From the NCBI RefSeq assembly GCF_036507355.1, contig NZ_AP027877.1: a stretch of DNA of 64,000 bases. One strand, written 5' to 3'. The notes beneath the pieces were generated by a model. The model was not told the origin of the DNA. It ran no database searches and saw only the letters and a list, made by a program, of their open reading frames with translations. The position numbers and the translations under genes were made by a program. Source of the DNA: Escherichia coli (GTDB lineage Bacteria > Pseudomonadota > Gammaproteobacteria > Enterobacterales > Enterobacteriaceae). How positions within the stretch are numbered: position 1 is the stretch's first letter; each line of letters begins with the position of its first letter. This document shows positions 1-64,000 of this stretch, piece by piece.

Positions 1-1204
1 CATCACCGATTTTTATCGCTCATGGCGCGGTGTTCGGGCAGCGACAGAATTTGCCCTGTTGTTACAAAACTGGACCTTAAGCGTGATTTTCAGCGCCGGA
101 CTGGTGGCGTTCAACAATGATTTCGACACGCAACTGAAAATCTGGCTGGCGTGGTATGGGCTGACCAGTATCGGACTGGTGGTTTGCCGTTCATGTATTC
201 GTATTGGGGCGGGCTGGCTGCGTAATCATGGCTATAACAAGCGCATGGTCGCCGTAGCGGGGGATTTAGCCGCCGGACAAATGCTGATGGAGAGCTTCCG
301 TAATCAGCCGTGGTTAGGGTTTGAAGTTGTGGGCGTTTACCACGACCCGAAACCGGGCGGCGTTTCTAACGACTGGGCGGGTAACTTGCAACAGCTGGTC
401 GAGGATGCAAAAGCGGGCAAGATTCATAACGTCTATATCGCGATGCAAATGTGCGACGGCGCGCGAGTGAAAAAACTGGTCCATCAATTGGCGGACACCA
501 CCTGTTCGGTGCTGCTGATCCCCGATGTCTTTACCTTCAACATTCTCCATTCACGTCTCGAAGAGATGAACGGCGTTCCGGTGGTGCCGCTGTATGACAC
601 GCCGCTTTCCGGGGTTAACCGCCTGCTAAAACGTGCGGAAGACATTGTGCTGGCGACGCTGATCTTGCTGCTGATCTCCCCGGTGCTGTGCTGTATTGCG
701 CTGGCGGTGAAACTCAGTTCACCTGGGCCGGTTATTTTCCGCCAGACTCGCTACGGCATGGATGGCAAGCCGATCAAAGTGTGGAAGTTCCGTTCCATGA
801 AAGTGATGGAGAACGACAAAGTGGTGACCCAGGCGACGCAGAACGATCCGCGCGTCACCAAAGTGGGGAACTTTCTGCGCCGCACCTCGCTGGACGAATT
901 GCCGCAGTTTATCAATGTGCTGACTGGCGGGATGTCGATTGTCGGTCCGCGTCCGCATGCGGTGGCGCATAACGAACAGTATCGACAGCTCATTGAAGGC
1001 TACATGCTGCGCCATAAGGTGAAACCGGGCATTACCGGCTGGGCGCAGATTAACGGCTGGCGCGGCGAAACCGACACACTGGAGAAAATGGAAAAACGCG
1101 TCGAGTTCGACCTTGAATACATCCGCGAATGGAGCGTCTGGTTCGATATCAAAATCGTTTTCCTGACGGTATTCAAAGGCTTCGTTAACAAAGCGGCATA
1201 TTGA
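1..1204 (+). CDS. wcaJ: Colanic acid undecaprenyl-phosphate glucose phosphotransferase, 5'-truncated by window start
   Basis: Frame open to position 1; C-terminal sugar transferase sequence; sits upstream of wzxC-wcaKLM as in the colanic acid operon. Confidence 0.85.
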   Translation, partial: ITDFYRSWRGVRAATEFALLLQNWTLSVIFSAGLVAFNNDFDTQLKIWLAWYGLTSIGLVVCRSCIRIGAGWLRNHGYNKRMVAVAGDLAAGQMLMESFRNQPWLGFEVVGVYHDPKPGGVSNDWAGNLQQLVEDAKAGKIHNVYIAMQMCDGARVKKLVHQLADTTCSVLLIPDVFTFNILHSRLEEMNGVPVVPLYDTPLSGVNRLLKRAEDIVLATLILLLISPVLCCIALAVKLSSPGPVIFRQTRYGMDGKPIKVWKFRSMKVMENDKVVTQATQNDPRVTKVGNFLRRTSLDELPQFINVLTGGMSIVGPRPHAVAHNEQYRQLIEGYMLRHKVKPGITGWAQINGWRGETDTLEKMEKRVEFDLEYIREWSVWFDIKIVFLTVFKGFVNKAAY

Positions 1205-1205
1205 T

Positions 1206-2684
1206 ATGAGCTTACGTGAAAAAACCATCAGCGGCGCGAAGTGGTCGGCGATTGCCACGGTGATCATCATCGGCCTCGGGCTGGTGCAGATGACCGTGCT
1301 GGCGCGGATTATCGACAACCACCAGTTCGGTTTGCTTACCGTGTCGCTGGTGATCATCGCGCTGGCAGATACGCTTTCTGACTTCGGTATTGCTAACTCG
1401 ATTATTCAGCGAAAAGAAATCAGCCACCTTGAACTCACCACGCTGTACTGGCTGAACGTTGGGCTGGGGCTTGTGGTGTGTGTGGCGGTGTTTTTGTTGA
1501 GCGATCTCATCGGCGACGTGCTGAATAACCCGGACCTGGCACCGTTGATTAAAACATTGTCGCTGGCGTTTGTGGTGATCCCCCACGGGCAACAATTTCG
1601 TGCGTTGATGCAGAAGGAGCTGGAGTTCAACAAAATCGGCATGATCGAAACCAGCGCGGTGCTGGCGGGCTTCACTTTTACAGTGGTTAGCGCCCATTTC
1701 TGGCCGCTGGCGATGACCGCGATCCTCGGTTATCTGGTCAATAGTGCGGTGAGAACGCTGCTATTTGGCTACTTTGGCCGGAAAATTTATCGCCCCGGTC
1801 TGCATTTCTCGCTGGCGTCTGTTGCGCCGAACTTACGCTTTGGTGCCTGGCTGACGGCGGACAGCATCATCAACTATCTCAATACCAACCTTTCAACGCT
1901 GGTGCTGGCGCGTATTCTCGGCGCGGGCGTGGCAGGGGGATACAACCTGGCGTACAACGTGGCCGTTGTGCCGCCGATGAAGCTGAACCCGATCATCACC
2001 CGTGTGTTGTTTCCGGCATTCGCCAAAATTCAGGACGATACCGAAAAGCTGCGCGTCAACTTCTACAAGCTGCTGTCGGTGGTGGGGATTATCAACTTTC
2101 CGGCGCTGCTCGGGCTGATGGTGGTGTCAAATAACTTTGTACCGCTGGTATTTGGCGAAAAGTGGAACAGCATTATTCCGGTGCTGCAATTGCTGTGTGT
2201 GGTGGGTCTGCTGCGCTCCGTAGGTAACCCGATTGGCTCGCTGCTGATGGCGAAAGCGCGGGTCGATATCAGCTTTAAATTCAACGTATTCAAAACATTT
2301 CTGTTTATTCCGGCGATTGTTATTGGTGGGCAGATGGCGGGCGCAATCGGCGTCACGCTTGGCTTCCTGCTGGTGCAGATTATCAACACCATTCTGAGTT
2401 ACTTCGTGATGATTAAACCGGTTCTTGGTTCCAGTTATCGCCAGTACATCCTGAGTTTGTGGCTGCCGTTTTATCTCTCGCTGCCGACGCTGGTGGTCAG
2501 TTATGCACTGGGCATTGTACTGAAAGGGCAACTGGCGCTGGGGATGCTGCTGGTGGTGCAAATAGCCGCAGGCGTGCTGGCGTTTGTGGTGATGATTGTG
2601 CTGTCGCGCCATCCGCTGGTGGTGGAAGTGAAGCGTCAGTTTTGTCGCAGCGAAAAAATGAAAATGCTTTTACGGGCGGGGTGA
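1206..2684 (+). CDS. wzxC: Colanic acid repeat-unit flippase (492 aa)
   Basis: Polytopic membrane protein; position and length match the colanic acid operon. Confidence 0.85.
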   Translation: MSLREKTISGAKWSAIATVIIIGLGLVQMTVLARIIDNHQFGLLTVSLVIIALADTLSDFGIANSIIQRKEISHLELTTLYWLNVGLGLVVCVAVFLLSDLIGDVLNNPDLAPLIKTLSLAFVVIPHGQQFRALMQKELEFNKIGMIETSAVLAGFTFTVVSAHFWPLAMTAILGYLVNSAVRTLLFGYFGRKIYRPGLHFSLASVAPNLRFGAWLTADSIINYLNTNLSTLVLARILGAGVAGGYNLAYNVAVVPPMKLNPIITRVLFPAFAKIQDDTEKLRVNFYKLLSVVGIINFPALLGLMVVSNNFVPLVFGEKWNSIIPVLQLLCVVGLLRSVGNPIGSLLMAKARVDISFKFNVFKTFLFIPAIVIGGQMAGAIGVTLGFLLVQIINTILSYFVMIKPVLGSSYRQYILSLWLPFYLSLPTLVVSYALGIVLKGQLALGMLLVVQIAAGVLAFVVMIVLSRHPLVVEVKRQFCRSEKMKMLLRAG

Positions 2685-2693
2685 ATGGTTGTT

Positions 2694-2900
2694 TTAGGCT
2701 CCGACAACGGTTGCCGGGTGCAGCGTAAAACGCCTTATCCATCCTACGGTTCTGTGCTCGGGACCTGTAGGCCTGATAAGACGCGTCAGCGTCGCATCAG
2801 GCACTGAATGCCGGATGCGGCGTGAACGCCTTATCCGGCCTACGGTTCTGTGCTCGGGTCTTGTAGGCCTGATAAGACGCGCCAGCGTCGCATCAGGCAA
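2694..2900. repeat. REP/BIME-type palindromic repeats, about two copies
   Basis: Near-identical GC-rich palindromic units (gcctgatgcgacgctg...cttatcaggcctaca) repeated in the wzxC-wcaK spacer. Confidence 0.55.
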
Positions 2901-2959
2901 AAAACGGCAACGAACACAACAAACACAGCCTCACCTGGCATCAAATTTATGAGGAAAAA

Positions 2960-4240
2960 ATGAAATTACTTATTCTGGGCAACCACACTTGCGGCAATCG
3001 TGGCGACAGCGCCATCCTGCGCGGCTTACTTGATGCCATCAACATCCTCAATCCACACGCCGAAGTGGACGTGATAAGCCGCTATCCGGTCAGTTCTTCC
3101 TGGCTGCTCAACCGCCCGGTAATGGGTGATCCGCTGTTCCTTCAAATGAAACAACACAACAGCGCAGCGGGCGTTGTCGGGCGCGTTAAAAAAGTCCTCC
3201 GTCGCCGCTACCAGCATCAGGTATTGCTCTCACGCGTCACCGACACTGGCAAGCTGCGTAATATCGCCATCGCCCAGGGATTCACCGACTTCGTGCGCCT
3301 GCTGTCAGGTTACGACGCCATTATCCAGGTCGGCGGATCGTTTTTTGTCGATCTCTATGGTGTGCCGCAGTTTGAACACGCGCTATGCACGTTTATGGCG
3401 AAAAAGCCGCTGTTTATGATTGGTCACAGCGTCGGTCCGTTCCAGGATGAGCAATTTAACCAACTGGCGAACTACGTTTTTGGTCACTGCGACGCGCTGA
3501 TCCTGCGCGAATCGGTCAGCCTTGAACTGATGAAACGCAGCAATATCACCACTGCAAAAGTTGAACATGGCGTCGATACCGCGTGGCTGGTCGATCACCA
3601 CACCGAAGATTTCACCGCCAGCTATGCCGTCCAACACTGGCTGGACGTTGCCGCACACCAGAAAACGGTGGCAATTACCCTGCGCGAACTGGCACCGTTC
3701 GACAAACGTCTCGGCACCACTCAGCAAGCGTATGAAAAAGCCTTTGCCGGGGTGGTCAATCACATTCTCGATGAAGGGTATCAGGTGATTGCGCTCTCCA
3801 CCTGTACGGGCATCGACAGCTATAACAAAGACGACCGCATGGTGGCGCTCAACCTGCGCCAGCATATCAGCGATCCTGCCCGTTATCACGTAGTGATGGA
3901 TGAACTCAACGATCTGGAAATGGGCAAAATTCTCGGTGCCTGTGAACTCACCGTCGGTACGCGCCTGCACTCCGCCATTATCTCAATGAACTTTGCTACT
4001 CCGGCGATTGCCATCAACTATGAACATAAATCCGCCGGGATTATGCAGCAGCTGGGACTACCGGAGATGGCAATTGATATCCGTCATTTATTAGACGGCA
4101 GCCTGCAAGCGATGGTTGCGGATACCTTAGGCCAGCTTCCGGCGCTGAACGCACGACTTAGCGAAGCCGTCAGTCGTGAGCGTCAGACGGGAATGCAGAT
4201 GGTGCAGTCCGTACTGGAACGCATCGGGGAGGTGAAATGA
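2960..4240 (+). CDS. wcaK: Colanic acid pyruvyl transferase (426 aa)
   Basis: Length and position in the wca operon. Confidence 0.85.
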   Translation: MKLLILGNHTCGNRGDSAILRGLLDAINILNPHAEVDVISRYPVSSSWLLNRPVMGDPLFLQMKQHNSAAGVVGRVKKVLRRRYQHQVLLSRVTDTGKLRNIAIAQGFTDFVRLLSGYDAIIQVGGSFFVDLYGVPQFEHALCTFMAKKPLFMIGHSVGPFQDEQFNQLANYVFGHCDALILRESVSLELMKRSNITTAKVEHGVDTAWLVDHHTEDFTASYAVQHWLDVAAHQKTVAITLRELAPFDKRLGTTQQAYEKAFAGVVNHILDEGYQVIALSTCTGIDSYNKDDRMVALNLRQHISDPARYHVVMDELNDLEMGKILGACELTVGTRLHSAIISMNFATPAIAINYEHKSAGIMQQLGLPEMAIDIRHLLDGSLQAMVADTLGQLPALNARLSEAVSRERQTGMQMVQSVLERIGEVK

Positions 4241-5457
4241 AGGTCGGCTTCTTCTTATTGAAATTTCCGCTGTCGTCAGAAACCTTCGTTCTTAACCAAA
4301 TCACTGCGTTTATTGATATGGGCTTTGAAGTGGAGATTGTCGCGCTGCAAAAAGGCGACACACAAAACACCCACGCGGCATGGACGAAATACAACCTTGC
4401 CGCCAGAACCCGCTGGTTACAGGACGAACCTACGGGCAAAGTGGCGAAACTGCGCCACCGAGCCAGTCAGACCTTGCGCGGCATTCATCGTAAAAATACC
4501 TGGCAGGCGCTCAACCTCAAACGCTATGGTGCCGAGTCGCGGAACCTGATTTTGTCTGCCATTTGCGGCCAGGTCGCAACACCGTTTCGCGCCGATGTGT
4601 TCATCGCTCATTTTGGCCCGGCGGGGGTAACCGCAGCAAAACTACGGGAACTGGGTGTCATTCGCGGCAAAATTGCCACTATTTTCCACGGCATTGATAT
4701 TTCCAGTCGGGAAGTGCTCAACCATTACACTCCCGAATATCAGCAACTGTTTCGACGTGGCGACCTGATGTTACCGATAAGTAATCTGTGGGCCGGAAGG
4801 CTGCAAAAAATGGGCTGCCCGAGGGAAAAAATTGCCGTATCGCGTATGGGCGTGGACATGACGCGTTTTAGCCCGCGTCCGGTGAAAGCGCCAGCAACGC
4901 CGCTGGAAATCATTTCCGTCGCACGCTTAACCGAGAAAAAAGGCCTGCATGTGGCGATCGAAGCCTGCCGGCAGTTGAAAGAGCAGGGCGTGGCATTTCG
5001 CTATCGCATCCTCGGCATTGGCCCGTGGGAACGACGCCTGCGCACCCTCATCGAACAATATCAACTGGAAGATGTGGTAGAGATGCCGGGCTTTAAACCG
5101 AGCCACGAAGTGAAAGCGATGCTCGACGACGCGGATGTCTTCCTGTTGCCATCGGTAACGGGCGCGGATGGCGATATGGAAGGCATTCCGGTAGCGCTGA
5201 TGGAAGCGATGGCGGTCGGCATTCCAGTGGTTTCTACTCTGCATAGCGGAATACCGGAATTGGTGGAGGCCGATAAATCCGGCTGGCTGGTGCCTGAGAA
5301 CGATGCTCGCGCACTGGCGCAACGCCTGGCGGCATTTAGCCAACTGGACACCGACGAACTGGCTCCGGTTATCAAACGTGCGCGCGAAAAAGTCGAACAC
5401 GATTTTAACCAGCAGATGATCAATCGAGAACTCGCCAGCTTGCTGCAAGCTTTATAG
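4237..5457 (+). CDS. wcaL: Colanic acid glycosyltransferase, GT4-like (406 aa)
   Basis: Overlaps wcaK stop by 4 nt; glycosyltransferase family 1/4 C-terminal motifs. Confidence 0.85.
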
Positions 5458-5467
5458 AGGAGAACGC

Positions 5468-6862
5468 ATGCCATTTAAAACACTCTCCCGACGCACCTTC
5501 CTGACGGCAAGCTCGGCGCTTGCCTTCCTCCATACCCCTTTCGCTCGCGCACTTCCCGCCCGACAAAGCGTTAACATTAACGACTACAACCCTCACGACT
5601 GGATCGCCTCATTTAAACAAGCCTTCAGCGAAGGGCAAACGGTCGTCGTGCCTGCTGGATTCGTTTGTGACAATATCAACACCGGCATCTTCATCCCTCC
5701 CGGCAAAACGTTACACATCCTTGGAAGCCTGCGCGGCAACGGCAGAGGGCGATTTGTCTTACAGGACGGCAGCCAGGTGACAGGGGAGGAGGGCGGCAGT
5801 ATGCATAACATCACCCTGGATGTGCGTGGTTCTGACTGCACCATCAAAGGGCTGGCGATGAGCGGCTTTGGCCCGGTAACGCAGATTTATATCGGCGGCA
5901 AAAACAAACGGGTCATGCGCAACCTGACCATCGATAACCTGACCATTAGCCACGCTAATTACGCCATCTTACGGCAGGGATTTCATAACCAGATTATCGG
6001 TGCCAACATCACCAATTGTAAGTTCAGCGACTTACAGGGGGACGCTATTGAATGGAACGTGGCGATTAACGACAGTGATATTTTGATCTCCGACCATGTC
6101 ATCGAGCGCATCAACTGTACCAACGGCAAAATCAACTGGGGCATCGGTATAGGCTTTGCGGGAAGCACTTACGATAATAATTACCCGGAAGACCAGGCAG
6201 TGAAAAACTTTGTCGTGGCGAATATCACGGGATCGGATTGTCGGCAGTTGATCCATGTTGAAAATGGTAAACATTTTGTTATTCGTAATATCAAAGCCCG
6301 CAATATCACGCCGGATTTCAGTAAGAAAGCAGGCATTGATAACGCGACAGTTGCTATTTACGGTTGTGACAATTTCGTGATTGATAATATTGAAATGATT
6401 AATAGCGCCGGGATGTTAATCGGCTATGGGGTAATTAAAGGCAAATATCTCTCGATACCGCAAAATTTCCGAGTGAATAATATTCAACTGGATAACACCC
6501 ACCTTGCTTACAAATTGCGCGGCATCCAAATCTCCGCCGGGAATGCTGTCTCCTTTGTGGCGCTGACTAACATTGAGATGAAGCGTGCCTCGCTGGAGTT
6601 ACACAACAAGCCGCAACATCTTTTTATGCGTAATATCAAGGTGATGCAGGAATCCTCTGTTGGACCCGCATTGATCATGAACTTCGACATGCGCAAAGAC
6701 GTTCGAGGCGTCTTTATGGCGAAAGAAGAAACACTGCTGTCTCTTGCAAATGTTCATGCGGTGAATGAAAGAGGGCAAAGCTCCATCGATATCGACAGGA
6801 TTAATCACCATATTGTTAATGTGGAAAAGATTAACTTTAGATTGCCGGAACGGAGAGAGTAG
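5468..6862 (+). CDS. wcaM: Colanic acid biosynthesis protein WcaM (464 aa), beta-helix type with signal peptide
   Basis: N-terminal twin-arginine-like signal ([13 protein letters not shown]); last gene of the wca operon before galF. Confidence 0.8.
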
Positions 6863-7036
6863 ATTTGCGACCATTCCTGGAAAAATGGAGCCATACTTAA
6901 GAACAATGCTACTGCAATCCACAACGAAGCGGCGTAACATCACAAGTAATTCAGTAATCAATTCAGGGTAATTGATGCTGGCGAAGAAAATCGAACAAGC
7001 TATAATTCAGCAACCATTTTACAGGTGGATGAAATA

Positions 7037-7930
7037 ATGACGAATTTAAAAGCAGTTATTCCTGTAGCGGGTCTTGGGATGCATATGTTGCCTGCCACTA
7101 AGGCGATTCCCAAAGAGATGCTACCGATCGTCGACAAGCCAATGATTCAGTACATTGTTGACGAGATTGTGGCTGCAGGGATCAAAGAAATCCTCCTGGT
7201 AACTCACGCGTCCAAGAACGCGGTCGAAAACCACTTCGACACCTCTTATGAATTAGAATCTCTCCTTGAACTGCGCGTGAAGCGTCAACTGCTGGCGGAA
7301 GTACAGTCCATTTGCCCGCCGGGCGTGACAATTATGAACGTGCGTCAGGGTGAACCTTTAGGTTTGGGCCACTCCATTTTATGTGCACGACCTGCCATTG
7401 GTGACAATCCATTTGTCGTGGTGCTGCCAGACGTTGTGATCGACGACGCCAGCGCCGACCCGCTGCGCTACAACCTTGCTGCCATGATTGCGCGCTTCAA
7501 CGAAACGGGCCGCAGCCAGGTGCTGGCAAAACGTATGCCAGGTGACCTCTCTGAATACTCTGTCATCCAGACCAAAGAGCCGCTGGACCGCGAAGGTAAA
7601 GTCAGCCGCATTGTTGAATTCATCGAAAAACCGGATCAGCCGCAGACGCTGGAATCAGACATCATGGCCGTTGGTCGCTATGTGCTTTCTGCCGATATTT
7701 GGCCGGAACTTGAACGCACTCAGCCAGGTGCATGGGGGCGTATTCAGCTGACTGATGCCATCGCCGAACTGGCAAAAAAACAGTCCGTTGATGCCATGCT
7801 GATGACAGGTGACAGCTACGACTGCGGTAAAAAAATGGGCTATATGCAGGCATTCGTTAAGTACGGACTGCGCAACCTGAAGGAAGGGCCAAAGTTCCGT
7901 AAGAGCATTGAGAAGTTGCTCGGGGAATAG
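7037..7930 (+). CDS. galF: UTP-glucose-1-phosphate uridylyltransferase paralogue GalF (297 aa)
   Basis: ATG at 7037 preceded by GGTGGA; protein begins [14 protein letters not shown]; conserved position before the O-antigen cluster. Confidence 0.9.
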
Positions 7931-8184
7931 ATCCAAGCCAATGTAACAATAATTTAGATAAATAGCGGCAGCTAACATTCCGGCGTCTATGCTTTAAACA
8001 AAGGAATGTTACTGTCGTTTTTCTTTTTAAAACAAAGAATAACAACGAGTTAACCTACTAAGTTTAATCTATTTTTTGTTGGATTTATCCTTGTTTCTGA
8101 CAGCATTTGGTAAGACAATTGGCGTTTGAATTTAAGATAGCTTTGCGATAGCTAGCGGGGCGGGGTACATCTTTGGCATTTTGC

Positions 8185-8223
8185 TAGTGCACTGGTAGCT
8201 GTTAAGCCAGGGGCGGTAGCGTG
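8185..8223 (+). promoter_or_regulatory. JUMPstart element with ops (GGCGGTAG) upstream of the O-antigen cluster
   Basis: Sequence cagtgcactggtagctgttaagccaggggcggtagcgtg; ops core at 8212-8219. Confidence 0.65.
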
Positions 8224-8322
8224 GTAAGATTGTGTTTATATGATGCGTTCTCAAAATAAGAAATAATAATCCTGACTATTTTTATACTATTGATAATATC
8301 TGAAATAAACTTAAGAGCAAAC

Positions 8323-9327
8323 ATGAAAGTAATTGTAAATAATTTTTTTGATGGTATTTTGAAAAGAGGAATACCGATCTATACTTCTGAACTTGTGCAA
8401 AAGTTAAGAGACAATAATGTTCAGGTTATTTATGTTGCATGTCCAAAAGCATTCCATAAGCTGCCTTCATGGTTTCTGAATGTTCTTTTTATAATAGTAG
8501 AGCAGCTTTTAATACCAATTATGGGTATATTTTATAGAACTAAGTATAATATATATCCCTATAATAGTAGTTCCATCATTGACTTGTTATTAGGTAAGGC
8601 AATTGTTATAATTCATGACTTCATTAGTCTTAAGAAAAATAAACGAAATCTTGCTGCCATTTATGTGAAAGTCTGTATTTATTTTTCATCTTTTTTAGCA
8701 AAGAAAGTAATATTTATTTCTCAAAGCACTCAGCGAGTATCTAAGAGAATATCGCTATTTAAGTGTATAGAATCTATCCTGCTCCCAAATCCATTTTTCT
8801 CATTTGAGAAAATTGCTAATGTTACCGAAATAAAAGATCTTGGATATTTACTTCTAGTTTCAGGTTTAGGGGATAATAAGGATCTAGGCACAGCTCTGGA
8901 CTATTATTTTTCAATCCCAAGGGAAGAAAGAATACCATTAAAAATATTAGGTTGTGGGAATGGTATTAGCAAGGTTAACGACTTAATTGATGGGCGGGAT
9001 ACAGATAAAGAAATTGAAATTATTGGTTTTGTTTCTTTAGAGGAAGTCGTCAAACTATATTGTAATTCTAAAATTGTTTGGGCTCATTCGCTTGCCGAGG
9101 GGTATGGGAGGACTTTAGCTGAAGCAAAACTCACATGCAAAAATGTTATATGCACACGGATCTCTGCTTTCCGCGAACAAAAGGATTCGAATATTTTCTT
9201 TTATACTTACTATTCTGAGTATTATGAAGTCTATTCATACTTGGTAGATAATTCACCCAGTGTCGAAAGGAAAGCTCTGCATGAACATATTTTATTTGAA
9301 AATGAATTGAGAAAGATTTATGAGTAA
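8323..9327 (+). CDS. Putative O-antigen glycosyltransferase (about 334 aa)
   Basis: Low-GC ORF, first gene after JUMPstart; ATG at 8323 (track start 8290 is TTG). Function inferred from context only. Confidence 0.5.
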   Translation: MKVIVNNFFDGILKRGIPIYTSELVQKLRDNNVQVIYVACPKAFHKLPSWFLNVLFIIVEQLLIPIMGIFYRTKYNIYPYNSSSIIDLLLGKAIVIIHDFISLKKNKRNLAAIYVKVCIYFSSFLAKKVIFISQSTQRVSKRISLFKCIESILLPNPFFSFEKIANVTEIKDLGYLLLVSGLGDNKDLGTALDYYFSIPREERIPLKILGCGNGISKVNDLIDGRDTDKEIEIIGFVSLEEVVKLYCNSKIVWAHSLAEGYGRTLAEAKLTCKNVICTRISAFREQKDSNIFFYTYYSEYYEVYSYLVDNSPSVERKALHEHILFENELRKIYE

Positions 9328-10522
9328 TATTGATATAAATAAGAAACAGATCTTAGTTTTGACTCCACGGTTCCCGTTTCCTGTCATTGGTGGGGATCGA
9401 TTACGTATCTATAAGATCTGTAAAGAACTGTCTAAGCATTATGATCTTACGTTGCTGAGTCTGTGTGATAAACGCGAAGAGCTCAACTATGAATATGATC
9501 GTGAAGTTTTTAGTAGTGTTCACAGAGTATATCTTTCAAAGAAAAAATCTATTTTAAATGTCATATTCTCTTTGTTTTCAAATACTCCCCTACAGATTGG
9601 GTATTATAAATCTAAAGAATTTGAAGATAAACTTAAGCAGTTATTACCTGAACATTCTGCAACTCTTTCACATTTGATAAGGGTTGGTGATTATGTGAAA
9701 GAGAATAAAGATATAAATTTTTTAGAGATGACCGATGCCATTTCACTTAATTATAAACGAGTAAAGGAAAAAGCATCTTTATTGAGTTTAAAAACATTTG
9801 TATATTCTTTTGAACAAAAAAGACTCGAACGATATGAGCGAACTATAAATAACAAGTTCAGCTTGACTACTTTAGTATCACAGGTTGACTCCGATTATTT
9901 ATATCCAGACCGTCCGAATAATGTATTAGTCTGTGGAAATGGTGTTGATGCCGTTAGCTTACCTTTTTCAGAACGAAAAATAGCTAAAGATAAAAAGATA
10001 ACCCTTGTATTTATAGGTAATTTATATTCTTTGCAAAATATGGATGGTGTGAGATGGTTCACCAAGGAAGTTTTACCATTTCTTAACAAGCATGGTAATT
10101 TTGAATTTAAGGTCATCGGACGTATTACAGATAAAGATAAGAGTTGGTTAGAAAGCCAGCCTGGCGTTGTTGTCACAGGTGAAGTTGATAGCATAACTTA
10201 TGCAGCAGCTGATGGGCATATTGGTGTATGTCCTATTAGATTAGGGGCAGGTATCCAAAATAAGGTACTTGAATATATGGCGTTGGGATTACCTTGTATC
10301 TCTTCTACTGTAGGCTTTGAAGGCTTGGGAGCAGAGGAGGGTAAGGAGATTTATGTTGCCAATACAAAAGAAGAATATTTACGTGTATTAAATTATTTTA
10401 TAACAAATCTGGATAAATATACCGAAACAGCATTAGTTGCGAAAAAGTTCATCGGTGAGAATTTTTCATGGGAAGCTAAATTGAGCCCATATATCCAGAA
10501 AATTAAGGAGTCTGTTAAATAA
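9320..10522 (+). CDS. Glycosyltransferase, GT4 family (400 aa)
   Basis: C-terminal GT4-type region (GxxE...E motifs); low GC; inside the O-antigen cluster. Confidence 0.7.
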
Positions 10523-10523
10523 A

Positions 10524-11939
10524 ATGATTATCCCAATTATTATGGCCGGTGGTTCTGGTACTCGCTTATGGCCTCTTTCGCGTTCGTTATACCCGAAACA
10601 ATTTTTATCATTGATTAATGAAAATAGTTTGCTCCAGGAAACGTTGAAGAGACTTGATGGATTAAATTGTTTGCCTCCTGTCATTGTTAGCAATAATGAG
10701 CATAGATTTATTGTTGCTGAACAATTGCGCCAGTTCGGTGTGGATGACTTCCAGATTATTCTAGAACCTGTAGGTAGAAATACTGCGCCCGCCGTTGCGC
10801 TGGCTGCTCTAAAGTCTCTAGAACTCCATGGCGATCATCATATGCTGGTTCTTGCTGCTGACCATGCTATTCAGGATATTGAAGCCTTCCATGCAGCTGT
10901 TTTAGCTGCAGAACAAGAGTCCGTTGACAATAAGTTAGTGACTTTTGGCATCGTCCCGACCAAACCTGAAACTGGGTATGGCTATATTAAAAAGGGCGAA
11001 CAAGTTAAAAACTCTGTATTTAAAGTAAATTCTTTCGTCGAAAAACCTGATTTAGAAACGGCTAAAAATTATCTCGAACAAAAATGCTATTTGTGGAATA
11101 GTGGTATGTTCATGTTCAAGGCGAGCGTATATTTAGATGAATTGAAAAAATTTCGCCCTGATATTTTAGCAGCGTGTAAAGAGTCGCTTTCCAGTGCTAG
11201 TACTGATCTAGATTTTATCAGATTAAATTCTGATGTCTTTGCAGAATGTCCCGATGAGTCAATTGATTATGCGGTAATGGAAAAAACTCAGGATTGTGTA
11301 GTTATTCCACTTGATGCTGACTGGAGTGACATCGGTTCATGGACATCACTTTGGGAAATATCAGAGAAAGATGAACATGAAAACGTATCGCATGGCGATG
11401 TAATTAACTATAACAGCAGGAACAACTACATTTACTCTGAAGGTTCACTGATCAGCACTGTAGGAGTTAATAACCTTATTATAGTTCAAACTAAAGATGC
11501 GCTCCTGGTAGCACAGCAAGACAACGTACAAGACATAAAGAAGATTGTCGAAATTCTTAAAAAGCAAAAACGTAGCGAACATGTATCCCATCGCGAAGTC
11601 TATCGTCCTTGGGGACGTTATGATTCTGTAGAACGTGGCGACCGTTATCAGGTAAAACGTATTACCGTTAAGCCTGGTGAATGTCTCTCAACACAAATGC
11701 ATCATCATCGAGCTGAGCATTGGGTGGTTGTCGCTGGTACTGCAAAGGTGACTTGCGGCGAACGCACTTTTTTCGTCACTGAAAATGAGTCAACTTTCAT
11801 ACCAATTGGCACAGTTCATACCTTGGAAAATCCAGGAAAGATACCATTAGAAGTAATTGAGATTCAGTCGGGTGTATATCTAGGTGATGATGATATTGTG
11901 CGCCTAAGTGATAAATATGGTCGTGTTGAGGATAAATAA
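10524..11939 (+). CDS. manC: Mannose-1-phosphate guanylyltransferase / mannose-6-phosphate isomerase (471 aa)
   Basis: N-terminal nucleotidyltransferase motif ([15 protein letters not shown]) and C-terminal cupin isomerase region. Confidence 0.85.
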
Positions 11940-11943
11940 TTAT

Positions 11944-13365
11944 ATGAATATTACCAATGATGTAATTAAAAATAGCGGAATTGCATTTGGTACAAGTGGT
12001 GCTCGTGGATTAGTGAAAGATTTTACACCCAACGTGTGTGCTGCATTCACTTATGCTTTTATCGATGTAATGATGAAGGATTTTTCTTTTAAAGAGGTTG
12101 CGCTCGCAATAGATAATCGGCCAAGCAGCTATGCTATGGCACAAGCTTGCGCAGCAGCATTGTTGGAATGTAGTATTAAACCTATTTACTACGGTGTAAT
12201 TCCAACTCCAGCTTTGGCAAATCAAGCGATTGCCGATGGGATTCCTGCAATAATGGTTACTGGAAGTCATATTCCATTTGATAGAAATGGTTTGAAATTC
12301 TATCGTCCAGACGGGGAAATTTCAAAAGAAAATGAGAACAGCATTATACATGCTGAAAAAGAGTATCCTGATGTAACTGTATTGCCAGAATTACAATGTT
12401 CAAAGCGTGCCGCTGATACTTATATCGAGAGAAACACTTCAATTTTTTCAAATATATTTAAAGGTAAACGTATCGGGATTTATGAACATTCAAGTGCGGG
12501 ACGGGATCTTTATTCAGAAATATTCAGTAAACTTGGTGCTGAAGTTGTAAGTATTGGTAGAAGTGATAAGTTTGTGCCTATTGATACTGAAGCAGTATCA
12601 AAAGAAGATGAAGAAAAAGCTTTACACTGGTCATCTGAGTATGACCTCGATATGATTTTTTCTACCGATGGTGATGGCGATCGTCCTTTGGTTGCTGACG
12701 AAAATGGCGTTTGGTTACGGGGTGATATATTAGGACTATTTTGCTCAAAGGCAATGAATATTGAAGCGGTAGCTGTACCTGTAAGTTGTAATACGGTTAT
12801 TCAGACTTGCGGGTGGTTTAATCATGTAACGCTGACTAAAATTGGTTCACCATACGTCATTTCAGCGTTTGATTCTCTGAATAATAGTTTTGATAGGGTT
12901 GCAGGGTTTGAGGCTAACGGTGGGTATCTTTTAGGTAGCGATGTAAATTATAACAGCGGTATGATTAAAGCGCTTCCAACAAGAGATGCTGTTTTGCCTG
13001 CTTTAATGGTACTGGCACTGGCTATAAAAAATAATGTGACTATTTCAAAACTCTTGGCGGAGTTGCCACCACGATTTACCTACTCAAATAGAGTTCAAAA
13101 TTTTGCAACAAGCAAAAGCAAAAGCATTATCGCGTCAGCTCAAGAAAATCCTCAAGAATTTATCGAAAGAATAGGCTTTGTCGATCTTCATGTACAATCG
13201 GTGGATACAATTGACGGGTTAAGATTGACACTAAGTGATGGTTCAATAATCCATTTGCGACCGTCAGGCAACGCACCTGAATTGCGATGCTATGCAGAAG
13301 CAGATAACATAATAAAAGCTGAAAAATTAGTGTTAGAAGTTTTGCATAAAGTTACTCTTTTGTAA
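11944..13365 (+). CDS. manB: Phosphomannomutase
   Basis: Phosphohexomutase motifs ([22 protein letters not shown]); start set at ATG 11944. Confidence 0.85.
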
Positions 13366-13547
13366 AAAATATAAACTTTTTTCTACTCTTGAGCGGTTTG
13401 TCATTTAACCGCTCAGTAATAGATTGTTTATAAATTGTTTATATTTAGCATTGGTGTTTTTATTTGCGTTCATCCCGAATAAGAGATTGTAAAATTAACT
13501 GTTTCTTATTTTTCAAATGAGTTACTTCACTAGTAAAGCTAATTACT

Positions 13548-14879
13548 ATGCATAAGCAATATTATTTATTATTGTGCAATAAAATACAGTTTAAACATCT
13601 GGCTATATATTTTTCTGTATTTCTTTCACTATCCTCATGTTTCTTGTGGGGAGGGGCGGATACATTTGTATCGCAAGTGTATATTGATATTTTAGCCACT
13701 ATATCTACAGCGCTATTAGTTATTTTGATGTTCTATTATTATATTAATAGAGTTCGCTATTTATCACTAACCTTACTTTTTGCATTCGTTTTTTCTTTGA
13801 TTATTGGTTTGCCATCGATTTATCTTTACTATTTTAAAAACGCAAATCATGGGTTTGAAATAATTTGTATCTGGGGGATGTTGATCAATTCCATCCTTTA
13901 CTTGCAAACAACAGAGACTGTCATAAAAGAAGAAAAAAGATATTTAACTAGTTTATTTTATATTTTGTTTTCTATTGTTGCACTGTGTCAATTATACAAA
14001 ATATTAATTTATCTTATGTTTATATTGAATTCAGGAGAAGGGCATTTAGCAATTTATACTGAAAGCGAAGAATTGCTATCCCAAGTTCCATTTTTTATTC
14101 GTGCTATTAGTGGTTTTGCAGTTGTAATGTCATTGTCCACTTTTTATTTTAAAACACCGACCTACATTAAAGTTATTGCATTTGTTTTACTTGCATCTGA
14201 TTTAGCTATTGGAATACGTAATAAGTTTTTCTTTTCAGTGATTTGTATTTTTATACTATATATGTACTCTAATGAGTATAGAGTAAGAAATTTATTTAAG
14301 CAGCTCTCAAAACCAATATTTCTCATCGCCGGTTTTTTATGCTTCTCGATGGTATCGTATTTCCGTGAAGGGTACCAAATCGATTTTATGATTTATATTG
14401 GCATTGTTTTAGATTCGCTATCCTCTACTCTTGGGGGGATGCAGAATTTGTTTGATATGCAATCATCAGGATGGGATCAACTTCATCCCGCTGTGGTATT
14501 CACACAAGTATTACCGCTAAGCGGTCTTGGTTTTCTTGATGATCAACAAATCGCAAAAGATTTTTCAATAATTGTTTTAGGTGATGTATCCTCTGGTATT
14601 GCGTTGTCATCTTCAGGATTGTTAGAGTCATCGTTGCTGAGTCTAAACTTGGGAGTGATTATTTATTTACTGTATTTATCAGGGGTGATGCTATTTATTA
14701 AATGGGGACTAAATAATCAACGGATAATAATAAACTTTGTTGCCATCTCCATGATATCTGGATTTTTTTATGCTGTTCGTGGTGAACTGATTTTGCCATT
14801 GGCTTTTCTTCTAAAATCATTGCCGATTGTTCTTATATCTCCATTACTTGTTAAAAATAAAATTTATCATGGTCAGTAA
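13548..14879 (+). CDS. wzy: Putative O-antigen polymerase (443 aa, polytopic membrane protein)
   Basis: Very hydrophobic, low-GC, many predicted TM segments, located in the O-antigen cluster; assignment by context. Confidence 0.5.
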   Translation: MHKQYYLLLCNKIQFKHLAIYFSVFLSLSSCFLWGGADTFVSQVYIDILATISTALLVILMFYYYINRVRYLSLTLLFAFVFSLIIGLPSIYLYYFKNANHGFEIICIWGMLINSILYLQTTETVIKEEKRYLTSLFYILFSIVALCQLYKILIYLMFILNSGEGHLAIYTESEELLSQVPFFIRAISGFAVVMSLSTFYFKTPTYIKVIAFVLLASDLAIGIRNKFFFSVICIFILYMYSNEYRVRNLFKQLSKPIFLIAGFLCFSMVSYFREGYQIDFMIYIGIVLDSLSSTLGGMQNLFDMQSSGWDQLHPAVVFTQVLPLSGLGFLDDQQIAKDFSIIVLGDVSSGIALSSSGLLESSLLSLNLGVIIYLLYLSGVMLFIKWGLNNQRIIINFVAISMISGFFYAVRGELILPLAFLLKSLPIVLISPLLVKNKIYHGQ

Positions 14880-14920
14880 GTGGTTTATTTTTCGACCAGG
14901 ATCTCACCAGTAGGCATGAC

Positions 14921-16156
14921 ATGATCAAAGAAATTTTCTCCGATGGCATTTTTTCGCTATTTAATAAAATATGTTACTTCGGTTTTAAAACACTTGCAAT
15001 AATTCTGATTACTCGTTCCTTAGGAGAAGATGTAGGCGGAGAGTTCATTTTTTTAGTTGGTTTTCTCGAAGTCCTTCGGGTGGTTACTGATTTTGGTGTG
15101 GATCTGTTTGTTATAAAAAAATATAATGATTCTACAGATAAAATAAAACTATTAAATGTAACGTTTGCACAAAAAATTCTTTCTGGAGTAATTGTTTTAC
15201 TACTGTTTTGTTTGTATTCTTTTGTTCAGGGTTATCAATATAATGTCTATATTCCTATTGTGTTAGCCTTACCTGTTGCTTTATTTTTTAATTTCTCAAA
15301 TAGCTATTTTCAATCTCTAAATTCCAATAAATCTCTCACGTTTCCGATCGCAATTGCATCTATTGCAACGTGTACGATCTTCGCTATTCAGTATTTTTTC
15401 AACGTTAAATTTAACGCATGGGATTACCTGTGTGTTGAACTATTATTCGTATCGCTGGTTACACTAAAACTATTCGTTAGTGTCAAGTTTAGGTTTATTA
15501 GAACGTCAGCTTTTGATGTGCTAATGTCAATTCTTTCTTTATATAAATATACATTAAGTATAGGTCTTACAGCTGTTGTTGTAATTATTTATAGCCGTAT
15601 AGATAATTTTTATCTCAAGACATTTGCCCCAGGGGATCTTGCAGCATATGGCCAGATATTTAGGATGGTTGATCCACTGGTTATGGTTTCTTCTGTATTT
15701 TCTACAGTTGCCTATGCAAGATTTTGCCGAATTAACTTACAAGAAAAAAATACTTTTACTAAGGTGTTTCAGTTCCTGTTATGTATTGTGGCATATGGCG
15801 TGCTGAGTTCATTAGTTTATTTCTTTATAATAAAATACCTGGGTCATTTTGTATTGATTTCTAATGTTAATAATGATTTCTTGATAATGATGTTCTTGAT
15901 TGTTGCATGTGTGAAATGTATCAATGGTGGTACAACTGCAATAATTCAGTCACAGGGGTTTTATAAAGTGGGTTTGTATGTTTCGTATGTTTGCATTTTG
16001 ACATCGATACCAACTATGTATTTCTTAATAATGAAGTACGGTGTTAAAGGTGCTGCTATGACGATTCTGCTTGTAGAGTGTATTAGTTTCATATTACTTC
16101 TCTGCAGCTTTTTTATGATAAAAAAGATGCGTCCTAAAAAAACATTCGAAATGTAA
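14921..16156 (+). CDS. wzx: Putative O-antigen flippase (411 aa)
   Basis: Polytopic membrane protein with polysaccharide-biosynthesis-protein-like N-terminus; last gene before gnd. Confidence 0.55.
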   Translation: MIKEIFSDGIFSLFNKICYFGFKTLAIILITRSLGEDVGGEFIFLVGFLEVLRVVTDFGVDLFVIKKYNDSTDKIKLLNVTFAQKILSGVIVLLLFCLYSFVQGYQYNVYIPIVLALPVALFFNFSNSYFQSLNSNKSLTFPIAIASIATCTIFAIQYFFNVKFNAWDYLCVELLFVSLVTLKLFVSVKFRFIRTSAFDVLMSILSLYKYTLSIGLTAVVVIIYSRIDNFYLKTFAPGDLAAYGQIFRMVDPLVMVSSVFSTVAYARFCRINLQEKNTFTKVFQFLLCIVAYGVLSSLVYFFIIKYLGHFVLISNVNNDFLIMMFLIVACVKCINGGTTAIIQSQGFYKVGLYVSYVCILTSIPTMYFLIMKYGVKGAAMTILLVECISFILLLCSFFMIKKMRPKKTFEM

Positions 16157-16308
16157 TCAATGAGTCCTCTTTGAATAGAATTAGTTTGTTCTATTTATGA
16201 ACACTTAGCTTGAGTAAGTTCTAACATAGATTACTAATTGTTTGATACTATCTGCTTTACAAGCATAACCGCGTATGTCGCGGTGACCACACCTGACAGG
16301 AGTATGTA

Positions 16309-17715
16309 ATGTCCAAGCAACAGATCGGCGTCGTCGGTATGGCAGTGATGGGGCGCAACCTGGCGCTCAACATCGAAAGCCGTGGTTATACCGTCTCCGT
16401 CTTCAACCGCTCCCGCGAAAAAACTGAAGAAGTTGTTGCCGAGAACCCGGGTAAGAAACTGGTTCCTTATTACACGGTGAAAGAGTTTGTCGAGTCTCTT
16501 GAAACCCCTCGTCGCATCCTGTTAATGGTGAAAGCAGGTGCAGGCACGGATGCTGCTATTGATTCCCTCAAACCATATCTCGATAAAGGTGACATCATCA
16601 TTGATGGTGGTAACACCTTCTTCCAGGACACTATTCGTCGTAATCGTGAGCTTTCAGCAGAGGGCTTTAACTTCATCGGTACCGGTGTTTCCGGCGGTGA
16701 AGAGGGGGCGTTGAAAGGGCCTTCCATCATGCCTGGTGGGCAGAAAGAAGCCTATGAACTGGTTGCACCAATTCTGACCAAAATCGCCGCAGTAGCTGAA
16801 GACGGTGAGCCATGCGTTACCTATATTGGTGCCGATGGCGCAGGTCACTATGTGAAGATGGTTCACAACGGTATTGAATACGGCGATATGCAACTGATTG
16901 CTGAAGCCTATTCTCTGCTTAAAGGTGGTCTGAACCTCACCAACGAAGAACTGGCGCAGACCTTTACCGAGTGGAATAACGGTGAACTGAGCAGCTACCT
17001 GATCGACATCACCAAAGATATCTTCACTAAAAAAGATGAAGACGGTAACTACCTGGTTGATGTGATTCTGGATGAAGCAGCAAACAAAGGTACCGGTAAA
17101 TGGACCAGCCAGAGCGCGCTGGATCTCGGAGAACCGCTGTCGCTGATTACAGAGTCTGTGTTTGCACGTTATATCTCTTCTCTGAAAGATCAGCGCGTTG
17201 CCGCTTCTAAAGTTCTCTCTGGCCCGCAAGCGCAGCCAGCAGGCGACAAGGCTGAGTTCATCGAAAAAGTTCGTCGTGCGCTGTATCTGGGCAAAATCGT
17301 TTCTTACGCTCAGGGTTTCTCTCAGCTGCGCGCAGCGTCTGAAGAGTACAACTGGGATCTGAACTACGGCGAAATCGCGAAGATTTTCCGTGCTGGCTGC
17401 ATCATCCGTGCGCAGTTCTTGCAGAAAATCACCGATGCTTATGCCGAAAATCCACAGATCGCTAACCTGCTGCTGGCTCCGTACTTCAAGCAAATTGCCG
17501 ATGACTACCAGCAGGCGCTGCGTGATGTCGTTGCTTATGCAGTACAGAACGGTATCCCGGTTCCGACCTTCGCTGCTGCGGTTGCCTATTACGATAGCTA
17601 CCGTGCCGCTGTTCTGCCTGCGAACCTGATCCAGGCACAGCGTGACTATTTCGGTGCGCATACTTATAAGCGCATTGATAAAGAAGGTGTGTTCCATACT
17701 GAATGGCTGGATTAA
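16309..17715 (+). CDS. gnd: 6-phosphogluconate dehydrogenase, decarboxylating (468 aa)
   Basis: N-terminal Rossmann motif [15 protein letters not shown]; conserved position after the O-antigen cluster. Confidence 0.95.
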
Positions 17716-17744
17716 TCCGATTTAACCAACAATAAAATTGAGGC

Positions 17745-17775
17745 CCGGCGTATATTGCACCGGGCTTTTTTTTTG
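17745..17775 (+). terminator. Rho-independent terminator after gnd
   Basis: Hairpin ggcccggcg...caccgggc followed by a T9 run. Confidence 0.55.
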
Positions 17776-17955
17776 CCAATTATCTTATAGACTAAATGTC
17801 ACTGCTTAATATTAACTTAATAAATATCAGCTATTCTTATAAAGAAAATCTGAATTGTTTTTCGTTGCGTTGACCATCGAACAACGTAGCGTTAAAACTT
17901 TTAGCTCTTATCAGGATGCTAAAAACATCATGATTCACAGTTAAGTTAATTCTGA

Positions 17956-19131
<1,176 letters not shown>

Positions 19132-19273
19132 CATCTTGTTATCAGGGCTATTTACGCCCTGATTGTCTTTTGTTACTTACGCAACAATTCATTATTTTTA
19201 TCACTTATCCTATAGCATTCGCGAGGATTATCGCTAAACTATGCGGACTTGGAAATTTCCGTCAGTTAGGGTA

Positions 19274-20254
19274 ATGATGAGAGTAGAAAATAATAATGTT
19301 TCTGGGCAAAACCATGACCCGGAACAGATTGATTTGATTGATTTACTAGTGCAGTTGTGGCGTGGCAAGATGACAATCATCATTTCCGTCATTGTGGCTA
19401 TTGCCCTGGCTATTGGATATTTGGCAGTAGCGAAGGAGAAATGGACGTCAACAGCAATTATCACTCAGCCCGACGTGGGGCAAATTGCTGGCTATAACAA
19501 TGCCATGAATGTTATCTATGGTCAGGCTGCGCCGAAAGTATCGGATTTACAGGAAACGTTGATTGGTCGCTTCAGTTCTGCCTTCTCTGCATTAGCAGAA
19601 ACGTTGGATAATCAGGAAGAGCCAGAAAAACTTACCATCGAACCTTCTGTTAAGAACCAGCAATTACCATTGACTGTTTCTTATGTTGGGCAAACTGCAG
19701 AGGGCGCACAAATGAAGTTGGCCCAATACATTCAGCAAGTTGACGATAAAGTGAATCAAGAGCTAGAAAAGGATCTCAAGGACAACATTGCTCTGGGACG
19801 GAAAAACTTGCAGGACTCTTTAAGAACGCAGGAAGTAGTCGCGCAGGGGCAGAAAGATCTGCGTATCCGTCAGATTCAGGAAGTGTTGCAGTATGCGAAT
19901 CAGGCGCAGGTGGCAAAGCCACAGGTTCAGCAGACTGAAGATGTGACGCAAGATACGTTGTTCCTTTTGGGTAGCGAAGCGCTGGAGTCGATGATTAAGC
20001 ATGAGGCGACCCGTCCGTTGGTGTTCTCATCAAACTACTATCAGACACGTCAAAACCTGCTGGATATCGAAAGCTTAAAGGTTGATGATCTTGATATTCA
20101 TGCTTACCGCTATGTGATGAAACCGACGTTACCTATTCGTCGCGATAGCCCGAAAAAGGCAATTACCTTGATTCTGGCGGTGCTGCTGGGTGGCATGGTT
20201 GGCGCGGGGATTGTCTTGGGGCGTAACGCTCTGCGTAATTACAACGCGAAGTAA
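19274..20254 (+). CDS. wzzB: O-antigen chain-length determinant (326 aa)
   Basis: Two TM segments flanking a coiled periplasmic domain; start set at ATG 19274 rather than track start 19241. Confidence 0.85.
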   Translation: MMRVENNNVSGQNHDPEQIDLIDLLVQLWRGKMTIIISVIVAIALAIGYLAVAKEKWTSTAIITQPDVGQIAGYNNAMNVIYGQAAPKVSDLQETLIGRFSSAFSALAETLDNQEEPEKLTIEPSVKNQQLPLTVSYVGQTAEGAQMKLAQYIQQVDDKVNQELEKDLKDNIALGRKNLQDSLRTQEVVAQGQKDLRIRQIQEVLQYANQAQVAKPQVQQTEDVTQDTLFLLGSEALESMIKHEATRPLVFSSNYYQTRQNLLDIESLKVDDLDIHAYRYVMKPTLPIRRDSPKKAITLILAVLLGGMVGAGIVLGRNALRNYNAK

Positions 20255-20350
20255 TCTTTTCGGTTTTAAAGAAAATGGGCAGTGTGGTGACACCTTGCCC
20301 ATTTTTTTGGCCGGATGCGACAACAATATCGCATCCGCTTACCCCGCAAC

Positions 20351-20955
20351 TCACTGATGCCGTTTACGCAGGTTTTCAATTACCGTCGTTAAATCCAGAT
20401 CCTGATCCTGCAACAGCACCAGCAGGTGATACATCAAATCAGACGCCTCGTTGGTCAGCTCAAAGCGGTCATGTACAGTCGCGGCCAGTGCGGTTTCCAC
20501 GCCTTCTTCGCCCACTTTCTGCGCAATGCGTTTGGTGCCGCTGGCATACAGTTTGGCAGTGTAAGAGGTTTCCGGGTCGGCAGATTTGCGTTCGGCGAGC
20601 AGTTGTTCCAGTTGATACAGGAACAGCCACTGGTGAGCGGTGTCGCCGAAGCAGCTGCTGGTGCCTTTGTGGCAGGTCGGGCCGATGGGATTCGCCAGCA
20701 CCAGTAAAGTGTCGTTGTCGCAGTCCGGCGCAATATTTACTACGTTGAGGAAATTGCCCGACGTTTCGCCTTTGGTCCACAGCCGTTGTTTAGTGCGCGA
20801 GAAGAAGGTGACTTTGCCGCTTTCGATGGTTTTGTCTAAAGCTTCCGGGTTCATATAGCCCAGCATTAGCACTTCGCCGGATACCGCGTGTTGCACAATC
20901 ACCGGCATAAGTCCGTCGATTTTTTCCCAGTCCAGTTCGCGACGTTGTTGTTCTG

Positions 20956-20962
<7 letters not shown>
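20351..20962 (-). CDS. hisI: Bifunctional phosphoribosyl-AMP cyclohydrolase / phosphoribosyl-ATP pyrophosphatase
   Basis: 203 aa; last gene of the his operon. Confidence 0.95.
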
Positions 20963-23040
<2,078 letters not shown>

Positions 23041-23041
<1 letters not shown>

Positions 23042-24107
23042 TACAGCACTCCTTTCGACGAGGGCAGGGTGTCGCCTTCCACGCGGATGGCCTGGCGCAG
23101 AGTGCGACCAAAGGCTTTGAACAGGCTCTCTACACGGTGATGATCGTTTTTACCTTTAGTTTTCAGGTGTAGCGTCACGCCCATGGTGTAAGAGAGCGAA
23201 CGGAAGAAGTGCTCGATCATCTCGGTGCTGAGATCGCCCACGCGCTGGTAGGTAAACTCGGCTTTATATTCCAGGTGCGGGCGACCAGAGATATCCAGTG
23301 CACAGCGGGCAAGGCATTCGTCCATCGGCAGCACAAAACCAAAGCGGCAAATACCGCGTTTGTCGCCGAGGGCGATTTTTAATGCTTCGCCCAGCGCCAG
23401 GCCGGTATCTTCGACGGTGTGGTGATCGTCGATATAGAGGTCGCCTTTGACGTTGATTTCCATGCGGAAACCGCCGTGGGTGGCGATCTGATCCAGCATG
23501 TGATCAAAGAAGCCAACGCCGGTATTAATCTTGCTGCCACCTTCACGATCCAGCCACACCTGGACGTCAATTTGCGTCTCTTTGGTGTTGCGCACTACAT
23601 GGGCGTAACGGTCTCGTTTAGTGAGTTGCTCACCAATCATCGGCCAGTTCAGGGTTTCGCGGTCGTAGCGTAAACCAGTAATGCCCATGTTTTCAGCGAG
23701 TTGAATATCGGTCGCGCGATCGCCAATCACATAACTGTTGGCACGATCCATCGCTTGCTCAGCAAGGTAACGCTCCACCAGTTTTACTTTCGGCTTACGG
23801 CAGTCGCACTCATCGGCGGGCAGGTGCGGACAAATCAGCACTTCATCAAACTGCACGCCTTGCGAGGTGAAGATCTGCATCATCAGGTTGTGCGGGCCAT
23901 CAAAATCCGCCTGCGGGAAACTTTGTGTTCCCAGACCATCCTGATTAGTGATCATCACCAGCTTGTAGCCCGCTTTTTGCAGCTTCAGCAGCTCCGGGAT
24001 CACGCCCGGTTCAAAGGCGAGTTTGTCAAAACGATCCACCTGAAAATCACTCGGCGGTTCGCTAATCAGGGTTCCATCGCGATCGATAAAAAGATACTTC
24101 TGACTCA

Positions 24108-24108
<1 letters not shown>
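23041..24108 (-). CDS. hisB: Bifunctional histidinol-phosphatase / imidazoleglycerol-phosphate dehydratase
   Basis: 355 aa; operon position. Confidence 0.95.
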
Positions 24109-26479
<2,371 letters not shown>

Positions 26480-26484
26480 GGCGA

Positions 26485-27384
26485 TCACTCCATCATCTTC
26501 TCAATCGGCAGGACCAGAATCGAACTGGCACCCAGCGCTTTCAGTTTTTCCATCGTTTCCCAGAACAGGGTTTCGCTACTGACCATGTGCATCGCTACGC
26601 GCTGTTGATCACCCGCCAGCGGTAGAATAGTTGGGCGTTCGGCACCTGGCAGCAGGGCGATGACTTCATCCAGACGTTCGGTCGGTGCGTGCATCATGAT
26701 GTATTTTGATTCGCGCGCCTGGATCACACCCTGAATACGGGTCAGCAGTTTGTCGATCAGTTGCTGTTTGGATTCTTCCATTTCGCCATCGCGTTGTATC
26801 AGGCAGGCTTTCGAGCGATAGATAACTTCGACTTCGCGCAGGCCGTTTGCTTCCAGCGTGGCACCGGTGGAAACCAGATCGCAAATCGCATCCGCCAGTC
26901 CGGCACGCGGGGCGACTTCAACAGAACCGTTCAGTAAGCAGGATTTAAAAGAGATGCCTTTCTGGTCGAGATAACGCTTGAGCAGGTGAGGATAAGAGGT
27001 GGCGATACGTTTACCGTTTAAGGAGAGCGGGCCATCCCAGGCTTCATCAACCGGCGTTGCCAGTGAAAGTCGGCAGCCGCCGAAATCCAGACGACGCAGG
27101 GTAAAGTAGCGCGGATCTTCACCTTGGGCGCGGCGATTAAGCAACTCTTCTTCCAGCACGTTTTCGCCGATAATCCCAAGGTCTACCACGCCATCCATTA
27201 CCAGACCGGGAATGTCGTCGTCACGCACGCGCAGAATATCAATCGGCATGTTTTCTGCCATCGCGATCAGGCGCTGGGTGTGAAGATTGATTTTAATGCC
27301 ACAGCGCGCCAGCAATTCGCGTGAGTCATCACTTAAACGGCCGGATTTCTGCATAGCTATGCGTAAACGAGTGTTGTCTGTCAT
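26485..27384 (-). CDS. hisG: ATP phosphoribosyltransferase
   Basis: 299 aa from [17 protein letters not shown]; first structural gene of the his operon. Confidence 0.95.
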
Positions 27385-27431
27385 TTTCTTATTCCTCTTT
27401 AAACCTGTCTGAACCGTTATCAACCGCGCAA

Positions 27432-27466
27432 TAAAAAAGCCCCCGGAAGGTGATCTTCCGGGGGCT
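27432..27466 (-). terminator. his attenuator terminator hairpin
   Basis: Minus strand reads gcccccggaag-atcac-cttccgggggc followed by a T-run, between hisL and hisG. Confidence 0.85.
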
Positions 27467-27529
27467 TTCTCATGCGTTCATGAACCACTGGAAGATCTGA
27501 ATGTCTTCCAGCACACATCGCCTGAAAGA

Positions 27530-27580
27530 CTAGTCAGGATGATGGTGATGATGGTGGTGTTTAAATTGAACGCGTGTCAT
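27530..27580 (-). CDS. hisL: his operon leader peptide (MTRVQFKHHHHHHHPD)
   Basis: Minus-strand 16-codon ORF with seven consecutive His codons, read directly from the sequence. Confidence 0.95.
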   Translation of the reverse strand: MTRVQFKHHHHHHHPD

Positions 27581-27789
27581 AAAAGTCTCTGTGAATGTTT
27601 ATTCAACTGATGTCTTTTAACCTAAACCACTTTCACGTTAGAAAGCAAGGGCTTTTTTATATATTTTATGGCGATGGATTTGTTTAATGAATGAGCGGGG
27701 AAAGGAGGGGGCTAAGAGTGACTAGGTTAAAAAAGTAATCGTGAAAATATGTCATTAAACCCTCAAGAACATTGTGTTCTGTAACTAAA

Positions 27790-27900
27790 GTGGGCTTTGT
27801 TCCTGCCGGATGCGGCGTGAATGCCTTATCAGGTCTACAAATGTTGCCTAAATTCAATATATTGATGTTTTTGTAGGACTGATAAGCGGAGCGCATCAGG
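27790..27900. repeat. REP/BIME palindromic repeats in the hisL-yeeZ spacer
   Basis: gccggatgcggcgtgaa...cttatcag units in inverted arrangement. Confidence 0.5.
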
Positions 27901-28005
27901 CAATGGTATATTTGCTAACAGTTTCGATTTCATTCATAGAATGAATTGTCAGTTTTGATACGCTAGCGTAGCCTTATAGATCTAAGGTGTATCAGGAGAT
28001 AACGG

Positions 28006-28830
28006 ATGAAAAAGGTCGCAATTGTCGGGTTAGGGTGGTTAGGCATGCCGCTGGCGATGTCACTTTCAGCGCGAGGCTGGCAAGTCACCGGGAGTAAAAC
28101 CACACAAGATGGTGTCGAAGCGGCCCGAATGAGTGGCATTGATAGCTATCTGCTTCGCATGGAGCCTGAGTTAGTTTGCGATTCTGACGATCTGGATGCC
28201 CTGATGGATGCCGATGCGCTGGTCATTACGCTTCCGGCACGTCGTAGCGGCCCCGGCGATGAGTTCTATTTACAAGCGGTACAAGAGTTAGTGGATAGCG
28301 CGCTGGCCCATCGTATTCCCCGAATTATTTTTACCAGCTCAACATCTGTCTATGGCGACGCGCAAGGCACGGTGAAAGAAACCACCTCGCGTAATCCGGT
28401 AACCAACAGTGGACGAGTATTAGAAGAACTCGAAGACTGGCTGCACAATTTACCCGGTACTTCGGTCGATATTCTGCGTCTTGCGGGCCTGGTCGGACCG
28501 GGACGTCATCCCGGACGCTTCTTTGCCGGAAAAACCGCGCCTGATGGTGAACATGGTGTTAATTTAGTCCATTTAGAAGATGTTATTGGCGCTATCACTC
28601 TGTTGTTACAGGCACCTAAAGGCGGACACATCTATAATATATGTGCGCCATCTCACCCTGCGCGTAATGTTTTCTATCCGCAGATGGCCCGTTTACTGGG
28701 GCTGGAACCTCCGCAGTTCAGAAATAGTCTGGACAGCGGCAAAGGTAAGATTATTGATGGCAGTCGGATTTGTAATGAACTGGGATTTGAATACCAGTAT
28801 CCCGATCCGCTGGTAATGCCGCTGGAGTAA
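28006..28830 (+). CDS. yeeZ: NAD-dependent epimerase/dehydratase family protein (274 aa)
   Basis: N-terminal Rossmann GxxGxxG (VGLGWLGMPLA); conserved position next to his. Confidence 0.85.
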   Translation: MKKVAIVGLGWLGMPLAMSLSARGWQVTGSKTTQDGVEAARMSGIDSYLLRMEPELVCDSDDLDALMDADALVITLPARRSGPGDEFYLQAVQELVDSALAHRIPRIIFTSSTSVYGDAQGTVKETTSRNPVTNSGRVLEELEDWLHNLPGTSVDILRLAGLVGPGRHPGRFFAGKTAPDGEHGVNLVHLEDVIGAITLLLQAPKGGHIYNICAPSHPARNVFYPQMARLLGLEPPQFRNSLDSGKGKIIDGSRICNELGFEYQYPDPLVMPLE

Positions 28831-28875
28831 ACGATCACGCCAGCAGGACGCCGCATGCACTGCAAGGGGGCGTGT

Positions 28876-29805
28876 ATGAAACCACTGCTGGATGTGTTGA
28901 TGATCCTCGATGCCTTAGAAAAAGAAGGCAGTTTTGCGGCGGCGTCGGCCAAACTCTACAAGACGCCGTCCGCTCTGAGTTACACCGTTCACAAGCTGGA
29001 AAGCGACCTTAATATTCAATTACTTGATCGTAGCGGTCACCGCGCTAAATTCACCCGTACCGGAAAAATGTTATTAGAGAAGGGGCGGGAAGTTCTGCAT
29101 ACCGTGCGAGAACTGGAAAAGCAGGCGATCAAACTGCATGAAGGCTGGGAAAACGAGCTGGTGATTGGCGTGGACGACACGTTTCCTTTTTCTCTGCTTG
29201 CGCCACTGATTGAAGCTTTTTATCAACATCATAGCGTGACGCGCCTGAAGTTTATCAATGGCGTACTCGGTGGTTCCTGGGATGCCCTGACTCAGGGGCG
29301 AGCGGATATTATTGTTGGCGCGATGCATGAGCCACCATCTTCCAGTGAGTTTGGTTTCTCGCGGTTGGGCGATCTGGAACAAGTCTTTGCGGTCGCGCCT
29401 CATCATCCGTTAGCCCAGGAAGAAGAACCGTTAAACCGTCGTATCATTAAACGATATCGGGCGATTGTGGTGGGGGACACTGCGCAGGCCGGCGCTTCTA
29501 CGGCCTCACAACTTCTCGACGAACAAGAAGCCATTACCGTTTTCGATTTTAAAACCAAGCTGGAGCTGCAAATTAGCGGCCTCGGCTGCGGCTATTTACC
29601 CCGTTATCTGGCGCAACGTTTTCTCGATAGTGGCGCGTTAATCGAGAAGAAAGTGGTCGCCCAAACTCTCTTTGAACCCGTCTGGATTGGCTGGAATGAA
29701 CAGACCGCAGGGCTTGCCAGCGGCTGGTGGCGGGATGAAATTTTAGCAAATAGTGCGATCGCCGGTGTTTATGCAAAATCTGATGACGGAAAATCAGCCA
29801 TTTAA
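28876..29805 (+). CDS. yeeY: LysR-family transcriptional regulator (309 aa)
   Basis: LysR HTH N-terminus plus substrate-binding domain; position. Confidence 0.85.
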   Translation: MKPLLDVLMILDALEKEGSFAAASAKLYKTPSALSYTVHKLESDLNIQLLDRSGHRAKFTRTGKMLLEKGREVLHTVRELEKQAIKLHEGWENELVIGVDDTFPFSLLAPLIEAFYQHHSVTRLKFINGVLGGSWDALTQGRADIIVGAMHEPPSSSEFGFSRLGDLEQVFAVAPHHPLAQEEEPLNRRIIKRYRAIVVGDTAQAGASTASQLLDEQEAITVFDFKTKLELQISGLGCGYLPRYLAQRFLDSGALIEKKVVAQTLFEPVWIGWNEQTAGLASGWWRDEILANSAIAGVYAKSDDGKSAI

Positions 29806-30071
29806 AGAAAAATTATTATGACAAGCCTCTCATTCTCTTGTCATTCCCCCCCCATTTAGGCACAATGCGCCGCTGTCAAAAAATGACTAAAAACCGACGT
29901 TTCATCAGCGTCGGTTATTTTTTGCTTCAAACCAATCATTCATACCAAGAGGCCGGGCTTCGTACCGGATAGATATTTACTAAAAATCGACAGTTGTTGT
30001 CGCTGAGGAATCCAAAAAAATGGGGCAATTTTTTGCTTACGCGACGGTTATCACCGTAAAGGAGAATGACC

Positions 30072-31430
30072 ATGTCGCATAACGTTACTCCAAACACCTC
30101 TCGCGTGGAATTGCGTAAAACGCTTACGTTAGTTCCGGTTGTAATGATGGGTCTTGCCTATATGCAGCCGATGACGCTGTTTGATACTTTTGGTATCGTT
30201 TCAGGCCTCACGGATGGTCATGTGCCGACAGCCTATGCGTTCGCATTGATTGCGATCCTGTTTACGGCTCTGAGCTACGGGAAGCTGGTTCGCCGCTATC
30301 CTTCTGCTGGCTCTGCATACACTTACGCCCAGAAATCCATTAGCCCGACTGTCGGCTTTATGGTGGGTTGGTCTTCTCTGCTCGACTATCTGTTCGCGCC
30401 GATGATCAACATTCTGCTGGCGAAAATCTATTTTGAAGCTCTGGTGCCTTCCATCCCATCGTGGATGTTTGTGGTGGCGCTGGTGGCCTTTATGACCGCC
30501 TTTAACCTGCGTAGTCTGAAATCCGTAGCGAACTTCAACACTGTAATCGTCGTGTTGCAGGTAGTGCTGATCGCGGTGATTCTGGGCATGGTTGTTTATG
30601 GCGTATTTGAAGGTGAAGGCGCTGGTACGCTGGCGAGCACTCGTCCATTCTGGTCTGGCGATGCGCATGTTATCCCGATGATTACCGGGGCGACAATCCT
30701 GTGCTTCTCCTTTACCGGCTTTGACGGCATCAGCAATCTGTCGGAAGAAACCAAAGATGCAGAGCGCGTGATCCCGCGTGCGATTTTCCTGACCGCGCTG
30801 ATCGGCGGCATGATCTTCATCTTTGCAACTTACTTCCTGCAGCTGTACTTCCCGGATATCTCTCGCTTTAAAGATCCGGATGCGTCACAGCCTGAAATCA
30901 TGCTGTACGTTGCGGGTAAAGCGTTCCAGGTTGGCGCGCTGATCTTCTCCACCATTACCGTACTGGCGTCCGGTATGGCGGCGCATGCAGGCGTAGCGCG
31001 TCTGATGTACGTAATGGGTCGTGACGGCGTATTCCCGAAAAGCTTCTTCGGTTATGTACACCCGAAATGGCGTACTCCGGCGATGAACATCATCCTGGTT
31101 GGCGCGATTGCCCTGCTGGCAATCAACTTCGACCTGGTAATGGCTACGGCGCTGATCAACTTTGGTGCGTTGGTGGCGTTCACCTTCGTTAACCTGTCGG
31201 TCATCTCGCAGTTCTGGATCCGTGAGAAGCGTAATAAGACGCTGAAAGATCACTTCCAGTATCTGTTCCTGCCGATGTGTGGTGCGCTGACCGTTGGTGC
31301 GCTGTGGGTTAACCTGGAAGAAAGCTCAATGGTTCTGGGTCTGATCTGGGCTGCTATCGGTCTGATTTACCTGGCTTGCGTCACCAAGAGCTTCCGTAAC
31401 CCGGTTCCGCAGTACGAAGACGTAGCATAA
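30072..31430 (+). CDS. plaP: Putrescine importer, APC family (452 aa)
   Basis: 12-TM amino acid/polyamine permease; position. Confidence 0.85.
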
Positions 31431-31608
31431 TCATCTTTTCTAATAATCAACCGGAGTCGAATGAATATTTGGCTCCGGTTTTTTTATTCTTTTTTATCGA
31501 AATCCTCATTAAGAACCATTTGTTCTAATTTAGAGAATTTGGTTATTGGTCTGCATTCCACCAGTCATGAATAATTTCCTCATTAACATTCATCTGGTTA
31601 ATTAATTT

Positions 31609-32667
31609 ATGTTTTCAATGATATTAAGCGGGCTAATTTGTGGTGCTCTGCTGGGATTTGTCATGCAGCGTGGGCGTTTTTGCCTGACTGGTGGTTTTCG
31701 CGATATGTATATCGCGAAAAATAATCGCATGTTTTACGCCTTGCTGATTGCAATTTCGGTACAAAGTGTGGGGGTTTTTGCGTTAATTCAGGCGGGCCTA
31801 CTGACTTACGAAGCCGGGGCGTTCCCGTGGCTTGGTACTGTTATAGGTGGGTATATCTTCGGGCTGGGAATTGTTCTGGCGGGTGGATGTGCCACCGGGA
31901 CCTGGTATCGCGCGGGTGAGGGATTGATCGGCAGTTGGATCGCGCTTTTCACTTATATGGTGATGAGTGCGGTGATGCGTTCTCCACATGCCAGTAGTTT
32001 AAATCAAACCTTGCAGCACTACAGTACTGAACATAACTCTATTGCTGAGACTTTTAATTTGTCTGTGTGGCCGTTGGTTGCCGTTTTGCTGGTGATAACG
32101 CTCTGGGTGGTGATGAAAGAGTTGAAGAAGCCAAAACTGAAAGTCGCGACCTTACCGCCGCGCCGAACCGGGATCGCTCATATTCTGTTTGAAAAACGCT
32201 GGCATCCCTTTGTCACTGCTGTACTCATCGGTTTGATTGCGCTTTTAGCCTGGCCCCTGAGTGAAGCAACCGGACGCATGTTTGGGTTAGGAATCACTTC
32301 CCCAACGGCCAATATTCTGCAATTTCTGGTCGCGGGTGACGTGAAATACATTAACTGGGGCGTTTTCCTGGTGTTAGGGATCTTCGTGGGGTCATTTATT
32401 GCAGCCAAAGCGAGCCGTGAGTTCCGCGTTCGCGCAGCTGATGCACGAACAACAGTACGTAGCGGGTTAGGTGGTGTACTGATGGGCTTCGGTGCCAGTA
32501 TTGCAGGTGGTTGCTCTATCGGTAATGGACTGGTTATGACTGCAATGATGACCTGGCAGGGCTGGATTGGCCTTGTATTTATGATTCTCGGAGTCTGGAC
32601 TGCGTCCTGGCTTGTGTATGTTCGACCGCAGCGTAAGGCGCGACTGGCAACTGCTGCGGCAAATTAA
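31609..32667 (+). CDS. yeeE: YeeE/YedE family inner membrane transporter, thiosulfate uptake type (352 aa)
   Basis: Polytopic membrane protein with paired conserved Cys-containing GGC motifs; followed by the TusA-like yeeD. Confidence 0.85.
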   Translation: MFSMILSGLICGALLGFVMQRGRFCLTGGFRDMYIAKNNRMFYALLIAISVQSVGVFALIQAGLLTYEAGAFPWLGTVIGGYIFGLGIVLAGGCATGTWYRAGEGLIGSWIALFTYMVMSAVMRSPHASSLNQTLQHYSTEHNSIAETFNLSVWPLVAVLLVITLWVVMKELKKPKLKVATLPPRRTGIAHILFEKRWHPFVTAVLIGLIALLAWPLSEATGRMFGLGITSPTANILQFLVAGDVKYINWGVFLVLGIFVGSFIAAKASREFRVRAADARTTVRSGLGGVLMGFGASIAGGCSIGNGLVMTAMMTWQGWIGLVFMILGVWTASWLVYVRPQRKARLATAAAN

Positions 32668-32680
32668 GTAAGGTGTAAAG

Positions 32681-32908
32681 ATGGCGATTAAAAAGCTGGA
32701 TGTGGTGACGCAGGTCTGTCCGTTTCCACTCATAGAAGCAAAAGCAGCACTGGCAGAAATGGCCAGCGGCGATGAGTTGGTAATTGAGTTTGATTGCACC
32801 CAGGCAACAGAAGCAATCCCACAATGGGCGGCAGAAGAAGGACATGCCATCACCGATTATCAGCAGATTGGCGATGCTGCGTGGAGCATCACCGTTCAAA
32901 AAGCCTGA
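32681..32908 (+). CDS. yeeD: TusA-like sulfurtransferase (75 aa)
   Basis: CPxP motif (VCPFPLIEAK) typical of the TusA family. Confidence 0.85.
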   Translation: MAIKKLDVVTQVCPFPLIEAKAALAEMASGDELVIEFDCTQATEAIPQWAAEEGHAITDYQQIGDAAWSITVQKA

Positions 32909-32950
32909 CCCAACATTGTCCTCCGCCGTACCAGCGGCGGAGGCTTCAAA

Positions 32951-34375
32951 TTAGACAATCTCTTCCGCGTACTGCCAAAGCGCTTTTAACAGCGCCACTT
33001 TTTCTTTATCGTCGGCATACTGCTGCGCCAGCATCTGAATCTCTTCTGCATAGCCTTGTAAAAACACGGGTGTGAATACCTGGCGGCGGTGTTCCAGCCA
33101 GCGTTGCTGCTCGGCATAATCCAGCGTCCCCGGGAAGTTGCGCGCCCGATAATTGAACAACAGCTTTTCAATCCGTTTATCGACAAAAGTGATATCCAGT
33201 GCCGGTAAATTACGTGGCTCGGTTTCCAGCACAATTTTCATTGCTGCACGATCGGCGTCACTGAAAAAGCCGTTATAAAGCTGTGCATCCACGTTATCTG
33301 AAGGCGTAAACGGTTCGGCTTCCGCGAATATCGCCACCACTTTTTCGCGCACTTGCGGATTTTCACGCAGAATTTTCAGGTTATCGAGGCAATGCTGACG
33401 ATTAATTCCCAGTCGGTCGGCATCTTCCGGGCGTAGCGTATTCGCCTGGGCCAGCACCGGACATTTATTGATATGCACCAGCTTAACCGGAACGGCGGCG
33501 TTATCGCCAAGATCGGTTTTTGCGGTATATAAACGCTCGCGCAATGTGTCGCTATCCAGTTCCAGTAATGGCGAAATGTCTCCTGCCAAATCCACCATAA
33601 TTACGGCATTGCGATTTTCAGGATGCCACGCCAGCGGTGCCACCCAGCTGGTATTGCCGCGCCATGCCCCAAACATTCCGGAAACGTGAACCAGGGGTTT
33701 CATCTGCGGAACATCAATCAACGCCATCAGTTTGTGTTTATTGCGATGGGTAAAGAGATAATCAAACAGGCGTGGCTGACGCGTTTTTACCAGCTTTGCC
33801 ATCGCAATAGTGGCGTACACATCAGCCATCGCATCGTGGGCGTTGCTATGTTCAATTCCATTCGCTTTGGTTAAATGCTCAAGGCGAAAGCTCGGTAGAC
33901 CGTCATCATTTTCAGGCCAGTTTATTCCTTCCGGGCGCAGGGCATAACAGGCACGCATAACATCAAGTAAATCCCAGCGCGAGTTATCATGCTGCCAGCT
34001 CCAGGCGTAAGGATCGTAGAAATTACGATAAAAAATGTTGCGTGTGACTTCGTCGTCGAAACGCACATTGTTGTAGCCCAGAATACAGGTCTTCGGTACG
34101 GTAAAAAGCGAGTGAATACGGGCGGTAAACGCGGCTTCGTTTTCTCCTTTCGCCCGTGCTTCCTGCGGGGTAATACCGGTAATTAATATGGCTCCAGGCT
34201 GGGGTAAATAGTCATCCGCAGGCTTGCAGTAAAAGACTTCGGGTTCGCCGATGACATTGAATTCGCTATCGGTGCGAATGGCTGCGAACTGTGCAGGGCG
34301 ATCTAACGCGGGGTGCGTGCCAAAGGTTTCGTAATCGTGAAAGAGGAAGGTAGGTTGTTTATCTGTGTCTGTCAT
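32951..34375 (-). CDS. sbcB: Exodeoxyribonuclease I (474 aa)
   Basis: DEDDh exonuclease N-terminus (FHDYETFG); position. Confidence 0.9.
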   Translation of the reverse strand: MTDTDKQPTFLFHDYETFGTHPALDRPAQFAAIRTDSEFNVIGEPEVFYCKPADDYLPQPGAILITGITPQEARAKGENEAAFTARIHSLFTVPKTCILGYNNVRFDDEVTRNIFYRNFYDPYAWSWQHDNSRWDLLDVMRACYALRPEGINWPENDDGLPSFRLEHLTKANGIEHSNAHDAMADVYATIAMAKLVKTRQPRLFDYLFTHRNKHKLMALIDVPQMKPLVHVSGMFGAWRGNTSWVAPLAWHPENRNAVIMVDLAGDISPLLELDSDTLRERLYTAKTDLGDNAAVPVKLVHINKCPVLAQANTLRPEDADRLGINRQHCLDNLKILRENPQVREKVVAIFAEAEPFTPSDNVDAQLYNGFFSDADRAAMKIVLETEPRNLPALDITFVDKRIEKLLFNYRARNFPGTLDYAEQQRWLEHRRQVFTPVFLQGYAEEIQMLAQQYADDKEKVALLKALWQYAEEIV

Positions 34376-34556
34376 TGTCTATCATTGTCCACTGTAGTTA
34401 ATTAACTGTCTGTTATAACTCGAAAAACAACCCTTTTTTCACCTGAGTATGTCTACGAACGTCAAATATAGTTGTTTACTGTGCGCTGTTGTCCATGTGA
34501 TATTGTGTACCAGATGTGTACCAAACTATTATTTCTGAGCGTACCAAATATTATTT

Positions 34557-34853
34557 ATGGCTATAAGCGACACAAAACTGCGTACTATTTATGGTAAACC
34601 ATATTCGGGCCCACAAGAAGTGGCTGATGCCGATGGCCTCAGCGTACGAATTTCACCGAAGGGGGTCATCCAGTTCCAGTACCGCTATCGCTGGCATGGC
34701 AAGCCTAATCGACTTGGGCTTGGTCGATACCCATCCCTGTCTTTGAAGGATGCCAGACAGATCACTGCTGACTTGCGAAAGCTCTATTTCTCAGGAACGG
34801 ATCCACGCACCTATTTTGAAGAGAAGGTGGAGAACTCCATGACGGTACGTTAA
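34557..34853 (+). pseudogene. Integrase N-terminal fragment (arm-binding domain only, 98 aa)
   Basis: Resembles the N-terminal arm-binding domain of P4-family integrases (SDTKLRTIYGKP...GLSVRISPKG...YRYRW); ORF stops before any catalytic domain. Confidence 0.6.
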
Positions 34854-34902
34854 TTTCTTCCGGTGTGAGCGTTGGGGAAGTCCATTCCTTGGGCGCGCGG
34901 AT

Positions 34903-35739
34903 TTGAATACTGTGGAGTTCATCAGTGAAGCACCTAAGTTTCTTATGTGTTTCAGTTCTAATTCACCTATAGACGTATGGGACACCGCTGATTTATTTAT
35001 TAGTGAATGCTCAATGTTTGCTGGAGATTTTGCGGTAAGAACACGCACAACACTTGGTGGGATGGGTGGAACAGACCAATTCGCGGGTTATCCGGTTATA
35101 ATTTCAAATAGCGTTTTTGATGCCATCAACGGTACTGCTTTTGATATGGAGAGTCTAGCTTACGCTACCATCAGCGGTAACATTATTAGTGCAGGGAGGA
35201 TAAACAATAGTCGTGGAATTAATATTAAAGGGGCAAGAAACCTAACATTTACAGGAAACACTATCACTTACTGTGGTGAGTTCGGCATGGTATTGGAAAA
35301 TGCTGAACAATGTTCTTTGTCTAATAATATATTCAACGGAAATAAGACTGGTGGGCTATCGTTGGTAAACTGTAAAGAAATATCTGTTATTGGCGGCTCT
35401 ATGGGTACGTCTTATATCAAAGGTGGGTACTACGTGCAACCACTTGGGATCACAGACCCTGCTGATAACTGTAACGGCATAACCATCAATGGCGTTTCTT
35501 TCGATAGCGATATGACAACCAAGATTTACCTTAATACATCGGAAGAGCGCAAAAACCGTATTATAGCTTGTCTAGGTGTTAATGATACTCAGACGACTTA
35601 TCAAAACCGTGGATCTACTGCGCAGCGCCCTACAGCACCAGTCAGTGGGCAGATGTATTATGATACAACGCTAGGTCTTCCAATATGGTATAACACAGTA
35701 TCATCTGAATGGAAGAGGGCGGATGGTACAAGTGTATGA
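34903..35739 (+). CDS. Phage tail fibre / tailspike fragment (beta-helix repeats), probably truncated
   Basis: Low-GC ORF with repeated NxxGxxxxG beta-helix-like segments; no credible N-terminus; directly precedes gtrC as in serotype-converting phages. Confidence 0.55.
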   Translation: MNTVEFISEAPKFLMCFSSNSPIDVWDTADLFISECSMFAGDFAVRTRTTLGGMGGTDQFAGYPVIISNSVFDAINGTAFDMESLAYATISGNIISAGRINNSRGINIKGARNLTFTGNTITYCGEFGMVLENAEQCSLSNNIFNGNKTGGLSLVNCKEISVIGGSMGTSYIKGGYYVQPLGITDPADNCNGITINGVSFDSDMTTKIYLNTSEERKNRIIACLGVNDTQTTYQNRGSTAQRPTAPVSGQMYYDTTLGLPIWYNTVSSEWKRADGTSV

Positions 35740-35770
35740 TAATGCGGGTGCTTAGCACCCGCTTATTTAA

Positions 35771-37237
35771 TTAATTGCAGTTGAATGTAATGTTTTTATC
35801 GTAAACAAAAATCTTCTTATCTCCGACGTCAATAACCTTTGATGGATTACCAATCTCTTTAATTGTTATATTTCTCATAACCTCATCATCTGTAATTATG
35901 AAATTTCCTCCGCGCTCATACCAATAGTTTTTTGACAACCATTTATTGCATGCAAGTATATTCAAACCTCGGTTTACATCAATCGGAGCAATTGATATGT
36001 CTCCATCTATACTTGCTGATGAAGCAAACCAGAAAGATGCATACCCGTTTGTGAGGTTATTCTGCCTTACAGTGTGTTTTATCTGATTTATAATATCATT
36101 AGAATTGTCTTTTTTTTCATGCATATAAATAGAACAAAAGAGAATAAATGTTGTAACAACCCCTAATGCGATGAATTTCCACCCTCTGGAGTTGTTAGAT
36201 CTGCCAATAACAACAGGTGCTAGTATAAAAAATGGAACGATATATCTTATAGTCCATTCATCTATTGGACGGTTACTTGCAAGGTATGCTGGTATCATTA
36301 TAATACAAGCTATACATATAGCCATATTGACCATGGAGGTTTTGAATATTTCCTTTACTGACATTGCAACTAATATAAGAAGTAAAATCATTACAACAAA
36401 ACAAAAAACAGAAATAAGCGCTGTAATATCAGAAGGTGGTTTGCCAAAGAAGAAAGCTCCACTGTATAGGAGGAATCCTTTTACGAATAAGTATAAATTA
36501 TTCAGGATATCATCAAATGCAACAAATGTTGGATCTGGAACGCCTGGCAAAATGTACCAGTTATGAGCTCTTGCGTACATGGTCATAATTTTTGATGCAA
36601 CATATGCAAATATAGTTGCAACTAGTATGATCAGATTTTTTTGGCTTTTGGTTTTTACTATAAAAATCACTGATGATATTGCTACTGGTGCAATAATGAG
36701 TAGCTTTATGATGTCATCACTGAAACAAGCTAGAACTAACACTAAAATATAAAGAGATAGAGAAATTAACGATCTTGTTTTGGAAAAATTGTCTAACATT
36801 ATGAAGCAAAACAACATGGATACATATGTGCCGACATGTATCACAGGTATTAATACGTTTAATACTGCAAACCCAGAAGGCAGCGCAACGCAAAATGAAA
36901 TGGCCCATAACGATGAAAGCCTTTCTTTTGAAAGATAAAATGTCATCAATGTAACCATTGAATACATAATTGCCGGTATGCAGTATGCTTGGTACTGTCC
37001 GTACCAGAATACCTTTGAAGCAAGTCCGTACCATATTATGTCTGTAAAATAGAATGATACTGTAGAGAGATACCATCCACTAAGCGTCCAATTTCCGTCC
37101 GCAATGTCCTTACCCTCAAGAAGTCCAGAAACAGCATCCGAACTTGGCAAAATCTGTTTTGAAATCGAGGCGTAGAAGAAAGTCAAGAATATAAATCCAA
37201 TGATATATATGGCTGTTTTTTTTATATTTAAAGTCAT
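35771..37237 (-). CDS. Serotype-specific O-antigen glucosyltransferase, GtrC-like (488 aa, polytopic)
   Basis: Large low-GC multi-TM protein immediately downstream of gtrB and gtrA in the same operon. Confidence 0.65.
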   Translation of the reverse strand: MTLNIKKTAIYIIGFIFLTFFYASISKQILPSSDAVSGLLEGKDIADGNWTLSGWYLSTVSFYFTDIIWYGLASKVFWYGQYQAYCIPAIMYSMVTLMTFYLSKERLSSLWAISFCVALPSGFAVLNVLIPVIHVGTYVSMLFCFIMLDNFSKTRSLISLSLYILVLVLACFSDDIIKLLIIAPVAISSVIFIVKTKSQKNLIILVATIFAYVASKIMTMYARAHNWYILPGVPDPTFVAFDDILNNLYLFVKGFLLYSGAFFFGKPPSDITALISVFCFVVMILLLILVAMSVKEIFKTSMVNMAICIACIIMIPAYLASNRPIDEWTIRYIVPFFILAPVVIGRSNNSRGWKFIALGVVTTFILFCSIYMHEKKDNSNDIINQIKHTVRQNNLTNGYASFWFASSASIDGDISIAPIDVNRGLNILACNKWLSKNYWYERGGNFIITDDEVMRNITIKEIGNPSKVIDVGDKKIFVYDKNITFNCN

Positions 37238-37238
37238 T

Positions 37239-38153
37239 TTACTTATCCTTTAGAATGTATCTTGGTCGTTGCTTAACTTCAACATAAATTCTTCCTATAT
37301 ACTCTCCAAGAACTCCTATGCCTATTAACTGAACTCCACCAAGAAACAATATTGATACAATGATAGAAGGGTAACCTGGAACACTATTTCCAAACATCAA
37401 TTTATCAGCAATCATCCATGTTCCATAAAGGAATGATAAGGTTGCCACAAACAGGCCTATATAAGTCCACATGCGCAAAGGGAAAGTAGAAAAGCTAGTG
37501 ATCCCTTCCAGCGCTAAGTTCCAGAGCTTCCATCCATTGAACTTTGTGCTTCCTGCAACGCGTTCTGCTCGCGCATATTCTACGACATCGGTTCGACCAC
37601 CAACCCAGCTCAGCACACCCTTCATAAACAGGTTTCGTTCTGGCATGAGCTTAATGTTTTCTACTACTTCGCGAGACATGAGCCGGAAGTCGCCAACATT
37701 TTCTTCTATCTTAGGGTTGCTGATTTTGTTATGAAGCTTATAGAACCACTCAGCAGATTTACGCTTCAGCCTGCTGTCAGTGGAGCGGTCAGAGCGTTTA
37801 GCCAGAACCATATCTGCACCGGCCTGCCATTTCTCTATCAAGTGAGGAATAACTTCGATAGGGTCTTGCAGATCAACGTCAATCGGGATAATTGCCTCCC
37901 CGGTAGCATGGTCCAGGCCTGCGAACAGGGCGGGTTCTTTGCCGAAGTTACGTGTGAACGACAGCGAAACAACAAGCGGGTCGGCAACAGCAAGCTCGTT
38001 GATAATTGATTCTGTAGCGTCTTTGCTGCCATCGTTTATGAAGACTATCTCGACTTCATGCTGCTGAAGCCCTTCAAATTCGCGCACGGTTTTATAAAAA
38101 ATAGGTATCGTGGCCTCTTCGTTAAAGACCGGAACGACTAAAGAAATTTTCAT
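37239..38153 (-). CDS. gtrB: Bactoprenol glucosyltransferase (GT2) GtrB (304 aa)
   Basis: GT2 N-terminal domain (VVPVFNEE...INDGSKD...DVDLQDP) and two C-terminal TM helices. Confidence 0.85.
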
Positions 38154-38512
38154 TTCGCATCCCTAAAGACAATGAACTTTGAATAGACGAAACCGCACAC
38201 CAGGCTGATGGCGGAGAAGGTGATAAGAGTGACAATTGGAGGAAGTGAACATCTATCAGCAGCCCATCCAACAGTAGCACTGAGTGTTCCCATGAACCCG
38301 ACATATAACATGTAGCGCATCGTTGTAGTTGATGCTTTGAATGTGAATTTTGCATTCGCGAAGAAGCTAAAACTCACAGCCACAACAAAACCTGCGAAGT
38401 TTGCCAGAGCCTGATTGGTATGCGCGGCATAGATACAAACACCAAAAACCACCCAGTGTATAAGGGTGTTCAGCACACCAATAGAGGTGTACTTTGCAAA
38501 TAGCTTTAACAT
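38150..38512 (-). CDS. gtrA: GtrA-family flippase for UndP-glucose (120 aa)
   Basis: Small 4-TM GtrA-like protein; overlaps gtrB start by 4 nt. Confidence 0.85.
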
Positions 38513-38642
38513 TTCTTCTATCAGCTAATAATCAAAGGCATGAAGTCTATCATCCAAGTCTCAATCGATCGATACTTGCTGTAATTGCTGAGACAAAACT
38601 GAGACAAACAAAGCTTTGCACTGGTTTGCAAGTCTTTGTGTC

Positions 38643-38714
38643 ATTCGATAGTTAAGGTGGATCCCTCCACCTTTTCATCAAGCCAATCCGCCCACCACTG
38701 CATCATTTCTCTGC
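38643..38714 (-). pseudogene. Remnant of the 3' end of a P4-family integrase gene
   Basis: Minus-strand translation RREMMQWWADWLDEKVEG... parallels the C-terminus (RIEMMQWWSDYLDAN) of the intact integrase at 55789-57066; the upstream frame is closed by a stop. Confidence 0.5.
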
Positions 38715-39307
38715 GCTTAACGTAGCGGATGCCTCACTATCACACGGTGATGGTTCATTACTGCTTTGTAGAATGGATAGAGAACTGAGGATTAAAAGAT
38801 ATCCCAAAACCCCAAAATCTCATCTTTAGGATTTGCAGAAAGGGAGGCGTGAACAGATACCTGCGCATGAAGACGGAACTAGTCCAGATGTGATATTTGT
38901 GGTGATCACATACATCATCAACGATGCTCGTTATGGTGAGTTTGATGACTACCCGATGAAGTGAAAATTGTGTTGTGTACCAAATTGCGTACCAAACTAA
39001 AATTACAAATCATGAAACCCTTGTTCATGGCGGTTCTCAGGGGTGTTGCGCGTAATCGTGAAACAAAAAGGTAGATTGTTGCTTACCGTCATTCATCATT
39101 AGGTTAAATCCGTTATTTCTGCTGTCTGCCAGAGTATCAAATATCACCGTACTAATCAGCTTTAGCGCCACAATTTGGCAGCGAGTGGCAATAGATCATG
39201 TCAGATAAAAATGAGAGGGTAGTCACATTTTCTTGCACTTTATTCCAGCCAGTTCATAAGTATTTCCGTAAAAAGAACAGCTATTTGAAACTCCTGAGGG
39301 TTTGCTG

Positions 39308-40474
39308 TTGAAACGCCGTCTTATTATTGCTGCTTCTTTGTTCGTTTTTAACTTATCGTCTGGTTTTGCGGCGGAAAACATTCCTTTTTCACCTCAGCCT
39401 CCAGAGATTCATGCCGGGTCCTGGGTACTGATGGATTACACCACCGGACAGATCCTCACCGCGGGTAATGAGCATCAACAGCGCAATCCTGCCAGCCTGA
39501 CAAAGCTGATGACGGGTTATGTCGTGGATCGCGCTATCGATAGTCATCGCATTACGCCAGACGATATTGTCACCGTGGGGCGCGATGCGTGGGCGAAAGA
39601 TAATCCGGTGTTTGTCGGTTCTTCACTGATGTTTTTGAAAGAGGGCGATCGCGTATCGGTACGTGATTTAAGCCGTGGTTTAATTGTTGATTCCGGAAAT
39701 GACGCTTGTGTTGCACTGGCTGACTATATTGCCGGTGGGCAACGGCAGTTTGTTGAAATGATGAACAACTATGTCGAGAAGCTGCATCTCAAGGATACGC
39801 ATTTTGAAACAGTGCATGGCCTGGATGCGCCAGGTCAGCATAGCTCGGCTTATGATTTAGCTGTGCTTTCTCGCGCTATCATCCACGGCGAGCCCGAGTT
39901 TTATCATATGTACAGTGAGAAAAGTCTCACCTGGAACGGTATCACCCAGCAAAACCGTAACGGGTTGTTGTGGGATAAAACCATGAATGTTGACGGCCTG
40001 AAAACGGGTCATACTTCTGGTGCCGGGTTTAATCTCATTGCTTCGGCTGTAGATGGGCAGCGTCGTCTCATTGCAGTGGTAATGGGGGCTGACAGTGCAA
40101 AAGGTCGTGAGGAAGAGGCAAGAAAATTACTGCGTTGGGGGCAACAAAACTTTACTACGGTGCAAATTTTGCACCGTGGGAAAAAGGTCGGAACGGAACG
40201 CATCTGGTATGGCGATAAAGAAAATATCGACCTGGGAACGGAACAAGAGTTCTGGATGGTGCTACCGAAAGCCGAAATTCCACATATCAAAGCCAAATAT
40301 ACCCTTGATGGTAAAGAGCTCACCGCGCCAATTAGCGCCCATCAGCGGGTAGGGGAAATTGAACTTTACGACCGTGATAAACAGGTGGCGCACTGGCCGC
40401 TGGTTACCCTGGAATCTGTCGGGGAAGGCAGCATGTTTTCTCGCCTGAGTGATTATTTCCACCATAAGGCCTGA
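39308..40474 (+). CDS. dacD: D-alanyl-D-alanine carboxypeptidase, PBP6b (388 aa)
   Basis: SxxK, SGN and KTG motifs; start taken as TTG at 39308. Confidence 0.85.
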   Translation: MKRRLIIAASLFVFNLSSGFAAENIPFSPQPPEIHAGSWVLMDYTTGQILTAGNEHQQRNPASLTKLMTGYVVDRAIDSHRITPDDIVTVGRDAWAKDNPVFVGSSLMFLKEGDRVSVRDLSRGLIVDSGNDACVALADYIAGGQRQFVEMMNNYVEKLHLKDTHFETVHGLDAPGQHSSAYDLAVLSRAIIHGEPEFYHMYSEKSLTWNGITQQNRNGLLWDKTMNVDGLKTGHTSGAGFNLIASAVDGQRRLIAVVMGADSAKGREEEARKLLRWGQQNFTTVQILHRGKKVGTERIWYGDKENIDLGTEQEFWMVLPKAEIPHIKAKYTLDGKELTAPISAHQRVGEIELYDRDKQVAHWPLVTLESVGEGSMFSRLSDYFHHKA

Positions 40475-40592
40475 CCTTTCTTTTGCAGCAGACTGGCAGG
40501 AGTGCGAGTCTGCTCGCATAATCAACACTCATTCCTTGTGGTTTTAATATTACAACTATACTGTATATAAAAACAGTATTAATGGAGGCGTC

Positions 40593-41066
40593 ATGAACTA
40601 CGAGATTAAGCAGGAAGATAAACGTACCGTTGCAGGTTTCCATCTCGTTGGCCCCTGGGAACAGACGGTAAAGAAAGGTTTTGAGCAGTTGATGATGTGG
40701 GTAGATAGTAAAAATATTGTGCCGAAGGAGTGGGTTGCTGTCTATTACGACAATCCAGATGAAACACCCGCCGAAAAATTACGCTGCGACACCGTTGTGA
40801 CGGTACCGAATAACTTTACGCTTCCCGAAAACAGTGAGGGCGTCATTCTGACAGAAATTTCAGGTGGTCAGTATGCGGTGGCGGTGGCTCGTGTAGTCGG
40901 TGATGATTTTGCTAAACCCTGGTATCAGTTCTTTAATAGCCTCTTGCAGGACAGTGCTTATGAAATGTTACCAAAGCCCTGTTTCGAGGTTTATTTGAAC
41001 AATGGCGCGGAAGATGGGTACTGGGATATCGAAATGTATGTTGCGGTGCAGCCAAAACATCACTAA
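40593..41066 (+). CDS. sbmC: DNA gyrase inhibitor (157 aa)
   Basis: Length and sequence consistent with SbmC/GyrI; position after dacD. Confidence 0.85.
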
Positions 41067-41263
41067 TTCATCTCAGGGCGGTGTGTTAACGCGATGACCA
41101 CTCTTTTTTTGAAAGCGAAAAGAGTAAGATGCGCCTTTCAAATTTTTCGCTCCTGCCGGGAAATTACACTGTTCCCGGTATGTCAGTCGGATAACTCAGA
41201 GGCGCGCCTTCTGGCCGACAGATGTGTTATGAGCGCTTTTAATCTTCATTACGGAGTTTCTGC

Positions 41264-42322
41264 GTGCGTGCCGATAAGTCATTAAGCCCGTTTGAAATCC
41301 GGGTATACCGCCATTACCGCATTGTGCATGGTACTCGGGTCGCGCTGGCATTCCTGCTCACTTTTCTCATTATCCGCCTGTTTACTATCCCGGAAAGCAC
41401 CTGGCCGCTGGTCACCATGGTGGTGATTATGGGGCCAATCTCGTTCTGGGGTAACGTTGTCCCTCGCGCCTTCGAACGTATTGGCGGTACGGTGTTGGGT
41501 TCGATTTTAGGTCTTATCGCTCTGCAACTGGAGTTAATTTCGTTACCGCTGATGTTAGTCTGGTGCGCGGCGGCTATGTTTCTTTGCGGTTGGCTGGCGC
41601 TGGGCAAGAAACCGTATCAAGGATTATTGATTGGGGTGACGCTGGCAATTGTTGTGGGTTCCCCTACAGGTGAAATTGATACGGCGTTATGGCGAAGCGG
41701 CGATGTGATCCTCGGCTCTTTACTGGCAATGTTGTTTACCGGTATCTGGCCACAACGGGCGTTCATCCACTGGCGTATTCAACTGGCGAAAAGTCTGACC
41801 GAGTATAATCGGGTCTATCAATCTGCATTCTCACCGAACTTACTCGAACGCCCACATCTGGAAAGCCATCTACAAAAACTCTTGACCGATGCCGTGAAAA
41901 TGCGTGGGCTGATTGCGCCCGCCAGCAAAGAAACTCGTATTCCAAAATCGATATATGAAGGTATCCAGACCATTAATCGCAATCTGGTTTGTATGCTGGA
42001 GTTGCAAATCAATGCGTACTGGGCCACGCGCCCCAGCCATTTCGTGTTATTGAACGCGCAAAAACTTCGTGATACCCAGCACATGATGCAGCAAATACTG
42101 CTGAGCCTTGTTCATGCGCTGTACGAAGGTAATCCGCAGCCGGTTTTTGCCAATACGGAAAAATTGAACGATGCTGTGGAAGAGCTGCGTCAGTTGCTCA
42201 ATAACCACCATGACCTGAAGGTAGTGGAAACACCAATCTATGGTTATGTGTGGCTGAACATGGAGACGGCACATCAGCTTGAGTTGCTATCGAATCTGAT
42301 TTGCCGGGCCTTGCGCAAATAA
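41264..42322 (+). CDS. yeeA: FUSC-family inner membrane protein (352 aa)
   Basis: N-terminal TM bundle plus cytoplasmic domain; position. Confidence 0.8.
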   Translation: MRADKSLSPFEIRVYRHYRIVHGTRVALAFLLTFLIIRLFTIPESTWPLVTMVVIMGPISFWGNVVPRAFERIGGTVLGSILGLIALQLELISLPLMLVWCAAAMFLCGWLALGKKPYQGLLIGVTLAIVVGSPTGEIDTALWRSGDVILGSLLAMLFTGIWPQRAFIHWRIQLAKSLTEYNRVYQSAFSPNLLERPHLESHLQKLLTDAVKMRGLIAPASKETRIPKSIYEGIQTINRNLVCMLELQINAYWATRPSHFVLLNAQKLRDTQHMMQQILLSLVHALYEGNPQPVFANTEKLNDAVEELRQLLNNHHDLKVVETPIYGYVWLNMETAHQLELLSNLICRALRK

Positions 42323-42493
42323 TTCCTGAACTTCAGAATCATCTTGCTGCTGCTTCGATTCAGCAAGGATAAAGGGTATGATAGTGAAAAGGGATAAAAG
42401 CATTGTCATCTGCGGCAGCTATGAGTAATGTTGGCCCTAACGAATAGCGGTTGCTTAAACGAATCCGACTCTCACATTATCAGGGGTATAAAA

Positions 42494-42823
42494 ATGGAAA
42501 CTACCAAGCCTTCATTCCAGGACGTACTGGAATTTGTTCGTCTGTTCCGTCGTAAGAACAAACTGCAACGTGAAATTCAGGACGTTGAGAAAAAGATCCG
42601 TGACAACCAGAAGCGCGTCCTGCTGCTGGACAACCTGAGCGATTACATCAAGCCGGGGATGAGCGTTGAAGCAATCCAGGGCATCATCGCCAGCATGAAA
42701 GGTGACTATGAAGATCGCGTTGACGATTACATTATCAAAAATGCCGAGCTCTCCAAAGAACGCCGCGATATCTCCAAAAAGCTGAAAGCTATGGGCGAAA
42801 TGAAAAACGGCGAAGCGAAGTAA
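42494..42823 (+). CDS. yeeX: DUF496 family protein (109 aa)
   Basis: Starts [14 protein letters not shown]; the upstream extension in the ORF track lacks a ribosome-binding site. Confidence 0.8.
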
Positions 42824-42840
42824 TTCCTGTTTTATTCAAT

Positions 42841-42870
42841 GAGGGTTGCCCGGCAACCCTCATTGCTCAT
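42841..42870 (+). terminator. Rho-independent terminator after yeeX
   Basis: Perfect hairpin gagggttgcc-cggcaaccctc, T-rich downstream. Confidence 0.45.
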
Positions 42871-42923
42871 TGATTCTTTTCTGTGTATCACAGTCATCAT
42901 TCCCATCTGATAACCTATCGAAA

Positions 42924-43097
42924 TTAGCGACAGACATCTTCTGTATGCAGCAAGGCAAAAAATTCTGTAACTCCATTGTTATTAACCGCATTGGTTACTA
43001 ACACGTTGTGCGCTCCGGCTTCCCGTAACCAACATTTCACCAAAGATATTTGTTCCATGCTGGCTAAATCTGCTTTGGTGACTACTCCAATGATCGG
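42924..43097 (-). pseudogene. C-terminal fragment of a GTPase gene (yeeP-like scar)
   Basis: Minus strand encodes ...IIGVVTKADLASMEQISLVKCWLREAGAHNV... (TKxD G4 motif) preceded by an in-frame stop; no intact N-terminus. Confidence 0.45.
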
Positions 43098-43281
43098 ACG
43101 TTAACACGAGGAAGTCTGGCTATTCCACAATGCCATCTTCTTTCGTAATGGATTGAGAATGCTGGATTTTTAATTATATTACGCGCAGTATTAATCGCGT
43201 AAATGTTTTGTGGTCAGCAACGGTGGGGGATCCATTGTTCTGTTCAATGAATACCATCATACAATTGAATCAGGAGTCGGT

Positions 43282-43827
43282 ATGATGATTTTGGTGACAG
43301 GTGGAGCACGGAGCGGGAAGAGTCGCCACGCAGAGGCGCTTATTGGGGACTCTTCACAGGTTCTGTATATCGCCACCTCGCAAATCCTTGATGATGAGAT
43401 GGCTGCACGGATAGAACATCATCGGCAAGGCCGCCCGGCGCACTGGCACACAGTGGAGCGCTGGCAACATCTTGATGAATTAATTCATGCAGACATTAAC
43501 CCGCATGAGGCTGTGTTGCTGGAATGCGTTACAACAATGGTGACTAATCTGTTGTTTGATTATGGCGGCGATAAAGACCCTGATGAATGGGATTATCAGG
43601 CGATGGAACAGGCGATTAATGCTGAGATTCAGTCGTTGATTGCTGCCTGCCAACGTTGCCCCGCAAAGGTTGTATTAGTGACTAACGAAGTGGGAATGGG
43701 GATTGTGCCGGAGAGTCGTCTGGCACGTCATTTTCGTGATATTGCCGGGCGGGTAAATCAGCAGCTGGCCGCTGCGGCTAATGAAGTATGGCTGGTGGTT
43801 TCGGGTATTGGAGTAAAAATCAAATGA
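43282..43827 (+). CDS. cobU: Adenosylcobinamide kinase / adenosylcobinamide-phosphate guanylyltransferase (181 aa)
   Basis: P-loop GGARSGKS near the N-terminus; start at ATG 43282. Confidence 0.9.
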
Positions 43828-44567
43828 GTAAATTATTTTGGGCGATGCTCTCATTTATTACGCGTCTGCCTGTACCGCGTCGCTGGTCCCAGGGACTGGA
43901 TTTCGAGCATTATTCTCGCGGTATTATTACTTTTCCTTTAATTGGATTATTGCTTGGCGCGATTAGCGGGCTGGTCTTCATGGTGCTGCAGGCATGGTGT
44001 GGCGTACCACTGGCGGCACTGTTTAGCGTACTTGTGCTGGCGCTGATGACCGGGGGATTCCACCTGGACGGCCTCGCCGATACCTGTGATGGCGTATTTT
44101 CTGCACGTAGCCGCGATCGCATGTTGGAAATCATGCGTGATAGCCGTTTAGGCACCCACGGCGGTCTGGCATTGATTTTTGTTGTACTGGCAAAAATTCT
44201 GGTGTTAAGCGAGTTGGCTCTGCGTGGCGAACCGATCCTTGCATCGCTGGCGGCAGCATGTGCGGTCAGCCGCGGGACTGCCGCATTATTGATGTATCGT
44301 CATCGTTATGCCCGGGAAGAAGGGCTTGGCAATGTATTCATTGGCAAAATTGATGGGCGACAAACCTGCGTCACACTCGGCTTGGCCGCTATTTTTGCTG
44401 CCGTATTATTGCCGGGTATGCATGGTGTGGCTGCTATGGTGGTGACGATGGTGGCGATTTTCATCCTCGGTCAGCTTCTCAAACGTACGCTGGGCGGGCA
44501 AACCGGCGATACGCTGGGAGCTGCTATAGAGCTTGGTGAACTGGTCTTCCTGCTGGCACTGCTATAA
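43824..44567 (+). CDS. cobS: Adenosylcobinamide-GDP ribazoletransferase (247 aa)
   Basis: Polytopic membrane protein; overlaps cobU stop; start MSKLFWAML. Confidence 0.9.
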
Positions 44568-44578
44568 AGAGACGTGAC

Positions 44579-45658
44579 ATGCAAACACTTGCCGATTTAC
44601 TGAATACGATCCCTGCTATCGATCCTGCCGCTATGTCGCGTGCACAACGGCATATTGACGGGTTACTCAAACCTGTTGGTAGCCTTGGAAGGCTGGAGGC
44701 GCTTGCCATACAACTGGCAGGAATGCCGGGGTTGAATGGCATACCGCATGTGGGCAAAAAAGCGGTACTGGTTATGTGTGCCGATCACGGCGTCTGGGAG
44801 GAAGGGGTCGCTATTTCCCCAAAAGAAGTGACAGCCATTCAGGCTGAAAATATGACCCGCGGAACAACCGGCGTGTGTGTGCTGGCAGCACAAGCGGGCG
44901 CTAACGTCCACGTAGTTGATGTTGGTATTGATACTGCTGAGCCTATCCCCGGGCTTATCAACATGCGTGTCGCACGAGGTAGCGGCAATATTGCTTCAGC
45001 TCCGGCAATGAGTCGCCGTCAGGCTGAAAAGTTGCTTTTGGACGTCATATGTTATACGCGGGAGCTGGCAAAAAACGGTGTCACGCTGTTTGGTGTAGGT
45101 GAACTGGGGATGGCAAACACGACACCGGCAGCAGCAATAGTCAGCACAATCACTGGCCGGGATCCTGAAGAAGTGGTTGGGATTGGCGCAAACCTGCCGA
45201 CAGATAAACTGGCTAATAAAATTGATGTTGTGCGCCGGGCGATTACGTTGAATCAACCAAATCCGCAGGATGGCGTTGATGTTCTGGCAAAAGTGGGTGG
45301 ATTTGATTTGGTCGGAATGGCTGGCGTGATGTTAGGCGCTGCTTCCTGCGGTTTACCCGTGTTGCTGGATGGATTTCTTTCTTATGCTGCTGCGCTCGCA
45401 GCCTGCCAGATGTCTCCTGCAATCAAACCGTATCTCATTCCTTCTCACCTGTCGGCAGAAAAAGGGGCGCGTATAGCGCTGTCGCATTTGGGGCTGGAGC
45501 CTTATCTCAATATGGAGATGCGTTTAGGTGAGGGGAGTGGCGCAGCTCTGGCGATGCCCATCATCGAAGCTGCCTGTGCGATATATAACAACATGGGCGA
45601 ACTTGCTGCCAGTAATATTGTTCTACCGGGGAATACGACTTCTGATTTGAACAGTTAA
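44579..45658 (+). CDS. cobT: Nicotinate-nucleotide:dimethylbenzimidazole phosphoribosyltransferase (359 aa)
   Basis: Length and position in cobUST. Confidence 0.9.
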
Positions 45659-45722
45659 AAACGAAAAGTCTGATAAAAGCTATACTTAACGGATAGCTTT
45701 CGCGACTTAGGAAAGGGACATG

Positions 45723-46655
45723 ATGCGTCGTGTAAATATTCTTTGCTCATTTGCTCTGCTTTTTGCCAGCCATACTAGCCTGGCGGTAACTTATCCATTA
45801 CCTCCAGAGGGTAGCCGTTTGGTGGGGCAGTCGCTTACTGTAACTGTTCCTGATCACAATACCCAGCCGCTGGAGACTTTTGCCGCACAATACGGGCAAG
45901 GGTTAAGTAACATGCTGGAAGCGAATCCGGGCGCTGATGTTTTCTTGCCGAAGTCTGGCTCGCAACTCACCATTCCGCAGCAACTGATTTTGCCCGCCAC
46001 TGTTCGTAAAGGGATTGTGGTTAACGTCGCTGAGATGCGTCTTTATTACTACCCGCCAGACAGTAATACTGTGGAAGTCTTTCCTATTGGTATCGGCCAG
46101 GCTGGGCGAGAAACCCCGCGTAACTGGGTGACTACCGTTGAACGTAAACAAGAAGCTCCAACCTGGACGCCAACGCCGAACACTCGGCGCGAATATGCGA
46201 AACGAGGGGAGAGTTTGCCCGCATTTGTTCCTGCGGGGCCCGATAATCCCATGGGGCTGTACGCGATTTATATTGGCAGGTTGTACGCCATCCACGGTAC
46301 CAATGCCAATTTTGGTATTGGGCTCCGGGTAAGTCAGGGCTGTATTCGTCTGCGCAACGACGATATCAAATATCTGTTTGATAATGTTCCTGTAGGTACT
46401 CGTGTACAAATTATTGATCAGCCAGTGAAATACACCACTGAACCTGATGGCTCGAACTGGCTGGAAGTTCATGAGCCGCTGTCGCGCAATCGTGCAGAAT
46501 ATGAGTCTGACCGAAAAGTGCCATTGCCGGTAACCCCATCTTTGCGGGCGTTTATCAACGGGCAAGAAGTTGATGTAAATCGCGCAAATGCTGCGTTGCA
46601 ACGTCGATCGGGAATGCCTGTGCAAATTAGTTCTGGTTCAAGACAGATGTTTTAA
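45723..46655 (+). CDS. ldtA: L,D-transpeptidase (310 aa)
   Basis: YkuD domain with catalytic SQGCIRL motif; signal peptide. Confidence 0.9.
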
Positions 46656-46680
46656 GAGCGTTGGTAATTAGAAAGCAAAA

Positions 46681-46705
46681 AGCCTGCTAGAAAGCAGGCT
46701 TTTTT
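46681..46705. terminator. Bidirectional rho-independent terminator between ldtA and tRNA-Asn
   Basis: agcctgct-agaa-agcaggc hairpin with T-runs on both strands. Confidence 0.6.
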
Positions 46706-46710
46706 GAATT

Positions 46711-46786
46711 TGGCTCCTCTGACTGGACTCGAACCAGTGACATACGGATTAACAGTCCGCCGTTCTACCGACTGAACTACAGAGGA
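46711..46786 (-). tRNA. asnV: tRNA-Asn (GUU)
   Basis: Minus strand is a 76-nt tRNA with anticodon loop CTGTTAA and CCA end; identical to the copies at 57216 and 59041. Confidence 0.95.
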
Positions 46787-47111
46787 ATCGTGTGAACGGG
46801 GCGCATATTAATGGCAGTGCATGGTGATGTCAAAGGGTGAAATGCATTTTTTTGTTTGTTTGCTGTCAATTTCAACAAAGTGGTGAGCTTTCAATCTTAT
46901 TGGCAATGAACCATCGTGGTGCATACCCTCCTTTTATTGGGCAGGGGAACGCGACTGCTGATAAAAAGTACCTATGACGAATCTATCATAATCTCTTATT
47001 TGACAGTTGGTTAGCTTGTACATCAACGCCAAAGCAAAACTGGCAAGCATCTTGCAGTCTGGTTGTAAGTAATGGCGGCACTTGGGCCGATTCTCAAAAA
47101 CCGGAGGCAAC

Positions 47112-48029
47112 ATGAACTTCAGACGCCTGAAATACTTCGTAAAAATTGTAGATATTGGTAGCCTGACTCAGGCTGCTGAAGTATTGCATATCGCACAACC
47201 AGCGCTCAGCCAGCAGGTTGCCACACTGGAAGGTGAGTTAAATCAACAACTTTTGATTCGCACAAAACGGGGCGTTACGCCAACAGACGCCGGAAAAATT
47301 CTCTATACCCATGCGCGGGCCATTTTACGTCAGTGTGAGCAGGCCCAACTGGCGGTGCATAACGTTGGTCAGGCATTATCGGGGCAAGTCTCGATTGGCT
47401 TTGCGCCAGGAACCGCTGCGTCATCTATCACCATGCCCTTATTACAAGCGGTTCGCGCTGAATTCCCGGAGATCGTTATCTATCTTCATGAAAATAGCGG
47501 TGCAGTGCTTAACGAAAAACTGATAAATCACCAACTCGATATGGCGGTGATTTATGAGCATTCCCCTGTGGCTGGTGTATCCAGTCAGGCTTTGCTGAAA
47601 GAAGAGCTTTTCCTGGTAGGAACTCAAGATTGCCCGGGGCAAAGCGTTGATGTTAATGCTATTGCGCAAATGAACCTCTTTCTCCCCAGTGATTACAGTG
47701 CTGTTAGACTTCGTGTTGATGAGGCGTTTTCCCTACGGCGACTCACGGCGAAAGTCATTGGTGAAATTGAGTCTATTGCCACGCTTACCGCAGCGATTGC
47801 CAGCGGCATGGGCGTTGCAGTATTACCCGAATCGGCCGCGCGTTCGTTATGTGGCGCAGTAAATGGGTGGATGTCACGCATTACCACGCCTTCCATGAGT
47901 CTCTCTTTGTCATTAAATTTACCCGCCAGAGCGAACTTATCGCCACAGGCACAGGCAGTGAAAGAGTTGTTAATGTCAGTGATTAGTTCTCCAGTGATGG
48001 AAAAAAGGCAGTGGCAATTGGTGTGCTAA
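47112..48029 (+). CDS. nac: Nitrogen assimilation control protein, LysR family (305 aa)
   Basis: Starts MNFRRLKYFVKIVDIGSLTQAAE; LysR HTH. Confidence 0.9.
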   Translation: MNFRRLKYFVKIVDIGSLTQAAEVLHIAQPALSQQVATLEGELNQQLLIRTKRGVTPTDAGKILYTHARAILRQCEQAQLAVHNVGQALSGQVSIGFAPGTAASSITMPLLQAVRAEFPEIVIYLHENSGAVLNEKLINHQLDMAVIYEHSPVAGVSSQALLKEELFLVGTQDCPGQSVDVNAIAQMNLFLPSDYSAVRLRVDEAFSLRRLTAKVIGEIESIATLTAAIASGMGVAVLPESAARSLCGAVNGWMSRITTPSMSLSLSLNLPARANLSPQAQAVKELLMSVISSPVMEKRQWQLVC

Positions 48030-48130
48030 GCGTTATATCGGGATGGAATAAGATGCGGGTTTTTATTATTTGTTATGCCGGGCGTTAGACTTTAACAATA
48101 ACGGGATATCAGAACTGCCCGGAGTTTACC

Positions 48131-49081
48131 GTGAATTTCCAACAACTAAAGATAATCCGCGAAGCTGCACGTCAGGATTACAACCTGACAGAGGTTGCGA
48201 ATATGCTTTTTACCTCACAGTCAGGCGTCAGCCGTCATATTCGGGAACTGGAGGATGAGCTTGGCATCGAAATATTTGTTCGACGAGGTAAGCGACTGCT
48301 GGGCATGACTGAACCGGGCAAAGCATTACTGGTCATTGCAGAACGTATTCTGAATGAAGCCAGTAATGTTCGTCGGCTTGCAGACCTGTTTACCAACGAT
48401 ACGTCTGGCGTTCTCACTATTGCAACGACGCATACTCAGGCACGTTATAGCTTGCCAGAGGTCATTAAAGCTTTTCGCGAACTTTTCCCGGAGGTTCGGC
48501 TCGAGCTAATCCAGGGGACGCCACAGGAAATTGCGACGTTGTTGCAAAATGGTGAAGCTGATATTGGTATCGCCAGCGAGCGTTTGAGTAATGACCCGCA
48601 GCTCGTCGCCTTCCCGTGGTTTCGTTGGCACCATAGTTTGCTTGTTCCACTCGATCATCCCTTGACGCAAATTACACCATTGACGCTGGAATCAATAGCG
48701 AAGTGGCCATTAATCACTTACCGACAGGGTATTACGGGGCGCTCACGCATTGATGACGCATTTGCCCGCAAAGGTTTGCTGGCAGATATTGTATTAAGTG
48801 CGCAGGATTCTGATGTCATTAAAACCTATGTTGCTCTTGGGCTTGGGATCGGAATAGTTGCCGAACAATCCAGCGGCGAACAAGAGGAAGAGAATTTAAT
48901 CCGCCTGGATACGCGGCATCTTTTCGATGCTAATACTGTCTGGTTGGGACTGAAGCGAGGACAACTTCAGCGTAACTATGTCTGGCGCTTTCTGGAACTT
49001 TGTAATGCAGGACTGTCAGTTGAGGATATCAAGCAGCAGGTGATGGAAAACAGTGAAGAGGAAATTGATTATCAGATATAG
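48131..49081 (+). CDS. cbl: CysB-like LysR-family regulator (316 aa)
   Basis: Starts MNFQQLKIIREAARQDYNLTEVA; CysB-like. Confidence 0.9.
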   Translation: MNFQQLKIIREAARQDYNLTEVANMLFTSQSGVSRHIRELEDELGIEIFVRRGKRLLGMTEPGKALLVIAERILNEASNVRRLADLFTNDTSGVLTIATTHTQARYSLPEVIKAFRELFPEVRLELIQGTPQEIATLLQNGEADIGIASERLSNDPQLVAFPWFRWHHSLLVPLDHPLTQITPLTLESIAKWPLITYRQGITGRSRIDDAFARKGLLADIVLSAQDSDVIKTYVALGLGIGIVAEQSSGEQEEENLIRLDTRHLFDANTVWLGLKRGQLQRNYVWRFLELCNAGLSVEDIKQQVMENSEEEIDYQI

Positions 49082-49118
49082 CAAAAAGCCCGCTATAAAA
49101 GCGGGCTTTTCAGAAATC

Positions 49119-49135
49119 TGGCTCCTCTGACTGGA
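49119..49135 (-). other. 17-bp fragment of the tRNA-Asn 3' end (island boundary repeat)
   Basis: tggctcctctgactgga matches the 3' end of tRNA-Asn; with the 5-bp flank aaatc it is a 22-bp direct repeat of 57211-57232. Confidence 0.8.
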
Positions 49136-49808
49136 TGCGGATTTTGTTGTAGTTTATTGAATTTAAATGATTTTTATGAGTAGAATAAAAATAAGGCCCT
49201 TAGAAAGGCCCCTCAGATATTTTTGCTTAAAAAGATGATGTAAGTCACATTTTCAGGGGCTGTTACCTGGAGGTCTTAAAACCAACGAGAGGTCGTCATT
49301 CCTGGCGTATAGCGGGAATGCACCAGACATACAGAAACAGGGACTTGCACCAGCTTTAATATAGCTGGCTGCACCAGATCCTGGCGCTGCAAAAGTCCAT
49401 GATTGCGCCAGATTCTGAGGGATTACATCGATCTGAGCCAGAGTTGTCCCTTTGGGTTATAGCCTTTTCAGGTCAGGTGCTGTTACCCTTAGCTGGCCTT
49501 TACCCTTTTCCTTTTGACCGTCGGCTATGTGCCAAAAGCGGAATTCCAGTGGTTCTAGAAAAGCTATCATTCCATGGTCAAATTTTGTCGATCACTGCAC
49601 TTATGGAACCGCCATAACATAGGTAGATAGTTGAAGATAGCTAGAACGATGATAGATGATTTTCTTTACAGGGCTGACTTCTAGTCTATCTCATGTAATA
49701 CTCTATATTATATCTAATGTACAATATTAATAGCATTGTGATGTATCGACAACATGGATAGTCCACTGCTATTAAAACTATAATGACATTTAATTGAGAA
49801 ATATAAAA

Positions 49809-50826
49809 ATGACTCTATTAGAAAAATTGTTATCAAAAGGATACTTTCCTAAAGAAGCTCTCCCTCCTTTCTCTACGGAAAAATATGCACGCGCAATTGT
49901 GAATGGATACGATAATCTTCCCCAATTATTTAGAACCGGAAAATTCATAAGTAAGTGCGCTATTCATAATATTTCCAGAAAAGGTACATTACGGAGAAAA
50001 CTTGGAATACCTAATCCCATCAACTTCTTTAGATTAAGTGAGGCAATAACTGAAAATTGGTACGATATATATGAATGCGCAAGTGAATCAACAATATCGT
50101 TGACAACTCCAGACCCTGCCAGCAATGGCGGAAGAGCATTCAACCCAAAGCATTCATTAAATGAGCTTCCAGATATTCATGCAAAACTTAGAAGTAAACA
50201 TAAATATATACTTAAAACCGATATAAGCAGATTTTACCACTCAATATACACTCATAGTATTGCATGGACTTACCATACAAAAGATATTTCAAAAAGAAAC
50301 AGAAGCAATAGTTTATTTGGCAATGTATTAGACAAGCATTCGCAAGATTCGCAAGATGGACAAACAATAGGGCTCCCCATTGGTCCAGATACATCACTTA
50401 TCATAGCAGAGTCTCTGTTATCAAATATTGATCTTAAGCTTAGCGAAAAAGGCATTAGCAATGGCTTACGTTATATAGATGATTATTTCCTAGGGTTCAA
50501 TACAATTGGGGAAGCAGAATCTGCATTAACAATAATGCAGGAACTGTTAAACGAATATGAGTTAGCATTGAACCCCTTGAAAACAGAAATCATACAATTA
50601 CCAATTGAATTCGAGCCATTAGCAATTTCAGAACTAAGGGCATTTTCATTTAGAGATACAGCTGGCGGTCAGAAATCAGATTTAATGCATTATTTCAACA
50701 TAGCTTTCAAGGCAGCAAAAGATTTACCAACGGAACCAATATTAAAATATGCAGTATCAAGGACATTTGAAGTAAATGTTACTGCTGAAAACTATCCTGT
50801 TTTTGAAAATTTTATATTACAATGTG
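49809..50826 (+). pseudogene. Reverse transcriptase, N-terminal 339 codons, interrupted by IS1
   Basis: RT motifs DISRFYHSIY, GLPIGPDTSL, YIDDYF (YxDD) and LNPLKTEI; the frame runs straight into the IS1 end at 50827. Confidence 0.8.
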
Positions 50827-50881
50827 GGTGATGCTGCCAACTTACTGATTTAGTGTATGATGGTGTTTTTGAGGTGCTCCA

Positions 50882-51157
50882 GTGGCTTCTGTTTCTATCA
50901 GCTGTCCCTCCTGTTCAGCTACTGACGGGGTGGTGCGTAACGGCAAAAGCACCGCCGGACATCAGCGCTATCTCTGCTCTCACTGTCGTAAAACATGGCA
51001 ACTGCAGTTCACTTACACCGCTTCTCAACCCGGTACGCACCAGAAAATCATTGATATGGCCATGAATGGCGTTGGATGCCGGGCAACAGCCCGCATTATG
51101 GGCGTTGGCCTCAACACGATTTTACGTCACTTAAAAAACTCAGGCCGCAGTCGGTAA
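50882..51157 (+). CDS. insA: IS1 InsA (91 aa)
   Basis: Zinc-finger N-terminus CPSC...CSHC; canonical IS1 ORF. Confidence 0.95.
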
Positions 51158-51579
51158 CCTCGCGCATACAGCCGGGCAGTGACGTCATCGTCTGCGCGGA
51201 AATGGACGAACAGTGGGGCTATGTCGGGGCTAAATCGCGCCAGCGCTGGCTGTTTTACGCGTATGACAGGCTCCGGAAGACGGTTGTTGCGCACGTATTC
51301 GGTGAACGCACGATGGCGACGCTGGGGCGTCTTATGAGCCTGCTGTCACCCTTTGACGTGGTGATATGGATGACGGATGGCTGGCCGCTGTATGAATCCC
51401 GCCTGAAGGGAAAGCTGCACGTAATCAGCAAGCGATATACGCAGCGAATTGAGCGGCATAACCTGAATCTGAGGCAGCACCTGGCACGGCTGGGACGGAA
51501 GTCGCTGTCGTTCTCAAAATCGGTGGAGCTGCATGACAAAGTCATCGGGCATTATCTGAACATAAAACACTATCAATAA
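51076..51579 (+). CDS. insB: IS1 InsB (transposase catalytic part, made as InsAB by frameshift)
   Basis: Canonical IS1 second ORF overlapping insA. Confidence 0.9.
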
Positions 51580-51602
51580 GTTGGAGTCATTACCTACAAT
51601 GT

Positions 51603-51881
51603 GTTACAGCTGACAGTAGCACATTAAAATACACCGTCAATCAGCTTATAAAATACAAAAGAATAGGTTATGTTCAGAACGTTGAGAACATTTCGCATAT
51701 TTTGAGACAATTAGCAATAACTGAAAGCTCACTTGGCCATGGACACGAAGTTGCTTATTGCCTATGGCTTTATTTGATACTACGCATCCCCATACCAGAA
51801 GTCGTCGTTAAAAATGTGGTACCAATGAGAGATCCATTTGTTGCAATTTTGTTATGCGATTGCAGGCAAAAAACCTCATGA
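51603..51881 (+). pseudogene. Reverse transcriptase C-terminal 92 codons displaced by IS1
   Basis: With one copy of the 9-bp duplication removed, the RT frame continues without stops from 51603 to TGA at 51879-51881. Confidence 0.7.
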
Positions 51882-52171
51882 CTTTTATACCTGATTTCTC
51901 AATTTATGAGCAAATGATGGTGATGGAAGAGCTATCGGGCGATATGTAGATTTTTGTCTATGAGATGCTTGCAAAAGGATGGTTTCAACCATTATCAAAC
52001 CAAAATCCAATTAGTCAAAATGAGTGTTATAGGTTCCTATTGAATTCAGGTGTTTTTTTCTATAATGAACATCTCTCATTAACTATTATGGCTGAAAGTC
52101 CAATTGATACAGATGGCTCGGCAGAGGGATTCAGTGGTTGAAATTAAAAATTATCTGTAAATAACTAACCC

Positions 52172-52210
52172 CCCTCCCTTTAATTTAATATTAAGGGAGG
52201 GTTGTGTTTC
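52172..52210 (+). terminator. Hairpin terminator downstream of the RT gene
   Basis: ccctccctt-(12 nt)-aagggaggg perfect 9-bp stem followed by ttgtgtttc; also marks a GC-content transition. Confidence 0.4.
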
Positions 52211-52449
52211 GATATACATATATGGGCTTTGGTGAATAAATCAGATTTGGGATAAACATCCCTGGAGACAGTTGCAGCTGTCAGGTAATACGCACGCTTT
52301 TTGCTCAGAACCCCATCAATGCGCCGCCAGCACTTTTGCAGCCAGCCCAGTCGGGTTACGCCGTCTGGACTCCCAACTTTTGATGATATCGACGCTGGTT
52401 CCTTAGGGTTATTGCGTAACGATTTATTCTGCGCCAGTCATGAAAGCCG

Positions 52450-53409
52450 TTATTCCTTCTTCCATTCGTGCGCGTAAACCTGCTTCACCCAGCGACCGCG
52501 CCCGTCGCCATGCCCCAGGTCCATCGCCACCATTGCCAGCGCCTCTTTTTCGCTGAATCCCTGCGCCAGATACCGGCGAATATCGTCCTGCGCCAGATAC
52601 CGGCGAATATCGTCCTGCGCCCAGGCGTAACGCAGCGAATGTGGGGAGTATTTGCCCGTCAGCCCCATACGCAAAGTCTGGTTGCGCCAGTATTTCATTG
52701 CCTGTTTAAGGCTTGCCGCATCAATCAGCCTGCCGTTGCGCAGTCCTGCCACCACAATGGCATTATCGAGCGCCCGTTTAACTGCGCCAGCATTCTGAAT
52801 AAGGGTATCGCGGGGCCGCCCGCCTTTGGTGCCAAACACGATGGTTAGCCGGGTGGCTCCACGTTCAAGCGACTGCCGCCACGTCAGCAATGAACGTGAA
52901 CAGCGTACCGCCTCCTGTGAACGTAACCCCATCAGCCGCGCCAGCTCCAGCGCTGCCGCCAGTCCTGCGTCTTTCAGCCGGGCAGTCTCTGCCATCTGTT
53001 GATAATATTCCGGCGTGATGGCTTTCCGTGTACCATTGCGGGATACGCCAGCCAGCCCCAGCGATTTATTCGATATCCGCTCACTCTGCGCCAGTTTTTC
53101 GCGCCCGGCCTGCGTCAGTATTTTACGGATAGCCGCCGTTTCGTTATGCAGCGTCTGTTTCTGAATACCCTGCGCCAGTCGCATCTGAATATACGCCTCA
53201 ATATGCTTCGCCTTTAAATGATGGACATAGCGTATCTGAACGTTCAGTTCCGTCAGTCGTTCGCAGAACCGTTCTGCCATGGCGATACGGTCATGGACAG
53301 TCTTGTGCGCCCCGCCAGCCTGCCGCGCCAGGTTTTTCATCTCTCTTTCCAGCATACCCATTTTGCTTTTCCTCTTATCTCGCTCCTGATTTTCACAAAA
53401 CCACAACAC
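52450..53409 (-). CDS. Tyrosine recombinase / phage-integrase-family protein with internal 9-aa tandem duplication (319 aa)
   Basis: C-terminal HSLRY...LGHGDGRGRWVKQVYAH resembles recombinase box II with catalytic Tyr; DDIRRYLAQ is duplicated through a 27-bp tandem repeat at 52561-52614. Confidence 0.6.
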   Translation of the reverse strand: MLWFCENQERDKRKSKMGMLEREMKNLARQAGGAHKTVHDRIAMAERFCERLTELNVQIRYVHHLKAKHIEAYIQMRLAQGIQKQTLHNETAAIRKILTQAGREKLAQSERISNKSLGLAGVSRNGTRKAITPEYYQQMAETARLKDAGLAAALELARLMGLRSQEAVRCSRSLLTWRQSLERGATRLTIVFGTKGGRPRDTLIQNAGAVKRALDNAIVVAGLRNGRLIDAASLKQAMKYWRNQTLRMGLTGKYSPHSLRYAWAQDDIRRYLAQDDIRRYLAQGFSEKEALAMVAMDLGHGDGRGRWVKQVYAHEWKKE

Positions 53410-54253
53410 ACAACGGATACAGCTTTCCCCGGCGCATAGGCCGATAGCCCCTGATTTTTGTCGGGGCTGCGAGCAGTACCTGAGCGCCGGGGCGACGGCT
53501 GTTGAGGTTTTGCGGGGTATCGGTTGTGCTCTCAGAGCAGCCGCCAGCGTGAGCTGGTCATCCCCCGGACCGTCCTGGTGGTCCCCCTCCGGTACTGGCT
53601 CATGTTCTCCTTTGGTGAATGAATGGTTGAAATAAATGCTGAAAAGCGACGTCAGAAGCTCGCCTGTGGCTGGAACAGTTGATATGACTGGTGCAGATGA
53701 AAATTTCTGCGGGCGTCAGTCTCTCACTCTGCGTGAGCGACTGACGCCCTGGTCTGGCGCAGGCGCTGAAAATTACACTCTGGTGCAGGATGGCGGCCAC
53801 GCGGCAGCAAATGCCTTCGGCAAATGCAGGCCGCAGCCCGTCATGTAAAGGGCGCTGGTAATCAGCAGGGTATAAGTGGGCCGGAGAAATTCCGGCAAAG
53901 AGAAACCGTGCAGCCGGTGAAGGCTGTTGCCGTTAAGCGATGACGATGAAGCCGTCCAGTGTATGTACTCTTAGCCTCAAACGCTTTCGCGTTCCGGTAT
54001 TGCGGAGGTCGTACCGGTAGCAGGGGGCTGGTCGTCCTGATAAATCAGGGGCTTCTTGCAGACCATGAAGCCAAAGGGGCTGTCAACCGACAGCTTATTG
54101 CAGGAGAGAGATTACACCGTAATTTCTGGCGCAGAAAGGGGAAACTCATTTTTCTGGAAATTGAGTTTCCCCCTGAATTTATGGAAAGTTTGTGAATGGA
54201 ACACTGCCGCGCTTCGCTTGTCGTCTCCCGGTGTGCGATTTGCTGTATCAGGA

Positions 54254-54502
54254 TCATCGCTTTCGCATGAACCTTTCCAGGCGATTACCTTTGCCGTCGA
54301 AGTATCTGGAAGGCCAGATGATCTCTGGAGCTATCTCCAGCGCATCTGCAATAAGTTTTTCTCCGCGCGGCCACGGGCGGGAAAGTGCATTTGCCAGTGT
54401 GGAAGAACTCAACCCTGCTTTACGCGATACCTCAGCCAGTGAGGTCCCTTTCTTTCTTAATCCGGCAATGATATCTGCCGGATGCCAGTCATCTTTATTC
54501 AT
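54254..54502 (-). CDS. Ner/Nlp-family DNA-binding protein (82 aa)
   Basis: DWHPADIIAGLRKKGTSLAEVSRKAGLSSSTLANALSRPWPRGE closely matches the Ner/Nlp family signature. Confidence 0.8.
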   Translation of the reverse strand: MNKDDWHPADIIAGLRKKGTSLAEVSRKAGLSSSTLANALSRPWPRGEKLIADALEIAPEIIWPSRYFDGKGNRLERFMRKR

Positions 54503-54614
54503 TGTTTTCCCCTGTTTCCAAATCTGGTTTTTCTGACTTTAGGAACTCTAAAGGCAATGAATCTTAAGGAATGCTAAAGATGGTGTCAATGTAACTATTA
54601 ACCAAACAGGTTAT

Positions 54615-54914
54615 ATGATCCCTGAACGACTCAAGGCAGCGAGGTTGCGGGCTAATCTCACCCAGGAACAACTGGGCGTTCGTGCAGGCATCGCCGAAGA
54701 TACGGCCTGCTCCCGGCTTTCTCAGTACGAAAGTGGAACACACAAGCCCACATTCAAAATGGTTTGTGCCTTTGCTCGTGTTTTGCATGTTCCTGAATGT
54801 TACTTCTATGCACAGGAAGACACTTTCGCCGAAGCGATTTTAAGGCTGTATGACGGTGAAACTGTGCAGTGGAATATAAAAACAGAGATCGTTCATCATA
54901 CTGAACGGGTATAA
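54615..54914 (+). CDS. XRE-family HTH regulator, copy 1 (99 aa)
   Basis: HTH region LTQEQLGVRAGIAEDTA...YESGTHKP; paralogue of the next gene. Confidence 0.7.
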   Translation: MIPERLKAARLRANLTQEQLGVRAGIAEDTACSRLSQYESGTHKPTFKMVCAFARVLHVPECYFYAQEDTFAEAILRLYDGETVQWNIKTEIVHHTERV

Positions 54915-55013
54915 ACCTCTTGCCTCATCCATCCTCTTTATGAACTCTAAAGAAAAATGCTCTTGAGGAATGCTAAAGATTACCGTCATAAATTCAAACT
55001 GATGGTAATTTCA

Positions 55014-55283
55014 ATGATCCCCAAACGCTTAAAAGAAGCCAGATTGCGGGCTAAACTCACTCAGGAAAAATTGGGGGTACTGGCGGGTATTGAAGAAGCC
55101 ACGGCTTATTCGCGTCTGTCACATTACGAGAGTGGTACGCATAAACCAACTTTTGATCTCGTTTGTGAGTTTGCCCGAGTACTCAATGTACCAGAATGCT
55201 ATTTCTATACGGTGGATGATGATTTCGCGCAGGCGGTGTTGGATCTTCATGCCAGGTGGACAAAGAGAACTACGGAAAGATAG
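55014..55283 (+). CDS. XRE-family HTH regulator, copy 2 (89 aa)
   Basis: MIPKRLKEARLRAKLTQEKLGV... about 60% identical to copy 1; start aligned to copy 1. Confidence 0.65.
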   Translation: MIPKRLKEARLRAKLTQEKLGVLAGIEEATAYSRLSHYESGTHKPTFDLVCEFARVLNVPECYFYTVDDDFAQAVLDLHARWTKRTTER

Positions 55284-55304
55284 ATCGCAGAAAATAAAAA
55301 ACCC

Positions 55305-55390
55305 CGCTGGTGAGGCAGGGTTCTTTATTTTTCGTTCTCAGACTGCTTATAGCGACCTGAGCAACGTTGCGCGACAATACAATCCTAGCA
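55305..55390 (-). ncRNA. Candidate antisense sRNA antitoxin (Orz/IstR-like), predicted from promoter, repeat and terminator
   Basis: Minus-strand promoter-like elements (-35 ttgcaa, palindromic, at 55419-55424; -10 taaact from 55396-55401); transcript would begin inside repeat 55369-55392 and end at a hairpin plus T-run near 55300-55335. Confidence 0.3.
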
Positions 55391-55418
55391 GAATAAGTTT
55401 AACCCGCTTTGTTTCCCG

Positions 55419-55448
55419 TTGCAAACAAACGCTCCCGGTCTTTATAAT
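55419..55448 (+). promoter_or_regulatory. Sigma70-like promoter for the toxin mRNA (-35 TTGCAA, 18-bp spacer, -10 TATAAT)
   Basis: ttgcaa at 55419-55424 and tataat at 55443-55448 on the plus strand; gives a 5' UTR of roughly 180 nt. Confidence 0.45.
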
Positions 55449-55634
55449 GCCAGACGCTGGGTTTATCACGTTTCAGGCCAGACCGATTTCAAGCCCTGAC
55501 TGCCGGACGGGTGGTGCCGCAGGCAGTGCCCCGGTCTGGAGCGTGATAATACAATCCTAGCAGATGTGATCCTGCGCCGACAGGCAATGTAAGGGTAAGG
55601 TGCAGGCGTTGCGCTCCTTTCATAAGGAGAGCGG

Positions 55635-55724
55635 ATGGACATGTTGACGCGAAAGCTGATCGTGCTCATCGCCGTACTGGAGCTTTTGCTGGCTCTGCTG
55701 CGGTTGATTGATCTGTTGAAATAA
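55635..55724 (+). CDS. Candidate type I toxin, 29-aa hydrophobic peptide MDMLTRKLIVLIAVLELLLALLRLIDLLK
   Basis: ATG at 55635 five nt after AGGAG; single predicted TM helix; similar in length and composition to ZorO/DinQ/TisB-type toxins; followed by a hairpin terminator. Confidence 0.55.
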   Translation: MDMLTRKLIVLIAVLELLLALLRLIDLLK

Positions 55725-55744
55725 TTCTCAGATTGAAACGCACC

Positions 55745-55770
55745 AAAGGGGAAACACCCGTTTCCCCTTT
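55745..55770. terminator. Bidirectional hairpin terminator between the toxin ORF and the integrase gene
   Basis: aaaggggaaac-accc-gtttccccttt with A/T runs on both sides. Confidence 0.6.
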
Positions 55771-55788
55771 AATAAATACGCTGCTTTG

Positions 55789-57066
55789 TTACGACGCCTG
55801 TTTCAGGCGGCGGGCATACTGGTAAGCTGAAACATACCCGTCACTGTTTGCATCAAGATAATCTGACCACCATTGCATCATCTCGATCCGCTCTTCCAGA
55901 TATTCAGCCTTGTGAATATACGCAGCGCGGACGCTGTTTCTTTCCTGGTGACTCATTTGTTTTTCAATCGCTTCTTTGCTCCACAGCCCCGATTCACTCA
56001 ACGCACTACATGCCATCGCCCGGAAGCCATGCCCGCAGACGTCTTTTTTGGTGTCATAGCCCATCACCCGCAGCGCTTTATTCACGGTGTTGTCGCTCAT
56101 GCACTTATCCTGGTCGTACTCGCCGGGAAAGATAAAGGCCAGATGACCGGAGAGGGCTTCGATCTGTTTCAGGATCGCAATTGCCTGATCCGACAGCGGC
56201 ACGATATGTTGAATTTTCATTTTCGACCCCCGGTAAGAGAAGCGCACATTTTCGATCTGCTCGCGTTCTTCCGCGATCACCCACAGCTTTTGCTGCCAGT
56301 CGATTTCACTCCAGCGAGCAAAGCGTAGCTCGCTGGAGCGCACAAAAAATATCAGTGACAACTTAAGGGCGTATTTCGTCAGCAGCCTGCCGCAGTAGTT
56401 ATCCGTACGGGTTAAAAGCTCTGGCAGCCTGTCCAGCGACAGGGCCGGGTAATGATTAGTCTCTGGCGCAGCAAATTCACCATCCAGATACAGCGCGGGG
56501 TTCGCTTTGAGCAACTGCTTTTTCATCGCGTAGTGCATGATGTCGGTGACATAGTTTTTCAGCCGGGCGGTGATCTCCAGAAAGCCTTTGCTCTCCACCT
56601 TACGCAGCGTGACCAGCAAATCCTCTGTTTCGATCTCCCCGATAAGGCGATCCCCGATATCCGGGAAAACATACATTTCCAGTCTGCGCATAACCGTTTT
56701 CGCGTAATGTTCAGACCAGCGTTTATGCTCGCCATGCCAGTTAGTGGCGACCTGGCTGAACGTCTGTCCGTTTTTCTTCTTCTGTTTCTCCGTCTGCTTC
56801 ACCGCAGCAGGATCGACGCCTGCATGAATGTTATTGCGTGCCGCTTCCCGTAAACGGCGAGCCTGCAACAGCGAGATCCCCGGGTAGGGGCCAAAGGCCA
56901 GCTTTTTCTCTTTCCCGTCGATACGGTACTTCATGTACCAGAGTTTTGAGCCATTAGGTTTGATCAACAGGTACAGTCCGGAACTGTCTGTCATTTTGAA
57001 AGGTTTGTCGGAGGGTTTGATCTTGCGAATCGTGGTATCTGTTAATGCCATAGCGGGGGGCTCCAT
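55789..57066 (-). CDS. P4-family tyrosine integrase (425 aa)
   Basis: N-terminal arm-binding domain (LTDTTIRKIKPSDKPFKMTDSSGLYLLIKPNGSKLWYMKYR) plus C-terminal catalytic domain; adjacent to the tRNA-Asn 3' end. Confidence 0.9.
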   Translation of the reverse strand: MEPPAMALTDTTIRKIKPSDKPFKMTDSSGLYLLIKPNGSKLWYMKYRIDGKEKKLAFGPYPGISLLQARRLREAARNNIHAGVDPAAVKQTEKQKKKNGQTFSQVATNWHGEHKRWSEHYAKTVMRRLEMYVFPDIGDRLIGEIETEDLLVTLRKVESKGFLEITARLKNYVTDIMHYAMKKQLLKANPALYLDGEFAAPETNHYPALSLDRLPELLTRTDNYCGRLLTKYALKLSLIFFVRSSELRFARWSEIDWQQKLWVIAEEREQIENVRFSYRGSKMKIQHIVPLSDQAIAILKQIEALSGHLAFIFPGEYDQDKCMSDNTVNKALRVMGYDTKKDVCGHGFRAMACSALSESGLWSKEAIEKQMSHQERNSVRAAYIHKAEYLEERIEMMQWWSDYLDANSDGYVSAYQYARRLKQAS

Positions 57067-57215
57067 TTGCTCACCGAACCGTGAGGCCCCCGATTAAGCC
57101 CACAAAAACTATGGATGTCAAGAAACCCGGTAGCCTCTTGTGAGACAACCGGGTAAAGATAAGTTCTTGTTTTTTAACTATCTCGAGACTCATAGAGATG
57201 TCTCAAAACTAAAAT

Positions 57216-57291
57216 CTGGCTCCTCTGACTGGACTCGAACCAGTGACATACGGATTAACAGTCCGCCGTTCTACCGACTGAACTACAGAGG
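57216..57291 (-). tRNA. asnU: tRNA-Asn (GUU), island integration target
   Basis: 76-nt minus-strand tRNA identical to the other copies. Confidence 0.95.
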
Positions 57292-57452
57292 AATCGCTGT
57301 TGAGGCACATCTTAACGGCGAAAAATCTTTTGTCAAACCCGATTTTTAAATTCCCCAACTGTTTGCCGTTTCTATCAACAGTTTGTTGCATTTGCAGACA
57401 ATTTGTTGGCGAAAATCTTTGCAGCTTTGCTGATTCTCCCTCATTATTTGAA

Positions 57453-58940
57453 ATGTGGTTTCACTTTCTGCAATTAAGGTCGGCTTTGAATATCTCCTCT
57501 GCTTTACGCCAGGTTGTTCACGGCACTCGCTGGCACGCTAAACGCAAGAGCTACAAAGTGTTGTTCTGGCGCGAGATAACCCCGCTTGCTGTTCCTATCT
57601 TCATGGAGAATGCCTGTGTCCTGTTGATGGGGGTTCTGAGCACTTTTCTGGTCAGCTGGCTGGGAAAAGATGCGATGGCCGGCGTGGGATTGGCGGACAG
57701 CTTCAATATGGTCATTATGGCTTTTTTTGCTGCTATCGATCTTGGTACTACTGTCGTTGTGGCATTTAGTCTCGGTAAGCGGGATCGACGACGAGCGAGG
57801 GTGGCGACGCGGCAGTCATTGGTGATCATGACGTTGTTTGCCGTACTGTTGGCAACGCTTATTCATCATTTTGGCGAACAAATTATTGATTTCGTCGCGG
57901 GTGATGCCACGACAGAAGTTAAAGCACTGGCGTTGACTTATCTGGAGCTGACGGTACTCAGTTATCCAGCAGCTGCCATCACTTTGATTGGTAGCGGGGC
58001 ACTTCGTGGTGCAGGGAATACGAAAATACCGCTACTGATTAACGGTAGCCTGAATATTCTTAATATTATTATTAGCGGCATATTGATTTACGGCCTTTTC
58101 TCCTGGCCGGGACTGGGATTTGTCGGGGCTGGGTTGGGTTTAACCATTTCTCGTTATATTGGCGCAGTTGCAATTTTGTGGGTGCTGGCGATTGGTTTTA
58201 ATCCTGCGCTAAGGATTTCGTTAAAGAGCTATTTTAAACCGCTGAATTTTAGCATTATCTGGGAAGTCATGGGGATTGGTATTCCCACGAGTGTCGAATC
58301 AGTGTTATTTACCAGTGGTCGGTTATTAACCCAAATGTTCGTTGCCGGGATGGGGACCAGTGTTATTGCCGGAAATTTTATCGCGTTTTCAATTGCGGCT
58401 CTTATCAACTTACCCGGAAGTGCGCTCGGCTCTGCTTCTACGATCATTACAGGCCGAAGGTTGGGGGTAGGGCAGATAGCGCAAGCAGAGATTCAGTTGC
58501 GGCATGTGTTCTGGCTGTCCACTCTTGGATTAACGACCATCGCCTGGCTAACGGCTCCCTTTGCCGGGGTTATGGCATCGTTTTACACCCAGGATCCACA
58601 GGTTAAACATGTCGTTGTGATTCTGATTTGGCTAAATGCTTTATTTATGCCTATTTGGTCCGCCTCATGGGTGCTACCCGCTGGATTTAAAGGTGCTCGT
58701 GATGCCCGTTACGCCATGTGGGTTTCGATGTTGAGCATGTGGGGTTGTCGGGTTGTCGTCGGTTATGTGCTGGGAATCATGCTTGGCTGGGGTGTGGTTG
58801 GTGTCTGGATGGGAATGTTTGCCGACTGGGCTGTGCGGGCCGTGCTGTTTTACTGGCGAATGGTTACTGGACGTTGGCTATGGAAATACCCTCGATCCGA
58901 GCCGCAAAAGTGTGAAAAAAAGCCAGTTGTGTCGGAATAA
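57453..58940 (+). CDS. yeeO: MATE-family efflux transporter (495 aa)
   Basis: 12-TM MATE protein; start set at ATG 57453 because the track start 57300 abuts the tRNA. Confidence 0.8.
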   Translation: MWFHFLQLRSALNISSALRQVVHGTRWHAKRKSYKVLFWREITPLAVPIFMENACVLLMGVLSTFLVSWLGKDAMAGVGLADSFNMVIMAFFAAIDLGTTVVVAFSLGKRDRRRARVATRQSLVIMTLFAVLLATLIHHFGEQIIDFVAGDATTEVKALALTYLELTVLSYPAAAITLIGSGALRGAGNTKIPLLINGSLNILNIIISGILIYGLFSWPGLGFVGAGLGLTISRYIGAVAILWVLAIGFNPALRISLKSYFKPLNFSIIWEVMGIGIPTSVESVLFTSGRLLTQMFVAGMGTSVIAGNFIAFSIAALINLPGSALGSASTIITGRRLGVGQIAQAEIQLRHVFWLSTLGLTTIAWLTAPFAGVMASFYTQDPQVKHVVVILIWLNALFMPIWSASWVLPAGFKGARDARYAMWVSMLSMWGCRVVVGYVLGIMLGWGVVGVWMGMFADWAVRAVLFYWRMVTGRWLWKYPRSEPQKCEKKPVVSE

Positions 58941-59040
58941 ACGACAAAATGCAGATTATTTCAGCAAACGATTTCAAATTTAAAAAACAGGCTTTGACAT
59001 TGTGGGTGGGCATCGCTAATATTCGCCTCGTTCTCACGAT

Positions 59041-59116
59041 TCCTCTGTAGTTCAGTCGGTAGAACGGCGGACTGTTAATCCGTATGTCACTGGTTCGAGT
59101 CCAGTCAGAGGAGCCA
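59041..59116 (+). tRNA. asnW: tRNA-Asn (GUU)
   Basis: tcctctgtagttcagtcggtagaacggcggactgttaatccgtatgtcactggttcgagtccagtcagaggagcca. Confidence 0.95.
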
Positions 59117-59564
59117 AATTTTAGTTTTGAGACATCTCTATGAGTCTCAAGGCAGTTAAAAAATAAAAATTATTTTTACCCGGTCACTTTGTAAAAAAGC
59201 GACCGGGTTTTTTGATATCTGTGTTTCGTGCGCTTAATCGAGCCTCACGCTTCAGTGAGCAAATTGCCCTCCCCAACAGACATCACGATTTGCAAGGTCA
59301 AAATCTCTGTTCCATGAAGTACCGTACAAAGATAAAGAGAACAATGCTTTATGCGGGATGTTGCTGTCGTGTCTTTATCGGGAAACTATACGTAATTACC
59401 ACTTGCCTTCTGTAATCAGAAAAAGAAGACCTGGAATTTTAATAAATATTATTTCTCTGGGGGAATTTTTATAATCAATATGACGAGTTGAATATTATAT
59501 TTTTTATAAGGATTATATGAGATTAAAGAAATCTGCCATAAAGACAGATTTCTTTAAAATATAA

Positions 59565-60281
59565 TTAGAGATTTGCGACGTTATGATAAACTTTTTGTAC
59601 ATCGTCGTCATCTTCAAGGGCATCAACAAGCCCTTCAAAGATTTCTAAATCTTCTGGGGAAAGCTCAACTTCTGATTGAGCAATCATTTCTAATTCTGTT
59701 GTTGAGAACTCAGTGATTCCAGCTGCTTTTAGAGCCGCGATTCCTTTATGAAGGTCAGTAGGTTCAGTATAAATAACAATGTTACCTTCTTCTTCAGTCA
59801 CATCACGAACATCAACTTCAGCTTCAAGTAAAATTTCAAAAATATGGTCAGGGTCTGTTCCTTTAAATACAATCACACCCGTATTGTCAAACATATAGCT
59901 GACAGAACCTGCCGCTCCGATATTGCCGCCTTTTTTATTGAAAATTGTGCGAACGTTAGCAATCGTACGGTTAACATTTGAAGTTAATGTCTCAGCGATA
60001 ATCATTGAGCCATTAGGACCAAAGCCTTCATAACGTCCCTGCACGAACGTTTCATCTCCGCCGCCTTTAGCTTTATCAATTGCTTTATCAATAACGTGCT
60101 TTGGAACTTGTGCCTGCTTTGCTCGTTCAATAACGAATTTTAAAGATGTGTTTAATTCTGGATCGGGTTCACCTTGTTTGGCAGCAGCATAGATTTCTAC
60201 ACCGAATTTTGCATAAATTTTAGACGTTGCACCGTCTTTAGCCGTTTTTTTAGCAACAATATTGGCCCATTTACGTCCCAC
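59565..60281 (-). CDS. yeeN: YebC/PmpR-family transcriptional regulator (238 aa)
   Basis: Family signature and position next to amn. Confidence 0.85.
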
Positions 60282-60623
60282 TGGAATGATCTCCTCGAAA
60301 ATTTATTTACATTACTGGTAAATCGTTAACATGTGTTAATTCGGCATATTATATCATAACAGGAAAAATCTCGTCTATTAGAAATAAAAATATTCTAAAG
60401 TCATAATCTCATATTTAATTTTATAAAAACTTATATTGTTGGCGGGATTTTTTATAATTGTGTTTTGAAAGCATACTTGCTTTTAATATGTGGAAATCAT
60501 TAAGACGATAATAAAACTCGTATCCGCCCAAGGAAGCAAACAGCCCGCGTTTATTGCGGGCTATTTGCCAGATGTCTTACTTAATCCTTCACATCTATTT
60601 TTGATAAGAAGGTTCAGAACTTA

Positions 60624-62078
60624 TTATCGGAACGGCGGCTCATTAAAGGTTCGTAATTTACGTGAATGCAGTCGGTCGCCTTCTGCGCGCAGCAAATCGA
60701 TCGCCCGAATGCCAATTTGCAGGTGTTCGGAAATAGCACCTTCATAAAAACGGTTAGCCTGGCCGGGAAGTTTAATCTCGCCATGCAACGGTTTATCTGA
60801 AACACACAGTAGTGTCCCGTATGGCACGCGGAAACGATATCCTTGCGCGGCAATGGTTGCACTTTCCATATCAATTGCTACGGCCCGGCTTAAGTTAAAA
60901 CGAAGTGCAGAAGCTGAGTAACGTAATTCCCAGTTCCTGTCATCAGTGGTTACTACAGTGCCAGTACGTAGCCGCTGTTTAACTTCCTCACCGGGCCTGC
61001 CGCTCACCAGCTTGGTGGCGTCATAAAGCGCACGTTGCACTTCAGCAATGCTCGGAATAGGAATATCGGGCGGCAGAACCGCATCAAGAACGTGGTCATC
61101 GCGTAAATAAGCGTGTGCAAGTACATAATCGCCAATGGCCTGACTTTCACGTAATCCGCCACAGTGACCAATCATCAACCAGACATCCGGGCGTAGCACT
61201 GCCAGATGATCGCAGATGGTTTTAGCATTTGACGGTCCCACGCCAATATTCACCAGAGTAATACCCTGACCATCGGCGGTAATTAAATGCCATGCTGGCA
61301 TCTGGTGTTTTTTCCATGCAAGGTCGGAAATGGCTTCTTCTGGCGCTTCGGTTTCGGCGGTGATCCAGTTCCCGCCAGCACAAGAAAGGGCAATGTAGGG
61401 ACTATCAGGATCGAGGATCTGGCTGCATCCCCAACGAACGAATTCATCCACATAACGTGTGTAGTTGGTAAACAAGACGAACGGCTGAAAATGTTCAACT
61501 GGCGTACCGGTATAATGGCGCAACCGTGCGAGGGAAAAATCGACGCGGCGCGCATCAAAATGCGATAGCGGGGAGAATTCAGTTGGATGATAAATGCCGT
61601 CTGCAGTTTCATCGCCAATTTGCGCCAGTTCTGTTGTCGGGAAGTAGCGAGTTAACCCAGCGCTCATTGAGCGATCAAGTGTCAATTCAGAGCCATCGAT
61701 GACATAAGGATAAGGGATTTCATGCTGCGAGGGTTGCACCGAGATATGCGCACCATAATCCTGATACAGCAACGTAAGTTGTTCATTAAGATACGAACGA
61801 AAGAGAGTAGGGCGAGTAATCGTGGTGGTGTAGCTGCCTGCGTGAGTAAAACGACCAAATGCGCGCGTTTTGGGGGGATTGGTTGTGCTACCGTCCCAGG
61901 TTACGGTCAGTGATGGATAGACAAAAAGACCTTGTTTGCGGGCGTTTTCATCAGGTAATTCGCCACTTGTAATATAGTTGCCAATGGCGTTGCGTAATGC
62001 GACTACAGATTGCTCATACAGCGCGTCGAGTTTATCCAGTGCCTGAGCTGGGGTCAGACCGGAGCCCTTATTATTCAT
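60624..62078 (-). CDS. amn: AMP nucleosidase (484 aa)
   Basis: Start at MNNKGSGLTPAQALD; the longer ORF in the track is an upstream extension. Confidence 0.9.
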   Translation of the reverse strand: MNNKGSGLTPAQALDKLDALYEQSVVALRNAIGNYITSGELPDENARKQGLFVYPSLTVTWDGSTTNPPKTRAFGRFTHAGSYTTTITRPTLFRSYLNEQLTLLYQDYGAHISVQPSQHEIPYPYVIDGSELTLDRSMSAGLTRYFPTTELAQIGDETADGIYHPTEFSPLSHFDARRVDFSLARLRHYTGTPVEHFQPFVLFTNYTRYVDEFVRWGCSQILDPDSPYIALSCAGGNWITAETEAPEEAISDLAWKKHQMPAWHLITADGQGITLVNIGVGPSNAKTICDHLAVLRPDVWLMIGHCGGLRESQAIGDYVLAHAYLRDDHVLDAVLPPDIPIPSIAEVQRALYDATKLVSGRPGEEVKQRLRTGTVVTTDDRNWELRYSASALRFNLSRAVAIDMESATIAAQGYRFRVPYGTLLCVSDKPLHGEIKLPGQANRFYEGAISEHLQIGIRAIDLLRAEGDRLHSRKLRTFNEPPFR

Positions 62079-62179
62079 GTGTGTCTCCTGTTCCATACAA
62101 TTACCGCACATCCGATAGTATGTCACAGGAATGTGAAACAAAAGTGTAAGGCGAAGATCGGATGATCTTCGCCAGGCTA

Positions 62180-63496
62180 TCAAGCGCGTTGATTGTCTTT
62201 CATCAACAAAGCGGTTATTGCGGAAATCAGGCATCCAGCCAGCAAATAAATGGCGACGCTATGCCAGTTCCCGGCAAAGTAAGTGATGAGTGCAGCGGCA
62301 ATAAAAGGTGTAAATCCACCACCAACCACACTGGCAACCTGATAACCGACTCCAGCGCCACTATAGCGATAACTGGCACCAAACATTTCGGTAAACATCG
62401 GTTGTTGCACACACACCACCATGTCATGCGCAATGTTTGCCAGCATTATGGAGAAGAAAACTATCCAGAAAATAGATTGTGCTTCAAGCGCCATAAAGAA
62501 AGGAAATGCGCTCAACGTTCCGATCAACGCGCCTGTGATATAAACCCTGCGGCGACCAAAACGATCGGCAAGCCAGGCAAAACAGGGAATTGTCAGGCAG
62601 CTTAATCCACCTACCAGCAAACCAATATTAAGGAAAAGTTCGCGCGGTAACCCCATATTCTGAGTTGAATAATTAAGTGCAAAGGCGGTAACGATGTACA
62701 TTGTCAGCAACTCGCACAGTCGTAGCGCAATAATCTTCAGGAAAGCACCGGGATGTCGTAACAGAGCTTCGATAACCGGGATACGTTTTTTCGCGGCCGC
62801 TTGATTATGTTGCTGTTGTTCGAATTCCGCGGACTCCTCCATGCCATTGCGCACCCACAATGCTCCCAGTACCAGTACGATGCTAAACAGGAAAGGAATA
62901 CGCCAGCCCCAGCTTAAAAACTGTTCGTCAGTCGTCATCATACTGATCAATGAAACTAGTCCGGTTGAAAGCAGTAAACCTACACCGTAGCCAACTTGTA
63001 CACCGCTACTGTAAAAGGCTTTTTTATTTTTTGGTGCACTTTCAACGGAAAGCAACGCCGCGCCTCCCCATTCGCCGCCGACGGCAAATCCCTGAATGGC
63101 ACGCAGCGTCACCAGTAAAATAGGTGCCCACCACCCAATGGTCGAGAATGAAGGAAGAATACCAATCAAGGCTGTCGCGATGCCCATCATCCAGACGGTC
63201 AGCATTAACATGCGCTTACGTCCCAGTCGGTCGCCAAAGTGACCGAAAATGACACCGCCGAGCGGACGGAAAAGGAATCCGACGCCAAAGGTAGCAAATG
63301 CGGCGAGCGTTCCCATCGCCGGGCTTACTTGCGGGAAAAACTCGCGATTAAACACCAGTGCGGCGGTAATGCCATAGAGTAAAAAATCATACCAGTCGAC
63401 GACGGCACCAGCGAAACTGCCTAACGCAGCTCGTCGGGCGCGACTTAACGAAACCGTCCTTTCATCGGGACGAGTGGAGATGAGCGTGGAGTCCAT
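62180..63496 (-). CDS. shiA: Shikimate transporter, MFS (438 aa)
   Basis: 12-TM MFS sugar-porter-like sequence; position next to amn. Confidence 0.85.
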   Translation of the reverse strand: MDSTLISTRPDERTVSLSRARRAALGSFAGAVVDWYDFLLYGITAALVFNREFFPQVSPAMGTLAAFATFGVGFLFRPLGGVIFGHFGDRLGRKRMLMLTVWMMGIATALIGILPSFSTIGWWAPILLVTLRAIQGFAVGGEWGGAALLSVESAPKNKKAFYSSGVQVGYGVGLLLSTGLVSLISMMTTDEQFLSWGWRIPFLFSIVLVLGALWVRNGMEESAEFEQQQHNQAAAKKRIPVIEALLRHPGAFLKIIALRLCELLTMYIVTAFALNYSTQNMGLPRELFLNIGLLVGGLSCLTIPCFAWLADRFGRRRVYITGALIGTLSAFPFFMALEAQSIFWIVFFSIMLANIAHDMVVCVQQPMFTEMFGASYRYSGAGVGYQVASVVGGGFTPFIAAALITYFAGNWHSVAIYLLAGCLISAITALLMKDNQRA

Positions 63497-63587
63497 AATG
63501 ATCCTGTTTGTACTGTCTTTTTATAATTAGTATGGAAAAGGTAACTCACATTGCCGTCGATCTATAAACTGAATCGCCACGGATAAT

Positions 63588-64000
63588 CTAGACACTTCCG
63601 AGCCGTTGATAATACTGGTTTTCATATTCTGTCGGTGACATCTGATCGCTGGAACCATGCCGACGCTTACTGTTATAAAACATTTCGATGTAATCAAAAA
63701 TATCGCTGCGGGCTTCTTCCCGCGTTCCGTAGATCTTTTTCTTTATCCGTTCGCGTTTCAACAACTGGAAAAAGCTTTCTGCAACCGCATTATCATGGCA
63801 GTTACCGCGACGGCTCATGCTGCCCTCCAGGCCGTGTGATTTCAGGAACGACTGCCACTCATGGCTTGTGTACTGACTGCCCTGATCCGAATGAACCAGC
63901 ACCTGTTTTTGGGGATTACGGCGCCATACAGCCATCAGCAGTGCGTTCAGGACAATGTCCTTTGTCATCCGGGATTGCATGGACCAGCCGATAATTTTGC
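63588..64000 (-). mobile_element. IS3-family insertion sequence, transposase OrfB C-terminal part (runs off window end)
   Basis: Integrase-core sequence (HSDQGSQYTS...RRGNCHDNAVAESFF...); frame is open to position 64000. Confidence 0.75.

Follow-up and report, generated by a model that had tools for sequence, protein, structure and literature searches.

An IS3-family element inserted in the shiA leader of an Escherichia coli strain probably cuts shiA off from its native promoter

We analysed a 64,000-nt stretch of Escherichia coli DNA (RefSeq assembly GCF_036507355.1, contig NZ_AP027877.1), here called the window. Its last 2 kb comprise the end of amn, which ends just before shiA, then shiA itself and a transposase gene, all on the (−) strand. 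The shiA gene of the window is identical to a widespread allele. The features of the locus are listed below, with negative positions counted upstream from the shiA start codon.

62180–63496 (−): intact shiA coding sequence, 438 aa, MFS/Sugar_tr (Pfam), a shikimate:H+ symporter; annotated as shiA in RefSeq genomes
63497–63569 (−): retained shiA leader, −73 to −1, 100% identical to K-12
63544–63555 (−): core RyhB pairing site GGCAATGTGAGT, −59 to −48, intact; the positions agree with PMC3546686
63567–63569 (no strand): AAC, the 3-bp target-site duplication expected from other copies if the insertion was simple; its second copy would lie past the window
63570–64000 (−): right-hand 431 bp of a 1229-bp IS3-family element, cut at the window end (alignment)
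63570–63607 (−): IRR, the right terminal inverted repeat, whose outer end starts TGAATCGCCACGG at 63570
63585–63612 (−): TTATCA-16-TAGATT, a weak (8/12), speculative outward promoter-like site, the best and only outward candidate near the IS end
63588–63998 (−): C-terminus of the transposase orfB, with the rve integrase-core domain and the stop codon (ORF list, Pfam, NCBIfam)

The reading frame at 63588–63998 (−) encodes the final 136 residues of OrfB, has its stop codon at 63588–63590 and runs off the window end, in keeping with the original prediction that OrfB ends at 63588 and that the element continues past the window. The fragment matched the Pfam domains rve (5.7e-18), rve_2 and rve_3 and scored 179.2 bits against the NCBIfam profile NF033516 'IS3 family transposase' (profile positions 245–369 of 369; cut-off 160 bits), which confirmed the predicted assignment to the IS3 family. 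The window holds the orfB C-terminus only, and the remaining anatomy is known from full-length copies. A complete copy (L003:2504-3732) measures 1229 bp, has TG...CA ends and imperfect terminal repeats of 38 nt, and carries orfA (92 aa) and orfB, with a −1 frameshift site, A AAA AAG. PGAP labels the full-length copies 'programmed frameshift', and over the segment that they share with the window fragment they are 100% identical to it. The outer 13 nt of IRR are the same in the left repeat, IRL; beyond them the two sequences diverge, and the full 38-nt arms of full-length copies are 74% complementary. Other copies are flanked by 3-bp target duplications (GAC, AAG). No IRL pattern was found in the window.

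Copies with 97–100% identity were present on 2740 plasmids from Escherichia, Klebsiella, Enterobacter, Pantoea and other genera. Compared with known IS3-family elements, this one has the same DDE (rve) transposase, TG...CA ends, orfA/orfB frameshift and 3-bp duplications and shows no structural difference; it is a standard IS3-family IS that is widespread on Enterobacterales plasmids. Its nearest named relative is probably ISEhe3 of the IS51 group. ISEhe3 has been described as a member of the IS3 family, IS51 group, with direct repeats of 3–4 bp (PMC10425158). A literature search for the IS name by the inverted-repeat sequence returned no paper containing the repeat. On the (+) strand, TAGACA-16-AATACT (9/12) at 63589–63616 is promoter-like and directed into the IS, antisense to the orfB end; the number of such plus-strand sites equals the chance expectation.

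Alignment with the empty site of K-12 located the junction. The native sequence up to 63569 (...ATCTATAAAC; longer stretch ...GCCGTCGATCTATAAAC) is common to both, and past this point K-12 reads GAACCTTATGAG and the window reads TGAATCGCCACGGATAATCTAG. This 22-mer is the outer IRR end in every full-length copy examined and occurs once in the window, against zero occurrences expected by chance. The junction therefore falls between −74 and −73. The original prediction had placed the element terminus within 63545–63587, some 50–90 bp upstream of the shiA start, and had suggested a comparison with strains lacking the insertion; that comparison fixed the junction to the base, with the terminus at 63570 and 73 bases between the IS and the ATG. 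The end facing shiA is IRR, and the transposase genes and shiA lie on the same strand. A GC-rich, terminator-like hairpin with a T-rich tract after it was also observed inside the first ~15 shiA codons (63454–63473, (−)), and it is conserved in K-12 (L002:7668-7685).

shiA is a classical positively regulated target of the small RNA RyhB. The experimentally found RyhB site on the shiA mRNA extends from −76 to −27 (Prevost 2007, as cited in PMC3546686), the computed RyhB–shiA core duplex covers −59 to −48 (PMC3546686), and a reporter construct took '77 bases of the 5'UTR' of shiA (PMC4231740 supplement). The Capping-RACE paper lists no coordinates for the shiA transcription start. These secondary citations and the cloning description place the start of the transcript at about −77. 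In K-12, the sequence TTTGCA-17-TAGTCT ends 7 nt before −77, as read from the sequence, and is a reasonable predicted sigma-70 promoter for a start at that position. Because the RyhB site as cited reaches −76 and the leader as cloned has 77 bases, the mRNA would begin upstream of the junction, with the IS at approximately +4/+5. With the junction about 4 nt downstream of the start, the IS separates shiA from every element of its native promoter and from any regulatory site further upstream. Displacement of the native shiA promoter, originally raised as a possibility, is thus supported more strongly than proposed, as far as the start taken from these literature sources holds.

Compared with the RyhB-activated shiA leader (Prevost et al. 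2007), the window retains the same −73 to −1 sequence, core site and predicted inhibitory fold, whereas IS sequence stands in place of the native −77 to −74 bases and the promoter. The predicted fold of the leader was the same (−12.8 kcal/mol) with or without −77 to −74. RNAduplex runs on long leaders gave unrealistic extended duplexes, and only the −59 to −48 core was used. A shiA transcript of the window strain, if any is made, would carry a longer, IS-derived 5' extension, unlike the native RyhB-activated leader.

A functional shiA promoter within the remaining 73 bp would mean that the native promoter had been left undisturbed. This region is AT-rich and contains TATAAA-like strings, but the RyhB site and 5'UTR length given in the sources above put the mRNA start upstream of the junction, and a consensus scan of 63497–63569 found no promoter-like −35/−10 pair of at least 8/12. 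We regard a promoter in the retained leader as very improbable.

The window junction was absent from all complete RefSeq E. coli genomes (0 of 5426), and the exact 31-mer across it had no match in the genome-representative or metagenome contig collections. The arrangement is therefore not universal in the species, and its boundary lies no further from shiA than first supposed. Among the 5426 complete genomes, an IS copy at −73 is present only in strain G4/9, in inverted orientation. The reciprocal, promoter-side junction was likewise found in none of the 5426 when synthetic queries with both IS orientations were used; a partial match at mcrB of G4/9 was rejected as a chance resemblance over an 18-nt flank. 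S43 carries the same IS at −195 of shiA, 122 bp further upstream than in the window. By junction comparison, this copy (L001:4393-6844) has the window-like orientation, and it is listed as opposite beside the yeeL copies; yeeL is lost. A further 24 genomes (strain 0-4, L006:2601 onwards, and 23 others) have a copy of the IS, interrupted by IS30, in or next to yeeL. The shiA–yeeL–yeeJ interval is a zone in which landings and rearrangements of this IS recur, and the insertion in the shiA leader is a strain-specific, rare but ordinary IS polymorphism, a kind of finding that is already known.

Relatives of the window strain were gathered by exact matches to the ShiA protein and to the island integrase. 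The site was found in four states.

Window type: IRR faces shiA at −73; window only
G4/9 type: IRL faces shiA at −73; G4/9, ERZ27273564, GCA_000461235.1, GCA_030201435.1, GCA_958303415.1
−36 type: IRL faces shiA at −36; GCA_019297395.1, GCA_019957675.1 and 13 similar places
Empty site: no IS; GCA_900608085.1, GCA_900607725.1, GCA_900607805.1, which are more distant carriers of the island integrase

G4/9 and the window are 99.94% identical over 19 kb, and the 431-bp IS segment of the window is 100% identical to, and colinear with, the shiA-adjacent copy of G4/9. In the −36 type (L022:2291-3519, L027:2291-3519), the bases from −73 to −37 are missing, including the RyhB pairing core. SNPs over 16.7 kb place the window as sister to a combined clade of the G4/9 and −36 types; this clade is united by a derived A at window position 53733, and four changes are private to the window. 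Within the combined clade, the −36 type branches from inside the G4/9 type and is hence a derivative of it.

What lies beyond the IS differs among the relatives. In G4/9 (L004:19067-21100) and GCA_000461235.1 it is a leucine-rich-repeat yedN-like fragment followed by yedL, yedK...fliD, and in ERZ27273564 it is an AlpA-type island. Relative to what we take to be the K-12 gene order, the G4/9 arrangement skips ~42 kb including fliE–fliR. Neither arrangement shows a target duplication (AAC vs TAC in G4/9). In GCA_958303415.1 (L031:151-1467), a C-to-A change at the equivalent of window position 63073 was observed, and shiA is called as two ORFs of 141 and 291 aa. The split is apparently due to a nonsense mutation at codon 142 and would possibly fit relaxed selection after promoter loss.

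Given these relatives, the orientation or junction in the window might be an assembly artefact of a multicopy repeat, the true structure being of the G4/9 type. The window junction is present in no other sequence searched, all seven of the seven other examined members of the insertion-bearing lineage show the other orientation, and both IS ends share the identical 13-nt terminus. The ends differ past these 13 nt, however, so that junction-spanning reads or k-mers fix the orientation, and the 431 bp match the IS perfectly and colinearly. The window also has private SNPs and an IS1 insertion of its own, which mark a distinct strain in which another structure is plausible. An artefact consequently seems most improbable.

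At the very nucleotide of the window junction, the G4/9-type genomes (L004:19067, L023, L024, L030, L031) thus have the same IS in the opposite orientation. Recombination inside the IS cannot change which end abuts a flank, and the difference therefore reflects either two independent insertions or a linked switch in place. IS911-style targeting was not supported, since the best local score between the native target and the IS ends was 10, below the shuffle mean of 12.6. Megablast matches starting 10–16 nt before the IS end, considered as signs of a longer element or a specific target, were rejected because their flanks were unrelated. No strong consensus was found in the flanks of other IS copies. 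A target unlike the IS ends and flanks lacking a consensus give no support for a sequence-specific hot spot. An in-place orientation switch, instead of two independent insertions, appears rather unlikely. One possible route would start with another copy of the IS inserted so as to abut the end of the resident one, or with the formation of a head-to-head pair, after which one arm might be lost via the identical 13-nt termini in a palindrome-stimulated event. If true, this route would explain the missing target duplication and the foreign far-side DNA of the sister lineage. The orientation difference is the only mildly unusual aspect of the insertion.

We conclude, with a probability of about 0.78, that the IS is inserted in the shiA leader and cuts off the native promoter, leaving shiA dependent on IS-borne transcription. 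The 1229-bp IS would have entered the transcribed leader at about +4/+5 of the mRNA with IRR toward shiA, moving the native promoter at least 1.2 kb from the gene, and far more if a rearrangement like that of the relatives lies beyond the window. The 73-nt leader keeps the Shine-Dalgarno region and the RyhB core site. Transcription of shiA would then come only from inside the IS, by read-through from orfAB or from a weak outward promoter. With no promoter-like site found in the 73 bp, no terminator-like site found between the orfB stop and shiA, and a weak outward site, read-through from the IS would be the most likely source. Expression of shiA is probably weak and deregulated, judging from the sequence; it would be low and uncoupled from native transcriptional control, and RyhB-dependent translational activation may persist on the longer chimeric leader. 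Because shiA is intact and its allele widespread, the insertion may be recent, or the gene may continue to be expressed and under selection.

That an IS can displace a promoter is textbook knowledge, with classical polar or activating examples such as IS2 or IS3 insertions upstream of operons. Like these, the window has a co-oriented IS between promoter and coding sequence, and shiA expression would come to depend on signals within the IS; unlike them, no good outward or hybrid promoter was found in the scans of the window.

As the main alternative, the IS could instead activate shiA constitutively, through an outward promoter at its right terminus or one formed as a hybrid across the junction. 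Outward activation by the ends of IS3-family elements is established, and the co-orientation of the IS with an intact shiA, the lack of a terminator-like site between them and the candidate TTATCA-16-TAGATT (63612–63585) are compatible with it. The consensus scan, however, found no site of at least 9/12 on the shiA strand, the best reaching 8/12; such scans are crude and could miss a functional outward promoter in the IS end. The sister lineage, moreover, has the opposite IS orientation, one of its subclades deletes the RyhB site, and shiA is split into two ORFs in one relative. The inverted IS, the loss of the RyhB site and the split shiA accord more with indifference towards shiA than with selection for activating it, and we consider activation by the IS unlikely.

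With the promoter cut off by the insertion, the window strain would offer a natural allele in which a well-studied sRNA-activated gene retains its regulatory leader without its promoter, with some relatives also lacking the RyhB site. Such strains, a series that includes the human faecal isolate G4/9, would suit the separation of transcriptional from post-transcriptional control of shikimate uptake in iron limitation. The alleles at this one site (empty, either orientation at −73, and −36) could also serve as a small natural case of local IS3-family dynamics. What is of interest is that the leader hit by the IS is sRNA-regulated and well studied, and that the IS orientation is polymorphic; the insertion is otherwise routine.

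Elsewhere in the window, the 768-bp IS1 lies at 50827–51594 with a 9-bp duplication, TACAATGTG (50818–50826 and 51595–51603). The gene it disrupts, intact in G4/9, encodes a 431-aa reverse transcriptase and belongs to a tRNA-Asn-associated island.
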